NCBI GenBank assembly: GCA_951406725.2
Contig: OX597827.1
Span: 27,280,001-27,344,000, forward strand
DNA: 64,000 nucleotides
From: Octopus vulgaris
Taxonomy: Eukaryota
Direction of reading: 5' to 3'
Shown: positions 1 to 64,000 of the stretch, piece by piece
How positions within the stretch are numbered: the stretch's first letter is position 1
Layout of the letters: each line of letters opens with the position of its first letter
Notes under the pieces: generated by a model
The model's database searches: none
Told to the model about the DNA's origin: nothing
Seen by the model: the letters and a program-made list of their open reading frames with translations, nothing else
Program-made: the position numbers and the translations under genes

Positions 1-1375
1 ACTCAAGTGCAGGGATTGGCAAGGGTACCCCGCCACCTCAAGGATTAATATGGACTCCTGAGGCCACTGAATTATTAATAAATGAAATCTGGAAAAGGGT
101 GGGTGATGTAAGGCTAAAACTTACTAATTTCCTACCAAGCATTTGTGCAGTGTTGACTAGTATTTAAAGACAGATAATCGGCAGAATCTTTAGTGCGTCA
201 AACAAAATGCTTTGTGGCATTTCATCTGTCTACGTTCTGTGTTCAAATACTACTGAGACCGACTTTGCCTTTCATCTCTTCGGGGTCGATATAAAAAAGT
301 ACCAGTTGAACACTGATAATCGACTTAACCCCTTCCCTGAAAATGCTGGCCTTGTGACAACAATTTGAAATCAATATTAAGTCGCATTTGCCAGATTGCA
401 TACTTTACATGAAATACTCTGACGATTATCAACATAATATCACTAAATTTTTATTCTTCATAATTAATTTTGTTAAATATTTTCACGAAATTTCATTATT
501 TTTTTATTAAAAAGTGGCAGCTTGTGGTAAGTAGCTTGTTTACCAACCACATGGTTCCGGGTTCAATCCCATTGCGTGGCACCTTGGGCAAGTGTCTTCT
601 AGTAAAGCTCCGGGCCGATCAAAACCTTGTGAATGAATATGGTAGACGGAAACTGAAAGAAGCTTATCGTATATATATGTGTGTGTGTGTGTGTGTTTTT
701 GTAACTGACAACCAATGCTGGAGTGTTTACGTCCCCGTAACTTAGCAGTTCGGCAAAAGTGACCGATAGAATAATTACTAGGCTTGCAAAGAATCAGACC
801 TGGGGTCGATTTGTTCGACTAAAGGCGGTGCTCCTGCATGGCTGCAGTCAAATGCATGAAACAAGTAAAAGAATTAAGGAATTTTTGTTTTTAAACCAAA
901 ACATGTTTTATTTATTTTAGTTCAAATTTTGTTTTAAAAATTTTGACGATGTGGGGGTCGGTTAATAAATTTTTAATGGTTCCATGAAAGAGTAGGTGAT
1001 ATAAGAATTTTGTTGACCCCCTGCCCGAGCTTATTGCAGAGAAAGAACTCATCGAGTACTGTTCTTCTGATGTTGCCGTATTTTATTAAGAAACGTATCT
1101 GATTATCAACGTACTCGATTGGGGCTAATCATGGATTAAATAAGGTCAGTAGGAACAAAAGGGTTTAGGGAAAGTACGTCGAAAGTTTTTTTAGAATCTG
1201 ATGATTTTTCTCTGGTAAATAATATAATGATCTGAAAAGCTCCGTTCGGGTAACATTATACTTGCAAATGACCCTCTTCGTTTAAATGTGTGTATATTCA
1301 TATATAGGTATTGATGTGTATATATTTGTAGATGTGGGTAAATATATATATATATACTCTATACTATTTACTATT

Positions 1376-1450
1376 TATTACTTAATTGAACGCCACGCAT
1401 CCATTTCCAAGTATTACTTAATTGAACGCCACGCATCCATTTCCAAGTAT
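1376..1450. repeat. Perfect 36-bp tandem duplication
   Basis: TATTACTTAATTGAACGCCACGCATCCATTTCCAAG x2. Confidence 0.95.
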
Positions 1451-1900
1451 ATATATACACACGCACACACACACATATGTATATATATGTAAATATATGT
1501 ATGTATGTGAGTGTGTGTGTGAGTGTGAATATATATTTGTGTGTGTCTGAATATATATGTATTTATAAATGTGGATATTTACGTATGAACATATGTATGT
1601 GTGAATGAATATTATTTATACACACACACATATCCACTCACGTATATATATGTATATATATATATATGAATGCATGTATACGCATACACATAAACACACA
1701 TGTGTGTAAACAGTACACCTACACACACATACTCGTACACACACACGCGCGCGCGCGCAAACGTGTTTATATTGACCGAGTTGGAGAATAGTGTAGCTGG
1801 TTACCTCTCACTGAACAAATAGAGCAGACAGTGAGAAGAAAACCCTTTTGTGATGCTTTCCGTTTAGTAAACACAACGGTAGGGCCTAACACACACACAC

Positions 1901-1978
<78 letters not shown>

Positions 1979-2415
1979 GTGTGTGTGTATATATAGAGTG
2001 TGTGTATGGCGGACAGACATCGATTAACTGTGATAGCAGCTGTGTAGTGTATTGTGTGTGTGTGCGCGCGCGCAGGTGAGAGAGAGAGAGGGAGAGTGAG
2101 AGGGGTGGAATATTTATTAAATAGAGCGAACACTAACGACTCGGTTTCAATTCTTTATTACGCCTTGCTTTCCTAACTCCAAATGTTCGTGCTTACAGCT
2201 CAGGATGTCTTAGACGCACCGTGTATTGGGTGTTTGAAGCAGCTGTGACTTGTTGAGTCTGTTTTTTCACTGTAATTAAAACGCTTTTGTAATTATCATG
2301 GCTGGTTTCACTGTTGATGCTGTTTAGGCCCGGCCCCTCCTGCCCTCCCCGAGTTAAGTCCTAAAATCTGTTCGAACAATCACCGTCTCTCTCTTCATCT
2401 CTCTGTCTCTCTCTG

Positions 2416-2450
<35 letters not shown>

Positions 2451-2656
2451 TACATAGACACACACACGCATGATCGAATGGTTAAACGAGCCCCCCCCCA
2501 CTATCGATCCTGGTGCGCGACACGTCGGGAAAGTGATTTTTAGTTACATGCATAGAGCAGAACCAAGCCTTACGTGCGAAACGGGCCAGACGGAAGCAGT
2601 GTAGAAAGCCTGCCGTGTAGACCAGCCATGGCCCGCCTTTTCCGAGAAATCTGTGC

Positions 2657-2690
<34 letters not shown>

Positions 2691-3442
2691 CAGAGGGACC
2701 ACTTTACTAAAATTTATGGTAATTTTTCGTAAGGCGTATGCTATTCAGAAAGTCTCACGGGCCGCAATTTGTCATAACTGTACTTAGAATTCAAAGGACC
2801 AAATCAAGCGGTTGCTACACACACACACACACACACATACTAGTGCGCGCGCTATGACCCTGATTCCATCTGGGATTGTGGCTTTCAGGGTATTTGTATG
2901 TATGCGTGTGTGTGTGTGTGTGTGTGTGTGTGAGCATATATGTGTGTATGTATGATTTTTCTTCGAGTTCTAAGTTCTTAAAGAGAATTTAAGTCGGTCG
3001 CTAACAAAATGACAAGACTTTTATGAGTTAAGAGAGTTCCCGGAGTTTGTAAATATGTTGTTGGGTTCTTGTGTTGGTTGAACTGTCGATGCAAGTGTAT
3101 ATATTTGTATGCATGCCATTTGCGCACCGATTCTACTAGCGAAGTAGTTAAGTTAGTTGATCGAACAATTGACTAGTCATTGTCGAAAGTGACGGAGATC
3201 CTCTTTGTTTCATTATATCACTCAGTGTATCGTTCCTTTTTGCGAGACATTTAGGACTGAGGTGCAATTTGATTGAGATATATCTGCTATATTTAGCAGA
3301 GACCACTGAATGGTAACATTCTTCATTGTCTTATCTTGCTTTTGCTGGTTTCCATGACAACAGACAATTCCGACCGATGATATGTTGGCTACGGACGTTT
3401 TTGACTGGCTAAAAATGCCTAACTGTAACTACTTGTAATTTC

Positions 3443-3639
3443 TTTACTCTTTTACTTATTTCAGTCATTTGACTGCGGCCATGCTGGAGCACCGCCTTTA
3501 GTCGAGCAAATCGACCACAGGACTTATTCTTTGTAAGCCTAGTACTCATTCTATCGGTCTCTTTTGCCGAACCGCTTAGTTACGGAGACGTAAACACACC
3601 AGCATCGGTTGGTAAGCGATGTTGGGGGGACAAACACAA

Positions 3640-3685
<46 letters not shown>

Positions 3686-3828
3686 ACTTCCGTCTACCAA
3701 ATCCACTCACAAGGCTTTGGTCGGCCCGAGGCTATAGTAGAAGATACTTGCCCAAGGTGCCACGCAGTGGGACTGAGCCCGGAACCATGTGGTTCGTAAG
3801 CAAGCTACTTACCACGCAGCCACTCCTA
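3443..3828 (-). mobile_element. SINE family A copy
   Basis: Reverse complement of family A with CpGs retained. Confidence 0.88.
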
Positions 3829-5374
3829 TATTAATTTCTAGAAATAATGAATGCGATTTTCGTCATGGACATGCAAAAACTATACCAGAACCACATTTAA
3901 AAGTCAAAATAATCTGATGATAATTTGAGAAACTTCAGAATTTCAGAAGATCCGCGACTCGTGCGGCCTTTTAAAGGAATCCCTCTGTCGTTGCTTCGTT
4001 TTAATGCGATTTGTGACTTTCACCATAAAGCTCTTTTAATTCATCCTTTGAACAATTAGAAAAAGAAAAATCAGGTTAGATTTTTATATAAAGAGAAAAG
4101 ACTTGTAGCTTGCATCCTTTCAAAAGATATAAGCCTGATGTCTGAATGCGATTTACACGTGTACAGGCCATTAACCTCGTTTCTCTTCTCCCTCTCTCAC
4201 ATACACACGCCTGCGTGCACGCACACCTCACTCTCTCCAGATAGAAGTCCTTGGGACATTAGCTTTGCTTTCTTTTATTTCGTTCTGTATTTTAGGGGGT
4301 TTTCTTTTAGATTTTAATACACTAATACAGAAAGATTATGTGTACTAATTGCGTGGATAATTTCAATCCAGTTTGCTATGTATAACATATATCTGAGTTG
4401 ACCTTACCGCATTTGCATTGGGAACATTTGGATATTCGTCGAAGCATCGTCAGTTATCACATTCCCTTTATATGTTTGTATTTATACACACACTCAGATA
4501 TATACATATATACATAACATACAAGCATACACATACACACATAGACATATCGATGTCCCATAATGTATTGCGTTAAATGCTTTGCGGCTGCGTTATTTCC
4601 TCCAGGGAAGGTCCTTTTAATGCAGTAGTGTGTTGAAAAAACACAGCATACTTCTATGAAAGGCGAAACAAATCTCTCCGGACGCGAACGACAAGGACAG
4701 ATATGTGTATTTCGCACTTATTTCTGGTCATCGATGTTATTAATTCGAATTAATCTCGAGGTCGAATCGATGATAATGTTTACATTACAGGACCGCTCCT
4801 AAGTAAAAATTTAAATTATACATACATACATACATCTGTTGTGTTTTCTCTTTTGTGTTTTCATGTCTGGATTAACTATATATATATATATAAATGTGTG
4901 TGTGTCTGTGTTTGTCCCCCCAACATCGCTTGACAACCGATGCTGGTGTGTTTACGTCACCGTAACGTAGCGGTTCGGCAAAAGATACCGAAAGAATAAG
5001 TACTACGCTTACAAAGAATAAGTCCTGGGGTCGATTTGCTCGACTAAAGGCGGTGCTCCAGCATGGCCGCAGTCAAATGACTGAAACAAATAAAAGAGTA
5101 TACATACATACAGACAGACAATTTGATTATACGTCGAGTTGCAATATAAACAATTTTACATTGAACTGCAGGGGATTACTGAAGACGTTTCTAGAGTCGA
5201 GTCCCTATTCATTATTCTTTAACAAGAATCGTGTTGACAGTCACGTCGGAGTTTCAATCTTGACTGAGTTGTTAAGAGCGGCGAATAGATTGCTCTGAGG
5301 AAATCGTTCTAGCTCTCTGTATTCTGGGTTCAGATCCCGCTCTGGTCAACTTTGCTTTTCTTCAATTCAGCGTC

Positions 5375-5623
5375 GTGACTGCCCCGTAAGGGAATTACAC
5401 CACCGCCATTTAGCCCTAGGAAACATCTGTCGGCTTTGACACATTTTCTGTGTCCTTATATTTGCAAAGGGGAGGCAATCACCCCCGCTAGTCCCAGCTG
5501 GCGGGGGTGATTGCCTCCCCTTTGCAAATATAAGGACACAGAAAATGTGTCAAAGCCGACAGGAGACGTCGATGTTTCCTAGGGCTAAATGGCAGTGGTG
5601 TAATTCCCTTACGGGACTGTCTC
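5375..5623. repeat. ~120-bp-arm palindrome related to the 38.5 kb and 19.4 kb elements
   Basis: Arms around loop TCCCAG (5492-5497); 9-bp deletion in left arm; shares CTCCCYTT..ATAAGGACAC..GACGTCGATGTT..GGGCTAAAT. Confidence 0.88.
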
Positions 5624-6663
5624 ATTGAGTTGACAGTATACGACCACTATATCGCCCCACCACCGCTTATGTCTCTCTGAGACATTCAGAAATTCAATAT
5701 TTCTAATATTAATTTTGTATTAACAAGAAATTATTCATCCACCAATGCTGTATTGATCATTTATTACAAAACTAACAAAACCTTTAAGGGTTTGAGTTTC
5801 ACAGTCGTCGAAGACCTCGCCCCACCGTACTTTAAATCCATGTTGTGAACTAGAGAGAGAAAGGGAATGAAGTTTGGATTTGTGGTGTAAGGGATTGGGA
5901 TTAAATATTCTCTTTGGACGTTTTTGGTGTACAAATATAAGTAGGCATAGGAATGGCTGTGTGGTAAGTAGCTTGCTTACGAACCACAAGGTTCCGGGTT
6001 CAGTCCCACTGCGTGGCACCTTGGTCAAGTGTCTTCTACTATAGCCTCGGACCGACCGAAGCCTTATGAGTGGATTTGGTGTGTATATATGTATATATGT
6101 GTGTGTTTGTGCTTTTCCCTCCCAATATCGCTTGACAACCGATGCTGGTGTGTTTGCGTTCCTGTAACTTAGTGGTTCGGCATAAGAATAAGTCCTGGGG
6201 TCGGTTTACTCGACTATAAAGGCGGTGCTCCAGCTTGGCCGCAGTCAAACGACTGAAACAAGTAAAAGAGATTAAAAGAGTGCGGGTGATTGGTGTATCT
6301 CTACGATATTACTTGTCTCAGGGTGGGGATTTTGCTGGGGTAGGCTTTACGATTGTTGTAATTTTGCCGAGTCGTAGCAGTATGGCTGAATGATTTAAAA
6401 GTTCGTTTCACAGCCCGGAGGTCTCAAGTTCGATTTCGCTTCGTGGCATTTTAGATAAAATGTCATTTTCTTTAGCCTCTGGTCGGCTCATTCCTGGTGA
6501 AGGAAATCAGAAAGGCGGATACTGTACAGAAGCCTGCCAGATGGATTGCACCTGTAATTCGAACGTTACAATCTTATTACCACAAACACACACACGCGCG
6601 CTCGCACACACACATGTACAAACACTCACACAAACACTGATTCTCCTTGAGAATTACGTTAAG

Positions 6664-6816
6664 GTAATCATAGGCAAACTGCGGCCCGTGGGATTTCTGA
6701 ATGGCACACCTAACGAAAAAATGTCTTGATTTTTTATCTTTTTAGTAGTGCGGCCAGCCTGCCGATGAGCCACGTCTTATGCGGCCCACTTCTCGAAAAA
6801 AGGTTTCCCATGCCTG
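6664..6816. mobile_element. Degenerate hAT-type MITE
   Basis: CATAGGCAAACTGCGGCCC...GCGGCCC...GTTTCCCATGCCTG. Confidence 0.5.
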
Positions 6817-7335
6817 CGTTAACGGCTTCCAGTCTCTAGAATATTCAGCCACGTAACACGTTAATTCAAGGGCAGGTAAAGTCACTCGATCAAACAATTC
6901 AATCTTCGTAGTCGAACGACGGAGACCCACTATTAATTTTGCCCAATTTCCAGGTTCTCTGTTTGCACTAATAAATTGTACTTGTTAGCAAGTGCACGTG
7001 AAACATTTAAGTTTATTTCTCTGGTTTACTATGGCAAACGGATACGGACGAAAGACCGTGTACCCTCACGCCTCGCCGGTACGGGTTTCTGGAATAATAA
7101 TTATATACATACACAGTTTTTGTTGTTTCTTGTAGCGCCAAGGTCGTTACAAATTCTTCTAAGACAAGGGAATTGGTTAGGAGTGCTGTGACTAACATTC
7201 TTGTTTTTCTTCCGTTAAAAGTACATTAGCGATTGTGTACAGTTATTTCATTCGCTCTTAATCACACCAGTGCGTTTTATAAGAATCTGATTGCTTATTT
7301 TGATCGATTTACGAATTGATTAAAATAAAGAGAAT

Positions 7336-7415
<80 letters not shown>

Positions 7416-7588
7416 GAGAGGGAGGTATGTGTGCTTGTGGCCTCAGAAGGATGAAATGCAGGGATATGTATGTATGTACGTATGTATGTATGTATGTATG
7501 TATGTATGTATGTACGTACGTGCGTAGTTATTTTTTAATCGGCAGAAAGTTGCAAAAGTGATTGTGGTACCCATTAAACTGACTGTAA

Positions 7589-7807
7589 AGGCGCGTGGTT
7601 TAGTTGTTAGGGCATTCGGCTCTGAGACCGTAAGGTCGTGAGTTCATTTCCCGTCTGCGCGTTGTGTCCTCGGGCAAGACATTTCATTTCACGTCTCTCC
7701 ACGCCACTCAGCTGGCAAAAGTGAGTCGTACGTGTTATTCAAAGGGCCGGCCTTGTCACATTCTGTATCACACTGAATCTCCCTGAGAACTATGTTAAGG
7801 GTACGCG

Positions 7808-7808
<1 letters not shown>
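7589..7808 (+). mobile_element. tRNA-derived SINE family C (also ~43480-43770- and ~56070-56405-)
   Basis: TGGTTTAGTTGTTAG A-box, GAGTTCATTTCCC B-box, TGTGTCCTCGGGCAAGACA CORE-like motif. Confidence 0.7.
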
Positions 7809-8477
<669 letters not shown>

Positions 8478-9861
8478 ATATGTGTGTGTTATGTGTCTAT
8501 CTATTCATCTATCGATCGATCTACAGACACACGTGCTTCCCAACCACATGTGTTCCCGGTTTAGTCCCACTGCGTGGCACTTTGGGCAAGTGTCTTCTAC
8601 TATAGCCTCAAGCCAGCCAAAGCCTTGTGAGTGGATTTGGTAGACGGAAACTGAAAAGAAGCCCGTCGTATATATATATGTATAAGCACATGTTTGTGTG
8701 TGTGTTTGCCCGTCCACCATCGCTTGACAACCGATGTTGGTGTGTTTACGTCCCCGTAACTTAGCAGTTCGGCATAAGTGACCGATACAATGAGTACCGG
8801 GTTTACAATGAACAAGTCGTGGTTTGCGGGTTCGATTTCTTCGAGTAAAAGGCGCTGCTCCAGCATGGCCGCATTCAAGTAATGACTGACACAAGTAAAA
8901 GAATAAACACACACACACACATAACCACATAACCCTCATTTCTAAAAGTTGTTGCGTCATCGTCACCCTGGTATATGGGTTCGCTCATTATTCACAATGC
9001 TAACTATACATATATATATTGCATATTATTGAATCATTACGAACTTCCTTATACACACACACACATCATAGTCGTAGATGAACTTCCGAAATGCTTGATT
9101 CTCCTTGATTGAAAACGAAACACTTCTCTCGACTTTTTCCTCTCCATTCACCACTTTTAACACGCTTCACCACACGTTAATTGAAACTGACTCTCCCTAT
9201 AACAACAAGGTGCTTGTCATCCGAAAAAAATGTCTTGTAGTTATCTGTGTGTGTGTGTGTGTGTTTCTTTAGCGATTTAAGTTCAACAACATAATTAAAG
9301 TTGGGTCGTTGACAGATGACAAAGATGTTTTTCTGTGAACGTATTGTGGTGTGTGTGTGTGTGTGTGTGTTTTCTCCGTTCAGAAAATTTCCGTGGATTA
9401 GTGGTCGGCGAGTGCGAGGTAGTGCGTTCGTGTATTAAATGTGAATAATGAATGTGTGTGTATATCTGAGTTTTTGTGTGCCTGTATATGTGTGTGTGTG
9501 TATTTTATGGCATCACTCTTGAAATGGGTGTGTCAGCCTTTTAATTCACCAATTTACTCAAAGAGCAGCCGTAAAAACTTTGAATGCGTATGTTGCGTGC
9601 ATACCTACATTATTTGTGTGTGTATATATATATTGTGTTTGTGTTTGTAAACATACGCTCAAAAACGTTTACATCCATATATGTAAAAATGTATGTTGTG
9701 TTGGTGTGTGTGTGTATATATATATACACACACACATACGTATGTTTGTTTGCATGTGTGTATATTTATGCGTGCGCGCATTTATATTGGCGGTGCCTTA
9801 GCATGGACTCAGTTTATGGACTGGAACGCAGAATAGAATGTGTGTGTGTGTGTATATGTGA

Positions 9862-9919
<58 letters not shown>

Positions 9920-10491
9920 ATGTATGTATGTGTGTGTGTATGCTGGATATGGATGTATATGTACATAGACATTTATATTTGTAGATGTGATACATACATA
10001 CATATGTGAGTGTGTGGATATTTGTTTGTGTGTGTATACTGGCATAAGTAAATATGGGTAAATTCTACCGAAATATCTACAAACCAGCACAATAATATTA
10101 TACATACGTTCTCACATGTATGCATGTACTTGTGTATATGTATGACTTTTACCACACACACCACGACCCAAGCTTAGAGGTATTCCATAAGCGACTGGTA
10201 GTTGTTGAAGTATGCTAAGTCTACTAGTCTCACCCATTATTTCTGGCTGATTGATAAACAGTACAGTACCCAGCACCCGTAGGGAAAGGGGTTAGCCCCC
10301 TCGACTTGCCTACTCTTTACATTAAGGTCACAATTTTAAGGGAGAACAAATGTTTTATCTAGGTTGCCATTCTTTTACACATCCATCCACTCATAGAAAA
10401 ATACATGTGTGTGTGTGTGTGTGTGTATGTATGTTTGTGTGTGCGGATGTGTGGATGTATGTTCTCAACGTGGTATGTTTAACCTACTTTG

Positions 10492-10530
<39 letters not shown>

Positions 10531-10746
10531 ATTCTTGTTTTTTAGTTGATTTCTTTCAGCCAATTTTGTGGTCATTTTTCAGCCACTTTTGTAGTGAAGT
10601 CCATGCTGGCATCATTGCAGGCATGCAGACACGTTTCAAATATGTGTGTGTGTGAATGTACATTTGTATGAACATATATACAAACATATAGATGAATGGA
10701 AACACAGACATATAGTTAAATCGATAGCTAGATAGACATACGGATG

Positions 10747-10780
<34 letters not shown>

Positions 10781-11664
10781 TAGATAAAAAGATAGATAGA
10801 CAGATGGATGGATAGATAGATAGACAGGAAGAGAGATAGGTTGATATGTTTGTATGCTGTGTAAATGGGCCATTGTGTGCATGGGAATGATGTACTCCAT
10901 CTTAAATGTATACACACACAAACACACGCACTCAAATTCATGCTACAAAAACATGTTTTATGTATGTATGTAAACTTGCATGTATGTATATGCATGTAAG
11001 CATCTATGTATGTATGTACGTACGTACATAGGTGTATATATATGTATGTGTGTGTATATGTATGTATATGTATATATGTGTCTTTATATCTATGTGTGTG
11101 TGTATATGTATGTATGTATGTCTTCCATCCATGTATGATAAGTGTTAGATACATTGTTTTAGGTGTCTATATAATACTGGTAAATATATATATACTTCTG
11201 TTTTAAGTGGCTGGATATAGATTTATATACACATCGCCATTTACATACATATATACAGGAAACTCCTCTGTGTGTGTATGTCCATATGTAGTTATCTATA
11301 TGTATACTATGATTACCTATATCCTATCTATCTATGTATATATATATATATATATATGCAAACACATACATGGATAAAGATCCGATATATATTTCTGTAC
11401 GTAAAAAGCTATGAGGACCTTAATTCTATCTCAGACACAAACTTGCTCACATAATGAATTAGTACCTGTTCCACCCTGTTGCTCCACCTAAGACCGTTGC
11501 CAAAACAGATTTCTGTGAATGCTTACCCTTAGCACCACCACCACCACCTCCATCACTTTGCACCATCACCACATGACATCAGCTGCCTTCCGAACTTGTG
11601 TTAATTCCTCGATGTTTAAGTGTACTACTCTATACCATATGCATACTTGCACACTATATACATA

Positions 11665-11728
<64 letters not shown>

Positions 11729-12231
11729 GTTGTTGTTGTTGTTGTAATTATCATTAGCACGCTGGGCGAAGTGCTAAGTGGTATTTCACCCATCGCTACA
11801 TTCTGAGTTCAAATTCTGCTGAGGTTGACTTTGCCTTTCATCCTTTTGGGGTCGATTAAATAAGTACCAGTTATGCACTGGACTTGATGTAATTGACTTA
11901 ATCTCCTGCCCCAAGCTGCCCTTGTGGCAAAATGTGAAGCCATTTTTGTTTTTACATTATAATTAGTCTATAATTAATTTTGCAGTAATTTATTTACAAC
12001 AGAAAAACACTTTTGCAAATGTTTGAGTCAACTTTTCCTTAATTTTCTTATGTGTGTTTGTCTGTGTTTATTGCCTCATGCTAGGAGGGACTCTTAAAGT
12101 CATGACTACCATAATAAACATATTTAAAGGGAATAATCAATAAATTATTCCCTTATGATGTTTTTCACGCTATCTACTTGATAAATTCTTATAAAGATTT
12201 TATCCTATTTTAAAATTATATATATATACAT

Positions 12232-12297
<66 letters not shown>

Positions 12298-12354
12298 ATA
12301 TATATATGTATATATATATATGTATATAAACATATATATATGTATATATATATA

Positions 12355-12389
<35 letters not shown>

Positions 12390-12406
12390 GTATATGTATA
12401 TATATA

Positions 12407-12972
12407 AATCTATAAATAAGGATAATATCGATATTATCAAGTGGCCAGCATGGGAAAAAATACCATACAAAGGTAATAATTTTTTACAACTAAAAATAAG
12501 GGTGTCTGAGAGACACCACCGTGCCGAAATAGCAGTCAAATCCCTGACTCTAAGAACCACCTTAAATGTTCATATCACACCATGAGATAAGATAAAGGGA
12601 CAAAATAAACTAGCAAAAAGATATTACTGAATAATATTACTGTTTGGCGGGCAATTTGAACTGGCCTTGTACATACGTGCATATATACGTATGTATGGAC
12701 GTTCGTATATGTAAGTATAACGTTTGTTCTGTATATATATATTTGTATTTATGTGCCCATCTGATATATTCAACTGATGAAGGCAGTGCTTATTTGAAGC
12801 AAAACTAGAAATCCAGGATCTTGAATTATTCAGTAATATCTTTTTGCTAGTCTATTTTGTCCCTCTATCTTATCTCATGGTGCGATATGAATATTTAAGG
12901 TGGTTCTTAGAGTCAGGGATTTGACTGCTATTTCGGCATGGTGGTGTCTCTCAGACACCCTTATTTTTAGTT
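12407..12972. mobile_element. Fold-back hammerhead element in (TA)n
   Basis: Inverted arms 12488-12635/12825-12972 with a hammerhead in the spacer. Confidence 0.85.
12761..12833 (+). ncRNA. Type I hammerhead ribozyme (predicted)
   Basis: ATTCAA-CTGATGA(12774)-irregular stem II-GAAA(12808)-TCCAGGA-TC^TTGAAT; distal CTGA/TCAG pairing. Confidence 0.8.
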
Positions 12973-12994
12973 ATATATATATATAAATATAAAC

Positions 12995-13044
<50 letters not shown>

Positions 13045-13045
<1 letters not shown>

Positions 13046-13256
13046 CTTGATTTCGAAACGTACGTCCGTGGATAACTAAAAAAATGTATGATAGATTGCA
13101 GTCAATTCATTCTCTCTTACCTGTTTGTGTCTGCCTTCCAAATGCTGTTTTTACTGAGATCTCCCTTTTTAGTAGAAGAAATAGCTATAACCCTTTGACT
13201 GCTATTTCTAAATTCGGTATGTGGTAAGGCAACTCGTTGCTAAACCCTTATTGCTT
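13045..13256 (+). mobile_element. Truncated TA-inserted element beginning with the 3' half of a hammerhead
   Basis: CGAAA-CGTACG-TC at 13054-13066; unique 210 bp between (TA)n tracts. Confidence 0.6.
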
Positions 13257-13311
13257 ATATATATATATATATATATAATATGTATATATATATATATATA
13301 TAAATATAAAC

Positions 13312-13394
<83 letters not shown>

Positions 13395-14778
13395 TTATAT
13401 ACTTATGTATATATAATACACATATATATACTTATATATATAATGTGGAATGACTCTATTATTATAGTTGGTTCCAGTCTCACCAAATTTGGTACATGGG
13501 AAAGTAATATTGATGTTGTGTGCATGTATACATACATACTTATACACACACATATATATGTATATTTTATATATATATATGTATATATATGTGTGTGTGT
13601 GTGTGTGTGTATATATATTTATACATACACACACATACATATATATTTCCACATGAGCATGTATGTCTTTACAGATGTGCATATATGCAAACATGTATGT
13701 GTACATATGTGTGTGTATGTGTGTGTACACATGTAAATATAATATATATAGAGTCACTGAAACAAAACACCAAACTAATTAATACACTTACTCTGGGCTG
13801 AACCAATTCCTTTTCCAACTTCTGCCTCTAACCTTACAAATCCTTCCACCCCCTCCACTTCTCCATCCTCTCCACCCTCCTTACCATCTCCCTCTACCCA
13901 CCACTTTTTTACTCCCCTCTCTCTAACCACACACTTCTTTTGCCCATTCCTCACCTCACACTACTCCTCTTGCCACTCTCATATACACCTTACCTCTTAC
14001 CATATCTCTCACCACCCCCATCACCTTTTTTCCACAGACACACATCCATCTATTCCATTTCTGTCCGCAAATTCCCCATCTTCATCCCTGGGTAAATTCT
14101 AGGTCCTACCCCCTCTTTTGGCCACACATTCTCCCACCACCACTACCACCTTGTCATCTTATATTTGCCTCTAGTTCAACATTTGCCGGCCAACACACAT
14201 TGCTTCTTCTGTCTCACTTCTCCCATCTCGTTCTTGTAAAACGAACTGACTTGAGGTTAAAATGAAGGACACATGCTAAATAAATAGACTTGTGGTGCGC
14301 GCGTGTGTGTTAGGTTTTGTATATTTTATGTCATTCATTTGTCCTGCCCTGCGCTGTTTTGTTTGCCTGCCTGCCCTCACTCTTACATTTATATTATTCA
14401 TTCTCAACCACTCCTATGAAGGTCTGTCGGCAACGATGCTTGACAAAATGGCTGGAAATAATCGGGCACATTCCTTTACATTGTGAGCCTGGTTCTTGCA
14501 GAGTCAGTCCTTCAGGAAATGGATGAGAACTGTGTGTGTATTTATTTACGTACGTACATTTGTGTGCGTGTGTATGTTTTATATATATGCATATATATAT
14601 ATATATATAGTTATATATATATATATATATATAGGCACATATATATATATACATATATAGGCATATATATATATATATATATATATTGATAAAACGGTAA
14701 GATAACAAAAGAAAGAAAGAGACCTCAATATTATGTAAATAGAGGAAATTTATCTATGCAATATGTTACATTACTCGG

Positions 14779-14852
14779 TAGTCAAGATAAAACTCTGAGT
14801 TTCAGATGCCGAAGTGGAAATCCACAACACCATCTCTTCGGTTATCTGGCTA
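14779..14852 (-). ncRNA. Type I hammerhead ribozyme of P1 (predicted)
   Basis: Reverse complement of 15969-16042. Confidence 0.75.
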
Positions 14853-15968
14853 TTTGAAAACGTTATGAAAAAATACCGTTAAAAATGAAGGGAAATTACT
14901 CTGTTATAACTCTGCTTTGCCTGCGTACTTATACATCGCTCGCATTTTTCGTCATAAAAATTCTATAAAAATACATAAAAATATATAAAAATATATAAAA
15001 ATATATAAAATCTTCTTGGGACATAACACAGAAAGCATGTTCTATCCGTTTTCTTTAGCGGACCAAAAACGTAACAGAAATTTAGTCACATGTGGGCATG
15101 ATCCGAAAAGCTCTGTCCTTGTATTTAGACATGTGGTAGGGTCTAAGCTGCTTTTCCAGATAAGCCATCTCTCCATGTCGCATAAACCGCACCTTCCGCT
15201 GCCGTTAGTATAGGGCTTACATCTGGCCAAAATCTTCCATTGTATGTTATAATCGACACCTTTATCTCTTAAAGACCAAATATGATTGGATAATTGTGTC
15301 GCTTTTCTTTTGTTCCAGTGCCTAAAGCTCAAAGTGTGGTTATTGAACCTGGCCTTGAAATTACCCTCTGTCAGGCCCACGTATTTCTTCGTCGAAACGG
15401 TGTCTTTAGTGGTTATAGAGTTTACGGTAGCTTCATATATGATGGTCTTGGACATGCAAGCTCCATTTAGCGGGCACAATTCTTTATTCCTGCATGAACA
15501 GCTGTTTTCTTCTTGTGTTTTTTGTATGTTATGATTGATTATGTTTTTAAAATTGGTAGTTGAACTAAAACTAATTTTTAAATTGTGTCTATTGAAGAGT
15601 TTCCTATAAGCATGGTTAACTGGAAAATGTCTATCTATGTGCGGTTTATGCGACATGGAGAGATGGCTTATCTGGAAAAGCAGCTTAGACCCTACCACAT
15701 GTCTAAATACAAGGACAGAGCTTTTCGGATCATGCCCACATGTGACTAAATTTCTGTTACGTTTTTGGTCCCCTAAAGAAAACGGATAGAACATGCTTTC
15801 TGTGTTATGTCCCAAGAAGATTTTATATATTTTTATATATTTTTATGTATTTTTATATAATTTTTATGACGAAAAATGCGAGCGATGTATAAGTACGCAG
15901 GCAAAGCAGAGTTATAACAGAGTAATTTCCCTTCATTTTTAACGGTATTTTTTCATAACGTTTTCAAA

Positions 15969-16042
15969 TAGCCAGATAACCGAAGAGATGGTGTTGTGGA
16001 TTTCCACTTCGGCATCTGAAACTCAGAGTTTTATCTTGACTA
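15969..16042 (+). ncRNA. Type I hammerhead ribozyme of P1 (predicted)
   Basis: AGATAA-CCGAAGA-GATG..CATC-T-GAAA-CTCAGAG-TT^TTATCT. Confidence 0.75.
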
Positions 16043-16065
16043 CCGAGTAATGTAACATATTGTAT

Positions 16066-17060
<995 letters not shown>

Positions 17061-18637
17061 ATATATATATATATATATATACATACATACATATATGTAC
17101 ATACCTACATATATATGTATACATATACATGCATATATGGGTTGAGGACATAAAAAAAATGTAGACAAAATGAGAAACGAAAACATTAAAAACAAAAACA
17201 TAGAAACAATCTTTTTTTCGGACAATGAAAGACAAACAAACAGAGAAACGAGACAGGCAACATAAAAAAAAAAAACATTCCCTTCATCAGTTGTCCCCTG
17301 TTTTATCTACTCCGCTTTTCGAAATAAACACACACACACAGACACCCACTGCGTGGCACCTTGGGCAAGTGCCTTCTACCAAAGCCTTCTGAGTGGATTT
17401 GGTAGACCGAAACTGAAAGAAGCTTCTCGTATATGTATGTATGTGTGTATTTGTGTGTCCTTGTTTGCCCCCCACCCCACCCCCATTGCTTGACAACCGA
17501 TGTTGGTGTGTTTACGTGCCTGTAACTTAGCAGTTTGGCAAAAGAGACTGATAGAATAAGTACTAGGCTTACAAAAAACAAGTCCTGGGGTCAGTTTGTA
17601 CAACTAAAGGCAGTGCTCCAGCATGGCAGCAGTCAAATGACTGAAACAAGTAAAAGAACAAAAAATATGTCTGTATGTATATTTGCACACATGTATATAC
17701 ATTTGTATCTTTGTATGATATATACATGTGTGTGTGTGTGTGTAAATGATAGAGTAATTTGAAGGATTGTTTTGGTCCAATGGTAGAATGTCTCTCATGT
17801 CTACAGAAGATGTAGGTTTGAGACCCATGGGATTGACCTTTGATATTTCCTATCCAAAACGGTTTTTCAGCCCAGTATTTTATATTGTGTTAGTCATAGC
17901 TCTATGTAATACGCTTCAAGGTCCAATATTTCAAAAAGAATCATTTCCATAGTTTATAGAATTCTCATGGCATCTATCTATCTGTCTGCCTGACTGCCTG
18001 TCACTGTCTTTCTTTCTATCTGTCTATCTATCTATCTATCTATCTATCTATCAATTTGTCTGTCTGTCTGCTTGTCTCTCTGTCTATCTATCTATCTGTT
18101 TGTCTGTCTATATCTCTTTCTATCTATCTTTCTGTTTATCTATCTATCTTTGTCTGTCTGTCTTTCTATCTGTTTATCTATCTATCCATCCATCCACCCA
18201 TCCACCCATCTATCCATCCATCCAGGCACCCATCCGTAATATCATATAATGTAGATAGGGGTTAAAATCCATGCTCTGTCCCCTTCAAGCACATCTGTTT
18301 ATTCCAGTAAACCCTAAAAAATATATAGATGTTACATTTGTGTGAGGTATGCATAAGAATTGAAAATACAGGGGAATAATACTTCCTGTCTGATAATAAT
18401 ATCAAAACAGGAGATTGGAAAATTTTCAAATCTATTTTAATATCTATATTTAATTATTTATTCATCATTTTTCATTCAGTTATAAGGTTCTTACCAAACT
18501 GCTTCATATCAATATTATGGACTTACCATTGTGCTTTTTCCTGGAGTTTGCTTGTTTACATCGCAGCTATTAAGACCTCTTAATGTGGCCTTTACTGATC
18601 CCCTGTAATTTATAGTCCTTCATGCATGTTTTTATCC

Positions 18638-18809
18638 CAGGAGTGGCTGTGTGGTAAGTAGCTCGCTTACCAACCACATGGTTCTGGGTTCAGTTCCACT
18701 GCGTGGCACCATGGGTAAATGTCTTCTACTATAGCCTCGAGCCGACCAAAGCCTTGTGAGTGGATTTGGTAGACAGAAACTGAAAGAAGCCTGTCATATA
18801 TATGTATGT

Positions 18810-18843
<34 letters not shown>

Positions 18844-19042
18844 TTGTCCTCCCAATATTGCTTGACATCCGATGCTGGTGTGGTTACATTCCCGTAACTT
18901 AGCAGTTCGGCAAAAAGAAACTGATAGAATAAGTACTCGGCTTACAAAGAGTAAGTCCTGGGGTTGATTTGCTCGACCGGAAGAAGGGTGGTGCTACAGC
19001 ATGGCCACAGTCAAATGACTGTAACAAATAAAAGAATAAAAG
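18638..19042 (+). mobile_element. SINE family A copy
   Basis: Full head-to-tail match to family A. Confidence 0.88.
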
Positions 19043-19238
19043 GTATATGTCATAACCTGACCCCTAAAGCTGTTATTTGCTTGTCCGTCTTGTGATACCA
19101 TCATACTTATGTATATACATATGTACCTTTATAAAAGGTACTTGTTTGAATTACCAAGAGTGGATATTGTTACTTAGCTGGGTTGCATTGTCTACACACT
19201 TGACAGGAATATTGCGTACAAATACCTCTACATGGAAA

Positions 19239-19659
19239 AATCTTTATTCCAAAGTACTGTTGCTGAATATCGCTTGTTGTGAGATTTAAAGATAGTAATT
19301 TTCTAATTCAGAGATCAGTGACTAGTTGTCACTTTGAAAACTATATATTTCGAACGGGAATTTGGCAGCACCACCTCTAGCTGGACAATTATGCTGTGCT
19401 GAGGAAGGGAAATAACCCAGAAATTGTGATATGCAGATATTGTTTTCAGCTGAATGGAGGTGCTAGATTCCCTTGTTTGAAAATATAAGGACACAGATTG
19501 TGTTTTATAGCCAGCTGGAGACGATGTCTCCTGGGGATAAATTACAGTAAAATTCGTCCTAAACCAGGATTGCCATGCTATGTTGGTAAACAATCTTTAC
19601 TCCAAAGTACTGTTGCTGAATATCTCACGTTGTGAGATTTAAAAATAGTGATTTTCTAA
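19239..19659 (+). mobile_element. Retrozyme-like partial tandem (~353-nt unit, ~1.2 copies) with hammerhead
   Basis: ~68-bp direct repeats 19239-19307/19592-19659 around hammerhead 19394-19436; homologous fragment at 28536-28646 (-). Confidence 0.75.
19394..19436 (+). ncRNA. Minimal type I hammerhead ribozyme, CpG-decayed
   Basis: CTGTG-CTGAGGA-A-GGG aaataa CCC-A-GAAA-TTGTGA-TA^TGCAG. Confidence 0.75.
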
Positions 19660-20509
19660 CCTCTACACAGAGTCTTGATATTCAATATTGAAATAATATT
19701 GTTGGTGTGTGGAGATTATACTGAACTGGCAAGGTGCCTCAATTTAAGTACCTAACTCAACTGACTGTTAATTATATTTTAAATACATACATACATACAT
19801 ATCTACACACATACAGAGATATGTATATATATGTATATCATCGTTTTCATTTAACATTCTATTCTGTAACAGCATTCAGTTACGAGATCATCGGCATTGT
19901 CATCATCATTATCATTATCATCATCATCATCATTGTCACATCATCATCGTCATCATTACTATCATTATTGTTGTTGTCATCATTTTATCATATGCTTTTC
20001 ATTGTTTGCCTGGGTTTAGATGGAATTTTGTTAAGGCTGAGTTTCTCAAAGCTAGATAATTCCCTTCGTGTTGCCAACCCACCACAACAGCTACACCTGT
20101 TTCCAAGTAAAGGGTAAAATAAAAGTGATGCTTCCAAGTTAAGTAATCATATTTCTTCAAGGCCTGACATGTTTTCATGGAAGATAGGAAAGGAAGAACA
20201 TTTCTTGTATAACAAGTGACATTCGTTTACAACCATCAGGTGATGCTGAGGCAAGGAGGAGTCAGTAACACATACATACACACACACACATATACACACA
20301 CACATGATGGAACTATTGCCTACCTAATTCACTCACAAGGCTTTGATTGGCTTGAGATAAATGAGGCAAGTGGTGTGCTAAAAAGTTCCTTGCTTAAAGG
20401 GTATCATGAAAGGCCTGGCTGGAAGTTCAACCTTCCAAGTTCTTTTGCAAGGCTTAAAACACCTGAAGGATCACTGCAATAAGTTTGTGAATCTGAAATG
20501 GGAATCACC

Positions 20510-20795
20510 ATCATCATCATCGTTGTTGTTTAATGTCCGCTTTCCATGCTGGCATGGGTTGGACGCTTTGACTGGGGACTGGTGAGCCAGAAGGTTGCAC
20601 CAGGCTCAGTCTGATCTGGCATGGTTTTCTATTGCTTGATGCTCTTCCTAATGCCAATCACACCGACAGAGTAGTCGGTGCTTTTTGCGAGCCATCAGCA
20701 TGAGGGCCAGTCAGGCGGTTCTGGCAACGACCAAACTCAAAAGGTGCTTTTTACATGTCACCTGCATGGGAGCCAGTCTGGCGGCACTAGCAACA
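20510..20795 (-). mobile_element. Retroposon 3' end with (GAT)n tail (also ~45360-45587+, ~58660-58805-)
   Basis: CATCATC..TTTAATGTCCGCTTTCCATGCTGGCATGGGTTGGAC shared among copies. Confidence 0.7.
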
Positions 20796-20895
20796 AAATC
20801 ATAATTAACTGATCCTCCTTTTACCCTAAGCCAGGAACTTTTCAGCAAACCCTCGTATGTGTGTGTGTGTGTGTATATATATGTATATATATATA

Positions 20896-21165
20896 CTGTG
20901 GTGCCTGGGAAGAGTCATTTTCTTTTTGTGCCTTATAATGTAACACACTCACCGGTAAAATTTCCACTTATTTCTTATTTTTATTTTCCTAAAATTTTCG
21001 TTGCGTCTTGCAACTGTTTCAATAGTCTTGACTCTTAGTCAAGACTATTAAAAAGGTTGCAACAAAAATTTTAGGAAAATAAAAATAAGAAATAAGTGGA
21101 AATATTACTGGTGAGTGTGTTAAATTATAAAGCACGTAAAAAAAATGTCTCCCCAGGCACCACAG
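20896..21165. mobile_element. Fold-back MITE with TA flanks (Tc1/mariner-type)
   Basis: TA-CTGTGGTGCCTGGG...CCCAGGCACCACAG-TA; palindromic over its whole length, 3-nt loop near 21034. Confidence 0.88.
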
Positions 21166-21900
21166 TATGTGCTTCAACACATGAACTCATATAAAGAATC
21201 TTGCAAACTAAATCTAAAAACGATATATATATATATGCATGACTGGTTTCTTTCCATTTCTGCTGGCCAAATCCACTCGCAGGACTTTCAATGGCTCAGA
21301 GTTATAGTAAAAGATACTTGTCCAAGGTTCCATGCACTGGGCTTGAACCCAGAACCACGTGGTTGGGAAAGAAATGTCTTCTTATAAAGCCATGCCTGTT
21401 GTAGCATTAGAAGTAATTGTAGCTGCATGTTTATATGAATTAAACGGATTGAAAGAAAAGACCTTAAATTTTCCACATTAAAAGATAGGAAATATTTACC
21501 TAATGTTGCGCGCGTGCATGTGTGTGTGCTGGAATAGCTCCATGGTTAAGAAATTCTCCTTGCAATCAGCAAGTTTCATGCTTGATCTCACAACTTCGTA
21601 CCTTGGCAAGGCAGGTGTCCTCCACCGTAGCCTTGTGTCAACCAAATAACCTTCTCAGTTACATTTGGATGAGGGAAACTGTGCTGAAGCTTCTCAGTTG
21701 TATATAGGCATTATATCGACATGAGATAAGCTGAACTTTAGGTGCATTGAACAAAAATGAGTTTGCCATGTTTAGTTTTGTCTCGATAGTGTTTGCTCTC
21801 TCTCTCTCTCTCTGTCCAATATCAAATTGTCTTTTGTTCTTTGTAAAATCAATGAAGCAAAATCAATCAAAACTAATGTGTTTGATACATTATTAGTGTA

Positions 21901-22131
21901 ACCCTTTTGATACTCTATTTCTGTTGAAATACATTGAGTTTTTTTTTCAGCTATTTTTGAAAATTATGAGGAATTTAGTAAAACCACCTTGTCATTATTT
22001 TCGCTGCTGTTTGCGATATAAATTAACATGAAATTTTGACAGAACGTTTTTGATTTAAATCATTTTAAGAACAGAAAGTTCTCATACCATAGAGCCAGGG
22101 GCATGTCTTGAGTGGGTTGGTACCAAAATGG
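21901..22131. mobile_element. Degenerate piggyBac-type MITE
   Basis: GTAA-CCCTTTTGATAC...GTACCAAAATGG-TTAA. Confidence 0.55.
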
Positions 22132-22857
22132 TTAAAACGATCAAGGTGGTGCCTCGACATGGCTAGAATCCAATGTCTATAGCTAGCATGTGTGTGTATG
22201 TGTGTATCGGAACTGGGTTACAAAACCAAAACACAAACGTTATCTCTATCCTTCTCTTGATCATCATTATTTAATCTTTATCTTGGATGGCTTGGCAGAT
22301 TCGATGGGTCCAAGGACTGCATTGTGAACCAGTATCTGCTTTGGCATGTTTTCTTATTTCTTTACTACACACAAGGGGCTAAACACAGAAGGGACAAACA
22401 AGGACAGACAAAGAGATTAAATCGATTATATCGACTCCACTGTGTAACTGGTACTTACTACAAAAGGATGAAAGGCAAAGTCGACCTCGGCAGAATTTGA
22501 ACTCAGAACGTAACAGCAGATGAAATACCGCTAAGCATTTCACCCGGCATGCTAACGTTTCTGCCAGCTCACCGCCATAGCATGGTTTCTTTGGCTGGAT
22601 ACCCTTTCTAATGCCAGTCACTTTACAGAGTGTTTTGAGTGCATTGTTTTGAGGCTGTTATGTAGGTACAGGTCTGCAGTTCCAGATACTACTCATTTGC
22701 CAAGGGCTAGGTGTTGTTTATGATTATTGCAGCTAACACCTTCCATTAACTTATTTGAACTTCATCTTCCTGATCATCAGATCCAATACCTCATATCCAA
22801 TCTAATGACTGGCATTCTTAAATTCTGATAACTGTGAGCTGCCAACACACATATATA

Positions 22858-23013
22858 CAGGGGTGGACTGAGAGTATTAAGGGCCCTTGGGCATAACTGT
22901 TAACCGGGCCCATTAGCATTGATATCAATAGAGTTAACATGTAGAATGCAGGCCCCTCAGAGCTCTGGGCTGCTGGGCAGTGTCCAAAAAACCAACTGCT
23001 CACTCCACCCCTG
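22858..23013. mobile_element. hAT-type MITE
   Basis: TIR CAGGGGTGGACTGAG/CTCACTCCACCCCTG; 8-bp TSD CATATATA. Confidence 0.85.
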
Positions 23014-23672
23014 CATATATATATCATCTTTTTCATAATCCCTAATTAACACCATCCTTATCCATTTTCCCATGCATCCATCAGTTGTATGGGCACCTTC
23101 TTCAGTACTTTGCCCTTACTGCAATCTTCTGTCATCTTTCTAAATTTCAACCGTCTGAGATTAGCTTTCATGCTGGCTTCTTCACTCTTCCTCTTTTGCT
23201 TGTTCTCTCTACTTGGGCCACTTGGGTCACCTGGCACTTCTTTACCCATCCATCATCCTTCTTATTCCTCTCATACCCTTAACATTTTAGTCAGGCCCCA
23301 CTTTTACAGCACATCTGATATCTCCCATATTCAGTTTTACCTCTTAATTCATTTATACTCCTTTGTCTGTACACATACAGGGTACAAACCCAGTGAGGAG
23401 GCATGCCTACCTCCTTCGTTTCCAATCCTCACACAACCCTCCTCCACATTCAGAGCCCATCTTTTACTTCCATGCAGCATCCCACTTCAAGCACAAACAT
23501 CAAATTATCTGGCCATCACTCAAAGAGAGAATCCTTTTTTATCTAACTGAAGTGATTAAGTTGTTTGAGCCATTCCCTCCCACTCTGGTTTCTATGCTTT
23601 TTGAAACACCTCCCTCCATTGCTAATTAGGTCACACATGTAAGAAAAGCAATCAACTAATTCTAGGAAATTT

Positions 23673-23894
23673 GATCCTTTAAGCATTCAGATTACTCTAT
23701 CACATGTGATTCTTAATTATTCCTAGTGTTTTGAATAATCTTGCATTGTCTTGTAACTTTGAGATTTCAGTGATGTAATTGTTTATTTTTAGAATGACAT
23801 TGTAGGGTAGGTGTGAGAGGCCAGAACTGGCCAGTTTGACCATAAAGCAGAATATTTGGGCTGGATGTGGTCAGATTAAATGCTGAAGAGTTCA
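23673..23894 (+). mobile_element. Old MITE family (also ~44297-44503 and ~44786-45007)
   Basis: Three copies share TTTTAGAATGACATTGTAGGGTAGGTGTGAGAGG and decayed CCCTTTAGCATT/AATGCTAAAGGG-like ends. Confidence 0.65.
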
Positions 23895-26800
23895 AAGAAT
23901 ATTTCATGAATGATCTTGCTGCTACTGCTTGTAAAACCATTCTTCTTTGCCTGTGATTCCACTACAACTCTTGTTTTACTTGAATACACTCTGTGGAATT
24001 CCTACCAACTTTTTTTCTGCTTATCAAGCTTGGCCATATTTCTTAGTTGCTCTTATGTCCTGTTTGCTAAGTTGACTTTCGGACCCTTAATTCAAAACTC
24101 TGCTTTCACTTTTGGGAATTCTTCACCAAACCTTCAATAGATTCAGCTATGAGAACTAAGTCATCTAAATATTTTTCCTCATAAAATGCCAGTCAGCAAA
24201 AAAAAAAAAAAGTTAAAAAATCCCTCTTAGGGTTGAAGTACTGAAATAAAACAAAAAGAGGCTTGGATGAGAATTGAACCCTGACTGACTCCTATTTGCT
24301 AAATACTTCATTGAACTCATTCAATGTCACCTTTTTGGCAATATCTCTCTCTACACATGGCATGCACCACTCTCACAGTATAGTCATCTACCCCTAAGTA
24401 TCATAGTGATACACTTAGTTTCGTTAGTAACCACCAGGTAACGCCACCTGTTACACTGTCAAAAAGCTTTCCCCAGATTAACCCAAGTTAGCTAAAATAA
24501 CTGGTTCTGAATTATGAACATTCGTAATTTCTTCAGTTGAAAGATGACACCGGTGATACCTTATCCTGGCACTAACTCAAATTCCTTCTCATTTCTGCTA
24601 ATTTCTTCCTTGATTCTTTGAGCTGCAAACTTTTTCTCTCACTCTCAGAACTTGCTGCATCAGTTTCTGTAGTTATCTCTGTCAAAGGTCATTTCCATTA
24701 CACCATAGAGTAGTTTATAATGCTGCTGCTGCTACTGGCCATTGTGACTGACCCCTTCCACAACTATTACCTGATTGCTTATGCAAGCCACTAATAATGC
24801 ATTTCCGATTTCACATGACATTTTCCCTTCTCAGCTATTATCCCTAGTGGTCAGGTTGCTTCCCCTAACTTTATATCCTTAATGGTCATTTTAACCATAC
24901 AGCTGTCAATTTCAGTTGCTTATCCCTCTGGTGGTTCCATTTGTGACAGTCCCCTCCTGCCTCTCTCTTCCTCTTATTTTCTCCTTACTCACTAACCTCT
25001 CTCATATTTCTATGCCTCTTTCTCAATATCATTGAAGGTGAGGGCAATGCTATCAATCCATTCACCAAACACTTTTAACACCAATGGCATCCTGATTAAT
25101 AATTAATATGGACACTTTGCTTTGCCATCCTAAGCATTCTGTGTCTCTGGTTCTCAGTCTGCAAACCTTTTACTCATTGGCAAACCTCTCTTCTAACTCC
25201 CTGATGTTATTTATTTCTCCCCACTTTTCTTAAAGTTTATCCAAGCCTGTCACTTAGCTGCCATGCTTTATCTTCTCTTTTACTCTTTTACTTGTTTCAG
25301 TCATGTGACTGTGGCCATGCTGGAGCACCGCCTTAAGTCGAGCAAATCGACCCCAAGACTTATTCTTTGTAAGCTGAATACTTATTCTATCGGTCTCTTT
25401 TGCCGAACCGCTAAGTTACGGGGACGTAAACACAGCAGCATCGGTTGTCAAGTGATGTTCGGGGGACAAACACAGAAACACAAACATATACACACACATA
25501 CATATATATACATATACATGACGGGCTTCTTTCAGTTTCCGTCTACCAAATCCACTCACAAGGCTTTGTTTGGATCGAGGCTATAGTAGAAGACACTTGC
25601 TCAAGGTGCCACACTGTGGGACTGAACCCGGAAACCATGTGGTTCATAAGCAAGCGGTACCCCAGCATGGCCACAGCTTGTGAGCTGAAACTAGATAAAA
25701 TAAAATAAAAAATTACCACACAGTCACTCCTATGCCTACCATTCTATCACTATATCACTTTTTTACCATTCTATCTCTATGTCACCTTCCATCTTGCTGG
25801 AAGCTTGCTTGGTCTGTAATTGGCAGCAGCTTGTTTCATCTCGTAGAAAATCCCAGTTGTCCTCTATGCCAGTGCTACTCAGAGTGGTGGTTCACGGACG
25901 GCAATGGTCTGTGAGCCATCAGCTGCCGGTACGTGGTGAGCTTCTAGAAAAGAAAGAAAGATTATGAAATGCTTATAAAATGCTTATGTAATATTGTATT
26001 ATTTGCTTACAAAATAAATATAAGATAAAAAAAAATTGTCAGCTTTTATTATATTCATTATGTATATTGTTTCCGGTATAAATTAATATTACAAAAAAAT
26101 ATTACCGGTCCATTGGAAAAAAAAAACTGCCAGTACACCGCATCAGATAGTTTGAGAAGCACTGTTCTAAGATATACATCTCTGCTGGCTCCTCTTTATT
26201 GACATATCTGTAACCCAAGTATTTCTTAGAGCCCATATCAATCTGAAGAATCTTACAGCTTTCATTACCTCCAGGCTGTCTTGAGTCTCTGAATTCCTTT
26301 ACCATATTACAAACATTGTTCCTATCTTTCCAAATCCTGCTGCATTTCACATGGAACTTTCAACCCTCCACACTTATCTTGATGTAATAAGTTGACTTAA
26401 ATTTTAGGGGCTGTAAATTTGGGTTTGAAAATTTCAACTTGAATCCCAGAAAATATATCATATTTTAATGTGTATAAAGAAACCGTTTTTGTCAAAAATT
26501 AGATTAGAAAAGTATGGGGTTTTTTTTTTCATACATGGATATTAATATAATCCCTTACAAAACCTTTTTTCCAAATTTTAAGCCCTGCCAAATTAGGGGG
26601 TTTCTTATACATGTTGAAATATGGTAGTCACACTTATTCTTTGTGTCTCAAGTGGTTAGTCTATGTCGAGTGAAAACATCCTTCACTGGTGAAAGATGTA
26701 ATAGTCACATCCGTCTCTCTTTCCTATTTACTAGAGAGTTTTCTAACCAATCACATGGTTCCAGGTTCAGTCCCACTGCATGGCAACTTGGGGACAAGTG

Positions 26801-27947
26801 TCTTCTGCTATAGCCTTCAGCTGACCAAAGCCTTGTGAGTGGAAACTGAAAGAATCCCATCGTATATGTGTGTGTGTGTTTGTGTCTATGTTTGTGCCCC
26901 AGCTCTGCTTTACACACCAGAGTTGGTATGTTTAGATCTCCATAACTTAGTGGTTCAGCAAAGGAGGTCATTAAAAATAAGTGTTAGGCTTAAAATATTA
27001 GCACTGGGATCAGTTCGTTCAACTAAAATATTCTTGAAGGCTGTGTCCCATGCTGGAGCACAGCAAGTTATAGAGTTAAAGAAGAATCATCAATTGGAAA
27101 GTGGATACAACCAGGTAGCTTTGCTGTCACAGTTATGTCCTTTGTTTTAGATGTGTGTGTGTGGGGGTGTTGAGCTGATTGAAACAAGGGGGACGATAGA
27201 AAATGGGTGTGTGGTGTGGTGGTGGTGTGTTTTTGTTCATCATCACCATCATCATAATCATGACTAATTGAAAACTCACCCACTTAACAGGCTGCATATG
27301 AGAGTAAGGGAGGTGAGAAAGAGAGAGAGAAAGAGAGATAGAAAGTGAGAGAGATGCAAGAGAGAGAGAGAGAAAGAAAGAGAGGCAAGAGAGAGAAAGA
27401 AAGAAAGAGTGAGAGAGAAAGAGAGTAGAAAGAGAGTGGGGCAAGAGAGAGAAAGAAAGAGAGAGAGGCAAGAGGAAGAAAGAGAAAGAGATTTGATTCT
27501 GTATGAGGAGTGAAATGTCAAGTTCTAACCTTTTTTCCCCCTCTTCTTTCTCCATCTCTTCTTTATGTTTTCGAGGAAAAAGAAAAAACAAAACAAAAAA
27601 AACTCTGTTGTGAAACAGACTCTCCTACCCCGCCTCCCGTCACACCCTTGGGGTTATGAGTGGTGGGAAGCGAATTGCTAAACAAAACTGAAAGAAAACA
27701 CACAAACACTGCTAGCCCCCCACCCCCCACCCCAAACACTCTGGTTACCTCACCCAGATTGTATCATAATACACAAGCAGCCATCTCCAAACTAATAATA
27801 ATAATAATAATGATAATAAAAATAAAAATACACTGTGGGAAAATTATGGCTGTCAGATTTCTGTTGTGATTCTGAAGAAATTAGGGAGACAATTCTAGTT
27901 GTAGACAGACAATTCCTGGCAATTGGAAGGAATGGCAGCTGGAAGCT

Positions 27948-27985
27948 CTCCTCCTCCTCTCCCTCCTCCTCCTCCTCCCCCGCCC

Positions 27986-28020
<35 letters not shown>

Positions 28021-28138
28021 TCACCTCCTCCTCCTCCTCCTCCTCCTCCTCCTCCTCCTCCTCCTCCTCCTCCTCCTCCTCCTTCTTCTTCTTCTTCTTC
28101 TTCTTCTTCTTCTTCTTCTTCTTCTTCTTCTTCTCCTC
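27948..28138. repeat. Compound trinucleotide repeat (CCT)n(CAT)n(CCT)n(CTT)n
   Basis: Direct reading. Confidence 0.95.
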
Positions 28139-28535
28139 TAATAAATTAGAAAAGAAAAACACACTGGGTATATTTTGTTATGTTACTATTCATTCTCCGG
28201 TTGCAGAGATTCAATTTGAGGGAGTTGTTGCTGTTGCTTTTAGCTGGCCCAGAAATTGGGTGGAAACTCTGTCTGCCTATGCATGTGAGCATGGTTCTAT
28301 CCATGTGTATATTATACACACATACTCACACACACACATGAATATGCACATGTATATGTGTGTGTGTGTGTGTGCGTGTGTGTGTGTGTGTGCATAGGCA
28401 TAGGTAAGGCTGGCTGAGAGCTTGCTTTGAGTTTAGTCCCACCAAACAGCCCTATGGGTAACTGTCTACTGCTATGGCCCCTGGTCAACCAAGGTGAATG
28501 TGACCGAATTTGGTACATGGAAACTGAAATAAGCC

Positions 28536-28646
28536 TGGAGTAAAGATTGTTTGCCAACATAGCATGGCAGTCCTGGTTTAGGACGAATGTTTCTGTAATT
28601 TAGCCCCAGGAGACATCGTCTCCAGCTGGCTAGACGACATGATCTG
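28536..28646 (-). mobile_element. Fragment of the 19.4 kb retrozyme-like family inserted in a SINE
   Basis: Reverse complement aligns by eye to ~19490-19604. Confidence 0.8.
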
Positions 28647-29740
28647 CCTTGTGTGTGTGTGTATGAACCTCTGACATCATGTGATGGGTGTAAATGAGTA
28701 CCACTGTCATCATACAAGCGGTGTTGTATTTTTATGGTGTTCTATTACAAAGATGTTTGGCCATGGAAATAGATGAAGGTTGGGGACAGGAAAGGCACCA
28801 AGCCATAGAAAATTTGACCAATGTAATCATGGAAAAGTGGGCGTGAAACTGTTAGAACGGTAGCAGAATCGTTAGATTGTTGTTGTTGTTGTCGTCGTCG
28901 TCATTAAGGCGGCAAGCTGGCAGAATCGTTAGCCGAGCAAAATACCAAGTGCCATCCTCATATTCTGAGTTTGAATTCTGCTGTGGTTGACTTTGCCTTT
29001 CATTCTTTCAGGGTTGATAGATTAAGTACAAGTTGTGTACTGGGATTGATCGAATCGAATAGTCCTCTCAAGAAAAATTTCAGGCTTTGTGCCTTAACTA
29101 GAAAGGAATATTACCTCCACCTTGGCAAAGGCAGAGGTATTGTTTTCAGTTGTGTTTGTTTGTTTGTTTGTTCAAGAACTGCTGGATGGATTTGGATGAA
29201 ACTTTCAGGGATGTTTGGCCTCATGACTGGCATGAACTGATTAGATTTTAGGATCGATCTGATTCTGGACAATGATTTTGGATTATTTTTCCGTTTGTTG
29301 GCTAAATTTTTGAGAGCAATCAAGCTCACTTTTAGTATTCTCGTTTGTGAGAACAGTTGAGTCTATTTCAGATATTCTCATTTTAAAAATCATCTCTGGT
29401 TAATCATTGAGAGGACGTTGGTGTTGCCTTGGTGGAGATTTGCAGTCTCTGAGTGCTTTTGTTATAATTATTATTTTTAAGGTGGCAAGCTGCCAGAATC
29501 ATTAACATGCCAGGCAATGCTCAACAGCATTTTGCCTGTCTTTACGTTCTGAGTTCAAATTCCACAAAAATTGACTTTATTGGCTTTCAGGGTCGATAAA
29601 ATAAAGTACAAGTTGATTACTTCCGTCAATGTAATCGACTATCTCCCTCCCCAAAATTTTAGGCCTTGTGCTTTTATCAGAAAAGATTATTATCATCATC
29701 ATTATTATCATCATCAATATTATTGTTGTTGTTGTTGTTG

Positions 29741-30823
29741 TTGTATATAAGACAGATCAATAGTTGAAGAGAATAGATATTTGGAGTTATTGATTATCAC
29801 ACACATGCACGCACATCGTTACAACAGCTAATTTCAAACTCATTAATTGAAGTCTACTACAGAGGCCTTAGTACTGTTGCAAAATTGAAACGGAAACATT
29901 AGCAAAAAGTATACATGTATGTATAAGTATATGTGTATGTATGTATGTATGTATGTGTGTAATATTTATCATTCTTTCTATTTCTCTTTTTGCATATGTA
30001 TATACATGTGTGTTTGTGTGTACAGACTCACTCACACATGCATATATGTATATCATCATCATCATCGTTTAACGTCCGTTCTCCATGCTAGCAATATATA
30101 TAAATATGCATGTATACACACATATGCATATATTTATATACATATATATATGCATATATTTATGTACATATATATATATGTTTGTGTATATGTGTATGTA
30201 TAGGTGTGAAGCATTTATTTATCACAGTTTCTATGTATGTGCATGTACGTAATACACGCACATGCACATATATACACACACATACATGAACACACACATA
30301 TACACACATATACACTCACACACACACATATACACTCATGCACACACACACATGCACACATATATATACCCACACATACACACATATATATACACACACA
30401 TATAAACACACACATACATACACATATGTACAAAACTACATATATAAACAAGCACATGTACAAATATGCACACACACACACACACACTAATATTTCTCAT
30501 GTCAAATTATATACAAAAACAATTTCACATTATATGGAAGGATTACTCAATGGTATTTTGTAGAGTAGAAGATTTTTAAACTTCGAAGTCACTATCAAAC
30601 ATTTTCTAGTAAAATTTGAATACATACATACATAAATACATACATACATGTATATTTTTTGCTAATGCTTCTGTTTCAATTTTGCAACAGTGCTAAGGCC
30701 TCTGTAGTAGACTTCAATTAATGAGTTTGAAATTAGCTGCTGTAACGATGTGCGTGCATGTGTGTGATAATCAATAACTCCTAATATCTATTCTCTTCAA
30801 CTATTGATCTGTCTTATATACAA
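29741..30823. repeat. Inverted repeat, ~180-bp arms around microsatellite-rich spacer
   Basis: 29741-29923 is the reverse complement of ~30640-30823 with few mismatches. Confidence 0.85.
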
Positions 30824-30865
30824 TCATAATACCAGGTGTTATACATGGATGTCTCTCTCCCTTCC

Positions 30866-30914
<49 letters not shown>

Positions 30915-30954
30915 TTCAGTCTATATAAATGTGTGTATATTTATGTTTGTGTGC

Positions 30955-31006
<52 letters not shown>

Positions 31007-31256
31007 ACACACACACACACACATGCACGCACATACACACACACACACACATATATTGTGTTGCCTTGGCAGAATCGTTAGCACGCTGGGCGAAATGCTT
31101 AGCAGTATTTCATCTGCCGTCATGTTGAGTTGAAATTCCACTGAGGTTGACTTTGCCTTTCATCCTTTTGAGGTCGATTAAATAAGTACCAGTTATGCAG
31201 TGGGGTCAATGCAATCGACTTAATCCCTTTGCTTGTCCTCTAGCCCCCCGTGGTCG

Positions 31257-31397
<141 letters not shown>

Positions 31398-31412
31398 GTA
31401 TATATATATATG

Positions 31413-31449
<37 letters not shown>

Positions 31450-31655
31450 ATATATATATATGCTATATATATATATATATATATGCATATATATATATAT
31501 ATATTCAGTAAAAGCAATTAAGATTCAAGTCATTTCTAATGAATTCACTTGAATGCGCTACTTAACTTAGATGCACCAGAAAACTATATGGTATTAACCA
31601 TACAATAATGTGGGGTGATTATAAACGAGAAAAAAGCAACAAGAATGGATTAGTT

Positions 31656-31746
31656 TTTTAGTACAATTGTTTCATACAAAGACAGGCTTTATTAAAAGCT
31701 GCAAGTATTGCAGCAAATACAAGTGTCCCGTACTCATCAGCTAAAA
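31656..31746 (-). ncRNA. Type I hammerhead ribozyme (predicted)
   Basis: TTTTAG-CTGATGA-GTA..long stem II..TAT-GAAA-CAATTG-TA^CTAAAA. Confidence 0.88.
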
Positions 31747-32954
31747 CACATATGAGTTCTCCAAACATCTTAGTGGGTGAGGCTACACTCATGAAGTATC
31801 GGAGATAATTTTATAAAAAGCAAATTCAGGTTGTAAGCGGACTTCCAAAGTTCTTTAATGATGATGCACAGTCTTATCACAGGTTTTAAAAAGCTTATTA
31901 GCTTCACAGAGAAGATGAATCAATCCATAATGTAGGTGCAAATTTCCAGAGATATGAGGAGATATTTCATACTCACAGACGATGAATCTATCCATGATTA
32001 ATCCACAATGAGGTGGGTATAATTTCATGCTATATGATAAGATACTTGTCACACTACTGTTCCCTTCACAAAACTGCTATGTTAGAATTTCTAAAAGCTG
32101 AAGGAATTTTGTGGAGCAAAGAAAAGAAAAGAAAAAAAGAAAAGAAAGAAAGAAAAAGAAAAAGAAGAGGAGGAAAAAAATAAAAAACGCCCACATAGAG
32201 TATACTGGGATAACTAAGAGGGAAGGGGTCGCAGGTATCCCCCTACACAGAAAAGTCTCTCTCTGTGGAGACGGGCAGACTGGCTTAGAATTTGAAGGAA
32301 TCTAAGAATTATAAAGGAGAACATTATTTTTGACCAGTATACAGCTACTAATTGCCAAGGAGCTAAAGCAGATATGAGAATTTAAAGAGAACAGGGGAAG
32401 GGATAGAGGGGTCAAAGGCTATCATTAGAGGGAAATACATTAAGAGAAATAAGTACAATACTAGCAGGAGGTTATTTAATTAATTTATTTATTATTGTTA
32501 TTGTTTATATTGTTGTTACTGTCTATACATTGACAGACTGTAGGTCTATACTTAGAGGTCATTTACAAGGTGTGAGAGAATTGCTTATCATATTGAAATT
32601 TCTTATACTACTTTTAAGGGAGTAGCATTACTTATTTAACTTTGTAATAGAATTATGAAGCAATAGTAACTTATTTTATTTAAGTTGTGTTACCTAAATT
32701 AGATTAAAATTAGATTAACTATAAAGTCAATTAAAACTTTATTTAAGCTTTATTTAAGCAACGTACAAATACTATTTGTTTCTTTATGTTCAAAATCAGG
32801 TGCAGTTAGAAAGAAAGAGATAACCATAGTGTAAGAGCCCGCAGTTATCTATTTAAAAAAATATATTAAAGTTTTGCTTTACTAGTAAGAACAAGATAGA
32901 TCTATCTCCTTATGATTATTCTATACGGTTATTTATTTAAAATATTTTAGAGTC

Positions 32955-33367
32955 TTCATTTTTGCGTGAATACAAAATTGACCCAGTTCTATATGGTTAT
33001 TTAACAAATTCCTATTTTTTCTATGCATTAGAATTTCATACGTCTCCATGGAGCAGAGTTGGCAACCAACCCTGTTATTTTTATAAGGCATTGCTCTTCT
33101 AACTATTTCTCAATTAAGGTTATATTTAATATTATTATTTTTGAGTTCCCAGATATTACTTGAAAGTGTGGTGGTACCAGCTTTATGACGTAACTGAAAA
33201 GATGAGATATGATTGCTAATTCTTTTCTTAAAATTTACAGTACGACCAATATAAAAAAATTTATTCTCAGTAGTTATGGTACATTTATAGATTACATTAC
33301 TTGCCCCGCATAGACCAGGTGCCGGGCATTTTGAGCTAATTCTACAATTACACATAGGGGGGGTCAT
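32955..33367 (-). pseudogene. PLE GIY-YIG endonuclease remnant
   Basis: Motif-by-motif similarity to the C-terminus of the 34314 ORF; in-frame TGA where that ORF has W (IQWKIL). Confidence 0.85.
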
Positions 33368-33651
33368 CTTCAGATGTTGGATTATTTATGGATAGATGTC
33401 TCATGTTCTTGCTATTCTGATTATCATGAGTATATTTATCGTTATTATTATTATTATTATAGTTAATGCTGTTATCTAAAGCAGTGTTATCATTTATCGA
33501 TCCTTTTACGCTATCCTTTAGATCTAAAGTCCTACCATGATTACTTACATTATTGGTATTGTTATTATTATTGCTAGTATTTGTATCCGAATTTATATTG
33601 TTGTTATAGAATATATATATGAATATGTATATGTATATATATATATATATA

Positions 33652-33763
<112 letters not shown>

Positions 33764-33787
33764 TGTATGTTATATATATATATGTAT

Positions 33788-33832
<45 letters not shown>

Positions 33833-33934
33833 TATGTATGTATATATATATATATGTATGTATATATATATATATATATGTATGTATATATATATATATA
33901 TATATGTATGTGTATATATATATATATGTATGTG

Positions 33935-33967
<33 letters not shown>

Positions 33968-33988
33968 ATATATATATATATGTATGTG

Positions 33989-34021
<33 letters not shown>

Positions 34022-34050
34022 GTATCTATACAATATGTTACATTACTCGG

Positions 34051-34124
34051 TAGTCAAGATAAAACTCTGAGTTTCAGATGCCGAAGTGGAAATCCACAAC
34101 ACCATCTCTTCGGTTATCTGGCTA
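34051..34124 (-). ncRNA. Type I hammerhead ribozyme of P1 (predicted)
   Basis: Same sequence as 14779-14852, in the 3' UTR and sense to the ORF. Confidence 0.75.
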
Positions 34125-34313
34125 TTTGAAAACGTTATGAAAAAATACCGTTAAAAATGAAGGGAAATTACTCTGTTATAACTCTGCTTTGCCTGCGTAC
34201 TTATACATCGCTCGCATTTTTCGTCATAAAAATTATATAAAAATACATAAAAAAATATAAAAATATATAAAAATATATAAAATCTTCTTGGGACATAACA
34301 CAGAAAGCATGTT

Positions 34314-35832
34314 CTATCCGTTTTCTTTAGGGGACCAAAAACGTAACAGAAATTTAGTCACATGTGGGCATGATCCGAAAAGCTCTGTTCTTGTATTTAG
34401 ACATGTGGTAGGGTCTAAGCTGCTTTTCCAGATAAGCCATCTCTCCATGTCGCATAAACCGCACCTTCCGCTGCCGTTAGTATAGGGCTTACATCTGGCC
34501 AAAATCTTCCATTGTATGTTATAATCGACACCTTTATCTCTTAAAGACCAAATATGATTGGATAATTGTGTCGCTTTTCTTTTGTTCCAGTGCCTAAAGC
34601 TCAAAGTGTGGTTATTGAACCTGGCCTTGAAATTACCCTCTGTCAGGCCCACGTATTTCTTCGTCGAAACGGTGTCTTTAGTGGTTATAGAGTTTACGGT
34701 AGCTTCATATATGATGGTCTTGGACATGCAAGCTCCATTTAGCGGGCACAATTCTTTATTCCTGCATGAACAGCTGTTTTCTTCTTGTGTTTTTTGTATG
34801 TTATGATTGATTATGTTTTTAAAATTTGTAGTTGAACTAAAACTAATTTTTAAATTGTGTCTATTGAAGAGTTTCCTATAAGCATGGTTAACTGGAAAAT
34901 GTCTATCTATCAGTGCTAGGAAATATTTACCTATATTGAAGGCCACCTCGGGTGAGTAAGGGGGCGTAAACCAGATGACCTTCCTATTTCTATTATTCCT
35001 TTTCCTTATTGTTGGGCTGGTGATAGGTGTATATTTTATTTTTTCGCTAAAACCACTATCTTTTAAAGCTTTATTATAAACTGGGGCAACGCTATTGAAG
35101 ATGTCCTCATTAGATGAGAGGCTAGAAATCCTCTTACTAATATTTTTAACTAAATTTTTGAATACTATAGGGGGATGGCATGAACCTACATTAATATAAC
35201 TTAGTCTATCATTGGGCTTCCTATAAGGCTTATAAATATTATTATTAAGATCTAAGGAAACGTCTAAGAAATTGACAACCGTCAGGTTAGTGTCTATAGT
35301 TATACTAAGTCCGAAGTGTTTCATTAACTGGATAATATCCTTCCTAAAACGATCTTGTGCTGGTCCATTTGTATTAGCTGTTAAGGCGAGGGCATCATCT
35401 TTGTAGATGGCGAAATGTACGTTAGGGAATGTCTTACTGAAGGTATCTAGGAGAAAGAGTCCAATTAGAACACAGATGCCTGCCCCATCATATGAACCCA
35501 TGCTCACATCGAAAGCGCCCTCCGTGTCGGTGTTTTTTATCCACTTTGCATTCTCACTGAAAAGTAATGTCTTTCTAGCATGGAAGATTATATCCTTATC
35601 ATTGGTACTAATTTCTATGAAGTCACTAGCGAAGATTAGGGCTTTATCTAGCAGTTCTTTAGAGATAGAGGCATAAAAATCAACAATATCGAATTGTGTA
35701 AACCTCGCTTTTTTCTTATTCTTAATAGCTTTAAACCAGTCTACGACTTCTATACTATTGGACCATTGCACTAGCCTAGTATCGGTCTTAATTTTCGTAT
35801 TTATTTTATCTAAAATTTCTTTGCTAATAATC

Positions 35833-35834
<2 letters not shown>
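34314..35834 (-). CDS. Penelope-like element ORF (RT + C-terminal GIY-YIG endonuclease), 5'-truncated at a (TA)n tract; probably Naiad-type
   Basis: Open frame with RT motifs FDIVDFY, MGSYDGA, YKDD and FLDV. GIY-YIG part: IIYEA...YVGLT...FKARFNNH, with CSC..CPL..C before and CGLC..E...LN.R.E...CPH after. The frame stays open upstream of the called start to the (TA)n at ~35835. Clade assignment is inferred from motif pattern. Confidence 0.93.
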
Positions 35835-35878
<44 letters not shown>

Positions 35879-35889
35879 ATATATATTTA

Positions 35890-35932
<43 letters not shown>

Positions 35933-35937
35933 ATATA

Positions 35938-35973
<36 letters not shown>

Positions 35974-36819
35974 TATATATGTATGTATGTATGTATATAT
36001 ATATATGTATGTATATATATATATGTATGTATGCATGTATGTATATATATATATATATATGTATGTATATATATATATGTATATATTATAATAATAATAA
36101 AGGGTAAAATCATAAATGAGTTTTACCAAGTGGCCAGCGCGAAAATAAAACCTCGTAGGTAAATTAATATAAATATTTTATAATTATATACATAATTATA
36201 ACAAGTGCTTGGTTTGCGCCTCACCACGCACTCAAAAATAGACGTCAAAAGACTCTATTACCACCATAAATTCTCCGAGAAAAAATCTATACATAGGCTA
36301 GTAGAAGAAAGAAATTGAATTACAAACTTTAGTTAATTAAATATATATATATATATATGAATATGTATGAATGCATATATATATGTGTGTGCGAGTATAG
36401 AGAGAGAGAGAGAGAGAGCTTCATAGATAAATAAACATCTGTCTACATATGTATATATGTGTGTGTATATACATATTAGGTAGTTGTAAAAGGAGTCTAG
36501 GGTGGGGGTGTGGTAAGACCTTATTCTTGTGTGTCCTGGTCATGTGGGAGAGGGCAGTATATATCCTCAAACCAGAGGTTTGACCTGATATATTCTTTGC
36601 AAATAAAAGTTGCTTAGAGGGTATGTTAACCTCAAAAAGGGATGGTTGCATGCAAAGAAATGCTGGTTCTGTACCTAGTGTTTTTGAGAAATGAAATTTC
36701 CTTAAATCTATAGATATATATTACGCATATGATTTCTGTTGAGATGGAAAGAAAATGGGGAAAAAAAAGTGGTTGAGGAAATTTTAACTCTCCAGTTTCT
36801 TCAGTTAACTGAACATGAA

Positions 36820-37020
36820 AAGGCAGTTAGCTGGCAGAAACATTATCGCACTGGGCAAAATGCTTAGTGATATTTCGTCCGTCTTTACGTTCTGAGTTCA
36901 AATTCCGCTGAAGTCGACTTTGCCTTTCATCCTTCCAGGGTCAATAAATTAAGTACCAGTTACATACTGGGGTCAATCTCATCGATTAGTTCCCCCCCAA
37001 AAAAAATTTCAGGCCTTGTG
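36820..37020 (+). mobile_element. SINE family B (Nin/Deu-like central domain), representative copy
   Basis: GAGTTCAAATTCC B-box and GCCTTTCATCCTT..GGGTC.ATAAA..AAGTACC domain. Other copies at approx 165-375+, 11752-11945+, 22360-22577-, 28905-29110+, 29478-29690+, 31068-31260+, 42520-42720+, 52943-53158+, 53180-53345-, 55280-55430-. Confidence 0.85.
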
Positions 37021-37064
37021 CCTAGAGTAGAAAAGAATTAGCTGAACATGAATTATATATTATA

Positions 37065-37100
<36 letters not shown>

Positions 37101-38275
37101 TGTATGTATGTTTGTGTGTCTGTGTGTGTCCCTCACCATCGCGTGTCAACCAATGTTGGTGTGTTTAACTTAGCAGTTCGGCAAGAGAGACTGACAGAAT
37201 AAGTACTAGGCTTACAAATAATAAATCCTGGGATCGATTCATTCGACTGAAGGTGGTGCTCCAGCATGGCAGTAGTTAAATGACTTAAACAAATGAAAGA
37301 GTGTTAAAATATTGTATGTACTGTAAAAGTATAACCACTTTATTGCAGATAAATTTTGAAGACAAAACCTTATGTGGACCCCATTTGAGAACCACTTAAG
37401 TGCATCATTAGATGAAAAGAAAAGGACACATTAGACAAGGTAGTAATAGATACATTCAGTAGCATACTGGGTCTGAAAATATTGGTTGCCAGGAGACTTA
37501 GGGGGCCCACCCACAATTACAAGGGGGCCCACCTGCAACTACAATGCTATCATTTAATTGTTTTTTGTGTGTGTGTTAAAAGTATTCTTTTCAACTGTCT
37601 ACAGACACAGCCAGGCTGAAATAATGTATTCTTGCAGGAGTGAATTAAAAATTCTCAAACTTGAGGGATAGGCCCCTTAGATACTAACATGGGCCCTCAT
37701 ATATGGATTTTAATGGCGCAGTGGCCCACTTGTCCTTGGACAAGCTGGCAACCTGGCCAGTCCACCACTGGATACACTATGCTGTGATAAAAGACAATAA
37801 CCAGAGATGGCTGTGGTTAGAAATAGAAGCCAAATCACATAGTATATTATTAACTTAAAAAAGAAAAAAGGAAGGACATATAAACCAATGTAGTTAGAAA
37901 TGCATGATGCTGAAATAAAAGACAGGAATCAGAGATGGTTGATGTTAGAAATAGCAGCCAAATTTCCAGCATTTTTCAGACTATTGAGTTAAACAAAGGG
38001 AAGGACAGTTTACATCATCTACTTTCAAATAGATGGTGCCTGAATAAAAGAAGGAATAAGAGATGTTTATGAATAGAAATAGCACCTAAATATCCCTCAA
38101 TATTTGGCCTACCATATTTGATAAAAGGAAATGGGATACTAGACAAAAGTCCTTAATTTAATATCGACAGAGTGTGTTGGGATAAAAGACTGGCACCTTC
38201 AGAGTTGGGGTTCATGGCTGCATCCTCTACAGTCATAGGTCGGCTTGAAAAACAACAACAACAACAACAACAACA

Positions 38276-38320
<45 letters not shown>

Positions 38321-38466
38321 GCCACTACTGCTACTACACCAAATATAGGTGCAGGCATGGTGTGGGGTAAGAAACTTGCTTTTTGAAGTATACATACATA
38401 CGTATATATGTGTATATATATGTATGTATGTGTGTCTGTGTGTGTGTGTATGTATATATATATATA

Positions 38467-38514
<48 letters not shown>

Positions 38515-38526
38515 TATATATATATA

Positions 38527-38953
38527 GCAATAATAATTCTCTAAAAGAGATATAGACAGTAACTGCTCGATAACATAAGGGACTAAAGCCATCTGAATAT
38601 GGCTAGGGACAGGGCAGGGTGGTGGGGGTGTTACTGTTGCATTTAGCCCCAGGCGAACATCGACGTCACCAGAAAGGCTCGACACCGTCACGGTGTCCTT
38701 ATCCTGCAAAGGGAGGTAATTCCCCGATGAAGCGGAAACCACACGCCGACGATAGGCAATACACCTTGAAACCATGGTCCGTGTGTGGTTTCCGCTTCAT
38801 CGGGGAATTACCTCCCTTTGCAGGATAAGGACACCGTGACGGTGTCGAGCCTTTCTGGTGACGTCGATGTTCGCCTGGGGCTAAATGCAACAGTAACACC
38901 CCCACCACCCTGCCCTGTCCCTAGCCATATTCAGATGGCTTTAGTCCCTTATG

Positions 38954-38957
<4 letters not shown>
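38527..38957. mobile_element. Fold-back element in (TA)n whose loop is a hammerhead core
   Basis: Near-perfect arms 38570-38745/38780-38957; left end 43 nt longer. Confidence 0.9.
38740..38785 (+). ncRNA. Minimal type I hammerhead ribozyme (predicted)
   Basis: CACACG-CCGACGA-T-AGG caataca CCT-T-GAAA-CCATGG-TC^CGTGTG. Confidence 0.85.
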
Positions 38958-38999
<42 letters not shown>

Positions 39000-39134
39000 G
39001 GGAGTCTGTATGTACGTATATGCACACACACACACATACACACACACGTAAGCATCTATATACCAGACAAGGTGTTGAAAATAGTACCTAGAAGAGTAAA
39101 ATATTATTTAAGCGAAGCTGAAGACCTTCACAAA

Positions 39135-39206
<72 letters not shown>

Positions 39207-39998
39207 TGTGTGCATGTGTGGTGTGCGTCTGAGTGCACACACCCATTCATGTATATGATGAGACCCTGGAGATTGGGGGAGCTGTGTTGGGAGTTGTATG
39301 GTGATTGGGTGTGAAGGCTTCACTGAAACATTGTTGAGTCTTCAACTATTTTTGTTTTTGTTTTGTTTAGTTTTGTCCCTTCATTCCCTATTAGAAAATT
39401 CATTGCCTCATTACATATATCCCCTTCTTTAAGCTTCTAAACCCCATTACAAAGCAAGGGGCTAGAGGTGTCTGTATCACTCACTGCACCCATCCTTTCA
39501 TCTTTTGCCACTTCCTTACTGCCTGCTCCCTTCCTGGCACTCCTTCTTCCATGACCATATTTCCTAGTAATCCTGCCACCATTAAGTTTACTCTTCCCAC
39601 TTTTCTCTCAGATTGCTCACTGCCCTTTACTGCCCCCTTTTCTTCTGCCTAACCCTGCATGGTGGTAGCATCCACATGTACTCTACATTATGTATCCCTC
39701 CCCTTCTTGTTTAACATATTAAGTATTAACATGGCCATCCTTCAGGACAACAGGTGCACACTTCCAAGCAAAGTACGTGACTGTTGTTATATATGTCACT
39801 CTATGTGTGTTTTGGTTGGGCATGGTAAGGTTGTCTTTTCCAAAATTCTTAAAATAGCATTTTGCCAAAGAATGAGTTCAATTTTACTCTATTAAAGCCG
39901 AAGAAAACTTCACAAAATGCTGCCCAGAGTTTCCCATGACCGTTCATTAGGCACTTCTGATAGTCCAGACCAGTTTGAATTTTTGGTTATAATAAAAT

Positions 39999-40045
<47 letters not shown>

Positions 40046-40431
40046 ATATGTATATATATATATGTGTGTGCGTATATATGTATATATATATATAGATAGA
40101 TAGATAGATATGTATATATAATATATATATATGAATATATATATGTATGTATATATATATGTATATATACATATTGTATATATATGTATATATACATATA
40201 TATGTATATATATATATACATATATATGTATATATATATATACATATATGTACATATATATGTATATATATACATATATGTACATATATATATATATGTA
40301 TATATATACATATATGTACAATATATATATATGTATATATATACATATATGTACATATATATATATATGTACATATATATATATACATATATGTACATAT
40401 ATATATATGTACATATATATATATATATATA

Positions 40432-40471
<40 letters not shown>

Positions 40472-40475
<4 letters not shown>

Positions 40476-40661
40476 GACAAATTCCTTCAAACAGTACCGG
40501 ACAAACCACCCACACCCGGATATGTCTCCGCAAACAATAACTCTCTGCTCGAATGGGCCTTGGTGCCCAAATCCTGAACTGAAAGACTTCGCCAGGTGGT
40601 GCTATTAAGTTAGACATGGCCTGGGCCAATACTGGCCAAAACCTTTCTAAGTTATTCTAAG

Positions 40662-40662
<1 letters not shown>
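40472..40662 (+). mobile_element. 5'-truncated CR1-like LINE 3' end in (TA)n
   Basis: [17 protein letters not shown]....NSLLEW resembles invertebrate CR1-group ORF2 C-termini; ends in tandem TTCTAAGT(TA). Confidence 0.65.
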
Positions 40663-40701
<39 letters not shown>

Positions 40702-40772
40702 GTATATATATATATACATGTACATATATATATACATATATATATATATATGTACATATATATATATATATA

Positions 40773-40988
<216 letters not shown>

Positions 40989-40992
40989 GTAC

Positions 40993-41038
40993 GTTTATTG
41001 GCTAAACTGGCAATATGACCATTCCGAAATATAACAAT
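40993..41038 (+). mobile_element. ~45-bp 3'-terminal stub of the 46-47 kb PLE family in (TA)n
   Basis: Near-identical to 47399-47444. Confidence 0.85.
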
Positions 41039-41050
41039 ATATATATATGT

Positions 41051-41181
<131 letters not shown>

Positions 41182-41668
41182 GCACATATATATAGGTGCA
41201 GGTGTGGCTGTGTGGTAAGTAGTTAGCTTCGAAACCACATGGTTCAGGTTCAGTCCCACTGTGTGGCACCTTGGGCAAATGTCTTCTATAGCCTGAGGTC
41301 AACCAAAGTGGATTTGGTAGACAGAAACTGAGAGAAGTATATATATGTATGTGTGTGTATGTTTGTGTGTTTGTTTGTGTGTCTGTATTTATGTCTCCAT
41401 AACTTCGGCAAGTTCGGCAAGAGAGACTAATATAAGTACTAGGCTTACAAAGAATGAGTCCTGGGGTGCAATTTGTTCGACTAAAGGCAGTGTTCCAGCA
41501 TGGCCACAGTCAAATGACTGAAACAAGTAAAACAATAATAGAATATGTGTGTATATATGTGTGTGTGTGAGTGTACAAAACCAAGAATGCGTTGAGTTCC
41601 ATTAATGTCTGTTTTCTTTTTGTGCATTTACTATACATCTTTTAATTTATATATATATTTATATCTTA

Positions 41669-41714
<46 letters not shown>

Positions 41715-41720
41715 TTCTCT

Positions 41721-41880
<160 letters not shown>

Positions 41881-41889
41881 ATGTATATG

Positions 41890-41928
<39 letters not shown>

Positions 41929-44900
41929 GTTTATATATATATATATGTACATATTAGCAATGTTACAATGTATGTGTTTTTCTCTGGACTCTCTCCTCTT
42001 TCTTTCTTCTTTTCCTTTCTGGAGTTTTTCCTCTTTCCAATGAAGGGCCAATGCTTGAAACATCATTTTCTCTCCTATTTTACCATCTAAATCTTTTCCT
42101 GACTGTCAACTTAATATATCTGTAAAAACAGCCTCAGCAAAATAATTTCTATAGCACTGCTAACACAGTAGAACATGGTGTTGACTTCTTTCTTTTCTTT
42201 TTTCTTTTACTTGTTTCAGTCATTTGATTGCGGCCATGCTAGAGCACTAACATTTAGTCAAGCAAATCGATCCTAAGACTTACTGTTGTTCTGGTCTCTT
42301 TTTGCCGAACCACTAAGTTACGGGGGACATAAACATACCAGCATCGTTTGTCAAGTAATGTTGGGGGAACAAACACAGACAAACACAGACACACACACAC
42401 ACACATATACAACAGGCTTCTTTTAGTTTCCATCTACCAAATCCACTAACGAGGCTTTGGTCGGCCCGAGGCTATAGTAGTTATTATTATTATCATTATT
42501 ATTATTATTATTATTATTGAAGGCAGCAAGCTGGCAGAACTGTTAGGAGGTTGGGCGAAATGCTTAGTGGTATTTCGTCCATCTTCATGTCCTGAGGTCA
42601 AATTTGCCTTTCATTTGTTCGGGGTTGACAAAATATGTACCAGTTGAACGCTGAGGCCTGTGTAAGCAATTATCTCTTTCCCTCAAAATTTCAGGCCATG
42701 TACCTATGGTAGAAAGAGTTGCTGCTGTTGTTGTTGTTGTTGTTGTTGTTGTTGTCATTTTCAAAAGTTTAATTCTTGGTTAAATAATTATGGAAATATG
42801 AAAAGCATATTTGATGGTGAAGAGGTTGGTGGTGAGGAAGGAACGAAAGAGAATGAACGAGATAATGTATATGTCTTTATTTAGGCTGGTATTGAATTAA
42901 TAAAACTCATCATAGGAAATTCAAATTCCTTTCTTCATCCTAACGTGTTCAGACATGTTTCTTGTGTTGGATGAAAGCCGAAGAAACCTGTTTCTTTTCA
43001 TCGATCAGATCTAAGCATTTCTCTTTCTCCAATGGATACTCTTGTTGTTGTTGTTCTTGTTCTTCTTTGTTTCTGTCTTTATCTCTTTCGTCCTTTGTCC
43101 ATTCTATTGTTTATATATTTTGTTAGGACACATCTCCATTATATACATCACCAGTCAGTGGCCTTGTTATATTCATTCATTCATTCATTCCTATCTCTGT
43201 TCTGTCTTAGTTGGAAAGACTGAAAATGAGAAAAAAAATAATAAAAATAAAGGAAAATGAAAAAAAAATGAACTAAACCTACAAAAGGCACAGCTGTAGC
43301 TGTGTGGTAAGAACTTTGCTTTGCGTAACCATAGTTTCAGGTTCAGTCCCTCTGTGTGGCACCTTCAGCAAATGTCTATTATAGCTCTTGGCCAACCAAA
43401 GCCTTGTGAGTATTTTGTGGATAAATTAAAAGAAAAATATTTTAAAACTGGTGCTCTGTCAGTTATGAGGACAAGTGTTTCAGTTGTTCCGATTAATGGA
43501 AGAGCCAGCTCATGAAATTAACATGCAAGTGGTTGAGTACACCACAGACACGTGTATCCTTAACATAGTTCTCATTGGAGATTCAGCTTGACAGAGAACG
43601 TGACAGGGTTTGTGCTTTGAAATACAGGTCCTACTCATTTTAACCAGCTGAGTGGAGTGGAGCAATGTGAGGTAAAGTGTTTTGCTGAAGGACACAGTGC
43701 ACCAATGAGGAATGGAACTCACAACCTTGTGACTATAAACTAACTACCCTAACCACACAGCCACACACTGATTAGTAGTGGACCAGCCCTCTTCTCAACT
43801 GGGGGCGTCCGCCACAACAAATATCCTAACCACACAGCCACACACTGGTTTGATGGATAGAAACTGAAAGAAGCCCACTGTATGTGTGTCTGTGTGTCTC
43901 CTTGTCTTGACAACCGGTCGCTTGTTGTAAATGAGTATCACTGTCATACAAGTGGTGTTTACAGTCTTCCATGAAAACATGTCCAGCTAAAAGCATAATA
44001 TTACTTTGTTAACAGGTCAGGGTTTGTAACAGGGAGGAGATCCAATAATTAGTAAAAAAAAAAGGAAAAAGCTCTGCCCCAACAAATTCTCTCCAACCCA
44101 AACAAACATGCAAAATTAGATATGAGAACAATAATGATAGTCGTGATGGTGGTGGTGATTACGATAATAATGGCAGGGATAGATACAAACACCAATTCTC
44201 ACAAATTTTGGTGCCAGAGTATAGTGTATGGCACTGACCTCAAGATTTAGTTCACCTCAGAAGAATGAAAGATAAACTTGATTTTGATAATTGTTTAATT
44301 CTGTCAAATGTAATGCTTATTTATTCATTCTTTTGAATTAATCCAGCATTATCTCATAGCTCTGAGATTTCAATGATGAGACTGTTTTAATCTTAGAATG
44401 AAGCAGCAGGGTAGGGGTGAGAGCCTGGATCTGGTCAGTTTGATCACAAAACAGGTAGAATATATATTTGCACCTAGGATATGGTTGGTTTAAATCTGAA
44501 AGGACATGTATATATATCTGTCTGTCTATGCAATCAAAATACGCAAAAAGGATATCCATCCTTGTTGCTTATTTTGATTTTAATTACCTTACATTGAAAT
44601 TGTATGGATAACACCATACTAAATTCTGGTGCCTCAACTTAAGTACCGTATTCATCTGAATCTAAATTTTATCTGTCTAGGTATAGATGTATGTATGGAT
44701 GGATGGATGGAATGAATGAATGTATGTATGTATGTGTGTACATATGCATGGATGTATGTATGTATGCATGTATGTATGTACATACAACTCTTTCATATTC
44801 AGATTGCTCTCTTAATTCCTTATTAATTCATGTTGTTTCCAATTAATCCTGCCTTATCTCGTAGCTTTGAGTTTCCACTGATATGATTGTTTATTTTTAG

Positions 44901-45588
44901 AGTGACATTGTAGGGTAGGTGAAAGAGGATGGATCTGGCAGGTTTAAACACAAAACATGTAGAATCTTTGAGGTCGGATAAGGCCCTTTTAAATGCTAAT
45001 GGGTCAAATGACCATTTTCCATGCTGGTATGGGCTGGATGGTTTGACAGGATCTGGCAAGCCACAGAACTTCATTTTATTGACCCTGAATTTCAAGGTCA
45101 GCTTTATCATGTATTCTACGGAAGGAAGACTTAATACCAACCACATTACAGTGCTTTTACTTGGTGCTTTTCCCATAGCACCAGCACCAGTGAGGTTACC
45201 AGGTACTTTGCAGTACACACACATGCACGCACACACAAGCATACATACACAATCAGGGTGTTGAAAAGTTCTTGGCTCTGGGTAAAAGAAAATTCAGGAG
45301 GATCAGTTAATTAGGATTTTATTCAACATATTCCTCTCTCAGATTCACACATTTATTGCAGACACTGGTGTCATGTAAATGGCATCCATGCCGGTGGCAC
45401 GTAAAAGCACCAATTACATTCTCAGAGTGGTTAGCACTAGGAAGGGCATCCAGCTGTAGAAAAACCTTGCAAATCAAACAGGAGTCTGGTGCAGCCTTCC
45501 AGCATGCCAACCCGGTCCAGCTGTTCAACCCATGCTAGCTAGGACAACAGACGTTAAATGATGATGATGATGATGATGATGATGATGG

Positions 45589-45622
<34 letters not shown>

Positions 45623-45800
45623 TGCTCAAAATGAGGAGTAGATAAACAGCTGATAACTGATAAAGGGTCCTTTTTCTATGTTAACTTCTCCTGTTTACCA
45701 TTTTTTCTCGTTTACGTATTTCATGTTATTTGCACTGTTGGTGATATCCTGTACCCATATATGCACACACACACACATACATGTATATATATATACACAA

Positions 45801-45859
<59 letters not shown>

Positions 45860-46078
45860 TGTGTGTGTGTATATATTATTTATTATTCATCGCACACATG
45901 AACTTCCACATAGTTTCCTTCTACCAAATTATTTCACAAAGTTTTTAGTTGCCTCAGGGCTGTAGTAGAAAAGACTTGCCCAAGCTGCTGTGCAGTGGGA
46001 CTGAATCTGAGGCCACATGGTTAGGAAGTAAAGTTCCTATACCCCCCACACACATACATACATGTATATATGTACATA

Positions 46079-46134
<56 letters not shown>

Positions 46135-46248
46135 ATATTTCGGAATGGTCATTTTGCCAGTTTAGCCAATAAAAACACATGCACTATATATTTGGTGTTA
46201 CTTTGCTTCAGTGTTATTTATTTTTTACATTAATCTTAATCTTATTTC

Positions 46249-46292
46249 GGCCAGAGTTCTTTCGTCACACTCCTGTGACTGCATCAGTGGTC
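46249..46292 (-). ncRNA. Variant minimal hammerhead (mirror copy)
   Basis: Reverse complement of 47281-47324 with three substitutions outside the core. Confidence 0.6.
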
Positions 46293-46895
46293 CTTTGCTT
46301 TCTTCTTTCTTATTTGTGTGTCTCTCAATACTAACCGTCAGCCATTTTGTATTTCTATTGTCTGTGTCTTCATTTGCGCATGCATATATCTCTATGTGCG
46401 TCTATGTTTAGTTAGTGTGTGTGTGTGTGAGAGGGAATGCCTGTAATATTTGTATCTTCTGTTTATATACGTTCGTGCAATTTGTTTTTGTTTATTCTTA
46501 TTTGCTCTTTCATTCCTTAAGTCTGGATTTTTAATTTAAGGAAGGAAAGAGCTCATCGATTCTATACCAACACGCCGAGCAGGAACACGGGGCTCAATCA
46601 ACAACATAGAAATTAAAATCTTGTCCACACATAGAACAGACGCAACAATCAGACAAATTACGGAAGCTACACACATAATAGAAGATAAACCTAGCCTGAA
46701 TAGGAAACTGGAATGGAACACTAGCACACACCACAACATATGACAGAAGAGGTTACAATATAAACAAAACTGAAAACATAATAAAATAAAATACACAGAT
46801 AAATAAACAAATGGAAGTAAATAACTATATACATTTTTAAAAAATTTATTATTTTTTTAATTTTAAGATATTTTTAAATTTAAAAATTATTATTA

Positions 46896-46938
<43 letters not shown>

Positions 46939-47007
46939 TAGTATTGTTGTTATACATACATACAAGCATACATAATAATAATAATAATGATAATAATAGT
47001 GATAATA

Positions 47008-47050
<43 letters not shown>

Positions 47051-47280
47051 GTGGACGTAAACACATGAACAAAATAAGAATAAACAAAAAGAAATTACAC
47101 GAACGTATATAAACAGAAGATACAAATATTACAGGCATTCCCCCTCCCACACACACACTAACTAAACATAGACGCACATAGAGATATATGCATGCGCAAA
47201 TGAAGACACAGACAATAGAAATACAAAATGGCTGACGGTTAGTATCGAGAGACACACAAATAAGAAAGAAGAAAGCAAAG

Positions 47281-47324
47281 GACCACTGATGCGGTCACAG
47301 GAGCGTGACGAAAGAACTCTGGCT
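47281..47324 (+). ncRNA. Variant minimal hammerhead (CUGAUGC core)
   Basis: CCA-CTGATGC-G-GTCAC aggagc GTGAC-GAAA-GAAC-TC^TGG. Confidence 0.6.
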
Positions 47325-47443
47325 GAAATAAGATTAAGATTAATGTAAAAAATAAATAACACTGAAGCAAAGTAACACCAAATATATAGTGCATGTGTTT
47401 TTATTGGCTAAACTGGCAAAATGACCATTCCGAAATATAACAA

Positions 47444-47474
<31 letters not shown>

Positions 47475-47475
47475 A

Positions 47476-47528
<53 letters not shown>

Positions 47529-47712
47529 TATATACATGTATGTATGTGTGTGGGGGGTATAGGAACTTTACTTCCTAACCATGTGGCCTCAGATTCAGTC
47601 CCACTGCACAGCAGCTTGGGCAAGTCTTTTCTACTACAGCCCTGAGTCAACTAAAAACTTTGTGAAATAATTTGGTAGAAGGAAACTATGTGGAAGTTCA
47701 TATATATATATA

Positions 47713-47767
<55 letters not shown>

Positions 47768-47874
47768 TTTTGTATGCCACCAGCGGCCTATGAAAAATTA
47801 TAGTCATAAATATGTATATCAAGGAACGGCCATATGCCATTCACCACTAGAAATATATATAATTCCGTATATGA

Positions 47875-47918
<44 letters not shown>

Positions 47919-47939
47919 GTATACATATGTATATATATG

Positions 47940-48106
<167 letters not shown>

Positions 48107-48132
48107 TATGTATATGTATATATCTATATATG

Positions 48133-48175
<43 letters not shown>

Positions 48176-48729
48176 ATATATATAAAGTTAATGACCTACT
48201 GTCTTTTGCTTTTCATTTCAATTACATTGGCAATTATGTGAAATGACTCTATCATATTTCATGGTGTTGGAGTTGTACAGCAGAAATGCAGTCCCACATG
48301 TAATTTAGTGAAATATTGACGATCAAATTACCAAGTAAATTTACTAAAATGTATGTTTGTTGGCATTGAGAAAAAGAAAAAAGAAACGGAACAACTCTGA
48401 AAGGTCAAATTATTTTCCGTCTTTTTTTACGAGACACCATCTGTATGGTAATTAGGACGTTACGTAGATGAAAGGTTTGTTTATAGTTTAAACATTAAAA
48501 AGCTGGAATTTTAATGTTCGGAATAATATTATAAACTGAAATGAAGATCAGATATGAGGGTAAAAGGAAAATACCATTAGTTTTATGACTAGCATTGTTA
48601 TTTTTTCTTTAAATTGCGATTATATGTGCGCGTAGGTGGAGGAGGAGATAACTGTATCAATGATAGTTTCCTTTCTAAATTGTGATGTATGTGTGCAAGG
48701 ATGGAAAGTGGAGACAACTGCGCCAATGT

Positions 48730-49190
48730 TCTATCTGTCGTGTTTTGTCTACTGGAAAAACTGTCAACCACCTGTCTTCAGGATTCTTTCTTCTGCATTG
48801 CTCTTGGCAGGTCGCATTTCAGTAGACCAGTGTCTTCTTCACCCAGTTCATCAATAAATGCCCTCGGATGTTTTCTGTGCAGTGGTTCCCGCATATGCAT
48901 TTCATTCAATAATTTTGTCCTTGCTATGAAATCAGCATCCACAGAATCTCAGGCTTTGTTCCTTTGTGATGGAGGTAACTCTTGGGAGATTACCATCAAG
49001 AACCTTGTTTGTTATATGTGAGACTGTCATTTGAAGTTAAGTCCTGCTCTCAGCATTCTTATGTATGTTTCATTGAGTTTTCTTTCCTCTTTCCACTGCC
49101 TTAGTCAGATTCTGTGTAGCATAACAGCATAATTTCTATTGATGCTTGCAAGAAGCATATCTAAGGAGTTGCCTTCCAAATGGTGTCTAA
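48730..49190 (-). pseudogene. Degraded RTE-like LINE ORF2 C-terminus
   Basis: KLNETYIRMLRAGLNFK*QSHI..NKVL.GNLPRVT and IDEL..DTG...DLPRAM, with stops and frameshifts. Confidence 0.6.
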
Positions 49191-49193
49191 ATA

Positions 49194-50086
49194 CAGGGTG
49201 TCCCAAAAGTCACTGATGGATTTCAATTTTTAATAACTTCCTTAACTTTACAAAGAAATTCATGAAATTTTGGTACAATATAAAGGACATAATGGAAATT
49301 AATATGTACAAGTCAAATTATGCAACACCACTACATCACAAATGAAAAATGACATCGCTGAAATAGCAACTGTTTTCGGCTTCACATGCCACTGCTCTTT
49401 CCAAAATTTGCACCACAACACCCTCAAGAATTTCAGACCCCACTTCTCTGATTTCTCTATTGATGTTCTCCTTCAGTTGCACCAGGGTTTCCAGTTTGTT
49501 GACGTAAACTCTCTCTTTCAGGAACTCCCACAAGAAAACAATCAGAGCTAGTCAAGTTTGTGGAACATGAAAGCCCTTTAAATTAGACCCCATGCATGGT
49601 TCCAGCAAGATGAGGAAATTGCTCATACGACAAGAGAAACAATGCAGTTGTTACGGAAGTGCTTTGGAGAGAATAATCTCCTGTTACGGCAATGTCAACT
49701 GGCCTTTACGTTCCCCAGACTTAACTAGCTCGGATTTTTTCTTGTGAGGGATACCTGCCTAAGAGAGAGGGTTTATGTCAACAAACCAGAGACCCTGGTG
49801 CAACTGAAGGAGAACATCAATAGAGAAACCAGAGAAGTGAGATCTGAAACTCTTGAGGGTGTTATGGTGCAAATTTTGGAAAGAGCACGGGCATGCAAAG
49901 CTGAAAATGACTGCCATTTAAGTGATGTAATTTTTCATAAGTGATGTAGTGGTGTTGCATAGTTTGACTTGTGCATATTAATTTCCATTATGTCTTTTAT
50001 ATTGTATCAAAATTTCATGTATTTATTTGTAAAGTTAAGGAAGTTATTAAAAATAGAAACCCATCAGTGACTTTTGGGACACCCTG
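49194..50086. mobile_element. Tc1/mariner derivative made of two inverted right ends
   Basis: TA-CAGGGTGTCCCAAAAGTCACTGATGG ... CCATCAGTGACTTTTGGGACACCCTG-TA; ~360-bp arms; transposase remnant WFQQD...WPLRSPDL..SDFFL...KERVYVNKP from 49597. Confidence 0.92.
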
Positions 50087-50767
50087 TATTAGTGTCAATT
50101 TTAGTTGGGTTTTTTTTTCTTTGTTAAGTCTATGGATGGTAGTGGGAGATAATTGTGGACTTCTTTTCACCCTGTAGGACTTCGTTAGCAAATATACAAT
50201 AATGCAGGCCTTCACTCACTTAATTTGTTGAACCATTAGTGATTGAGTTTGTTAAGTAATTAATGTAGAAAAATGTCAATGAACAAATTTTGAAAAGAAA
50301 TAATCTGCATGACATCTGATCATTTACCAAAATGTTGATATAATTATAATATAAAATATTCCAATTACAAAATAAGATTCGATATGCAAGAAAAGTATGA
50401 AAATATATATATTCACTGATGACCGATATTGTTGTTTCCAATGAAATGTATGGGTAGACAATTCAAGACATGTCACACACTGATGAATCAACTGTGTGAA
50501 ACCCACTAAAATTTGTCTGGGTTTTGGTGATATTTGTCAGTGACAAATACTCTTTTACTTTTTTACTTGTTTCAGTCATTTGATTGTGGCCATGCAGGAG
50601 CACCATCTTTAGTCAAGCAAATCAATCCTAGGACTTATTTTTTGTAAGCCTAGTTCTATTCTATCAGTCTCTTTTGCCGAACCGCTAAGTTATGGGGACA
50701 TAGACACACCAGCATTGGTTGTCAGGCAATGTTGCGGGGACAAACACAAAGACAGACAGACAGACAG

Positions 50768-50803
<36 letters not shown>

Positions 50804-51368
50804 TTATATACACACACATACATATATGCGACAGGCTTCTTTCAGTTTCCATCTACCAAATCCACTGACTAGGTTGTGGAGGACATTAACCCATGGTGCC
50901 ACACAGTGGGGCTGAACCTGGAGCCATGTGGTTAGTAAGCAAGCTACTTACTACACCGCCAATCATGCACCTATATAGTTTATTTTTCATCAGCAATTAT
51001 CGGTAGATAACTCTTGACATGTTTCATTCTGTTTAAGCTCTTCAATAGAAGTGTCTTTGTCTCCATCAGCATAACTTCTCAAAATATAGATGATGCTACT
51101 TAAAAACTAATATTATTCTCTTGTTTGAAGAGAGCAAGGGTGACTAATCTAGATAGGTTTCAGTCTCATTCATGCTCTTTAGGGAGAGTGCACCTTCAAT
51201 GGAAGTGGTGGTTGCTCAGTAAAACACACAATAAAATGAAATATTAAATTGACATGAAAGAAACAAATAATTGACATAAAACAAATAAAGTGAGTGTTTT
51301 TCCAATATCTAGCCTGTTTGGTAATTAATCTGTTAAAGAGATGATAGCATCTAATATATATATACACG

Positions 51369-51404
<36 letters not shown>

Positions 51405-51462
51405 CATATACACACATGCTGATACACATCCATACATACATATGCACACATATATACTTATT

Positions 51463-51506
<44 letters not shown>

Positions 51507-51565
51507 TACATGTACACACATATACATATATACACATATATACATATATTTATTCATACATACAT

Positions 51566-51620
<55 letters not shown>

Positions 51621-51719
51621 CACACACATATACATATATATACACATATATACATATATATGCATACATATACACACACACATATACATACATATATATA
51701 CACACACACATATATACAT

Positions 51720-51761
<42 letters not shown>

Positions 51762-51777
51762 GTACATATATATACAT

Positions 51778-51831
<54 letters not shown>

Positions 51832-51847
51832 GTACATATATATACAT

Positions 51848-51883
<36 letters not shown>

Positions 51884-52819
51884 GTGTGTAGGTATATACA
51901 TGCTAATATGTACACATATATATATGTATATATGAAGCAGTTCTTCTTACTGTGGCAGAGGTTAATATGAATTATTGAATTTTTCTCTATGCTAAGAATT
52001 ACTCTCATGACAGCACTCACCAATACCCATCTACCTTCTGACTCATAGATGTGCTGTGTCTTCTCTCACTACCTTTCCTACTGCTACTAGAATGGCTTCA
52101 AGCTTCCTTTTAACTGTCACATCTTGAATCACCTCTACTTGGGTCCACCCAACTCACTTGTCTCTCTCTCTCTCTCTTTCTCTCCTTCTCCCCACCCATA
52201 CTATTTTCTATCTCCCTCCCTGGACCTCACACACACCTCAGTACCCAGTTCTTTCTCCCCATAACTACCAATACATTGGAATTCTTTACCCTACAGATAT
52301 TAATTCGCTTTTAATCAAACGAGACAATGATTACACCAATTTCTTCAGTCTCTGATGACAGTGAAGTCTAGAAAAAAAATGCAACCTCCTGAAAACTGGT
52401 AATCTTGGGACACCACCATCATCATCATTACTATCATCATCATCATCATCACAACTATCACCACCACCACCACCACCACCACCACTTTCATTTTTACATC
52501 TCTTTTCCATGCTGTCATGTGTTGGGTGGGTTGTCACTACAAGAATCTGTTTCAGTTAGTTCAAGTACTGCCCTCCATCCTCCTTGATATATTGGTATTA
52601 TATCTCTCTCCTGGATTCCATTTCTACCTGGATTTCTATAGTTCCCTTCTCTTCCTGACACCAACACCTTTCTAGAGTGCACTGGGGGCATTTTATTTTG
52701 GCACCAGCACCAGAAAGTTTGTCATGTCCTTGGCAACACTGAAACATCCTTTATCGCCAACATTATCTCCATTCACCAATGATTAGAGGCCACTGGGTGC
52801 ATTCTGTAGTGGTACTAAC

Positions 52820-53529
52820 CAGGACTATGAAATCAGAGTCAGAGAGTCGGAATCAGATTTGGAAACAATTAAAGGGTAGCTGGAGTCAGAGTCTACCGAC
52901 TCCAACTAACAATGCCTTTATTCTTTAATATAAACCAGTTATAAGGTGGCAAGTTGGTAGAAACGTTAGCATGCCGGGCGAAATGCTTAGCAGTATTTCA
53001 TCTGCTGCTACGTTCTGAGTTCAAATTCCACTGAGGTCAACTTTGCATTTCAACATTTCAGGGTCAATAAATTAAGTACCAGTTGTGTATTGGGGTCGAT
53101 CTAATCAACTGGCCCCTTCTCCAAAAATATCGGACCTTGTGCCTTGAGTAGAAAAGAATATAAACCAGTTATAACATAGTTTTCTACTCTAGGCACAAGA
53201 CCTGAAATTTTTGGAGAAGGGGCCAGTTGATTAGATCGACCCCAGTACACAACGGATACTTAATTTATTGACCCTGAAATATCAGATGAACTACTGCTAA
53301 GCATATCGCTTGGCGTGCTAATGTTTCTGCCAGCTCACTACCTTTAGTTATAACATATAGGCTTATTCAAAGTACAAGCATATACAATATGAGGTATGTA
53401 GACCACAATCACTTAATTACATAAAGAAGAGTCAGAGCCGGAGGTGCCAATAGTAGAGGAGTCAGAGGTGCCAATAGCATAGGAGTCTGAGTTGGAGACA
53501 AAGTTTTTTGTTTTGACTCCACAGCCCTG
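52820..53529. mobile_element. hAT-type MITE carrying two nested SINEs
   Basis: Degenerate TIRs CAGGACTATGAAATC/GACTCCACAGCCCTG; 8-bp TSD GTACTAAC/GTACTACC; internal GGAGTC repeats. Confidence 0.75.
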
Positions 53530-53860
53530 GTACTACCACTCTAGAACAGTATTTCCCAAACCTTTATTACCTATGGCCCCCTCTTTGATCCCTGTTTTAA
53601 TCTGGTGGTCTCCGTAGCCATTCCATGTTTAAAAAATCCTATTATAATTAAATCATAGAAGTAAAATCACCTTATACACAAATTTCACAAAATCTTATAG
53701 GGACCCCACCACCCTTAGGCTTATGTGGACCTCGTCATTGCTCTTTAGGTTGTCCTGTCCTTGCCAAGAGTGAAGGATTATGATTGTCATCATCATTGCT
53801 GTTGTTGTCATTTTAATGTCCACTTTTCCATGCTTGCATAGATCAGACAGAATTTGTTAA

Positions 53861-54070
53861 CCCTTTCAGCCCAGCTGGTACATATTTGTACCAGTCAAAA
53901 ATTTTACATTCTATATGATGCGGTATAGTACCACTCCGGTTATTCTGTTAAGTATGTAGTGCCAGACGTATGGTCGGAGTGTATGACTCTATAATGACAG
54001 CTCGAAAGGCTCGCATGCGTACAGACCTCCCACAATTACCGAGTTGAGGAAAAATTCTGGATTGAAAGGG
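53861..54070. mobile_element. piggyBac-type MITE
   Basis: TTAA-CCCTTTCA...TGAAAGGG-TTAA, interrupting an older repeat. Confidence 0.85.
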
Positions 54071-55548
54071 TTAAGGCAGATTTTCTACAGCTGGATGCTC
54101 TTCCAGTGACCAAGTCATCTGTTTTCAGGGTAATATTTCACCCCAACCAGATAAATTTTCCATTGAAATTTGGAACCTTGCATAATGAGGTTTCTTTTTA
54201 TAAACATCATGTAAATGTCTACCCAAGGGTACACACACACACACACACAGAGGCACATACATGACAGTCTTCTTTCAGTTTCCATCTGCCATATCTATCA
54301 CAAGGTTTTGGTTGGCACAAGGTGCTGCTCAGTGGGACTGAACTGAAGACCACATGGTTGGCAAGCAAGTCTCTTAAGCACACCACCATTCCACATGCTT
54401 TTGTCTTGGAGAAAAACTTATCCAAAAGTCATTTAATATGTAATTAATTTGCAAAAACCATCATTACATTCTTGGTTTTATTGTTTCAGGAAAAAAGTTT
54501 TTTAAGACCCATTGAAAGCAAAACTGTTTTGGCGCAACGTTTTCACTCAATTATTTTGTCTGATTGGATCTTTGGTAGATGTGAAGGCTAGCATCCCATT
54601 CTTGTATTACATCCAATAATGCATTCAGAAATTTGGTATTTTATCTGCTAGAATGTTCCAGATGAAAAAGATGATGGTGAATCTTTGTTGTCCAGAGATT
54701 ATCCTCTTCCTCCCTAATCTCCTCCTCAGCCTCTTCCCTCATCCCCCTCCCTCATTTCCCCATCTTCCCTCATCTCTCCATCCTCCCTTGTCTCCCCATC
54801 CTTCCTCTCCTCCTCCTCCTTCATCTCCCCATCTTTCCTCTCCTCCTCCCTCATCTCCCCCTCTCCCCCTCATCTCCTTCATCCTCCTCCTCCATCTCCT
54901 TCACTCATTTCCTCCTCCCTCCCCCTCCTCCCTCATTTCTCTCATCTCCTCCTCCTCTTCCTTCCATTGTTATCATTTTCTTTCTTTCTTTATATAATTT
55001 TGTTGTAAAGGATTATTTTTTTATTTTTTATTTCTTGGTAGACATTCCTGAGAATACATTAAGCCAGGAATGCCAGAACATAATCTGATGTAAGAAAGGA
55101 AATTGTACACTACACTTAATCAGAACGAAATTACCATAATTAAAAGGGAGGAACCATGTTACAAAGTTGAGAAACTAAGCCGCCAAGAGGCAGAAACTCC
55201 TCTGGTGCATAATCCAAGTCTGCAAACCCAATGTTAACCATCTTACCAATATAACTGGCGTTCATAAGAATAATTCATTCTGTCATAAGGCCTGGAATTT
55301 TGGTGGAGAGTGCTAGTCATTTGCAAAACCCCCTGTGCGTAACTGGTACGTATTATCTATTGACCCTGAAAGGATGAAAGGCAAAGTCAACCTTGGTGGA
55401 ATTTGAACTCAGAACTTAGCGACAGATGAATGTCTTTGTGGCTTCTTGGTTTGGCAAAATACCAACAGAAGTACCAAACCAAAAGTCATAAGTTCTTGTG
55501 TCGGTTTGCATGACTAATGTATGTATATATATATATATATATATATGT

Positions 55549-55619
<71 letters not shown>

Positions 55620-55658
55620 ATATATATATGTATGTATATATATATATATATATGTATG

Positions 55659-55766
<108 letters not shown>

Positions 55767-55825
55767 ACACTACAACCACCACACACACACACATCACTAT
55801 TATGATTCACACAACAATATATATA

Positions 55826-55867
<42 letters not shown>

Positions 55868-57974
55868 ACATATATATATATATGTATACATATATATATA
55901 TATGTATACATATATATATATATATGTATACATATATATATACATATATATGTATACATATATATATACATATATATATATATATGTATACATATATATA
56001 TATATTTATGTATACATATATATGTATATTTATGTATACATATATATGTATATATATATACATATATGCTGAGACTCCTGTGGTCATGACTGACCATGGG
56101 ATTGCACCTAGAAAGTTACCTTCCGAGGCACAAGTCTGGGCAAGGTTGTTTATGGAAGACCAGCAGTTGCCCATGCATACCGGCCTCCCCACTCCATGCC
56201 ATTGATGTTATCCAAGGAAAAGGCAAAGGGGCTGATACATCTTGGCACCAGTGATGTCGCAACTCATTTCTACAGCTGAGTGAAGTGGAGCAATGTGAAA
56301 TAAAGTGTTTTGCTCAAAAACACAACACACAGCTCAGTTTGGGATTTGAACTCACAACCTCACGATTGTAAGCTCGACACTCTAACCACTGAGCCATGTG
56401 CCTTCACATTATATACATATATATATATGTGGGGGGGGGGGGTGTATAAATATATGTGTGTGTGTGTGTGTGCATGTGTGTAACACAAGCATAATAAGAA
56501 AAAAATCAGTGAACAATAATATTGCCTTACCTCTGCTAGATCAGCAAAAGTAATGTTCTGTGTAAGTGTGTGTGTGTGTATGTGTGTGCGTGTGTGTGTG
56601 TGTGTTTGTGTATCAAAGGTAGAACAGAAAAAACACAAGAAATGGAAACCGTCAAAACACAACATGTGGAGAAAAGGAGGATAGCACAACAATGGCAAAC
56701 AGGACAAAACAAGATACACGGATCATTCACAGCCAATTGCCTCTTCAGTTGGAGTCTGAAATGTCTATGTAGTTTTGACCACTTATCTCTAATGCTATGC
56801 GAAACCTGCTGGGCCAGGGACTTAAGCTAAAATCATTAAGGCTCTGGGCAAAACAAACGAATGTACATATACGAAAACAAATAAGTAAACAACAGAAAGG
56901 GTCTTTTGAGTATCAAATGAATGTAACATAAGAAATCGAATTACGCATATACAATGGGCAAACACCTTTCAGTTATACAATGAAATGAAAATAATGGTAG
57001 GAAGCTGGAGCAAGGAAAATCGAAATGGAAAAATCTTAACAGACCAGGTGGCAGGACAGGATAGAACAGACGTGACCGACCTCGAAGGCAGCCAACCAAA
57101 AAAAGGATAACAAAGCCTGAAATGGACAGCAATCCCATGGCAGTGGAGGGGAGGAGTTGAAGAGGGCAGAGGGTATACGGGAGAGGGGAGAGGGGAATAG
57201 TTTAAAGATCCAACCGAAGTAGAATCCACAAAAAAGAATGTGCTCCAAACTGTGAGAGACAATTATCAATTTAAATACACAACCAAAAGAACTAATAATA
57301 GTTTAATGCTTCTGTGATACTTGATCAGGCGTGTTAACATGTATCAGGTGTGTGTATCCATTACATAAGACCTTCCTCACTTAAAATATTTTTCTAACGA
57401 TTTGCCATAGTTTTTTTTTATATTTGACTCAAGTTCAAAATTCTGATATTACACACTGCTTCTTAGCATAACACAGAATACACACACTCTCTTTCTCTGT
57501 CTCTCTCTCTCTCTGTCTTTCACACACACACATACACACACACTTATGAATTCCTCATTATTTTTACCAATATTCTTGTTTCTTAGAATTAGTCTTTCAT
57601 TAGGTTTCCCTGTAGATCTGTAATTCATACAGCATGCAGCATGTTCTATGCCTGCTTCATTTCATGACACGGATTAAAAATTAATTTGATGCTCTGAGAA
57701 AGGGCAATGTTCATAACATTTAGTAGGGTATATATATATGAGAGACTGGAAAGGAAAGCAAGGGTTGGTAGAAACCCAAGTACCATCTCAGTATCAGAAA
57801 GAACAGTGCAAAGAGATATTGAATTACAGAACTAAAGAGACTGCGTCTGAATTCTTGCAGCAACAGACTGGCCTTTTGCAAGAGGTTCTCAAAGAACAGA
57901 TGGGAGTAGGAAACTGGCTGAGGTGCAGCTAGTCTGATGACGTTTCCCCTTTGCAGTTTCCTTCTTTCCATGTA

Positions 57975-58363
57975 CAGTAGAACCTCACAGTACAAGTGCC
58001 CCATTGTACGAATGAGTAATTTACTGTACGAGCCGAGACTCGTGCAAATTTTTATCTTGAAGTATGGGCGGAAATCCAGAGTACGAGCACACAAATCGAA
58101 CCATCTTTAAGGTAATTCAGTTAATAAAACCAGTTTGCATATTTCTTTTGCATTCTCTTTTTTATAATTGTCATTTCACTTATAACTACACTTTTTCTTG
58201 TTTAAAACCCATGGAAATCTATTTTTGAGTAGTTTTTTGGGGCAGGAAAGGATTAATTATATTTTAGTTAATTTCAATGGCGAAAATTAATTTGTAAAAT
58301 GAGTAAATCGTAAGACAAGCTGAGTCATGGAACGAATTAAACTTGTACTGCGAAGTATCACTG
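57975..58363. mobile_element. pogo/Tigger-type MITE
   Basis: TA-CAGTAGAACCTCACAGTACAAGT...ACTTGTACTGCGAAGTATCACTG-TA. Confidence 0.75.
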
Positions 58364-59012
58364 TATTTCTAATTCACTCTTAGAATTAGATTAGAAAATT
58401 ATTGCGCCATTTGCTGTGCATTGGGATTAAGACTAGTTATGTAATTGTGGAATAAGATTTTTAACCACACGGCCATGCTTGCACTCTGTGTGTATATGTT
58501 TGCACACTGTGTGTGTAATTAAAAAGCACATTTGTTTCCCGACCACATGAGTTTGGGTTCAGTCCCATGCCTGATACCTTGGGCAAGTGTCTTCTACTAA
58601 AGCCCTGGGGTCAATAAAGCCTTTGTGCGTGCGTGTGTGTGATAATGATCATGATCATCATCATCATTGCTGGCTTGGGTTGGGTGGGTAGACAGGAACT
58701 GGCAAGTGGCAGGATGGCCCCAAGCTCTATTGTCTGCTAGGACTCACCCTTGGATGCCCTTCCTAATACCAACCACTTCACTGAATGTACTTTTTACATG
58801 GCACATCCATGTATGTGTGTACATACACACACTCAGATGGACATGAACATGTATATAATATATAGGTATATGTTGTGTATATACAAACACATATGCACAC
58901 ACACACACATGAACACACAGACACATACTGCCATGCAATGCATACTTATGTATATATACAAGCATACATACACACATGTACACATATATGAAGATACATA
59001 CATGCATGTATG

Positions 59013-59054
<42 letters not shown>

Positions 59055-59056
<2 letters not shown>

Positions 59057-60708
59057 AATTGAGATAGAGATTGTAAATGCAACCCTCTATGGGATAACGT
59101 ATATCCAATATACTGCTAGTGAAGTACCCAACAAAGTTAATACATAAATGTTAATGATTGCGATGCAATCAATTCATTTACTGTATTATATGGTCAAAGG
59201 TAAAATGATTTACCACAAATTACTAATACAAGATAAGAAAATGGAGAAATACATCTGAATCAAATATCAATTACCAGATAATACTCAATCCCATACTTTA
59301 ATAAACCACCACATAAGAGACTGTAGGGTTAAATATTAAAAGCAGAACAAATCAGTGTACATAAAGGAATGTACATAAAAAAGTGTACATAAAAGAGTAA
59401 TGTTGTATAATAATTAGAATATATATAAAAAAGAATATAAATACAAGTAAATATAAATATAAGTATAAATTAGATCTTACAGCTGTTTCGGCCATGTCGA
59501 TAATTATGTCTCATTTTACCAATATTAGCCCTTTATGGTTGGTCAATATATAGAGACATTAACAAAAATATCACAAAGCCTCTTCGGAGATTATGTAATA
59601 TAACAGTCTACACATATACCCCCATGGGTGTGGGTGCGTACACACAATACAACATATATATATACATATGAGTGCATATACTCACACTCCTATACATTTA
59701 CATAATGATATAAATAAATAATATAAATTAGTAAACATATATATGTGTTCCACACCCAATGTCTCAGTTTTTCAACTTAATATTGTGATATTAAACATAC
59801 ACAAATTAATACCTAGATGTAAATATACATAGTCAATAGTACATTATATTACTTCATAATAGTTTCCAAAGTGTCATTAAAGTTAGTATCATTATCGTTG
59901 TCAATACAATTAATGTTATCATTGTTATCATTCATAATATTATTAATAACTCTTACATTATGATCCAGAGCAGAATATATGTATGTCCGTGTTCCAGTTA
60001 ATAATTTTCCTTATGGCATAAATATACTATTGGATTTGAATTTAAAATTATTATTATCTTCCTCACAGTTAGTCAATTGAGAACCGCCCGACCTCCACCA
60101 ACCTTACAAGCAAAACATACACATCCACATCTAACCCTAAACCCATACATCCACACAGAGACTCACACACACATGTACACACACATGAATACACCCCGAC
60201 ACATCTCTACAATAAATTGGAGAGTGCATGTCTGTCATCGTATTGCTTATAGACATATCAGTACAGGCAGCAGTGTCTAACACTAACACGCACATCCGCA
60301 TATACGCATAAATATTAATACACTTTCCTATACTGTGTCAGGGAACTTTCGCACACACATATATATATATATTTTTAAATATATATCTGCGCACTCATAC
60401 GTACAAATAAAACCCATATTTATATCTACCCATGAATGAATATTCGCACATACATATATACACATCCAAGCATGCACCTGCGTGCTTATATATGTAATAA
60501 AAACATACATCCGTACATCCACCCACGATCATACCTATATGTACAAAAACATATATACTTACACATACACATTTTCACACACCTACAGAGGTTACTATTA
60601 ATTTAGAATAAGTTTATTAATTATAGGTTAAATTAATTATAGATTAGTAAGTACCAAATAAACAAAAATAAAATAATTAAATAAATAAATATGAATATAT
60701 ATATACAT

Positions 60709-60765
<57 letters not shown>

Positions 60766-61064
60766 CACATATCCATGTATAGATAAATAGATAAATAAAA
60801 TAGAATACAAATTAAGGAGGGCATAAAGATAAACCTAATATAGTGAGTATAAAAATAAAAGAAAAAAAAAGGGAATCCCACATTATATGCTCATCGAAAT
60901 AAACAACTTATAGTAATTATAGACTCTTACATATTACATATTGGTATATTAAAAACTCAAACTAGTGCCCTAAGATATGATGCACCTATACATCTTACAC
61001 CTATAGTATTATCTGGTAATTGATATTTGATTCAGATGTATTTCTCCATTTTCTTATCTTGTAT
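59055..61064 (-). mobile_element. Non-coding hammerhead-bearing element in (TA)n with 60-bp inverted end
   Basis: Hammerhead 59474-59591. 61005-61064 is the reverse complement of 59226-59285. The 3' ~200 bp are homologous to 16105-16311. Confidence 0.8.
59474..59591 (-). ncRNA. Type I hammerhead ribozyme with long stem II (predicted)
   Basis: ATCT-CCGAAGA-GGC..(ATGTCTC/GAGACAT)..GCC-GAAA-CAGCTG-TA^AGAT. Confidence 0.88.
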
Positions 61065-61077
61065 ATATATATATATT

Positions 61078-61422
61078 TCTGTGTGAGTTAGAGGTTGGGA
61101 AACCAACCAACTAAGGGATAGAAGCCTAGAGGCACATTCATCTTCCAAACTTTATCTGGCCATCCCTACAGAACACTGAAGAGATGGAAATGGCTTTGAG
61201 AATTTCTTTGCCTCTTGGCAGAAACGGCCGTAAGGAACTAGCACCTACTGACAATCTGATCATTTGCTCTTTTCTATAAGATTAGTACATGTGTGTGTAA
61301 CATAGTTATTATATGTGTATGTATTCTTCTAATACATTCTATTACTTTTGAATAAATAGACATACTAGAATGTTTATCGGCTGATGTATGTCATTCTTGC
61401 ATCCTCTCCATTTTCTTATTTG

Positions 61423-61424
<2 letters not shown>
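61078..61424 (+). mobile_element. TA-inserted element with core-deleted hammerhead
   Basis: TTTCT-T-TGCC tctt GGCA-GAAA-CGGCCG-TA-AGGAA (61203-61237). Confidence 0.55.
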
Positions 61425-61487
<63 letters not shown>

Positions 61488-61739
61488 ATATGATTGCTAT
61501 TTTATTAAACTGTTGTACGTCCAAAATTGGCCAAATGCATTTTTTAAAATATTTATTTCTGCTTGCAATAGCTGGTTCTTTTGATCAAACTATCGTATCT
61601 CCAGGTGCTTCAGATGCCAAGATATCAGAAATTGTCAAAGTGTAGTAGAACGGTTTTGCTATGAAAACTATTTTTCCATTCTCTGAAAAAGCAACATTTT
61701 GGACTTATGACACTTTTGCATAATAACATCAGTGTACAT

Positions 61740-61806
<67 letters not shown>

Positions 61807-61944
61807 CGATGGGTTTCATTCAGTTTCCGTCTACTAAATCCACTCACAAGGCTTTGGTCAGCCTAAAGCTATAGTCAAAGACATGATTCTTGTCCGAGGA
61901 GCCATGTAATGGAAATTGGCCCAGAACCATATTTTATTTAATTG

Positions 61945-63168
61945 ATGCTGGAAGGATGAAAGGCAAAGTTGACCATGTCTGGATTTGAACTCACTTTGCA
62001 AAGATTTAGAATTAATACCACCAGGTATTGTGCCTGGTTTCCAAATTATTCTGCCAGTACACCACAACATGAAGTGCTATTTCAAATATAGGCACCACAC
62101 CTGAAATTTTGGAGATAGGGAACAGTTAGGGATATCAGTCTCAATGCTCAACTGATCCTTTAATATACTTACCCCTAAAAAGCATAAAGCAAAGTTAACC
62201 TTGGTGGGATTTGAAATAAGAACTTAAAAGAATGTAACTAAATACCACAAGGCATTTTAGTTGACACTCTAACAGTTTTACCAACTCACTAATAATTATT
62301 ACATCGACCCTAGTGTTCAACTGGTACTTATTCTATCAACCCCGAAAGGATGAAAGGCAAAGTCAACCTTGGTGGAATTTGAGCTCAGAATGTGAAGACA
62401 GATGAAATGCCGCTAAGCATTTCACCTGGCGTACTAACGATTCTGCCAGCTCATCACCTTTATTTAGCTAAATATCGATTTGAACGTTTTGCACAAGGCC
62501 AGTAATTTCAGGGGTGGAGTAAGTCAATTACATTAACCCCCAGGTACTTATTTTATCGACCCCGAAAGGATAAATGGCAAAGTTGACCTTGGCAGAATTT
62601 GAACTCAGAATGTAGTGACAGGCAAAACACCACTAAGTATTTTGTCAAGTGCTCTAGCGATTCTGCCAGCTCGCTGCCTTTCACCAACTCCCTAGTAATA
62701 ACAATCCTTTATAATATAAGGCACAAGGCCTGAAATTTTAGAGAACGGGTCTAATTAATTACATTGAACCCAGTACTTGATTTGCCCTTATTTAAATTGT
62801 TCTCCCAAAAGGATGAAAATGAAGGGCAAAGCTGACCTCAGTGGAATTTGAACTCTGAATGTAAAGATGGACAAAATGTGAAGCATTTTGCCCAGCATTC
62901 TAATGTTTCTGTCAGCTTGCTGCCTTATATAATAATAATAATAATAATCCTTTCTACTATAGGCACACAGTCTGAAATTTTGGGGTAAAGGTGTTAGTTG
63001 GTTACATTGACCCCAGTGCATAACTGCTATGTATTTTATTGACCTCCAAAACGGATGGAAAGCAAACTTAACCTCGGCAGAATTTGAACTCAGAATGTAA
63101 TGACAGATGAAACACCACTAAGCATTTTGTCCAGTGTGCTAACGACTCTGCCAGCTCACCACCTTATA

Positions 63169-63170
<2 letters not shown>
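61945..63170 (-). mobile_element. Cluster of about six co-oriented SINE family B copies
   Basis: Repeated AGGATGAAAGGCAAAGT..ACC..GG..GAATTTGAACTCAG at ~61950, 62180, 62345, 62565, 62810, 63050. Confidence 0.85.
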
Positions 63171-63224
<54 letters not shown>

Positions 63225-63232
63225 TAATAATG

Positions 63233-63281
<49 letters not shown>

Positions 63282-64000
63282 TGATGATGATAATTATAAT
63301 CATATCTTTATAGATTGTCTAAAGGCCCTTTAGGGACAATAATGAGACTTTTCTTCTATTTTAATCTTGCTGAAATATGTAAAAGAACAATGTGACTGAG
63401 AGTGATCAAGTGTCTCCAAGTTATTAGTGAGTTAATTTTAGCGCTGTAATTACCAGTGACCTTTGACCTCAACCTATTGTGCTGATGCGTTAGACTAACC
63501 TTGTTATCTCATTTTGTTTTTAAAAAGAGGGAGAGAGAGTTAGGGGTTGAGCACCTCTGTTTTTAATTAAAAACAACTTAATTTCTTGATTCAGTGTTTG
63601 CCAGCACGTTGTCATCGTTATTGTAGTGTTCATCTTCGTTATCATTGTAGTCATCATCACCATCATCATTGTAGTCATCATCATCATCGTCGTTGTCATC
63701 CTCATCACAATTAACATCATCATCATTGTCATCATCATCACCAATATCATCATCATCATCAGTGCATTGATTACTATGGTTCTAGACACCCTGTATTGAA
63801 TCCTTTAACTGCAAAATTAATTTTCATCGTTATTCCAGTGACGATGTTAGATATCTATCAAAATAAACAAAACAAACAAAATTTTAATAGAATTGGTATT
63901 ATCTACAAGTCACCTGGTGTGTTTACATCACCATAACTTAGCGGTTCGACAAAAGAGACTAATAGAATAATAGAAAAAAAAAAATTAATGTACTGGGGTT

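What the first reader, a model, noticed from the sequence alone, without database searches (positions are those of the whole stretch)
38527..38957. DNA palindrome whose loop is exactly a hammerhead catalytic core
Seen: ~176-bp arms are separated only by CCGACGA-stem II-GAAA-CCATGG-TC. The left arm is the reverse complement of everything 3' of the predicted cleavage site (after 38779), joined through the stem I sequence CACACG. Known: PLEs carry type I hammerheads and often have inverted 5' ends. Inference: cDNA primed from one TA end ran off at the ribozyme-generated RNA 5' end and annealed via stem I complementarity to a second cDNA from uncleaved RNA. The ribozyme would then set the inversion breakpoint. 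I know no description of this link.
Basis: partly seen in the sequence, partly recalled or inferred. Interest (0 to 1): 0.9.

Follow-up and report, generated by a model that had tools for sequence, protein, structure and literature searches.

The report
Mirror-image insertion of a hammerhead repeat
This palindrome is one of at least 525 insertions of a small mobile repeat carrying a predicted self-cutting RNA motif, and because the two mirror-image halves join at scattered points in the other copies, the join beside the predicted cut site here is likely chance rather than the ribozyme's doing.

Summary
The palindrome and the hammerhead-like loop are real: 175-bp perfect arms and a 38-nt spacer. 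The element is one insertion of a 360-nt tandem repeat, with at least 525 insertions in (TA)n. It looks like a non-LTR retrozyme with Penelope-type ends. In 181 sampled insertions, 143 are head-to-head. In 138 of 139 readable ones a short end (+178, counting from the predicted cut) is paired with a 44-nt-tail end (+222). Only 6 of 324 arm 5' ends lie at +1..+5 (4.3 expected), none at +1, and 182 of 185 arms that reach the site read through it. Only two junctions genome-wide put the core in the loop. Here the left arm stops at +4 in a 7-nt microhomology supplied by stem I. Likely mechanism: two cDNAs, primed at two fixed sites on RNA from one source, join by microhomology wherever they stop. 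Unexplained: five ends at exactly +2 (not replicated), and a replicated pile-up at +11..+60. The core is a U4C variant; cleavage is untested. The scan noted a similar family in a shark genome.

The parts
38526..38744 (-). Inverted arm (tail arm): monomer +4 to +222, 219 nt, 3' end in (TA)n
38526..38569 (-). 44-nt tail (monomer +179 to +222), present on this arm only; Penelope-type tail
   Evidence: same end in 76 of 77 partner arms called in the first sample
38738..38744 (.). Junction: 7-nt microhomology ACCACAC, an inverted match built into the monomer (319-325 against +4..+10, part of stem I)
   Evidence: this exact junction occurs once in the genome
38738..38957 (+). Direct arm (short arm): monomer 319-360 then +1 to +178, 220 nt, 3' end in (TA)n
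38740..38785 (+). Type I hammerhead-like motif: stem I 38740-45/38780-85, core CCGACGA 38746-52 (U4C variant), stem II 38753-67, GAAA 38768-71
   Evidence: sequence; covariation between subfamilies
38771..38778 (+). Self-complementary helix III ACCATGGT, predicted to pair between two ribozymes (dimer)
38779..38780 (+). Predicted cleavage site (after GUC); defines monomer +1 = 38780
   Evidence: inference from hammerhead numbering; activity untested
38450..38525 (.). (TA)n-rich target, left flank
38958..38998 (.). (TA)n target, right flank

Best explanation
This is one head-to-head insertion of a 360-nt hammerhead-bearing repeat, likely made when a Penelope-type enzyme primed two cDNAs from the two strands of a (TA)n target and the two cDNAs joined by a 7-nt microhomology that stem I happens to supply. 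Shown: the family, its two fixed 3' ends (+178 and +222), their one-of-each pairing, the scattered junctions, the shared source of both arms. Inferred: both target strands are nicked; one 3'-OH primes at +178 and the other at +222 on uncut multimeric or re-ligated circular RNA; each cDNA runs until it stalls, usually through the ribozyme site; the two 3' ends are joined blunt or by 1-4 nt of microhomology, and by longer matches where the folded RNA has built-in inverted repeats. The ribozyme's likely job is earlier: cutting tandem transcripts, as a dimer, into monomers that can circularise. It does not choose the breakpoint. The mobilising enzyme is not identified.
For: 360-nt tandem unit in arrays. 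525 exact short-end-plus-TA matches. 143 of 181 sampled insertions are inverted. One short and one tail end in 138 of 139 with a readable outer end (exception L182; 4 ran off the fetched stretch). Junctions cover the whole monomer; +1..+5 holds 6 of 324 ends against 4.3 (overall) or 7.8 (local) expected. 182 of 185 arms cross the site. Arms share a source: 1027 concordant against 12 discordant calls at 11 polymorphic sites, 392 discordant expected for random arms. Simple fold-back from either arm is impossible by length in 59 of 143. Microhomology is mostly 0-3 nt; several long ones sit on built-in inverted repeats (262/230, 185/111, 306/11, and 319/+4 here). An autonomous Penelope-like family in the same genome shows the same short-end/tail-end head-to-head layout with junctions deep in its ORF. 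In vitro, a Penelope-like protein cleaves and extends both target strands from two adjacent RNA sites that bound the tail, and hammerhead mutants do not change insertion (PMC11167929).
Against: Five ends fall at exactly +2 (0.86 expected, unadjusted P 0.002), although 4 came from the first sample and 1 from the second, and position +31 has 7. A first-lap pile-up at +11..+60 replicates (P 0.0003 and 0.002 against +61..+120) and sits mainly in the 50 of 143 insertions where neither arm crosses the site; cut linear monomers could give this class. Near-symmetric junctions are in excess (29 of 143 within 10 nt, 10 expected; 6 exact, 0.6 expected), which fold-back would also give. No autonomous partner sharing the repeat's sequence was found. 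No read-level confirmation of this locus was obtained. Circular against linear template is unresolved.
Confidence: 0.8

Rival explanations
1. One reading: ribozyme cleavage makes the RNA 5' end, one cDNA runs off there and anneals through stem I to a second cDNA, so the ribozyme sets the inversion breakpoint of the family.
For: This copy's left arm ends 3 nt from the site with stem I as microhomology. A second copy has an arm ending at +2 joined at the core (L130). In R2 elements a ribozyme does define the 5' junction (PMC3774820, search listing only).
Against: 6 of 324 ends at +1..+5, 0 at +1; 182 of 185 arms cross; 2 core-in-loop junctions genome-wide; 1 exact +1 and 4 exact +2 ends genome-wide against 1.75 expected per position by chance and about 29 if 10% of junctions were set there. 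The older subfamily with the more canonical core shows no end at +1..+5 in 12 loci (approximate tiling).
Confidence: 0.03
2. Minority version: most templates are uncut or circular, but a few per cent are ribozyme-cut; this copy is one run-off at +1/+2 whose last 2-3 nt were trimmed on annealing at ACCACAC.
For: Spike of 5 ends at +2 among 0-2 per position at +1..+13; further ends at +1 (L132), +2 (L138) and +3 (L205); the sequence here is compatible with a 2-3 nt flap.
Against: The +2 spike did not replicate (1 against 0.37 expected, P 0.31); genome-wide count 4 against 1.75 expected; +31 has more ends and six other positions as many; the 7-nt match is available without any cleavage; the core has two departures that should slow cleavage.
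Confidence: 0.12
3. Fold-back: one cDNA snaps back on itself (or an antisense RNA self-primes) and is copied back, making the palindrome from a single priming event; the short end is then made by a nuclease cut.
For: Excess of symmetric junctions, 6 exact; arms nearly identical; self-priming on an antisense template was proposed for head-to-head Penelope repeats (PMC3846280, passages).
Against: 59 of 143 insertions cannot arise by fold-back from either arm. In this copy the direct arm holds 42 nt (319-360, the ribozyme core) that the inverted arm lacks, so it cannot be a copy of it.
Confidence: 0.04
4. Assembly or library artefact (fold-back chimera).
For: Palindromes between microsatellites are hard to assemble; no reads were laid on this locus.
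Against: The arms have different, family-typical ends and different flanks; the inverted arm has a tail absent from the other; 143 of 181 independent loci share the layout with different junctions.
Confidence: 0.01

Closest known systems
Non-LTR retrozymes of animals (Cervera and de la Pena 2020, PMC7229834, passages; Li et al. 2026, bioRxiv 10.64898/2026.07.22.740005, part 1 of 5 and passages)
   Same: Non-coding tandem repeat of 150-450 bp with a type I hammerhead in each unit; mussel families are 350-390 bp; proposed to be non-autonomous Penelope derivatives.
   Different: The passages read do not describe head-to-head pairs, fixed short and tail ends or (TA)n targeting for retrozymes ('inverted' occurs 0 times in the first paper and once, in a reference title, in the second). 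This family's youngest core is CCGAYGA.
Penelope-like element insertions with inverted pLTR and tail (Arkhipova et al. 2013, PMC3846280, passages; Craig et al. 2021, PMC8557442, passages and section 11)
   Same: Inverted 5'-truncated copy at the 5' end, head-to-head; tail at one end only; (TA)n targeting; hammerheads in the repeats; hammerhead pairs on opposite strands 100-700 bp apart were already seen (PMC4209133).
   Different: No ORF; tail is 44 nt against the published 30-40; here the one-short-one-tail pairing and the junction spread are counted.
PAc Penelope/Poseidon element in vitro (Frangieh et al. 2024, PMC11167929, parts 1-2 of 4)
   Same: Both strands cleaved and extended; two adjacent internal start sites bound the tail; unprocessed RNA is the main substrate; hammerhead mutants do not alter insertion.
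   Different: That paper saw no difference in start site between strands, whereas here each insertion pairs one of each site almost without exception; the parts read do not derive inverted structures.
R2 retrotransposon HDV-like ribozyme (PMC3774820, search listing only)
   Different: Different ribozyme and element; here junctions do not track the cleavage site.

Membership tests
Type I hammerhead ribozyme (dimeric metazoan form) | Core C3-U4-G5-A6-N7-G8-A9 | tested here: not met
   U4 is C in this copy and in the two commonest variants (146 and 58 copies). Older subfamilies have U4 with U3-A8 or U3.G8. U4C is a recorded natural variant with much lower in vitro activity (PMC3088659, passage). 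So: a variant, not the consensus core.
Type I hammerhead ribozyme (dimeric metazoan form) | G12-A13-A14, A15.1-U16.1 pair and cleavage triplet NUH | tested here: met
   GAAA...GTC; invariant in alignment A1 and in the variants listed
Type I hammerhead ribozyme (dimeric metazoan form) | Helix I of about 6 bp | tested here: met
   CACACG/CGTGTG here, CATACG/CGTATG in the older subfamily: a compensatory change
Type I hammerhead ribozyme (dimeric metazoan form) | Helix II of about 4 bp closed by G10.1-C11.1 | tested here: not met
   3 bp (AGG/CCT) with U.U at 10.1-11.1 in this subfamily; GAGG/CCTC in the older one
Type I hammerhead ribozyme (dimeric metazoan form) | Short palindromic helix III for dimer formation | tested here: met
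   Four different palindromes across subfamilies: CCATGG, CCTAGG, CCGG, CTGCAG; predicted duplexes -8.3 to -11.4 kcal/mol
Type I hammerhead ribozyme (dimeric metazoan form) | Match to an Rfam hammerhead model | tested here: not met
   No hammerhead family among 107 matches at E<=1 or 6 at E<=10
Type I hammerhead ribozyme (dimeric metazoan form) | Self-cleavage | not testable with these tools
   Needs a cleavage assay
Non-LTR retrozyme | Tandem units of 150-450 bp, each with a type I hammerhead motif | tested here: met
   360-nt unit, arrays with up to 10 near-full copies seen; motif is a variant, see above
Non-LTR retrozyme | No encoded RT | tested here: met
   tblastn with P0001 against the 182 loci kept gave 4 hits, all more than 1 kb from the repeat; only this one RT was used as query
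Non-LTR retrozyme | Expressed as circular RNA | not tested
Penelope-like element insertion signature | Head-to-head inverted 5'-truncated copy | tested here: met
   143 of 181 insertions
Penelope-like element insertion signature | Tail at one end only | tested here: met
   138 of 139 readable pairs; 44 nt
Penelope-like element insertion signature | (TA)n target | tested here: met
   The anchored end was selected for TA; the unselected partner ends also lie in (TA)n in nearly all rows
Autonomous Penelope-like element | RT plus GIY-YIG ORF between pLTRs | tested here: not met
   No ORF in the element; no similarity to the neighbouring element's 3' region (score 44, shuffles mean 39.7, max 57)

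The most novel reading that the evidence does not exclude
Ribozyme cutting does leave a mark on the insertions, as a bound rather than a breakpoint. About a third of insertions (neither arm crosses the site) would be copied from ribozyme-cut linear monomers, where both cDNAs stall in the 5' rod at +11..+60 or occasionally run off at +2. The rest would be rolling-circle copies of the re-ligated circle. One RNA family would then record both of its forms in the genome, each insertion made by one enzyme dimer that primes one strand at each of two fixed sites.
Probability: 0.2. Interest if true: 0.6.

Novelty: new member of a known kind. Interest (0 to 1): 0.33.

Why it matters
The proposed new link (ribozyme sets the inversion breakpoint) does not hold, so the copy itself is an ordinary member of a known kind. 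The family is still useful. It gives insertion-signature evidence (tail, TA target, head-to-head pairs) that an animal retrozyme-like repeat is mobilised by Penelope machinery, which a 2026 preprint argues from phylogeny. The near-strict pairing of one short and one tail end, from one source, is a countable genomic prediction for the two-strand, two-site priming seen in vitro. It also shows a young, successful subfamily with a degenerate ribozyme core, which makes 'does mobility need cleavage?' testable.

Tried and rejected
Rfam scans found no hammerhead match; the identification rests on motif and covariation. Pfam gave no family for the neighbouring ORF P0001. A +2 peak in the first sample was tested on an independent sample and genome-wide and did not replicate. 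Of 7 genome-wide hits for +2 ends, 3 were internal variants (one SNP, two GT expansions) and were not counted. A step in arm-length correlation exactly at the cut site was sought with shifted boundaries; the odds ratio peaked 40-60 nt beyond it. Linear against circular template: same-lap arms were not more alike than different-lap ones (0.63% against 0.45%) and most within-locus variants are singletons (135 against 21 shared sites, 10 of these from one locus, L131), but a few variants are shared by the outermost monomers of both arms; left open. The neighbouring autonomous element was tested as source of the repeat: no similarity. Public runs holding the stretch were listed but no reads were laid, so they are no evidence for this locus or for expression. 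Literature searches returned no title or abstract start linking hammerhead cleavage to Penelope inversion junctions or describing this family; most listed papers were not opened, subscription journals are not covered, and no supplements were read, where octopus or retrozyme family lists may lie.

Full report
Observation. The window holds a perfect 175-bp inverted repeat, 38570-38744 against 38783-38957, between (TA)n tracts. The 38-nt spacer contains a hammerhead-like core: stem I CACACG/CGTGTG, CCGACGA, a short stem II, GAAA, CCATGG and TC, with predicted cleavage after 38779. The left arm begins at +4 relative to the cut (coordinates below are in the monomer, +1 = 38780), inside a 7-nt microhomology ACCACAC. 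It also carries 44 nt at its outer end that the right arm lacks.

What it is. A search of the own genome (2.8 Gb; probably a cephalopod, a guess from recalled SINE resemblance, untested) gave 1165 candidates, 40 scored, many spaced 360 nt apart. The unit is a 360-nt non-coding repeat with the motif in each copy. The exact short end followed by TA occurs 525 times. I took the first 100 of these 525 (contigs C1-C3) as a first sample. A second sample came from two flank-restricted searches: 69 of 85 short-end hits and 31 of 38 tail-end hits; the rest were in the first sample or not fetched. From the second 100 I dropped 19 before counting: 12 of an older subfamily about 80% identical, 6 fragments under 30 nt, 1 duplicate. 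Junctions were called by split alignment. Seven loci in the first sample and 13 in the second were complex or long and were set by hand from alignment tiles, so their positions are approximate.

Architecture. 143 of 181 insertions are head-to-head pairs and 38 are single arms. Of 139 pairs with a readable outer end, 138 have one arm ending at about +178 and the other at about +222; L182 is the exception. The anchor fixed one end, so the test is on the partner. This is the Penelope signature: an inverted 5'-truncated copy, a tail at one end only, and (TA)n targets (PMC8557442; PMC3846280). In vitro, the PAc protein cleaves and extends both target strands and starts at two adjacent internal sites that bound the tail (PMC11167929). 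Both arms of an insertion come from one source: 1027 concordant against 12 discordant calls at 11 polymorphic sites, with 392 discordant expected for random pairs, and 58 of 120 arm pairs identical. Fold-back from either arm is impossible by length in 59 of 143.

The ribozyme. The fold is supported by changes between subfamilies: the 3-8 pair is U-A, U.G or C-G; stem I is CATACG/CGTATG or CACACG/CGTGTG; helix III is one of four different palindromes, as expected for the dimeric type I form (PMC4209133). The youngest subfamily, including this copy, has U4C and U.U in place of G10.1-C11.1. U4C is known to lower activity in vitro (PMC3088659). Rfam does not detect it. I call it a hammerhead variant of untested activity.

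Arm 5' ends cover the whole monomer. In both samples together, +1..+5 holds 6 of 324 ends; 4.3 are expected from the overall stop rate and 7.8 from the local rate; none is at +1. 182 of 185 arms that reach +5 on the first lap read through. Genome-wide patterns that require two mismatched bases upstream found 1 end at +1 and 7 hits at +2, of which 4 are true ends. Chance gives about 1.75 per position, and about 29 would be expected if 10% of junctions were set there (my estimate of detection, 0.75 x 177/187). The window's junction is unique, and only two junctions genome-wide put the core in the loop. The 7-nt match used here is one of several inverted matches built into a strongly folded monomer (z -6.35). 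Others were used as junctions at 262/230, 185/111 and 306/11. An autonomous Penelope-like family with at least 150 identical C-terminal matches shows the same short/tail head-to-head layout, with junctions hundreds of bases inside its ORF. Inversion therefore does not need a ribozyme end. The PAc work also found that hammerhead mutants insert normally.

Results against my reading. Five ends fall at exactly +2 (0.86 expected; unadjusted P 0.002). Four are from the first sample and one from the second (P 0.31); +31 has seven and six other positions have five. Ends pile up at +11..+60 on the first lap in both samples (41/6409 and 32/4616 at-risk nt, against 26/9796 and 22/7341 at +61..+120). The pile-up is strongest where the partner also stops short (2.15 per 100 nt, a figure inflated by that conditioning), weak where the partner crosses (0.17 against 0.08, P 0.07) and absent in single arms. 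The stretch +2..+48 is predicted to pair with 279-327, so a structural roadblock could explain it; so could cut linear monomers. Only 1 of the 100 arms in the both-short class ends within +1..+10, which argues against run-off. Symmetric junctions are in excess (29 of 143 within 10 nt, 10 expected), and arm lengths correlate (rho 0.62). Coupled synthesis or a fold-back minority would both give this. Circular against linear template is unresolved. No reads were laid on the locus.

Mechanism. Shown: family, two fixed 3' ends paired one of each, TA targets, common source, scattered junctions, microhomology at this junction. Inferred: a Penelope-type RT/endonuclease acting in trans nicks both strands of (TA)n, primes at +178 and +222 on uncut or circular RNA, and the two cDNAs are joined where they stall. 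The ribozyme likely acts upstream, processing tandem transcripts. This copy looks special only because both arms happened to stop on the two strands of stem I.

Verdict. Real feature, known kind (retrozyme-like non-autonomous Penelope derivative), headline mechanism not supported. An earlier scan note on a shark genome described a similar palindromic family and pointed me to PMC3846280; I did not test its data. Interest 0.33, for the counted pairing rule and the testable residuals.

Noticed in passing
window 34030-35864 (-): 5'-truncated Penelope-like element between TA tracts: 516-aa open frame with RT, CxCX5C linker, C-terminal GIY-YIG, CxxC and CxH motifs, fitting the Hydra clade description (PMC8557442 section 11). 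Very young and abundant: 150 of 150 scored matches 100% identical over 168 aa, 22401 candidates. Copies form head-to-head pairs with a short end and a tail end of about 66 nt. Candidate mobiliser, not shown.
   Followed up: partly
window about 34055-34125 (-): In that element's 3' region, a minimal hammerhead-like motif CCGAAGA ... GAAACTC with the same C at position 4 as the repeat's young core. Read by eye; not tested.
   Followed up: no
window about 5370-5640: A second, older head-to-head palindrome about 75% identical to monomer +22..+108, with a 12-nt loop and no ribozyme core at the centre.
   Followed up: partly
L147, L148, L154, L183, L198 and others: Older subfamily about 80% identical, with the same short end, core TTGAYAA (U3-A8), a 4-bp G-C-closed stem II and loop CCGG. 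The younger subfamilies drift to TTGAYGA and then CCGAYGA, so the core departs from consensus while the family keeps spreading.
   Followed up: partly
L066, L068: Arrays of 10 and 5 near-full monomers across both arms with 12 fixed differences from the reference and no variable site, as rolling-circle copying of one monomer would give.
   Followed up: partly
L086: A cluster of variants at +51..+56 shared only by the junction-proximal monomers of both arms, suggesting conversion or fold-back across the junction.
   Followed up: no
L134, L138: Two single-arm copies start at exactly +2 and are joined to non-TA sequence ending in AG.
   Followed up: no

Follow-up and report, generated by a model that had tools for sequence, protein, structure and literature searches.

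Metazoan non-LTR retrozymes are non-coding tandem units of ~350–360 nt that carry a type I hammerhead ribozyme with a short palindromic helix III and co-occur with Penelope-like elements (PMC7229834; bioRxiv 10.64898/2026.07.22.740005). Animal hammerheads have been described with a palindromic helix III (PMC4209133). Both retrozyme papers, of 2020 and 2026, suggest that retrozymes are driven by Penelope-like elements, and the consulted parts of both name no RNA signal for this process and describe no conserved RNA module besides the ribozyme (PMC7229834; bioRxiv 10.64898/2026.07.22.740005). How animal retrozymes pick up a reverse transcriptase (RT) is an open question.

A single core kept over many non-autonomous families is familiar from the central conserved domains of SINEs and from the Alu domain, and it is considered to help such families capture the RT of another element. 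Telomerase RNA carries domains that bind TERT. The RT of Penelope-like elements is described as the sister of TERT (PMC8557442). In the Poseidon element of Anolis (PAc), according to the consulted sections of one study, RT starts at two internal sites, which gives rise to a tail, and the required RNA spans from near the hammerhead to just beyond both start sites; these sections bracket a binding region only (PMC11167929).

Here we describe a module of ~55 nt in repeats of Octopus vulgaris that resemble these systems, including copies in a window, the whole 64,000-nucleotide stretch of DNA that was analyzed. The octopus repeats match metazoan retrozymes in unit length, non-coding tandem organization, hammerhead type, helix III, and co-occurrence with Penelope-like elements; they differ in having no pLTR relative among the families sampled, and their self-cleavage and circles are putative. 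They share with PAc an upstream hammerhead, two 3′ initiation sites with a tail, and AT-rich targets, but the PAc region is the start of the ORF of an autonomous element, with its binding motif only bracketed, whereas the octopus region is non-coding, and the two 3′ sites are spaced by 30–40 nt in PAc and by about 44–60 nt in the octopus retrozymes (comparison with the consulted part of PMC11167929). Unlike SINEs, the octopus repeats have neither a tRNA head nor a B-box.

Results

An initial annotation of the window had reported four sites of an unrecognized structured RNA, shared by three families with dissimilar flanks. The module layout is present at 38825–38887 (+), 5530–5591 (+), and 19485–19543 (+), and partially at 28597–28652 (−). 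All four reported sites hold up, with scores of 50–64 bits by a covariance model, but two inverted twins had been overlooked, at 38640–38702 (−) and 5407–5459 (−). With these twins, which emerged from a scan and from comparison of the window with itself, the window contains six module sites (47–64 bits), two of the sites having inverted twins. The layout proposed in the annotation is present at the sites given, although its ATAAG element varies in distant lineages. The copy at 19485 reads GGGGATAAAT, and its P3 is decayed. The module occurs far above chance frequency in the 2.8-Gb genome, with 3,246 exact matches (1,632 + 1,614) to a strict pattern, a lower bound on copy number, and none to the reversed control, and it is kept in lineages whose divergence ranges between roughly 1% and 20%. 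A metagenome scan gave 22 pattern matches, all of which scored 12.6 bits or less by the model and were put down to chance. Contigs of runs labeled as other organisms contain these repeats, and C-like copies are present in two runs from an organism with next to none of the lineage A words.

The repeats that carry the module are Penelope-like non-autonomous retrozymes of ~350–360 nt, often in tandem, and each lineage has a type I hammerhead upstream of the module, together with 5′ copies in inverted orientation and two sites at which 3′ ends fall. The non-coding units stand in tandem as 360-nt arrays in lineage A (the 38795 sequence), as 362-nt arrays in the young lineage D, and as dimers of the 351–353-nt units to which the 5505 and 19462 sequences belong. 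The lineage A arrays consist of copies that are 99–100% identical, and they often have an inverted 5′-truncated arm. More distant lineages (D, E, F, G, and H) were recovered by profile searches of locus flanks. Alignment showed whole monomers to be collinear between lineages from the hammerhead through the 3′ end, so the flanks are homologous and the supposed three families are lineages within a single group. As an element, the host of the module is of an already known kind, the non-LTR retrozyme.

The lineage A insertion in the window has two arms. The forward arm (38706–38957, +, with an approximate left edge) reaches as far as 3′ site 1, 75 nt past P3, where (AT)n follows; the inverted 5′ arm (38526–38753, −, module at 38640–38702) stops at the "tail" end, 3′ site 2, so that the right end of the insertion is site 1 and the left end is site 2. 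The lineage B copy (5495–5707, +, module at 5530–5591) is 5′-truncated, has lost its hammerhead, and ends at site 2; the module of its inverted arm (5377–5490, −) lies at 5407–5459 and has a deletion in P4. Lineage C is represented by a copy of about 1.2 monomers (19236–19660, +, hammerhead core at 19399, module at 19485–19543) and by a copy that is truncated inside P2 and ends near site 1 (28536–28652, −).

The lineage A hammerhead (38738–38788, +) was read from the sequence and escaped detection by Rfam; the same layout recurs in the other lineages. Its core, CCGACGA, is at 38746 and is a U4C variant, GAAA is at 38768–38771, the palindromic helix III is at 38772–38777, and the predicted cut follows 38779. 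The core, helix II, GAAA, and palindromic helix III were read by eye in lineages A–H, and in D and D2 a U3-A8 pair replaces C3-G8. Rfam covariance models missed these hammerheads apart from one match with E = 0.28. The annotation had placed a hammerhead upstream of the module in two families; in all four lineages measured the hammerhead core lies 84–91 nt ahead of the first module stem, and the window B copy is merely 5′-truncated. As one of nine predicted retrozyme elements was cleaved in vitro in the consulted part of the 2026 preprint (bioRxiv 10.64898/2026.07.22.740005), self-cleavage cannot be assumed here. Contigs of 390 nt (360 + 30) in three of four runs, the RNA status of which is a guess, fit a circle or a tandem array alike. 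As separate observations, non-standard hammerhead cores sit in young, near-identical lineages (window 38746–38752 and loci L230 and L109), and a different coding repeat fragment is inserted in a B dimer, inside the hammerhead region (L171:2000–3400).

Folding of 22 natural copies by RNAalifold, unguided, gave two adjacent hairpins: P2, of 6 bp, and P3 (4 bp), which continues through an internal loop into P4 (5 bp). In the forward arm of lineage A these are at 38830–38846 (+) and, with a following AAA, at 38848–38885 (+). The YTCCCYT stretch upstream is the 3′ strand of a predicted hairpin, P1 (38802–38816, +), and downstream, single-sequence folds and a helix scan predict the 5′ strand of a long-range stem, P5, and a hairpin, P7 (38890–38941, +), both upstream of 3′ site 1. 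A multi-stem junction formed by pairing of AGCC with GGCT, as had been suggested, was not recovered by RNAalifold; the pair closes the inner hairpin only, through the internal loop, and leaves the GACAC hairpin outside. The working strand was assigned from the hammerhead orientation and the 3′ ends; counts of G-U versus A-C (6 versus 4) were non-decisive. Single-sequence folding support was modest (z = −0.84, −2.05, and −2.89).

Comparison of the copies bears out the proposal of a conserved structured RNA with pairing-consistent variation. Over 16 pairs in 22 copies (352 cells; two pairs were added by hand to the RNAalifold fold), 93.8% of cells pair, compared with 32–48% in slid controls, and double changes occur at 9 of the 16 pairs. 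The covariation score was reached by none of 500 shuffles, and because such shuffling ignores the relatedness of the copies, parsimony and lineage-majority checks were added. With the paired columns left out of tree building, parsimony required at least 23 Watson-Crick pair switches, a figure partly inflated by the register of P4. Among the nine lineages with at least five copies each (seven groups of one to three copies were excluded), lineage-majority pairs comprised 133 Watson-Crick and 6 G-U pairs in 144 cells, a count that underestimates pairing, as the P3 register of row A is shifted. Single-copy departures within lineages, in contrast, were non-Watson-Crick in 266 of 320 cases. The fold is under selection, as changes between lineages keep the pairs and decay within families mostly breaks them.

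These counts bear on the possibility that the module acts at the DNA level as a promoter, or is no more than inherited sequence, with incidental hairpins in either case. Ancestry is common to all lineages, and in some of them AT-rich, TATA-like letters precede the module. The contrast between double changes separating lineages and pair-breaking decay inside them, the lack of a B-box and a tRNA head, and the location of the TATA-like words in the spacer upstream of the hammerhead argue against this explanation, to which we give hardly any credence. Full-length homology, which had been named as a sign of simple neutral descent, does extend over the whole monomer, but the descent is not neutral, since the pairs are kept between lineages. 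No tRNA gene was found in six of six loci and no B-box in four of four monomers, and identity as a Pol III-transcribed or tRNA-derived SINE was rejected; several T4 runs occur in each of the four monomers. A splice-acceptor reading of the pyrimidine run was also discarded, as the AG is lost in D and G.

Four unpaired bases (G, U, G, and A) are the same in every one of the 21 rows of alignment A4 (the 22-row alignment A3 minus one decayed copy), and the first loop base of P2 is G in all 21. The internal loop between P3 and P4 (AG-C-U over U-G-G) contains a C-G pair plus a U-U opposition. Among seven segments compared, conservation is highest in the module (identity 0.68 versus 0.37–0.66), in a ranking biased toward it by the use of module-based queries to find the lineages. 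In circular folds of four natural monomers, P2 forms a separate arm of a branched structure, and P3-P4 does likewise in three of the four. Such arms are what would be expected if the module were a folding scaffold that separates the hammerhead from the initiation domain and has no specific ligand, but the sequence, including the unpaired bases, is conserved more tightly than a scaffold requires, and we regard this role as improbable.

Twister, pistol, and HDV-like ribozymes are built on a conserved core with one or two pseudoknots surrounding it. No covarying pseudoknot was detected within the module by a helix scan of 22 rows, which has limited power, leaving these folds unsupported. SECIS elements have a UGA/GA non-Watson-Crick quartet, an AAR loop, and upstream coding sequence; the module has a different internal loop, and its monomer is non-coding. 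The annotation had likewise found no fit to any of these folds, and its impression that the module is unfamiliar agrees with Rfam, which gave no match at the gathering score and, in scans by E-value, weak or palindrome-driven matches. The silence of Rfam is weak evidence, because Rfam also misses the hammerheads. We found no description of the module in the literature, a comparison to which the supplements of retrozyme papers and Dfam/Repbase, which could list these repeats, are external; the consulted text of PMC13282606 and one of its supplements mention neither hammerhead, ribozyme, nor retrozyme. The module is a real conserved RNA structure and apparently one so far undescribed, although the repeats may be catalogued under another name.

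A second catalytic RNA, for cleavage or ligation, had also been proposed. Four invariant unpaired positions in 21 of 21 rows and the failure of known folds to fit would suit a new ribozyme, but there is no covarying pseudoknot, cleavage is already provided by the hammerhead, and the 5′ ends of copies are scattered, with no pile-up in the module in a sample that favored copies including it. Catalysis is thus very unlikely. The 5′ ends often lie past the hammerhead cut site, a spread that fits an uncut multimer or circle as template.

The 3′ ends of copies ending within 200 nt, with distances measured after P3, fall into two clusters, 60–75 and 107–128 nt past the module, in lineages A, B, B2, C, D, and G. 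The first and second clusters contain 14 (at 70–75) and 19 (at 115–119) of 33 copies in A, 15 (62–67) and 19 (119–124) of 41 in B, 29 (62–71) and 27 (115–128) of 66 in C, 7 (65–68) and 6 (128) of 14 in D, and 4 and 9 of 15 in G. Lineage E shows mainly the second cluster, probably through query bias. Lineage H lacks P6, and its first cluster is earlier, at 41–62; from this shift, the position of site 1 seems to follow the P7/P5 structure, which lies nearer to it. In young A and D copies the sequence continues into (AT)n. The repeats thus have both the two 3′ ends (tail) and the inverted 5′-truncated copies of Penelope-like mobilization. Three of four autonomous Penelope-like families in the same genome show the two-end pattern (13 + 5 of 20, 17 + 19 of 41, and 11 + 9 of 31), and the fourth has one main 3′ end. 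By analogy, the two clusters match the tail and the two internal sites of RT initiation in PAc.

Penelope-like elements were sampled, incompletely, by GIY-YIG family, protein, and codon-pattern searches, and full-length copies were compared. The search returned several families. In four young families represented by full-length elements, neither the terminal repeats nor the 5′ regions contained a module by the covariance model, nor was one present beside the other sampled endonuclease matches, and strong matches in autonomous loci proved to be separate retrozyme insertions. No part of the monomer has an autonomous partner among the sampled families, and no similarity to a pLTR was found. A likeness of the downstream region to the end of the 1312-aa family was no better than that of shuffled sequences, and one endonuclease ORF ended in apparent hammerhead matches that proved to be artifacts of the pattern. 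One of the young elements (L165; G000:C16:20834500–20842500), which we take to be Neptune-like, contains an RT-GIY-YIG frame of 781 aa. Its promoter repeats, CCAAT/CRE-like, are in tandem, and a hammerhead with the U3-A8 variation precedes its 3′ ends by a short distance. Three more young families (L319, L321, and L323) have frames of 717, 1312, and 1200 aa and also contain hammerheads. The window itself contains a copy of the 717-aa family (about 34200–35320, −) and what is left of an older endonuclease, a broken fragment from a related Penelope-like element (32939–33352, −).

Discussion

The position of the module makes a role in RT recognition plausible. Its place after the hammerhead is fixed, compensatory changes separate the lineages, and the copies end in Penelope-like clusters; our leading, still tentative, reading is that it may be a docking site at which a non-coding RNA captures a Penelope-like RT-endonuclease in trans. 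Tandem arrays would be transcribed, cut by the hammerhead, and perhaps circularized, and the RT-endonuclease would bind at the module, nick AT-rich DNA, and begin copying at one of the two internal sites. Continuation of the RT through further monomers would yield tandem and inverted copies, and new lineages would be founded only by RNAs with an intact module. Counting against docking, three of the four autonomous families make two-site ends without the module, and site 1 seems to follow P7/P5, which is nearer. The absence of the module from the sampled autonomous elements also makes it less likely that it simply imitates the binding site of a partner, although the partner may lie among elements outside the sample.

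Because no sampled autonomous element has the module, binding of a host protein is a close rival, one that we consider somewhat unlikely. Such a protein might stabilize, circularize, or localize the RNA, or hold the hammerhead shut in the circle, while the RT reads P5–P9 downstream. Absence from autonomous elements is what would be expected of a device that only a non-coding RNA needs, and the fixed spacing to the hammerhead (84–91 nt) and the invariant unpaired G, U, G, and A would suit a bound protein. The consulted part of one paper argues for a host ligase as the enzyme closing retrozyme circles and for something besides self-pairing as the block on the ribozyme in them (PMC7229834). Against this, there is no candidate protein and no match to known host-binding motifs in Rfam, and the 390-nt contigs fit a tandem array as well as a circle.

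A bolder form of the docking reading, which we hold to be doubtful, is that retrozymes possess a structured RT-capture domain of their own, absent from the autonomous elements that they parasitize, which like an anchor of telomerase RNA would bind the Penelope-like RT and present an internal start site within a long-range stem. The analogy is that in telomerase RNA, as in the predicted fold of the monomer, a long-range stem encloses a single-stranded start site, next to which lie hairpins with an internal loop; there is no sequence or Rfam similarity, and the monomer would be copied through, whereas the telomerase template is repeated. If the reading were true, the domain would be the first cis signal defined for retrozyme mobilization in animals, and gene insertion based on Penelope would gain a portable handle. 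Lying between the ribozyme and the two start sites, the module is a small target for mutation, and it makes the question of RT pick-up by animal retrozymes directly testable.

Several minor features of the repeats and of the window were also noted. A weak alternative 3-bp pairing, of A3 columns 60–62 with 217–219, would join the start of P2 to a downstream strand and has one matched change in lineage E. A self-complementary word of 6–8 nt, differing in its letters, follows P1 just 5′ of the module in most lineages (window 5521–5528) and could be a site of dimerization or a small hairpin. A TATA-like word in the spacer upstream of the hammerhead in four of four monomers (L024, L087, L230, and L044) is a candidate internal Pol II promoter. 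Four long inverted-repeat pairs in the window (46048–47525, 14748–16073, 29730–30834, and 49190–50090), 89–99% complementary, are possibly further inverted insertions of the Penelope type.
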